A DNA stretch of 19,462 nucleotides from Candidatus Poribacteria bacterium (GTDB lineage: Bacteria; Poribacteria; WGA-4E; UBA9662). The notes beneath the pieces are model-generated. The model did no database searches. It was not told where the DNA came from and saw nothing but the letters and a program-made list of their open reading frames with translations. Below are positions 1 to 19,462 of this stretch, piece by piece. A program made the position numbers and the translations under genes. The DNA is taken from the NCBI GenBank assembly GCA_036339735.1, contig JAYZAL010000082.1, forward strand, positions 1 through 19,462, in the 5' to 3' direction. Each line of letters begins with the position of its first letter. The first letter of the stretch is position 1.

Positions 1-507
1 CGTGAGGGGGACTGGGGCTTTTACCATGAAACTGGCCACATGTTTCAAAATTCAGACTGGACCTTTGAGGGAACTGGTGAAGTTACTGTCAATTTATTCA
101 CAATGTATATTCTGGACAAGCTTTGTAATATAAAACCGGAATTCGGTCGAATATCCAAACCGAATATAGAAAGACAATATCGATTGTATTTCAAAAACGG
201 AAGCCATTTAAAGCAATGGAAAAAAAAACCCTTTCTAGCACTATACATGTATTACCAACTGCAACAAGAATTTGGCTGGGAATCTTTTAAACAAGTTTTT
301 GCCCGATATCATAGCCTACTTCCTAATCAAAGGCCCAAAAATGATCAAGAAAAGAGAGATCAGTGGATGACCAATTTTTCAAAAATAATCGACCGGAATC
401 TGGGTCCATTCTTTGAATTGTGGGGTGTACCAATCTCCAAATCTGCAAAAAACTCAGTATCCACTCTACCCGTGTGGTTACCCGATAATTTCCCACCAAC
501 AAAGTAG
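1..507 (+). CDS. M60-like (Peptidase_M60, TCAF/FAM115-like) zinc metallopeptidase, C-terminal part; gene begins upstream of the window
   Basis: Frame 1 is open from base 1 and reads REGDWGFYHETGHMFQNSDWTFEGTGEVTVNLF. This gives HExxH (25-39) plus a downstream Glu (GEVT, E at 79-81), the gluzincin motif of M60-like peptidases. C-terminal QLQQEFGW and NLGPFFELWGVPI are also typical. The ATG at 40 in the ORF track is internal. Confidence 0.9.
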   Translation, partial: REGDWGFYHETGHMFQNSDWTFEGTGEVTVNLFTMYILDKLCNIKPEFGRISKPNIERQYRLYFKNGSHLKQWKKKPFLALYMYYQLQQEFGWESFKQVFARYHSLLPNQRPKNDQEKRDQWMTNFSKIIDRNLGPFFELWGVPISKSAKNSVSTLPVWLPDNFPPTK

Positions 508-697
508 GTCTTGATCGTGGATGAAGACATATCCAACGGGCTTTTGGAAGGTGCAGTGTAAGCACAAATAATCCAACTAACACCAGAGGAAATGAAACTT
601 AGTTAACCATGTAACGGTTATATGAAAAGATCAAACCAAGGTGTACGTCATGGCAATGGAAATAATAGTTGAAAAGAAAGATAATGTAGGTTTATGA

Positions 698-1381
698 ATG
701 AACATTATTGACGAAATGCAGTCTTACTACGACCAACGAGCCCCTATTTACGACGAGTCGATGGGATATACCGAACCTGACAAGCTAGCAAGTCTACAGC
801 CAGTCATAGAGTTTATTGGAGCTGAAATCAAAAACCAGACCGTGATTGAGATCGCTTGTGGTCCTGGATTCTGGACACAGCATCTCAGTCAGTTTGCTAA
901 AAAAATACTAGCTACAGATTTTAACCAGTCCACCCTTGATCGAGCGAGAGAGAAAAGTATCTCACCAAATTTAGTGTCTTTCCAACAAGTTGATGCTTAC
1001 AAATTAACCGGAGTCAAAGGTCAATTCAGTGCTGCAATGGCGGTTGACTGGTTGGCACATGTACCTAAATCAAGAATGGACAATTTTTTACAAGGACTTC
1101 ATAACCTGTTGAAACCCGGATCTAAAGTTATTTTCTGTGATGAATTACAAGGTGAATCTCCGTTAACAAAAGGCATATTTGATAGTGACGGGAATCATAT
1201 TCAGAAGAGAACATTACCCAATGGAACGAGTTATAAGGTTATCAAAAATTATATGCTGGAGGAAGAAATTGAAGCAATATTACGTCCGTATTCTGATGAG
1301 ATTAAAATTACTAAATTTGCAATGGAAGATGCCAATAAATGGTCTCATGGTCGGATAGTTATTACGTACTTTTTGAAATAG
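698..1381 (+). CDS. Class I SAM-dependent methyltransferase
   Basis: 227 aa. Motif I VIEIACGPGFWT, acidic end of beta2 (ATDFN), VDAY, and post-II WLAHVP. The N-terminal YYDQRAPIYD is common in small-molecule methyltransferases. Confidence 0.88.
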   Translation: MNIIDEMQSYYDQRAPIYDESMGYTEPDKLASLQPVIEFIGAEIKNQTVIEIACGPGFWTQHLSQFAKKILATDFNQSTLDRAREKSISPNLVSFQQVDAYKLTGVKGQFSAAMAVDWLAHVPKSRMDNFLQGLHNLLKPGSKVIFCDELQGESPLTKGIFDSDGNHIQKRTLPNGTSYKVIKNYMLEEEIEAILRPYSDEIKITKFAMEDANKWSHGRIVITYFLK

Positions 1382-1402
1382 TCGACAAAATTAAAATAAG
1401 CT

Positions 1403-1431
1403 CAAATACTTGACCTAAGGTCGCGTATTTG
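1403..1431. terminator. Hairpin between convergent genes, possible terminator
   Basis: CAAATAC-TT-GACC-TAA-GGTC-GC-GTATTTG inverted repeat about 20 nt after the methyltransferase stop. No adjacent U-tract; a weaker ACGAAT/ATTCGT hairpin with a T-run follows at 1458-1486. Confidence 0.35.
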
Positions 1432-1587
1432 TACTAGAGTTATCAGAACTAATGTTTACGAATCTTTTTATTCGTTCCATTTTTTTATTTCTGCTCCAGA
1501 ATTTCGCTGCTATTTTAACTAAAAAAGTAAATTACTATTGCCTATTATATGGTTTGGAGTTCTAACCTTTTGTAGTAGTTTCGATTG

Positions 1588-2013
1588 TTAATTTTTTGGT
1601 TCTCTTGTGGACTGTTCTGGCAAACCCCAAGTTTGTGGGGTGGTCAGTTCTAGACTGTTGCCTGAAGGGTCACGAAAGTAAATGGATTTTCCTCCGTTGC
1701 TCCAACTGATTTCTCGTTCAATGGGAATGTTGGATTCCAGAAGGTGTTTTCGCCAATTTCCTAGATCTGTCTCAGGCATGGAAAAAGCCACATGACCTTC
1801 TCCTGACATACCGTGCGATGGAACTTCAGAGTCTTCTTTTTTTGTTTCGGAAGCTTTGAAAAGAAGTAAAACTTGATTCCCACAACGAAAAAACAAATGC
1901 CTTTGATTTTGACGCGAGAAAGATTCTAAACCCAATATTTTTTGGTAAAAATCATAGGCCTGATCTAAGTCAGTTACATAAAGACATGTTTCGATAATAC
2001 GCTCAACTTTCAT
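1588..2013 (-). CDS. VOC family (glyoxalase/bleomycin resistance/dioxygenase) protein
   Basis: 141 aa. ETCLYVTDLDQAYDFYQKILGL at the N-terminus, GHVAF in the middle and SIYFRDPSGNSLEL at the C-terminus are the characteristic VOC signatures. Confidence 0.92.
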   Translation of the reverse strand: MKVERIIETCLYVTDLDQAYDFYQKILGLESFSRQNQRHLFFRCGNQVLLLFKASETKKEDSEVPSHGMSGEGHVAFSMPETDLGNWRKHLLESNIPIEREISWSNGGKSIYFRDPSGNSLELTTPQTWGLPEQSTREPKN

Positions 2014-2129
2014 CTATAGTATTAGATTTATTTGAAGCTCAATTTTACCTTACAGATTACAATAACAACCTCACACCCAAAATTACCTCAAGCTCGTGGC
2101 CTTACTCAATGATCAATTCTAAAGGAATA

Positions 2130-3332
2130 TCATTCTTCTACAGGTATCGTGACTGTGACTTCGGCGCTGAAAATACCCTTGTAATCACCACGTTCCAAAA
2201 TCGTTTTTTCTATGACTGCCTTTCTACGTTCAACTTTTCCTTTGAAAAGAAGCTGATCTCTGAAATGAATCTCAACAGGTAATTCCAAGTCCAACATATC
2301 GTCATTCAATCTGACAGTTACAGTTGGTACTGTTGCGATTTTAATGTTAATTTTCTGTCCATTTCGTTCTGCTATAATCTGGCTTCTGCTTAGTATTGAC
2401 TCACCTTTGACAGCCAACCAATAAAACCGATTGTGTGTCACATTATCCTGCAACCAAATAACTCGACCGGGATATAGATTTCTCGTGTTTTCAGCCATCC
2501 AAGGAATTGCTACTTGATCTTCGCCTTGCATCCAGTGTCCCTTACCCCGGTATATCTGGACAAGATGTTTATAACCGTTGGGATCCTTCTCCTGAAGTCT
2601 TCCAAGCAATTTTTTCCATGTTTCTGCCATTTGGTTCCGGTTGTAGGCACTATCCATAGCTCCCATATGAAGAGTGAAAGCTGTATTACGAAGGTTATCG
2701 GGCTTTGAATCATTAGGATGGCCTGCCATGACTGCTACTCCAGCCCAACGGTCAGCCATACGCGGGCCAAGTTGGTAAGTTCCGTCACCACCCGCAGAAT
2801 AGCCCATTATATACACTCGGTTTGGGTCAACGTTTTCCAATACAATTAAATTTTCAATTAGACGGCTCAGAAATTTATCTACATGCGCCTGATGCCACAT
2901 ATTCCAACTGTTGGTTGGGGCGCGTGGTACAAGGTAAATACCCTCACTTATTTGGTATAGATTTTTTTGATTCTCCCACTGTTGATCATTTATCTCTTCT
3001 GGTACTCCTCCACCGCCATGCAGTGAAATATACAAGCTATGTCCTGTCTCGGGCTTGTCTCCGTAAACTTGATACCAAAAGGGCATTTCCACGTTGTCCA
3101 ACTTCAACTTTCTAGATTCCATCTCAGGCTGACGTGTTAATTCAATTTCTTTGCAGTGTAAATCCCAAAGTTCGGCTGTAATTATATCAGCTTGTTTTTT
3201 TGTCAATGCCTCGTTAGAGGCGTTCTCTACATCATTGTTTGCTTTAGTGACTGATAAATGAGTTGATAACATGATTAGTGAAGCTAATAAGATTGATACT
3301 GGTTTAGGTTGCCTTAAACAGAATATGATCAT
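2130..3332 (-). CDS. Secreted alpha/beta-hydrolase (esterase/PHB-depolymerase-like)
   Basis: 400 aa. Signal-peptide-like N-terminus, oxyanion LHGGGG, nucleophile elbow VDPNRVYIMGYSAGG, acid in MGAMD and His in GKGHWM. AAGGA Shine-Dalgarno upstream. Confidence 0.85.
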   Translation of the reverse strand: MIIFCLRQPKPVSILLASLIMLSTHLSVTKANNDVENASNEALTKKQADIITAELWDLHCKEIELTRQPEMESRKLKLDNVEMPFWYQVYGDKPETGHSLYISLHGGGGVPEEINDQQWENQKNLYQISEGIYLVPRAPTNSWNMWHQAHVDKFLSRLIENLIVLENVDPNRVYIMGYSAGGDGTYQLGPRMADRWAGVAVMAGHPNDSKPDNLRNTAFTLHMGAMDSAYNRNQMAETWKKLLGRLQEKDPNGYKHLVQIYRGKGHWMQGEDQVAIPWMAENTRNLYPGRVIWLQDNVTHNRFYWLAVKGESILSRSQIIAERNGQKINIKIATVPTVTVRLNDDMLDLELPVEIHFRDQLLFKGKVERRKAVIEKTILERGDYKGIFSAEVTVTIPVEE

Positions 3333-3437
3333 ATCTTATCCTTAGATTGTCATTCCGTTCCCCTGCTAGGCAATTGACAAATATTGGATTATGCCTTCTA
3401 TAATCTAATATATAAAAACTAAGACGGTATAGAAATG

Positions 3438-4487
3438 CTATCGTAACCAGTCTGGGAGATCTATTCCGACCTCGCGCCCGAGGCTAGTGGACTTGTAAAT
3501 AGCATCGAATATTAGGTTGGTGTAGAGGAATTTGTCAGCTGAAATTGGTGACGCTAGTCCGTTGGCGATAGCATTAATAAACTGCTTAATCTCGTAGTCA
3601 ATTTCGATTGATCCAGATGGTAAATCTGTTGGAGTTGACTCAACTAGATCACTATAATCTCCATGTGTCAGGCGCAATTTAGGATTTGAAAAGGGATAAA
3701 TTTCAGCACTACCACGACGACCTGCAATCCTTATCTGCCACTGTTCTTTGAAATTAATAGCCCAAGAGTGGGCAAAAAATAGGGTAATTCCACCCTCAAA
3801 ACGAACCAAGGCCGTCCCGAAATCTTCTACGTTAAAATCTTCTGTCACCCAGTCTCCGTCTGGTGAATGACCGAATATGTTAGCTGATGTACCAGAAACT
3901 GAAATAGGTTTCGGATGTCCCATCAGGTACATAGCCGTATCAAGGGTATAGACACCATTGTCCATAAAAGCTCCGCCACCGGCCGTTTCTCTTCGGATGA
4001 AGGTTCTACCTGGAATCCCCCTGTGTTGCCAACCGATAGCTTCAGCATAATAGATACTGCCTAATTTCTGGTTTTCTATAAAAGATTTGGCAGCCAATAT
4101 TTCGGGCATAAATCTCCACTTCATTCCCACCATTAGAATCTTGTCGTTTTTTTGACTGGCTTGTGCCATTCGAATGGCTTCTTCAGATGTTGCTGCCATT
4201 GGCTTCTCGACTAGGACATGTTTTCCTGATTCTAGTGCATCGATGCTGGGCTGACAATGTGCCTTAGTAAAAGTACAAACGCTAACTGCATCAATCTGAT
4301 CTAGCTCTAGCATCTGACGATAATCCGAAAATGCGTGACTCGCTCCCCACCTATCTGCAGCTGATTGAGCCCGCTCATGATCTAGGTCGGCCACAGCGAC
4401 AATTTTAACTTGATCTGATAATTGTAGATAACCGTTGGCGTGTGATTCTGAAATGCCACCAGCACCGATAATACCGATATGTATCAT
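3438..4487 (-). CDS. Gfo/Idh/MocA family oxidoreductase
   Basis: 349 aa. GIIGAGGIS Rossmann motif, KHVLVEKPMA and GGGAFMDNGVY. GAGGA Shine-Dalgarno upstream. Confidence 0.95.
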   Translation of the reverse strand: MIHIGIIGAGGISESHANGYLQLSDQVKIVAVADLDHERAQSAADRWGASHAFSDYRQMLELDQIDAVSVCTFTKAHCQPSIDALESGKHVLVEKPMAATSEEAIRMAQASQKNDKILMVGMKWRFMPEILAAKSFIENQKLGSIYYAEAIGWQHRGIPGRTFIRRETAGGGAFMDNGVYTLDTAMYLMGHPKPISVSGTSANIFGHSPDGDWVTEDFNVEDFGTALVRFEGGITLFFAHSWAINFKEQWQIRIAGRRGSAEIYPFSNPKLRLTHGDYSDLVESTPTDLPSGSIEIDYEIKQFINAIANGLASPISADKFLYTNLIFDAIYKSTSLGREVGIDLPDWLR

Positions 4488-4832
4488 AAAAATTCATTCC
4501 TCTTCCGTAGGACTATTGGTCCTTTGTTAAGTAAGGTTTTTCAGTTTTGTAGGATGGAGAATTTCAGTGAATTTAGGAAAAAGATGTAAGAAGCTAAACG
4601 TATTAAATCTAATTCCAACATACTGGAAACAATTCGCCCTCTCGAAAACAGAGAGACATGAAATTACTGATTAGCTATTATTCTGATATGACAAAAGGTT
4701 TCAGTGGGTTTTTCAAAGGCAAAATCTCTAAAAAGTTCGTTTTCCGCTCACTTGCCATTTTTAAATACAAAGTTAAATCTGTTAAAAATTAATACATGCA
4801 ACATGTTTTGTTGATTGCTACTTGTGCTAGTC

Positions 4833-5891
4833 CTAGTTTAAGCGGCTTGCAACATACACTAGCCCACCGACTTCGACTTGATCAAATAAGGTGATAATGT
4901 CGTCATTTATCATTCGAATACAACCTTGAGAGGTTGGCTGGCCGATCATTTTTTCATTGGTTGTACCATGAATATAGATGCGGCGTGCTAGCGTATCAAC
5001 ATCTCCGCCCTTGTTTTTTCCCTCTTCTAGGCCAGTTAATTTTATGATACGAGTAGTTATGATATCGTTGACTTTTGGGTCAGCCAATTCATAGTCCCAG
5101 AGATTGGTTTGAATTTTTTCAGTCAAGAAGCCGCCTTCAAATACGGACCCCTTTGGCGCAGTAGATCCGACCTTGGCGTAAATCTGGTGTCTACCAATTG
5201 GTGTTTGAAAGGAGTCTCGCAGATTTCCGGTGCCGGCCCTAGCGGTTGATACAAGGTACTGATCCAAAACTTGCTGTTGTTTCAGTAACCATAAACACTG
5301 CTGGGATACATCGACAACTAAATAAGCTTTATCTTTAGCTTGAAGATGTAATTTTTTCTGGTCGATAAATTGCTTTAGTCTGTCAACCGATTCTATTTTT
5401 CTCTCTTCATCTGTAACAGTTCTACTTTGTTCAGTTTTGATAGTAATCTGGGGTGGGGTAACTACTGGTATCTGAGCTGAATCAGTTTGACTCAATGTTG
5501 CTTCAGGTAATAAATTTTGATCGTTAGATATTAGCTGCTCAGGCTGATCAGCCGAACTCAAATCTTTTAATATTTGGGTTCGGCCAAGTAAAACTGCTTC
5601 TGCTAACAAACCCATACTAACACAGACCAGTACTAACCTCCGATGTCGAGTCACATCAAGATACGAAAAATAGAAAGAACTAAAGACATTGACTGCACTA
5701 TAAACCCAGATAAAAGGGAATATGATCTTGCATATAGCTGATAAGAATCTTAGCTGTTCGTTTTGAAAAATGATTGGTAACAATGCCAAAACTGTTAATA
5801 AGATAAGGTCGATTCCTTTACTTATTTGGCGTGTCATCAATTGACCTATACCAGGTATCAGCAAAAAGAGGATTTTGAATATACCAAACAT
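4833..5891 (-). CDS. Membrane-anchored L,D-transpeptidase (YkuD family)
   Basis: C-terminal YkuD domain: LVVDVSQQCLWL, YLVST, TPIG and IYIHGT...TSQGCIRM (HxxxxxxxxxxxxSxGC catalytic motif). N-terminus has 3-4 hydrophobic segments and a Pro/Gln/Thr-rich linker. The start was moved from 5936 to the ATG at 5891, which avoids overlap and lies 1 nt after the upstream stop. Confidence 0.88.
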   Translation of the reverse strand: MFGIFKILFLLIPGIGQLMTRQISKGIDLILLTVLALLPIIFQNEQLRFLSAICKIIFPFIWVYSAVNVFSSFYFSYLDVTRHRRLVLVCVSMGLLAEAVLLGRTQILKDLSSADQPEQLISNDQNLLPEATLSQTDSAQIPVVTPPQITIKTEQSRTVTDEERKIESVDRLKQFIDQKKLHLQAKDKAYLVVDVSQQCLWLLKQQQVLDQYLVSTARAGTGNLRDSFQTPIGRHQIYAKVGSTAPKGSVFEGGFLTEKIQTNLWDYELADPKVNDIITTRIIKLTGLEEGKNKGGDVDTLARRIYIHGTTNEKMIGQPTSQGCIRMINDDIITLFDQVEVGGLVYVASRLN

Positions 5892-5892
5892 C

Positions 5893-6705
5893 TCAAATGT
5901 AACGAGCCACTGCAAATGATTGCCATCTAGCATCAAACCAGAACCGGCGACCGGTTTTATCTACCACACTCTCAGCTTTCCCGTAAAAAGCTAGCCAATC
6001 ATCAAAGGCAATTATATTATCATTAAGAGTCAAATCGGAAAATGGGTTATTCCATCGGTGAAGAGACCCACCGGCTAAAGTATACGACTGTCGCATGATA
6101 TGATTGACAAATTCTAGAAACATGTCATCAATAACTTCAGTTGCGGGTAAAAAGGGATTAATTCCATACTGGCCGCAAATCTCAGCGCGCAGATAGTTAC
6201 CAACTCCGTTAAAATAACGTTGATCCATTAGCAATTCAGAGATCGGTTTTTGGAAGATTGTTTTCTCTATATGATCATAAATATGAGACTTAAAATCATC
6301 AAATTGGTCTACAGGGTCGGGGCCACGATAATCAGCCCAGGGGCGAAAATCTCCCTTGCCAAATCTTCGAACATCAACAAAGACTAAGCTCGTTTGATCT
6401 TCGAAAACAAAGTGTGCGTGGCTATGTTTCGGTGAGCCTTCACCTTTTCGTAAGTGTACAAATTCTCCACTCATACCCAATGTGATTGTATATTGGTCAT
6501 TTGTATTGATAATTGAGGAAGAGCGGCGGAAAAACAAAGCAAGCTCTTTGCCTCTTGATTTAGCTGAAATGACAAAAGGCAGTATCAACTGATCTAATGA
6601 CTTCAGTTTGAGGTAAGGTGAAAAGTGGAGGGATGTTACTGTCTTTCCCTCTGAAGTGTGGTTAATAAAGTCACCGGTAATTCTGACTTCAGCCCATTCT
6701 GGCAT
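5893..6705 (-). CDS. Fpg/Nei (H2TH) DNA glycosylase/AP lyase, NEIL1-like with zincless finger
   Basis: 270 aa. N-terminal MPE..E catalytic motif, SRGKEL, LGMSG, FVDVRRFG and the H2TH segment LLMDQRYFNGVGNYLRAEI. No Cys4 zinc finger; the C-terminus is WLAFYG...DKTGRRFWF. Confidence 0.93.
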   Translation of the reverse strand: MPEWAEVRITGDFINHTSEGKTVTSLHFSPYLKLKSLDQLILPFVISAKSRGKELALFFRRSSSIINTNDQYTITLGMSGEFVHLRKGEGSPKHSHAHFVFEDQTSLVFVDVRRFGKGDFRPWADYRGPDPVDQFDDFKSHIYDHIEKTIFQKPISELLMDQRYFNGVGNYLRAEICGQYGINPFLPATEVIDDMFLEFVNHIMRQSYTLAGGSLHRWNNPFSDLTLNDNIIAFDDWLAFYGKAESVVDKTGRRFWFDARWQSFAVARYI

Positions 6706-6737
6706 TTGCTATTTACTCATCTAGTCTTCATGGCATG

Positions 6738-6766
6738 TTGCGTCTATGGTTGACTCCAAGTATACT
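6738..6766 (+). promoter_or_regulatory. Putative sigma70 promoter for the THUMP methyltransferase
   Basis: TTGCGT (6738-6743), 17-bp spacer, TATACT (6761-6766). Confidence 0.6.
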
Positions 6767-6787
6767 AACTGAACCGTTGAACGTCAA
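6759..6787 (-). promoter_or_regulatory. Putative sigma70 promoter for the glycosylase / L,D-transpeptidase operon
   Basis: On the minus strand: TTGACG (6787-6782), 17-bp spacer, TATACT (6764-6759). Confidence 0.7.
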
Positions 6788-6823
6788 TTAACGGTCAATA
6801 TATGGTTAATTCCGAGTCAGGTT

Positions 6824-7963
6824 ATGTATTCCTACCAAAAGAATAGTCGATATTTCGCTCAAGTTGCTGATGATACCAAGGAGTTAGCTGCAACTGAACT
6901 CAGAAATCTTGGAGCTAAAAGTGTTGATTTAACTTACAAAGGTATTTATTTTAATGCTAATCAAAAGGATCTGTACCGAATTAATTTACAGGCATCCTTA
7001 GTACATAGAGTTTTGGCGCCATTGCTGACCTTCGACTGTCATTCTGATCGTTATTTATACAAGACTGCCCGTCAAATACGATGGCTAGATTTCTTGACTA
7101 GTTTCCAAACTTTTGCTATTTTCTCGACTGTTTCTGATAGTAAAATTAGTCACTCTAAATTTGCATCTTTACGCCTTAAAGATGCTATTGTCGATTATTT
7201 TCGTTCCATCACTGGCTTACGCCCATCGGTGGATACTAAAAAACCGGATTTATGGCTAAACCTACGGATCCACAGAAATCGAGCGACTATCAGTGTTGAT
7301 ACTTCGGGTGGTTCTTTGCATCAGCGACGTTATCGAAAGGAAAGTGTGGAAGCTCCAATGATCGAAACTCTAGCTGCGGCACTGCTAAAGGCCTCAGGTT
7401 GGGATCAATCTCAACCATTATACGATCCATTTTGTGGCTCGGGCACTTTACTATGTGAGGCTTACCTGCAAGCAACTGGTACTCCAGCAAATGGGCTCCG
7501 AGCGCTTTTCGGTTTTGAACGCTTACCAGACTTCGACCCTGGGATATGGAAAGAGGTTCAAAAAGAATGCCATAAAAAACAAAGAGCAGTCAGGGATGGA
7601 CTGATCGCTGGTAGCGATATCTCTCAAAAAGCTGTTGCCACAGCTAGGCGGAATACTAATATCTTGACTGCCGACAGACGAATTTCAGTTCAGCAGAAAG
7701 ATGTGTTCCATCTGAATAAGCTACAAGGTCAATTCATTATTACTAATCCACCTTATGGTATCCGATTAGGTCGTTCGGAAGACCTTTCTCATTTCTACCA
7801 GCAGCTAGGTGATTTTCTAAAAAAACAATGTCAAGGTGCAACCGCCTGCATCTATTTTGGTGATCGAAAATATATTAAGCACATCGGTCTTCGTTCTAGC
7901 TGGAAAAAACCATTTACTAATGGAGGCCTTGATGGTCGATTAGTCAAATATGAACTATACTGA
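6824..7963 (+). CDS. THUMP-domain class I SAM-dependent RNA methyltransferase (RlmL/YpsC-like, probable 23S rRNA m2G)
   Basis: 379 aa. THUMP region (LKDAIVDYFR...RPSVD), DTSGGSLHQRRYR, APMIETLAAA, DPFCGSGTLLCEA, NPPYG and NGGLDGRL. Confidence 0.92.
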   Translation: MYSYQKNSRYFAQVADDTKELAATELRNLGAKSVDLTYKGIYFNANQKDLYRINLQASLVHRVLAPLLTFDCHSDRYLYKTARQIRWLDFLTSFQTFAIFSTVSDSKISHSKFASLRLKDAIVDYFRSITGLRPSVDTKKPDLWLNLRIHRNRATISVDTSGGSLHQRRYRKESVEAPMIETLAAALLKASGWDQSQPLYDPFCGSGTLLCEAYLQATGTPANGLRALFGFERLPDFDPGIWKEVQKECHKKQRAVRDGLIAGSDISQKAVATARRNTNILTADRRISVQQKDVFHLNKLQGQFIITNPPYGIRLGRSEDLSHFYQQLGDFLKKQCQGATACIYFGDRKYIKHIGLRSSWKKPFTNGGLDGRLVKYELY

Positions 7964-8078
7964 TTATTGTTTCTTCAACTTGATGAATCACCGATTGAGT
8001 AATAATAAATCGACTGGTATTTGGTGCGATATCATGAATATTATCTATTTACTAATAGCTTGAGGAAATTTCGTTATA

Positions 8079-9449
8079 ATGAATATTATTTATATCCATT
8101 CTCACGATACAGGACGATATGTTCAACCGTATGGACACTCTATCCCAACACCAAACATCCAGAAACTAGCAGAGGAAGGGGTCCTTTTTCGGCAAGCTTT
8201 TTGTGCTAACCCCACTTGTTCACCCAGCCGGGCCTGCTTATTGTCTGGTCAGTGGGCTCATACGGCTGGTATGGGTGGTCTTGTCAATCGCGGTTGGAGT
8301 TTGCCAACTCCCAAAAATTTAATTATGCATACTTTAGCTGAAGCAGGTTATGAAACCGTTTTAGCTGGTTTTCAACATGTGGTAAAAGATGTCAACGAGG
8401 CAGGTTATAGTCGAAATTTAGCCAAGGAGACCACATTTTCAGGTGAAACTGAAGAACGAGCTGCAACCTTCATAGCTGAAGCCTCCAAAAGTGATAATCA
8501 GCCCTTTTTTCTTGATGTTGGATTTTTTGAAACTCACCGCGCTCGTTCAGTAAAGCCAGGTGGTTTTGCACCTCAACCTAATGGCGAGGCAAAAACTGAT
8601 CCTCGTTATGTTAAGCCTCCAGCACCATTTCCTGACACACCTGAAACACGTCAGGACATGGCTGATTATATTGACGCAGCTCGAACATTAGACCAGAAAA
8701 TGGGTGTTGTATTTTCAGCTCTGGAAGAAAATAAGTTAGCTGATAAAACACTAGTTATTTGCACTACTGACCATGGCCTAGCATTTCCTGAAATGAAATC
8801 TCGTTTAACTGATCACGGAATCGGTATCATGCTTATCATGAGAGGGCCAGCTGATTTTAGTGGAGGTCTAGTAATAGACGAATTGGTTAGTCAGATTGAT
8901 CTATTCCCTACCATTTGTGATATTCTTAATATTGATCATCCCAAATGGTTACAAGGGCATTCAATTGTACCTCTGTTACAAGGTACAACCGATAAGATTA
9001 GGTCCGAGATTTTTGCTGAGGTTAACTACCATTGCTGCTATGAACCACAAAGAGCAATAAGAACAAAACGCTGGAAATATATTCGACGATACGATCAAGC
9101 ACCGAATTGGGCAATGCCTAATTGCGACGATAGTATTAGCAAAACTTTTTTCTTAGATCACGGCTGGCAAGAACATCGGCCAGAACCTGAACGACTGTAT
9201 GACCTCGTTTTTGACCCTTTTGAGCGGCATAATCTAATCTCCAGTGGGCAAGCAGATGAACAGGTATTGCAATCAATGCGGCAGCGGTTGGAAGACTGGC
9301 GTATTGAAACTAAGGATCCAACTCTAGAACATCCAATAGTGCCGTTTCCAGAAACGGCTGTGTTGAATAAGTACGATGCTGTTTCGCCGAACGATGAAGA
9401 ATACCCGGCGAGTCAATTCCTACAAGAAATGACTGATCGCGCCACCTAG
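8079..9449 (+). CDS. Formylglycine-dependent (Cys-type) sulfatase, N-sulfoglucosamine sulfohydrolase-like
   Basis: 456 aa. NIIYIHSHD, TPNI..LA.EG..F, CSPSRACLLSG (CxPxR), TTDHG, VSQIDLFPT and LYDL..DP.E..NL. No signal peptide. Confidence 0.93.
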   Translation: MNIIYIHSHDTGRYVQPYGHSIPTPNIQKLAEEGVLFRQAFCANPTCSPSRACLLSGQWAHTAGMGGLVNRGWSLPTPKNLIMHTLAEAGYETVLAGFQHVVKDVNEAGYSRNLAKETTFSGETEERAATFIAEASKSDNQPFFLDVGFFETHRARSVKPGGFAPQPNGEAKTDPRYVKPPAPFPDTPETRQDMADYIDAARTLDQKMGVVFSALEENKLADKTLVICTTDHGLAFPEMKSRLTDHGIGIMLIMRGPADFSGGLVIDELVSQIDLFPTICDILNIDHPKWLQGHSIVPLLQGTTDKIRSEIFAEVNYHCCYEPQRAIRTKRWKYIRRYDQAPNWAMPNCDDSISKTFFLDHGWQEHRPEPERLYDLVFDPFERHNLISSGQADEQVLQSMRQRLEDWRIETKDPTLEHPIVPFPETAVLNKYDAVSPNDEEYPASQFLQEMTDRAT

Positions 9450-9459
9450 GTACTTTTCA

Positions 9460-10890
9460 ATGTCTATCAAACAACCTAATATTGTTCTGATTATGACCGA
9501 TCAGCAGAGGTTTGATAGTATCTCTGCGCTTGGTTTCCCTTATGCAGATACACCAAATCTGGATCGATTAGTTCATGAAGGTGTAAATTTATCACAGTGT
9601 TATATTACGGCCCCCTCTTGTGCTCCGGCACGTGCCAGTTTGTTCACGGGCTACTATCCTCACACAACTGGTATTCTCAAAAACGCAGATAGGTGGACAC
9701 GCTCTTGGGTAGAACGATTGAGTAATGTTGGTTATCATTGTGTCAATATAGGAAAAATGCACACTTTTCCTTTTGAAACACCATTAGGTTTTGATGAGCG
9801 TTACGTGGTAGAAAATAAGGACCGGTACCTGGAAGGCCGCTACTATTTTGATGAGTGGGATAAGGCTTTACAAGCCAGAGGTCTAATTAAACAACAACGT
9901 GAACTATATCGCCAACGGTCCGACTACCATGAGCGGTTGGGTGCTTTTGAATGGGAATTGCCGGAGGATATGCATCCAGATGTGTTTGTTGGAAATTTAG
10001 CACAATGGTGGATTAATAACTACCCAGTTACACAACCATTGTTCTTACAGATAGGTTTTCCTGGTCCACACCCACCATATGATCCGACTTGGGAATATGC
10101 CCAACCGTATATGGAACGAGAATTACCGTTGCCAGTTGTGACAGAGATGGAATTGGCTAATCAACCCGCCCCGTTTTTGGAGATGCGTCAGCACAACTGT
10201 GAAGTAGACCATGACTCTGTCGTTCATCAGCTTAATCCCACGACTGAACAGTTACACCGACAACGAGCTTACTATTTGGCCAACGTTACAATGATCGATC
10301 ACCAAATCGGTAAAATCCTGCAAACTTTAGAACACCAAGGATATCTGGATAATTCGGTTGTCATCTTTACTTCTGATCACGGGGACTGTTTAGGTGATCA
10401 CGGACACAGCCAGAAATGGACCATGTACGATATCATCACTCGAGTGCCAACAATTGTATGGTCTCCAAGTCGTTTTGAGGGTGGTCAAACAATTGATGGA
10501 CTTTGTCAACAAATGGATCTGGGTCCTGCTATTCTCGAATTAGCCGGTGCTGACGTACCTACAACTATTGAAGCTAAGTCAATTTTACCAGCCTTAGCAG
10601 GTCAGAAATGGACGGCTAGAGAGTACGTTTTTGCCGAACATGGGAAAGATGGTATTTTACAAGGCACTGAGTTTATGTCGATGGTCAGAAGTCAAGACTG
10701 GAAACTCGTTCATTTTCTTGACCAACCTGATGGACAATTGTTTGACCTAAAAGCGGACCCAGCTGAAATCAACAATCTGTGGTCTCACAGTCAGTTCAGT
10801 TACAAAAGGCAAGAGTTATTAAATGTATTAAGAGAATGGCGAATTCGAAGTCAATATGAGACATCTGGTTGGGCCGCTGAATGGAGATAG
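9460..10890 (+). CDS. Formylglycine-dependent (Cys-type) sulfatase, choline-sulfatase/arylsulfatase-like
   Basis: 476 aa. PNIVLIMTDQQR, CAPARASLFTG (CxPxR), GKMH, PHPPY, FTSDHG and LFDL..DP.E..NL. Confidence 0.93.
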   Translation: MSIKQPNIVLIMTDQQRFDSISALGFPYADTPNLDRLVHEGVNLSQCYITAPSCAPARASLFTGYYPHTTGILKNADRWTRSWVERLSNVGYHCVNIGKMHTFPFETPLGFDERYVVENKDRYLEGRYYFDEWDKALQARGLIKQQRELYRQRSDYHERLGAFEWELPEDMHPDVFVGNLAQWWINNYPVTQPLFLQIGFPGPHPPYDPTWEYAQPYMERELPLPVVTEMELANQPAPFLEMRQHNCEVDHDSVVHQLNPTTEQLHRQRAYYLANVTMIDHQIGKILQTLEHQGYLDNSVVIFTSDHGDCLGDHGHSQKWTMYDIITRVPTIVWSPSRFEGGQTIDGLCQQMDLGPAILELAGADVPTTIEAKSILPALAGQKWTAREYVFAEHGKDGILQGTEFMSMVRSQDWKLVHFLDQPDGQLFDLKADPAEINNLWSHSQFSYKRQELLNVLREWRIRSQYETSGWAAEWR

Positions 10891-10932
10891 TCAGGTCTCC
10901 GGCAATAAAATAATAAAATAATAGGATTATTT

Positions 10933-12066
10933 ATGAGTCTACGAAATGATATTGATCCAGGTGGATTATTGGAATACTCGGTTGTTTTTAGCGATCGTTC
11001 TCTGAATCACATGTCCCAATTATTTCAGCAGGTTATGCTTGATATCTCTTCAATGCTAAAAAAAACCTACAATGCAGAGGCCGTATCGGTTATTCCTGGT
11101 GGAGGTACTTTCAGTATGGAGTCAGTAGCTCGACAATTTGCCAAGGATAACAAATGTCTGGTTATTCGAAATGGCTGGTTCAGTTACCGATGGAGCCAAA
11201 TTCTGGAAATGGGGGAAATTACCTCTAAAGTCTCAGTTTTGAAAGCTAAGCCAATTGAACAAGCAAATCAGCCATCTTTTGCTCCACCACCTATCGAATC
11301 AGTAGTCGAAGCCATTAGAACTGAAAAACCAAGGGTGGTTTTCGCTCCACATGTTGAAACGTCAGCTGGAATGATTTTGCCTGATGACTACATTAGAGCT
11401 GTGGGACTAGCGACTCATTCAGTCGGTGGTTTATTTGTTCTGGATTGTATTGCGTCGGGAACGATTTGGGTAGACATGGTCGATTGTGAAGTAGATGTCC
11501 TTATCAGTGCACCACAAAAAGGCTGGAGCAGTTCGCCTTGCGCAGGCTTAGTTATGCTTAACCAAAAAGCATTGGATCATCTAGAAACAACTACTAGTAA
11601 TAGTTTTGCTTGTGACCTAAAAAAGTGGTTACAAATCATGCAGGCGTACGAAAATGGTGGACATGCCTACCACGCAACCATGCCGACTGATGCATTGACA
11701 ACTTTTCGAAACACTATGAAAGAAACCGAAAATTATGGCTTAGACAAGATTAAAGAGCAACAGCAGCTATTGGGAGACAAGGTTCGCACTGTACTAACTG
11801 AAAAAGGCTTTAAGAGTGTAGCAGCTGAAGGATTCCAAGCACCTGGTGTAGTCGTCAGCTATACTGATAATGCGGATATCCAAAACGGCAAAAAGTTTGC
11901 AGAAGTTGGATTACAGATTGCGGCAGGTGTACCACTCCAGTGTGGTGAACCTAAAAATTTTCAAACTTTTCGTCTTGGTTTATTTGGCCTAGACAAGCTA
12001 CACCACGTGGATCGAACTGTCAATAATTTGAAGCAAGCAATAAGTCGAATTGCCGCGTCAAGTTGA
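10933..12066 (+). CDS. Class V PLP-dependent aminotransferase (alanine-glyoxylate/serine-pyruvate type)
   Basis: 377 aa. PGGGTFSME, PHVETSAG, LDCIASG, PLP lysine in ISAPQKGWS, and FRLGLFG. AGGA Shine-Dalgarno upstream. Confidence 0.9.
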   Translation: MSLRNDIDPGGLLEYSVVFSDRSLNHMSQLFQQVMLDISSMLKKTYNAEAVSVIPGGGTFSMESVARQFAKDNKCLVIRNGWFSYRWSQILEMGEITSKVSVLKAKPIEQANQPSFAPPPIESVVEAIRTEKPRVVFAPHVETSAGMILPDDYIRAVGLATHSVGGLFVLDCIASGTIWVDMVDCEVDVLISAPQKGWSSSPCAGLVMLNQKALDHLETTTSNSFACDLKKWLQIMQAYENGGHAYHATMPTDALTTFRNTMKETENYGLDKIKEQQQLLGDKVRTVLTEKGFKSVAAEGFQAPGVVVSYTDNADIQNGKKFAEVGLQIAAGVPLQCGEPKNFQTFRLGLFGLDKLHHVDRTVNNLKQAISRIAASS

Positions 12067-12074
12067 ATCTATAA

Positions 12075-13262
12075 TCAATTGAGCAGAACCAAATTATCTC
12101 GATGTATTACTTCATCATAGTAAAAATTACCGATGGTTTCTTGTAATTGGCAGGTTTGTTTCCCTTTGATTTGCTCTACTTCAGATGTGTTGTAATTAAC
12201 TAAGCCTCGAGCAAATTCCCGTTTTTTTTGATCTTTGCAAGATACTGTATCACCGAACTTAAAGTTCCCGTCAGTTTTTTGGATTCCGGAGGGCAACAGG
12301 CTTTTCCCACCCATTAGTAAGGCATTCTTCGCTCCGTCATCGACAAATAGTATCCCCCTAGCGGGGCGTGAGTAGGCGATCCATCGTTGACGGGCAGACA
12401 TTGGTTTGGTTCTTTCTGCTGGCAAAAATAGAGTGCCAATAGATGCTCCTGCTAACAGATTGCTAACGATCATGGATTTTGATCCATCCGCAATCACCAT
12501 CATTTTACCAGAACCAGTGACGATTTCTGCAGCTCGAAGCTTGGTTCTCATTCCTCCTGTACCTTTATCTGTACCGGCTTCACCTGCAGCGGACCAAATA
12601 TCATCGGTTATTTGGTCAATGATGGAAATCAGTTGAGCCGACGGATGTTTGCGTGGATCCTGAGTGTAAAATCCGGCTTGGTCGGATAATACTACTAGCA
12701 GATCAGCTTCTACTAAATTAGTAACATAGGCAGAGATCGTGTCATTGTCGCCAACTTTGATTTCATCCACAGCCACAGTATCATTTTCATTTATGACTGG
12801 AATGACACCGAAGCGGAGTAGAGTACGGATTGTATCGCTGATATGAGTATAGCGTTGGCGGTGGTCAAAGTCATCTTGAGTCACTAAAATCATACCAACT
12901 AAATGACCGAACTGCTCGAATAACTGCTTATAAGCATTCATTAGATGAATCTGACCAACCGCAGCGGCAGCTTGGAGTTCTGGAATGATAGGGCCAAGGC
13001 CAGACGGATTGAACTTCGGTCCATCTACATGCTGAAAAAGTTCGGTCAGTTGCCCACGCCCGGCAGCGATCGCCCCAGAGGTAACCAAAATCACCTCGAT
13101 TCCTTTCTGTTTCAGTTGGGATAAATCTTCGACCAAACGGCTCACTTTAGTCAGAGATAGATTGACCCCTTCGGTTAAGGTCGAGCTACCGACCTTAACA
13201 ACTATTCGCTGAACCGATGAAAGCAGGGCCGGGCGGTTAATTTTCTTTAGACTATTTTCCAT
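12075..13262 (-). CDS. proB: Glutamate 5-kinase with C-terminal PUA domain
   Basis: RIVVKVGSSTL, VTSGAIAAG, QAAAAVGQ, PVINENDTV, GDNDT, GTGGMRTKL, and PUA motifs KSLLPSG, ARGLVNY, VIHRDNLV. The likely start is the ATG at 13262 (11-nt overlap with obgE) rather than 13337; the exact start is uncertain. Confidence 0.96.
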   Translation of the reverse strand: MENSLKKINRPALLSSVQRIVVKVGSSTLTEGVNLSLTKVSRLVEDLSQLKQKGIEVILVTSGAIAAGRGQLTELFQHVDGPKFNPSGLGPIIPELQAAAAVGQIHLMNAYKQLFEQFGHLVGMILVTQDDFDHRQRYTHISDTIRTLLRFGVIPVINENDTVAVDEIKVGDNDTISAYVTNLVEADLLVVLSDQAGFYTQDPRKHPSAQLISIIDQITDDIWSAAGEAGTDKGTGGMRTKLRAAEIVTGSGKMMVIADGSKSMIVSNLLAGASIGTLFLPAERTKPMSARQRWIAYSRPARGILFVDDGAKNALLMGGKSLLPSGIQKTDGNFKFGDTVSCKDQKKREFARGLVNYNTSEVEQIKGKQTCQLQETIGNFYYDEVIHRDNLVLLN

Positions 13263-14559
13263 CGGCTGTAAATTGGAACTCAAATCCGTGGATGTGGACA
13301 TCATCCCCTTGCTTGATTCCGGCTTTCTGCAAAGCATTGATCACACCCATTCCTTTTAACTTTCGGTGGAGCAAGACTAATGCTTGTGGGTTGTCCATAT
13401 CAGTCATTAAGACTGCTCTTTTGGGCTGAGGTCCCACTACCCAATAACAGCTTTCCTTTTGGCTAATTTTGAATTTTTTCTTAGTCCGCGGCAAGTCCAT
13501 TAAAACAGGTGGAGAATCAGCTTTTTGTTGCCTAATTTTTTCATTGATTCGTTGTAAGAGCTGATAGGTAAAACGAACAAGCGACTGAACTCCATCTCCA
13601 GTTACCGCCGAAATAGGAAAGGCTCGCCGTTTTTCTTTCCTCAGGTAGTCTTCGATTTGAGTCAAGTTACTGCCTGCAGATTGTAAATCAACTTTGTTTA
13701 GAGCTATAACTTGTGGAATTCTTCCCAATCGTGGGTTGTATAATTCCAGCTCTTGATTTATTTTTTCAAAATCTTCAATTGGGTCTCTACCATCAACCGA
13801 AGCCACGTCAATAACATGAATCAGCATTTTTGTGCGCTCGACATGACGGAGAAAGTCATGCCCGAGGCCAACGCCAGTATGAGCACCTTCTATGAGACCT
13901 GGGATATCTGCTAAAACGAAATTCTGTTCGGTGGCAACTCGAACTACACCTAGGTTAGGTGATAGGGTCGTAAAGGGATAATTGGCAATTTTTGGCTTGG
14001 CTGCAGATGTGCGAGCTAGAAGAGTAGATTTGCCAGCGTTAGGGTATCCTACTAAACCAACGTCAGCAATGAGCTTGACTTCCAAGTCAACTATTACTTC
14101 TTCACCCGGTTCTCCTTTTTCAGCCACACGTGGTGTTTGGAATGTGCTACTTCTAAAATGCGGGTTACCTCGACCACCAATCCCACCATGTGCAATTATT
14201 ACCCGTTGGTTAGGAGATTTCAAATCGAGTACTTGCTCCGCTTTTTCTAAATCTTCAGCTTCTACCCAGCGAACAATCGTGCCGACGGGTACTTTTATAA
14301 TCCGATCATTTGCATCTTTACCGTTCCTCAATTTCCCCATACCATGTTGACCATTATCAGCTCGCTGATGTTGCCGATACTTGAGATCAATTAGAGTAGT
14401 CATACCTTCTATTGATTCAAGAATAACATCGCCTCCCTTACCGCCATCACCGCCATTAGGTCCACCACGTGGTACAAACTTTTCGCGACGAAACGCAATA
14501 CAACCATTACCACCATTGCCGCCTTTGGCTTGTATTTGTGCAGTATCAACATTCAGCAT
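13252..14559 (-). CDS. obgE: GTPase ObgE/CgtA with C-terminal DUF1967-like domain
   Basis: Gly-rich Obg fold (GGNGGNGC..FRREKFVPRGGPNGGDGG), G1 GYPNAGKS, G2 YPFTT, G3 DIPG and G4 NKVD. C-terminal LQKAGIKQGDDVHI..FEF. Confidence 0.98.
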   Translation of the reverse strand: MLNVDTAQIQAKGGNGGNGCIAFRREKFVPRGGPNGGDGGKGGDVILESIEGMTTLIDLKYRQHQRADNGQHGMGKLRNGKDANDRIIKVPVGTIVRWVEAEDLEKAEQVLDLKSPNQRVIIAHGGIGGRGNPHFRSSTFQTPRVAEKGEPGEEVIVDLEVKLIADVGLVGYPNAGKSTLLARTSAAKPKIANYPFTTLSPNLGVVRVATEQNFVLADIPGLIEGAHTGVGLGHDFLRHVERTKMLIHVIDVASVDGRDPIEDFEKINQELELYNPRLGRIPQVIALNKVDLQSAGSNLTQIEDYLRKEKRRAFPISAVTGDGVQSLVRFTYQLLQRINEKIRQQKADSPPVLMDLPRTKKKFKISQKESCYWVVGPQPKRAVLMTDMDNPQALVLLHRKLKGMGVINALQKAGIKQGDDVHIHGFEFQFTADGK

Positions 14560-14574
14560 TGGAGTTTCCCCCTA

Positions 14575-14605
14575 AAACACGAAAAGCCTCGTCGTAACGA
14601 GGCTT
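14575..14605 (-). terminator. Intrinsic terminator (probably leaky) between rpmA and obgE
   Basis: Minus strand AAGCCTCGT-TACG-ACGAGGCTT (9-bp stem, 14605-14584), followed by the interrupted U-tract TTCGTGTTTT. Confidence 0.8.
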
Positions 14606-14634
14606 CAAATTCAGGATCTTATTTTTTTTAAACT

Positions 14635-14901
14635 CTAGAAATCGGGTCGGTCACCGTAAACGCTAACCTTTCGACGATATTTGTCTTTCCGTTCAAACCA
14701 TACATAACCGTCGATTTTAGAAAACAAAGTGTGGTCATTTCCCAAACCAACATTACTACCAGGATGAATTTTAGTACCACGCTGACGCACCAAAATATTA
14801 CCCGCTTTAACATAGTTACCAGAAAAGCGCTTGACGCCAAGACGTTTACTATTACTATCTCTTCCGTTTTGTGTGCTTCCGCCACCTTTCTTATGAGCCA
14901 T
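14635..14901 (-). CDS. rpmA: 50S ribosomal protein L27
   Basis: [24 protein letters not shown]...[29 protein letters not shown] Shine-Dalgarno upstream. Confidence 0.99.
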
Positions 14902-14936
14902 TATCTGTCTCCTATTCTTCCACTAAAAATGGTTGT

Positions 14937-15251
14937 TCAAACGTTAATTTCTGTAATCTTCAGACGGGTATACTTCTGTCGGTGTCCTTGTTTCCGGCGA
15001 TATCCCTTCCGCCTTTTGGACTTGTAGACGATCACCTTTTGGCCCTTGACTTGATCGATCACTTCACCTACGACGGAAGCTCCATCGACATAGGGCGCCC
15101 CAACCTGAGTGGCTCCGCCATTGTCCCCGACCAGCAAAATATCAGTAAAATCGACGGCCGTACCCGAGGCTGATTCTAGCTTTTCCACATCAATAACCGA
15201 ACCAACCTCAACCCGATGCTGCTTGCCACCGGAGGCAAATACTGCGTACAT
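14937..15251 (-). CDS. rplU: 50S ribosomal protein L21
   Basis: MYAVFASGGKQHRV...KRRKGYRRKQGHRQKYTRLKI; canonical position upstream of rpmA. Confidence 0.99.
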   Translation of the reverse strand: MYAVFASGGKQHRVEVGSVIDVEKLESASGTAVDFTDILLVGDNGGATQVGAPYVDGASVVGEVIDQVKGQKVIVYKSKRRKGYRRKQGHRQKYTRLKITEINV

Positions 15252-15336
15252 GATCTCTCACTCTCTCTGTCTTATATTATACATGCATGGCCTAGTGGCC
15301 AATGAATCTTGCGAAAATCCGAAACGCAAAACCAAA

Positions 15337-15366
15337 ATTGTAGCTGATCGCCCCTTGTAATGTCAA
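15337..15366 (-). promoter_or_regulatory. Putative sigma70 promoter of rplU-rpmA-obgE-proB
   Basis: On the minus strand: TTGACA (15366-15361), 18-bp spacer, TACAAT (15342-15337), about 85 nt upstream of rplU. Confidence 0.7.
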
Positions 15367-15411
15367 TGAAAAATCGTTGCTGCCACGTGCGTTAAGGTGA
15401 GTTTATGAACT

Positions 15412-15440
15412 TTGACAGCCATGATTAGATATGATAGTCT
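15412..15440 (+). promoter_or_regulatory. Putative sigma70 promoter of the tandem Gfo/Idh/MocA genes
   Basis: TTGACA (15412-15417), 17-bp spacer, TAGTCT (15435-15440), with an extended -10 TG. Confidence 0.6.
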
Positions 15441-15505
15441 AAAAATATCAAATACACTATGCTTTTTTAATATCTAGTTATAAATGAGACCCTAAGGAGA
15501 TACAA

Positions 15506-16555
15506 ATGGCTGATAAGATCTATCGAGTTGGCATTATCGGATGTGGTGGTATGGGCCGATCACATACAAATGCTTGGAAAAACCATCCACGAACCGAGGT
15601 CGTAGCGGCCATGGATATTGACGAAGGTCGCGCTTCTGATTTTGCTGAGGCTAATGATATTTCAGCTCATTATACGGACTACGAACAGATGTTCGCCACC
15701 GAGGATTTGGATATTGTGTCAATTACTACTTGGCAAAGTATCCGATTGGAACCAACAATTGCAGCAGCTGAATCTGGTTTAGCAGGTATCATCACTGAAA
15801 AGCCAATTTCGGCATCAGTTGGTGAAGCTAATGATATGTTGGCAGCCTGCGACCAAAGTGGTACAAAACTTGTCGTTGGACATCAACGTCGGTTCAACCA
15901 ACAAAATTGCGAGGCTCGGCGATTAATCCAAGAAGGTGCTATAGGTCAACCACAAGCAATGCTCCGTCGAGACGGACTTGGCTTGCTTAATCGAGGGACA
16001 CATGAAGTCGACGAAATGCGCTTCATTTTGGGGGACCCAGAGCCTTTGTGGTTAATTGGTCAAGCTTCGCGTAAGACTGACAAATGGGAACGTCGTGTAA
16101 GATGTGAAGACCTTTGCTTTGGTGAAATATGCTTTGACGGTGGAATTCGGGGTATTTACGAAAGTGATCTTCCAGGTCCTGGACTTCGAGGCGATGCTGT
16201 CTATGGAGACGATGGGCAACTGAGAAGAGGGCCAGATGGAACAATTGAACTGCTCAATAGTCAGACTGCCGGTTGGCAAACTATTAAACCTCGACAAAGT
16301 GAGCCCAACCAATACGAAGAGATGATTCATTGGTTAGACGACGATATTGAACAACACCGAAATGCGGGCATTCACGGTAAAATTACTATCGAGATCCTGA
16401 TGGCAATTTATGAGTCAGTACGTATCAATGATGTGGTTGAGTTTCCATTAGAAACTAGGCCTAACCCACTGGACCTAATGGTAGAAGGTGGACTTATGCC
16501 GGTTTTTAAAGAGGGACGCTACGATATTCGTGCTCCATTTCCTGAAGAAAAATGA
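15506..16555 (+). CDS. Gfo/Idh/MocA family oxidoreductase
   Basis: 349 aa. VGIIGCGGMG, ITEKPIS, VGHQRRF and GTHEVD. AAGGAG Shine-Dalgarno upstream. Confidence 0.95.
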   Translation: MADKIYRVGIIGCGGMGRSHTNAWKNHPRTEVVAAMDIDEGRASDFAEANDISAHYTDYEQMFATEDLDIVSITTWQSIRLEPTIAAAESGLAGIITEKPISASVGEANDMLAACDQSGTKLVVGHQRRFNQQNCEARRLIQEGAIGQPQAMLRRDGLGLLNRGTHEVDEMRFILGDPEPLWLIGQASRKTDKWERRVRCEDLCFGEICFDGGIRGIYESDLPGPGLRGDAVYGDDGQLRRGPDGTIELLNSQTAGWQTIKPRQSEPNQYEEMIHWLDDDIEQHRNAGIHGKITIEILMAIYESVRINDVVEFPLETRPNPLDLMVEGGLMPVFKEGRYDIRAPFPEEK

Positions 16556-16599
16556 AAAATCTTTATTCTACTGGATAATACTAAACAAGGGAGTAACTC

Positions 16600-17613
16600 A
16601 TGGCATTTCGTGTCGGTCTGGTTGGTACGGGTGGTATTGCGCGTGCACATGGTAATGCTACTCAGCAAATAGATGATGCAATTTTACAGGCGGTATGCGA
16701 TGTTTCGGAAGAATCGGTTAATAGCTTTGGCGATCAGTTTAAAGTTAGTAACCGTTATGCTGACTTGGATCACATGCTCAAAAGTGAAGACCTCGATATC
16801 GCCATTATTTGTACATGGGGTGCCTTCCATGAAAAAGTAGGTGTACAAATTGCAAATTCCGGAAGAGTGAAGGCCATCTTATGCGAAAAGCCCTTCACCT
16901 CTACGGCAGAAGAAGCTGAACGGTTGGTAGCGGCTGCTAGAAAAAACAACATTTTGTTGGCAGAAGCCTTCAAGTTTCGTCATCACCCAATGCATTTAAA
17001 GGCACAAGAATTGATCGATAGCGGAGCGATTGGCGAAGTAATGAACGTTCGAAGCACATTCTGTACTGGTGGTGGAGGTGGTGGACCCGAAACCCGACGG
17101 CCGGAGCAGAATTGGCGCTTCAACAAAGCCAAGGGCGGTGGTAGTATTTATGACTTGGCTTGCTATAACCTACACCACGCCCGTACAGTTTACAAAGCCG
17201 AGCCGGTCCGCGTATTTGCCAGCCAGCAAGCCGGGTTAGAGGTTGATGATGGCGCTTATATTTTGTTAGTTTTTCCCAATGATCGTACAGCTCAAATTTC
17301 AGTAGGCTTTAATTCATGGGGCTCTCAATATGGGGAGATCAATGGTACAGCTGGAAGTTTACGTTTGGACAAAATTTGGAATAATGAAGGGCAAAATGTC
17401 AAGTTAGAATTTCGTTCAAAAGATCACTCTGAGGACTTTGATTTTGAGCCCACATTTCAATTTGCGCATCAACTCCAGCACCTCTGTGATAGTCTGTCAA
17501 CCGGGCAACCCCATCGAATTCCACCTGAAAATAGTATCAACCAAATGTATGTCATTGATGCGGTATACGAGTCCATGAATACTGGAAGATCTGTGGCGTT
17601 AGATCTGTCCTGA
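16600..17613 (+). CDS. Gfo/Idh/MocA family oxidoreductase
   Basis: 337 aa. VGLVGTGGIA, ILCEKPF, EAFKFRHHP and GGGSIYDLACY. GGGAG Shine-Dalgarno upstream. Confidence 0.95.
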   Translation: MAFRVGLVGTGGIARAHGNATQQIDDAILQAVCDVSEESVNSFGDQFKVSNRYADLDHMLKSEDLDIAIICTWGAFHEKVGVQIANSGRVKAILCEKPFTSTAEEAERLVAAARKNNILLAEAFKFRHHPMHLKAQELIDSGAIGEVMNVRSTFCTGGGGGGPETRRPEQNWRFNKAKGGGSIYDLACYNLHHARTVYKAEPVRVFASQQAGLEVDDGAYILLVFPNDRTAQISVGFNSWGSQYGEINGTAGSLRLDKIWNNEGQNVKLEFRSKDHSEDFDFEPTFQFAHQLQHLCDSLSTGQPHRIPPENSINQMYVIDAVYESMNTGRSVALDLS

Positions 17614-17646
17614 TACATTTTAAATTGTTTAGATGATTTTATTAAC

Positions 17647-17672
17647 AACTAAATAGCTATCACTATTTAGTT
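17647..17672. repeat. Perfect 10-bp AT-rich inverted repeat (possible terminator or operator)
   Basis: AACTAAATAG-CTATCA-CTATTTAGTT, about 33 nt after the Gfo stop codon. Confidence 0.5.
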
Positions 17673-17838
17673 CCTGAGGGAATGCTGTGGCTTGAACCAT
17701 CCTTACTTAGCATGAAATAGTCGTGCAAACAGCCTTCAATTCGTGGCAACGGAACTCTAGATAAACTTCTGCAATATCGAATACCCCGCAGTGATAGCCA
17801 TGATGCATTTTATGGCTGAACCAGACAATTCCCTTGGA
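17672..17838. ncRNA. Candidate structured non-coding RNA (6S-RNA-sized); family and strand unresolved
   Basis: The ends pair (TCCTGAGGGAAT with ATTCCCTTGGA) and there are several internal hairpins. Hand count gives about 45% GC against about 19% in the left flank. It lies between convergent genes. Confidence 0.3.
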
Positions 17839-17915
17839 GGGATTAACTAATTTCGACCTAAATACTAAGTTGAAAAGGAAACGATCTGGAATCTAGATGA
17901 TGTCCCAAAGAATTA

Positions 17916-18659
17916 CTAATCGGCTCTATTAGCAGATGTTTGTCCCACTACGCCATAACTATTGCGGTTCTTAGGAGTTATACCAAGAGACACAGAACTA
18001 GTACTCGGTTTTTGGTGTCGAATAAGTCTACCATCAATCAAATAATAAACATCTTCACCGATGCTTGCTGCCAGATCGGCAATTCGTTCTAAGTGTCTAA
18101 TGACCAATAACAAGCTAATACAAGGTTGTACTTTCCTCTCATTTTGTAGCATTGACTGAATTTCATCTACCATCTGGTCATAGAGAAAATCGACCTCAGC
18201 GTCACGCTCGACTACATTTTTTGCCATCACTAAGTCGCGGTTGACGAAAGCGTCAATCACATCTTTTAACATCTTTTGGGATTTATCAGCCATAATCGGT
18301 AAATCAATGTAAGGTTTAATTGGAGGAGATTGGGTCAATTCCAAACTCCGTTTAGAAATATTAACTGCTTTGTCCGCTACCCGTTCAAGGTTTCGACTGA
18401 TATCGTTGATGACCATCAACTGTTGTACTTCTTTTAGTTTAGCTGTAGGCTCGGCCATTAGATGGATACATTTTTCTCGAATATTATTTTCTAATAAGTC
18501 AGCCTCGTCGTCCCTTTCAATGACTCTCTGGGCTAAGTCTGAATCTCTCTCAACGACTGATTCAATTGAATCTCGTACCATATATTCAGCGATACCGCCA
18601 AGGTTGACTAATTGCCTGCGTAACTGTGTGATGAATTGCTCTAGCTGTTCAGAGGACAT
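17916..18659 (-). CDS. phoU: Phosphate signaling complex protein PhoU
   Basis: Two PhoU repeats: VIERDDEADLLE...NLERVADKAVNI and VVERDAEVDFLY...HLERIADLAASIGEDVYYLIDG..IRH. Confidence 0.95.
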   Translation of the reverse strand: MSSEQLEQFITQLRRQLVNLGGIAEYMVRDSIESVVERDSDLAQRVIERDDEADLLENNIREKCIHLMAEPTAKLKEVQQLMVINDISRNLERVADKAVNISKRSLELTQSPPIKPYIDLPIMADKSQKMLKDVIDAFVNRDLVMAKNVVERDAEVDFLYDQMVDEIQSMLQNERKVQPCISLLLVIRHLERIADLAASIGEDVYYLIDGRLIRHQKPSTSSVSLGITPKNRNSYGVVGQTSANRAD

Positions 18660-18697
18660 TATATAACCTTCATTAACTAATCAATAACTAATAAAAC

Positions 18698-19462
18698 CTA
18701 TGTACCGGTGGGGATATTTTTTGGGTCTGGCAAGGGTTGAAGTAAAAACTCTCTTAGTTCACGTAATCTATGCTCAGTTTCCCTGTCTCGTTTGTCCAGT
18801 AGGGCAATAAAAACTTCACCAATAATATCAGTTAAACGACGAAATTGAAATTGATGAGAAAAATTACTTTTATTAATGCCATAAGCTTGGAATAGGCGTT
18901 GGCCAAAGTCGTCACCGTAGCTGTCTTGTAGATGATACAAATCTTCTCTCGCATCACTAATTCTAATATCTTCAAAGTCAATAATACCTTCAATTAAGTT
19001 TGTATTAGTATTGAATAAAATGTGACGCGATTGAAGGTCGCCGTGAATTAATGTCGGTTGGTAATCAAATTCGCCCAAATTTCGTCGGTAAAAATCGAAC
19101 CAATACTGGCAACGTTCCTGCTGGTCCGAATTTAGATGTAAATAAAGTCGTTTCTCAGCAAACTGAATAATATCTTCTATTGGTACTGCTTCAAACTGCC
19201 GGTAAGGAATACCAAAGGAAACTGCTTCTTCAACTGGAAAGCTGTGCAACACCCGCAAAAAACCAACCAACTGCTCAATAACAACGTCCTTTTTTTGGTT
19301 GGACAAACGATGGTAGTGCTTTCCCTCAAAAGGCTCACCTTCAATCATTGAGTAGCTACAAAAAGGTAAGCCGTTATCCATATGACTAATCTTTTCGAAT
19401 TGTGGAATAGAAATTGGCATTTGAGGTCCTAGCTGAGGCAATAGCTGTTCTTCCCATCTGAG
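18698..19462 (-). CDS. Aminoglycoside phosphotransferase/choline kinase-family (APH) protein; 5' end outside the window
   Basis: YSMIEG, FLRVLHS, Brenner motif LIHGDLQSRHIL and GIIDFED. The frame stays open beyond the TTG at 19441 to the window edge (LRWEEQLLPQL). Confidence 0.88.
   Translation of the reverse strand, partial: LRWEEQLLPQLGPQMPISIPQFEKISHMDNGLPFCSYSMIEGEPFEGKHYHRLSNQKKDVVIEQLVGFLRVLHSFPVEEAVSFGIPYRQFEAVPIEDIIQFAEKRLYLHLNSDQQERCQYWFDFYRRNLGEFDYQPTLIHGDLQSRHILFNTNTNLIEGIIDFEDIRISDAREDLYHLQDSYGDDFGQRLFQAYGINKSNFSHQFQFRRLTDIIGEVFIALLDKRDRETEHRLRELREFLLQPLPDPKNIPTGT

What the first reader, a model, noticed from the sequence alone, without database searches (positions are those of the whole stretch)
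5893..6705. Bacterial chromosomal glycosylase that looks like animal NEIL1 (zincless finger)
Seen: the protein lacks the four-Cys zinc finger of bacterial Fpg/Nei. Compared with human NEIL1 motifs recalled from memory, it is collinear throughout (this protein / NEIL1): ISAKSRGKEL / ISASARGKEL; LGMSGEF / FGMSGSF; PKHSHAHF / PRHAHLRF; FVDVRRFG / FVDIRRFG; RGPD / RGPC; FQKPISELLMDQRYFNGVGNYLRAEI / FDRPICEALLDQRFFNGIGNYLRAEI; AFDDWLAFYG...DKTGRRFWF / AFRAWLRCYG...DRHGRTIWF (zincless finger with its conserved Arg, 5932-5997). It lacks the long disordered NEIL1 tail, and the lesion-recognition loop differs (LAGGSLH vs LGGKGY). Established: NEIL1-type zincless enzymes are known mainly from metazoans and giant viruses. 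Inference: a bacterial NEIL1 clade, relevant to the origin of NEIL1 or to inter-domain or viral transfer. The gene is intronless, sits among bacterial genes and has a sigma70 promoter, so contamination is unlikely.
Basis: partly seen in the sequence, partly recalled or inferred. Interest (0 to 1): 0.85.

Follow-up and report, generated by a model that had tools for sequence, protein, structure and literature searches.

The report
NEIL1-like DNA glycosylase in Poribacteria
A marine bacterium carries an intact, conserved copy of a DNA-repair enzyme type known from animals (NEIL1), and its nearest relatives are a large family in ocean T4-like phages and a few other marine bacteria that I could not find described in print.

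Summary
ORF 5893-6705 (-) encodes a 270-aa Fpg/Nei glycosylase with no Cys4 zinc finger. Its best solved relative is human NEIL1 (97 bits, against about 32 for Fpg, Nei and Mimivirus Nei1; family profile 229 against 71 bits). The AlphaFold model matches NEIL1 best (Z 26.4, against 22.7 for MutM).

The gene is bacterial. The contig is collinear with three other Poribacteria-type assemblies, dN/dS is about 0.11, and the neighbours are housekeeping genes.

It is not an isolated bacterial copy of the animal enzyme. It belongs to a compact (250-295 aa) NEIL1-like family. That family has 366 relatives in IMG/VR, on T4-like myophage contigs, and 533 in metagenomes. A few sit in bacterial chromosomes, one of them a Marinimicrobia type.

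In the tree the Poribacteria clade sits next to a T4-like phage lineage plus those bacterial copies. Eukaryote NEIL1 forms a separate clade. AU tests leave the deep order unresolved.

The lesion-recognition loop resembles that of phage copies and Fpg, not NEIL1, and there is no disordered tail. The apparent second copy in this genome lies on a contig that is probably mis-binned. Seven literature searches found no paper describing this family.

The parts
5893..6705 (-). CDS of the 270-aa NEIL1-like bifunctional DNA glycosylase/AP lyase
   Evidence: ORF; PF01149 at 57.8 bits against a cut-off of 25.5; human NEIL1 6.6e-27; model pLDDT 88.6
6688..6702 (-). Codons for Pro2, Glu3 and Glu6: the N-terminal nucleophile and catalytic acids
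   Evidence: P2, E3 and E6 are invariant in 29 family members and align to NEIL1 Pro2/Glu3/Glu6. Their roles in hNEIL1 come from passages of PMC10164570
6355..6705 (-). N-terminal beta-sandwich domain (residues 1-117), holding K53, M78, R113, R114 and F115
   Evidence: PF01149 covers residues 1-117. K53, M78, R113 and F115 align to NEIL1 Lys54, Met81, Arg118 and Phe120 (roles)
6115..6324 (-). Helix-two-turn-helix DNA-binding domain (residues 128-197), including the FNGVGNYLRAEI stretch
   Evidence: PF06831 at 26.9 bits, below the 34.7 cut-off, but aligned in full to NEIL1 and helical in the model
6007..6075 (-). Putative lesion-recognition loop (residues 211-233, AGGSLHRWNNPFS...). It is of the phage/Fpg type, not the NEIL1 type
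   Evidence: pLDDT 61-67 here. The motif GG.L..W.NPF is shared with phage copies, and E. coli MutM has GGTTLKDF at the same place, whereas eukaryote NEIL1 has G(K/G)GY
5932..5997 (-). Zincless finger (residues 237-258), with Y241 and the conserved Arg253
   Evidence: Beta-hairpin 245-248/254-257. R253 is invariant and aligns to NEIL1 R277; Y241 aligns to Y263. No Cys. PF09292 scores only 14.5 bits against a 25 cut-off, but the family profile aligns this part to NEIL1 215-282 at 28.7 bits
6759..6787 (-). Promoter-like site TTGACG-17-TATACT in the 118-bp divergent intergenic region
   Evidence: Consensus scan, 10 of 12 matches; not above chance for the region
4833..5933 (-). Downstream co-oriented L,D-transpeptidase (YkuD) gene that overlaps the glycosylase 3' end by 41 nt. 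This is context and a likely co-transcript
   Evidence: PF03734; ORF coordinates in L001 show the same 41-nt overlap (5001-5813 and 5773-6873)

Best explanation
The gene encodes a functional bifunctional DNA glycosylase/AP lyase of the Fpg/Nei (H2TH) superfamily. It belongs to a compact, tail-less NEIL1-like subfamily. Inferred mechanism, by homology to hNEIL1: after the initiator Met is removed, the Pro2 amine attacks C1' of a flipped-out oxidised base. Glu3 protonates O4' and Glu6 assists. M78, R113 and F115 fill the gap in the helix. K53, R114, R127, Y241 and R253 (in the zincless finger) hold the backbone. Beta,delta-elimination leaves a one-nucleotide gap. It appears to be the only H2TH glycosylase native to this Poribacteria genome, alongside Nth, MutY and an AlkA-like enzyme, so it probably takes the Fpg/Nei role: oxidised pyrimidines, Fapy lesions and hydantoins, with 8-oxoG uncertain. 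Evolutionary reading: the gene entered the ancestor of one Poribacteria family by horizontal transfer from a gene pool shared by marine T4-like phages and a few marine bacteria. It has since been inherited vertically under purifying selection. Identity, fold, conserved residues, synteny, selection and family distribution are shown. Enzyme activity, substrates and the direction of transfer are inferred.
For: Identity: PF01149 at 57.8 bits. Human NEIL1 scores 97 bits against about 32 for Fpg, Nei and MvNei1. The family profile scores 229 against 71 bits, and the finger region aligns. The model has pLDDT 88.6. The Foldseek top 50 are all NEIL1, TM 0.79. VIA gives Z 26.4, rmsd 2.9 and 254 aligned residues for NEIL1, against 22.7 for MutM and 21.2 for MvNei1. 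Catalytic and DNA-contact residues are invariant in 29 relatives and map onto hNEIL1 residues whose roles are given in PMC10164570. Bacterial and vertical: the order YkuD, glycosylase, RlmL-type MTase and two sulfatases is collinear in the window, L001, L002 and L003. Identities fall in step with the neighbours. dN/dS is 0.11. No PADLOC hit to the glycosylase. Only H2TH gene: searches found two hits, and the second is on contig C9, which looks foreign. Nth, MutY and an AlkA-like enzyme are present. Distribution: 18 of 121 Poribacteria genomes have PF01149. The NEIL1-like form occurs only in family f1; f2 and f3 hold Cys4 Fpg, and 0 of 82 f4 genomes have any. Family: 366 of 397 IMG/VR stretches and 533 of 596 metagenome stretches. 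T4 capsid Gp23 is in 8 of 10 viral records and T4 portal in 5 of 5. Tree: Poribacteria clade 100/99; joined to phage L043/P0057 at 99/96. With three bacterial-context copies added, those three plus the phage pair form the sister group (SH-aLRT 94).
Against: No biochemical data exist, so activity and substrates are inferred. PF09292 and PF06831 are below Pfam's cut-offs for this protein. The lesion loop lacks the NEIL1 Lys242/Tyr244 arrangement, so the substrate range may differ. The deep branches are weak, and the bootstrap had not settled. The AU test does not reject Poribacteria plus eukaryote NEIL1 as one clade (p 0.337), and it does not reject all prokaryote and phage forms as one clade (p 0.347). 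The direction of transfer, phage to bacterium or the reverse, is not determined. The window is a whole 19.5-kb MAG contig, and this bin holds at least one foreign contig. I could not scan the species genomes with a profile, so the true bacterial range is unknown.
Confidence: 0.78

Rival explanations
1. The Poribacteria gene is the direct sister of eukaryote NEIL1. That would mean an inter-domain transfer, for example between an animal host and a symbiont lineage, rather than membership of the phage/bacterial pool.
For: The AU test does not reject a clade of Poribacteria plus eukaryote sequences (delta lnL 11.7, p 0.337). Identity to invertebrate NEIL1 (34-40%) is close to the identity to phage copies (36-45%).
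Against: The best careful tree joins Poribacteria to phage L043/P0057 at 99/96 and keeps eukaryotes as a separate 100/99 clade. Bit scores to phage and bacterial copies are 130-214, against 100-120 for eukaryote copies. Poribacteria share the GG.L..W.NPF loop, the FWF..KW C-terminus and the short length with the phage and bacterial forms, not the G(K/G)GY loop or the GP..PK tail of eukaryotes.
Confidence: 0.08
2. The direction is reversed. The family is anciently bacterial, in Poribacteria, Marinimicrobia and others, and T4-like phages captured it from their hosts, possibly several times.
For: The immediate sister group of the Poribacteria clade mixes three chromosomal bacterial-context copies with one phage lineage. 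One of those clusters carries NCBI names from Candidatus Marinimicrobia MAGs. Phages commonly pick up host repair genes (general knowledge).
Against: Most of the sequence diversity sampled lies on phage-type contigs: Atlas clusters are 63-100% viral, and 34 of 48 metagenome loci with 5 or more flanking ORFs share at least half of those ORFs with IMG/VR phage flanks. Within Poribacteria the gene is confined to one family, while other families have Cys4 Fpg or none. The root is not resolved, so this evidence is only suggestive.
Confidence: 0.3
3. It is an ordinary bacterial Fpg/Nei that lost its zinc finger independently and only resembles NEIL1 by convergence.
For: The Fpg/Nei fold is shared by all clades (MutM Z 22.7). 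The start of the lesion loop resembles E. coli MutM. Zincless fingers are thought to have arisen more than once (PMC3188539 passages).
Against: There is a 65-bit gap with the single sequence and a 158-bit gap with the profile between NEIL1 and the best Fpg/Nei. NCBIfam Fpg and Nei equivalog models score 70 and 51 bits against cut-offs of 212 and 252. All 159 NEIL1-like rows separate from zinc-finger rows at SH-aLRT 95, and at 100/99 in the careful tree.
Confidence: 0.03
4. The contig is contamination, eukaryotic or viral DNA binned with a bacterium, or the gene lies in a prophage.
For: The window is a complete short MAG contig, and the same bin holds a probably foreign contig, C9.
Against: All ten neighbouring ORFs tested have ordinary cellular Pfam domains or none, and no phage genes. 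Gene order and identities match a 95-kb contig of a MAG titled Candidatus Poribacteria and two further assemblies. GC is even across the window.
Confidence: 0.02

Closest known systems
Metazoan NEIL1 (human NEIL1, PDB 1TDH, 5ITT, 6LW* series)
   Same: Best sequence match (97 bits; profile 229 bits) and best structural match (Z 26.4, TM 0.79). It shares Pro2/Glu3/Glu6, Lys54, the Met81/Arg118/Phe120 triad, the H2TH stretch, and a zincless beta-hairpin with Tyr263 and Arg277 equivalents.
   Different: No roughly 100-residue disordered C-terminal tail. The lesion-recognition loop lacks the Gly-Gly-Lys242-Gly-Tyr244 arrangement and carries GGSLHRWNNPF instead. A short conserved C-terminal helix with a K/R-W motif follows the finger. 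In the tree it falls outside the eukaryote clade. Identity is only about 30%.
Compact NEIL1-like proteins of uncultured T4-like phages and some marine bacteria (labelled 'endonuclease VIII-like 1' by JGI; no paper found)
   Same: Same length class (250-295 aa), same loop motif and same C-terminal FWF..KW. Identity 36-45%, 130-214 bits. Tree neighbours.
   Different: The Poribacteria copies form their own clade, with no intermediates between 59% and 45% identity. They are chromosomal and syntenic rather than in phage replication or repair modules. 57 of the 120 listed relatives (my count) carry a precomputed PF09292 hit; the six Poribacteria-type clusters do not.
Mimivirus Nei1 (MvNei1, PDB 3A45/3A46)
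   Same: A viral, zincless Fpg/Nei enzyme regarded as a NEIL1 counterpart (PMC3188539 passages). Same fold (Z 21.2).
   Different: Much more distant from this protein than human NEIL1 is: 31.8 against 97 bits, and 68.6 against 229 bits with the profile. The viral carriers here are tailed phages, not giant viruses.
Bacterial Fpg/MutM and Nei (E. coli, L. lactis, G. stearothermophilus)
   Same: Same superfamily, fold and N-terminal Pro-Glu chemistry. The start of the lesion loop (GG..L.D/W) resembles MutM.
   Different: No Cys4 zinc finger. Equivalog models score far below their cut-offs. Separated in the tree at 100/99.
Plant/fungal zincless Fpg (A. thaliana Fpg, PDB 3TWK)
   Same: A zincless finger on an Fpg/Nei core.
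   Different: Weak match: 23.9 bits with the single sequence and 65.7 with the profile. That finger is thought to have a separate origin from the NEIL1 finger (PMC3188539 passage).

Membership tests
Fpg/Nei (H2TH) DNA glycosylase superfamily | N-terminal Pro2 nucleophile and Glu3 directly after the initiator Met | tested here: met
   The protein starts MPEWAEV. P2, E3 and E6 are invariant in 29 relatives
Fpg/Nei (H2TH) DNA glycosylase superfamily | N-terminal beta-sandwich domain (PF01149) above the curated cut-off | tested here: met
   57.8 bits against 25.5, residues 1-117
Fpg/Nei (H2TH) DNA glycosylase superfamily | H2TH domain (PF06831) | tested here: inconclusive
   26.9 bits, below the 34.7 cut-off. 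The region does align in full to NEIL1, and the whole model superposes on NEIL1, MutM and Nei-type chains
Fpg/Nei (H2TH) DNA glycosylase superfamily | C-terminal beta-hairpin finger contributing one conserved Arg | tested here: met
   Hairpin 245-248/254-257. R253 is invariant and aligns to NEIL1 R277. The role of the finger Arg comes from a PMC9266487 passage
Fpg/Nei (H2TH) DNA glycosylase superfamily | Glycosylase and beta/delta-lyase activity | not testable with these tools
   Needs an enzyme assay
NEIL1 subfamily | Closer to NEIL1 than to any other Fpg/Nei clade | tested here: met
   97 against 32 bits; 229 against 71 bits with the profile; Z 26.4 against 22.7
NEIL1 subfamily | Zincless finger (PF09292, no zinc ligands) | tested here: inconclusive
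   No Cys in the last 50 residues. PF09292 scores only 14.5 bits against a 25 cut-off. The family profile aligns the region to NEIL1 215-282 at 28.7 bits, E 7.8e-6
NEIL1 subfamily | Void-filling triad Met81/Arg118/Phe120 and backbone contacts Lys54, Arg119, Arg133, Tyr263 | tested here: met
   M78, R113, F115, K53, R114, R127 and Y241 align to them. All but R113 (V112 is nearly invariant instead) appear in the invariant list. Roles come from PMC10164570 passages
NEIL1 subfamily | Lesion-recognition loop 240-252 with Lys/Arg242 and Tyr244 | tested here: not met
   The loop reads AGGSLHRWNNPFS and is shared with phage copies. Eukaryote copies have G(K/G)GY
NEIL1 subfamily | Long disordered C-terminal interaction tail | tested here: not met
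   The protein ends 12 residues after the finger hairpin's last strand (residue 257). Eukaryote copies run to 354-686 aa
NEIL1 subfamily | Falls inside the clade of eukaryote NEIL1 sequences | tested here: not met
   The eukaryote clade (100/99) excludes it. A sister position is not rejected (p 0.337)
Canonical bacterial Fpg (MutM) / Nei | Cys4 zinc finger, and a score above the NCBIfam equivalog cut-off | tested here: not met
   No Cys4. 70.2 against 212, 65.3 against 203.3 and 50.7 against 252 bits
Plant/fungal zincless Fpg | Closest similarity to that clade | tested here: not met
   3TWK scores 23.9 bits and 65.7 bits with the profile, far below NEIL1
Anti-phage defence glycosylases (PADLOC models) | Match to a known defence-system protein model | tested here: not met
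   No PADLOC family at E 0.01 or better

The most novel reading that the evidence does not exclude
Animal and other eukaryote NEIL1 may descend from this compact zincless family of marine T4-like phages and bacteria. In the tree rooted on zinc-finger Fpg/Nei, the eukaryote clade sits inside the phage/bacterial radiation. The prokaryotic forms also keep an Fpg-like loop start, which would make them intermediate between Fpg and NEIL1. If so, the zincless finger arose in the phage/bacterial world, and NEIL1 reached eukaryotes by transfer, later gaining its loop and tail.
Probability: 0.3. Interest if true: 0.8.

Novelty: new variant of a known kind. Interest (0 to 1): 0.62.

Why it matters
In the papers I could read, the NEIL1 clade of Fpg/Nei glycosylases is treated as metazoan, with Mimivirus counterparts (PMC3188539). 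Here the same enzyme type appears as a domesticated chromosomal gene in one Poribacteria family. It also appears as a very large family in uncultured aquatic T4-like phages, and in at least one other bacterial phylum.

This gives DNA-repair researchers small, tail-less, probably easily expressed NEIL1-like enzymes. They could be used to dissect the zincless finger and the lesion loop.

It suggests that large aquatic phages commonly carry their own base-excision repair, often beside a ligase, helicase, SSB or UvsX.

It also makes the origin of eukaryote NEIL1 a question that phylogeny can test.

Tried and rejected
- **Cultured phages.** A tblastn search of 50,697 records gave 16 hits, all at 23-35% identity and of ordinary Fpg type, so the family is not in cultured phages. 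PHROGs gave only a weak hit to an unannotated family, phrog_21295.
- **Giant-virus origin.** The NCLDV capsid model found nothing in 5 of 5 records. The control rang nowhere, so this negative is weak by itself. The T4 capsid and portal hits settle the virus type.
- **Two paralogs in one genome.** This was my first reading and I dropped it. The second copy lies on the 8.9-kb contig C9. Its PhoH is 95% identical to genome G135 but only 65% to G131. G000 also holds a second PhoH at 66%. The window's RlmL is 97% identical to G131 and is single-copy. Each of the five other genomes tested has one copy.
- **AU tests.** Neither the Poribacteria plus eukaryote clade (p 0.337) nor a clade of all prokaryote and phage rows (p 0.347) is rejected, so the deep order stays open.
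- **Naming the organism behind bacterial-context locus L161.** I searched with its FMO neighbour. The nearest named proteins are only 51-54% identical (Bacteroidota, Legionella), so there is no assignment.
- **T4 capsid search in metagenome records.** Those records are not held.
- **Species-genome scan.** The bacterial range across all species genomes is therefore untested.
- **Closed or missing sources.** The Doublie 2004 paper is not held. Two other papers did not give the NEIL1 residue roles; PMC10164570 did.
- **Literature.** Seven full-text searches found no description of a bacterial or tailed-phage NEIL1 clade. Subscription journals and supplements were not searchable, and supplementary sequence lists of Fpg/Nei phylogenies could hold such sequences.
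- **Defence role.** PADLOC gave no hit to the glycosylase.
Full report
**1. The observation**

The window holds an ATG-started ORF at 5893-6705 on the minus strand, 270 aa, beginning MPEWAEV.

- Pfam finds the Fpg/Nei N-terminal domain above its cut-off (PF01149, 57.8 against 25.5 bits).
- The H2TH domain (26.9 against 34.7) and the NEIL1 zincless-finger model (PF09292, 14.5 against 25) fall below theirs.
- NCBIfam's Fpg and Nei equivalog models score 50-70 bits against cut-offs of 203-252.
- Against all PDB sequences, the 15 best rows are human NEIL1 (E 6.6e-27 to 5.7e-26, 95-98 bits). The next are Fpg, Mimivirus Nei1 and E. coli Nei at about E 1e-6, 30-32 bits.

The last 50 residues have no Cys. 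Only the promoter remark is weak: there are 6 promoter-like sites against 4.0 +/- 1.8 in shuffles, although the best one (TTGACG-17-TATACT, 6787-6759) lies in the right intergenic spot.

**2. Is it bacterial?**

The window is the whole contig C82 of a 4.32-Mb, 107-contig assembly (92% complete, 2.4% contaminated). Ten neighbouring ORFs were tested. They encode methyltransferases, a glyoxalase, an oxidoreductase, a YkuD L,D-transpeptidase, a THUMP/RlmL-type methyltransferase, two sulfatases, an aminotransferase and a glutamate-5-kinase-like protein; one has no Pfam match. None is a phage gene.

A scan of species genomes found five relatives. Four sit in MAGs titled Candidatus Poribacteria and one in an 'uncultured bacterium' (95, 80, 72, 60 and 59% identity). 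In L001, L002 and L003 the gene order is YkuD, glycosylase, RlmL-type MTase, sulfatase, sulfatase, the same as in the window. The glycosylase's identity (95/80/72%) tracks that of its neighbours. dN/dS is 0.11 for these orthologues. Contamination and a prophage origin are therefore excluded.

**3. One copy per genome, not two**

The assembly has a second hit on contig C9 (8.9 kb, 60% identical). I first read this as a paralog, but three results argue against it.

- C9's PhoH is 95% identical to genome G135 and 65% to G131.
- The assembly also holds another PhoH at 66%.
- The window's RlmL is 97% identical to G131, 61% to G135, and single-copy.

Each of five related genomes has exactly one copy: type A in G131-G133 and type B in G134-G135. 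G058 and G069 also have one each, of type B. C9 is therefore probably a mis-binned contig from a sister genus.

Types A and B lie at different loci. They are about as diverged (59-60%) as housekeeping genes of the two lineages (60-66%). This fits one acquisition in the family's ancestor followed by rearrangement.

With C9 set aside, the window gene is the only H2TH glycosylase found in the genome. Nth, MutY and an AlkA-like enzyme are present.

Across 121 Poribacteria genomes, 18 have PF01149:

- the NEIL1-like form occurs only in family f1;
- genera g6 (family f2) and g4 (family f3) carry roughly 285-aa Cys4 zinc-finger forms;
- 0 of 82 genomes in f4 have any.

**4. What family is it?**

A word-indexed search of 5.8 billion proteins gave 887 hits. 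After six Poribacteria-type clusters (59-95%), everything is 36-45% identical and 250-300 aa long. By my count, 57 of the 120 listed carry a precomputed PF09292 hit, and many carry the JGI name 'endonuclease VIII-like 1'.

The exhaustive HMMER search of 1.84 billion representatives gave 72 clusters at E 1e-30 or better and 334 at 1e-10 or better. From about 1e-29 onward, longer proteins (354-686 aa) appear. Some of these are named NEIL1 of a tardigrade, a snail, a coral and an oyster.

The ESM Atlas reports the nearest clusters as 63-100% viral, most commonly Uroviricota.

In IMG/VR, 366 of 397 pattern matches encode relatives, on contigs up to 318 kb. Of ten viral records tested, eight have a T4-type major capsid (Gp23); the two without are 45% and 10% complete. 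Five of five have a T4 portal, and none of five has an NCLDV capsid.

In the phages the gene sits in DNA-metabolism modules. In L009 it lies between a UvrD-like helicase and ATP-dependent ligase on one side and an ATP-grasp protein on the other. In L043 it lies upstream of a gp32-like SSB, UvsX and an exonuclease. Cultured phages lack the family.

**5. Other bacteria**

Eight of the best 80 are Poribacteria-type (59-100%), and the rest are at 44% or below.

Of the 48 non-Poribacteria loci with at least five flanking ORFs:

- 34 share at least half of those ORFs with IMG/VR phage flanks (some are the same contigs);
- 9 share fewer;
- 5 share none.

Three of those five were checked with Pfam. 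They carry cellular genes: Lon protease and DNA photolyase (L191); a TPP enzyme, a flavin monooxygenase and DUF2207 (L161); an aminotransferase, a Ctp peptidase and a luciferase-like oxidoreductase (L156).

The 90% cluster of the L191 protein includes NCBI entries from Candidatus Marinimicrobia/Neomarinimicrobiota MAGs, named 'DNA-formamidopyrimidine glycosylase family protein'. So at least one more bacterial phylum carries the family on its chromosome.

**6. Trees**

- **Quick tree** (163 rows, 277 columns). It includes all representatives of 240 aa or more except P0001, nine Poribacteria rows, twelve IMG/VR rows, the oyster NEIL1 (P0358), E. coli MutM and Nei, and two Cys4 Poribacteria Fpg. 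All 159 NEIL1-like rows separate from the zinc-finger rows (SH-aLRT 95). Poribacteria form one clade (99), and so do 45 eukaryote-type rows (99).
- **Careful tree** (88 rows). I dropped twelve long-branch rows, 27 of the eukaryote-clade rows, the L098 row (identical to L005) and most 'short_other' rows, keeping 36 chosen across clades. Poribacteria score 100/99 and eukaryotes 100/99. Poribacteria plus the phage pair L043/P0057 score 99/96. The backbone is weak, and the bootstrap had not settled.
- **With the three bacterial-context proteins added.** They group together (93), join L043/P0057 (100), and that five-row group is sister to Poribacteria (94).
- **AU tests.** They do not reject Poribacteria plus eukaryotes as one clade (p 0.337). 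They also do not reject all prokaryote and phage rows as one clade (p 0.347).

Discrete characters side with the phage/bacterial affinity: the GG.L..W.NPF loop, the FWF..KW C-terminus and the short length. Eukaryote copies instead have G(K/G)GY and a GP..PK-type extension. E. coli MutM has GGTTLKDF at the loop start.

**7. Structure and mechanism**

AlphaFold2 on the 29-row alignment gives pLDDT 88.6 and pTM 0.86. It shows a beta-sandwich, a helical H2TH region, a low-confidence loop at 211-233, a beta-hairpin at 245-257 and a final helix.

The Foldseek top 50 are all human NEIL1 (TM 0.79). VIA-align gives NEIL1 Z 26.4 (rmsd 2.9, 254 residues). MutM scores 22.7 and MvNei1 21.2.

The family profile hits NEIL1 at 7e-67 (229 bits) in two stretches, the second covering the finger. 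L. lactis Fpg scores 71 bits, MvNei1 69, A. thaliana Fpg 66 and E. coli Nei 40.

P2, E3, E6, K53, M78, R114, F115, R127, Y241 and R253 are invariant in the alignment. With R113, they align to hNEIL1 Pro2, Glu3, Glu6, Lys54, Met81, Arg118/119, Phe120, Arg133, Tyr263 and Arg277. The roles of those residues are given in passages of PMC10164570 and PMC9266487.

I therefore infer a Pro2-Schiff-base glycosylase/beta,delta-lyase acting on oxidised bases. The different loop leaves substrate range open, 8-oxoG in particular.

**8. Comparison with what is known, and novelty**

Passages of PMC3188539 list nine Fpg/Nei clades. NEIL1 is metazoan only, with Mimivirus enzymes alongside, and the plant/fungal zincless finger is treated as a separate origin. 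PMC8307549 treats H2TH glycosylases as bacterial/eukaryotic.

Seven full-text searches found no paper on a bacterial or tailed-phage NEIL1 clade. Subscription papers and supplements could not be searched. Automatic labels do exist (the JGI name and Pfam hits).

I class the gene as a new variant of a known kind. It is a compact NEIL1-like subfamily that meets the catalytic and finger criteria but lacks the NEIL1 loop and tail. It lives in phages and a few marine bacteria.

**9. Verdict**

The finding is real and its core interpretation is supported. The gene is a vertically inherited Poribacteria gene drawn from a phage/bacterial NEIL1-like pool. The direction of transfer and the relation to eukaryote NEIL1 remain unresolved.

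Noticed in passing
G000 contig C9 (L111, 1-8895): This 8.9-kb contig of the window's assembly looks mis-binned. Its PhoH is 95% identical to another genus (G135), and the assembly holds a second PhoH at 66% on C100. The contig carries the type-B NEIL1-like gene next to YbeY, PhoH and a SAM hydrolase.
   Followed up: yes
A1 alignment, C-termini of P0009, P0014, P0030, P0099, P0100, P0119: A subset of the phage-type homologues ends in a conserved tail, W(D/C)(H/Y)YSG(L/M)P(N/S)P.AY, that is absent from the Poribacteria copies. It may be a protein-docking motif, for example for a clamp or another replication protein.
   Followed up: no
L191:5714-8765; L009:1477-6825; L043:6001-12599: The homologues sit in repair or replication neighbourhoods. 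In the Marinimicrobia-type contig a DNA photolyase lies two genes upstream. In phage L009 a UvrD-like helicase and an ATP-dependent DNA ligase lie upstream. In phage L043 a gp32-like SSB, UvsX and an exonuclease lie downstream.
   Followed up: partly
L100 (G044:C1:7708-8073) and L103 (G012:C1:2324300-2324530): In two closed Poribacteria genomes of genus g4, the canonical Fpg match carries in-frame stops (1 TAG; 2 TAA). Together with 0 of 82 hits in family f4, this suggests that Fpg is being lost in parts of the phylum.
   Followed up: no
window 5893-5933: The glycosylase 3' end and the ATG of the downstream YkuD gene overlap by 41 nt. The L001 ORF coordinates show the same overlap, which suggests co-transcription or translational coupling.
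   Followed up: partly
window 2130-3332 (-): A 400-aa ORF with no Pfam or PADLOC match, conserved at 92% in L001 and 76% in L002.
   Followed up: no
window 8079-10890 (+): Two tandem sulfatase genes, only 23-25% identical to each other, are conserved in all three related assemblies.
   Followed up: no
window 6824-7963 (+): The THUMP/RlmL-type methyltransferase gives a weak PADLOC hit to 'mad2' (2.1e-10) and to type II MTase models. This is most likely generic methyltransferase-fold similarity.
   Followed up: no
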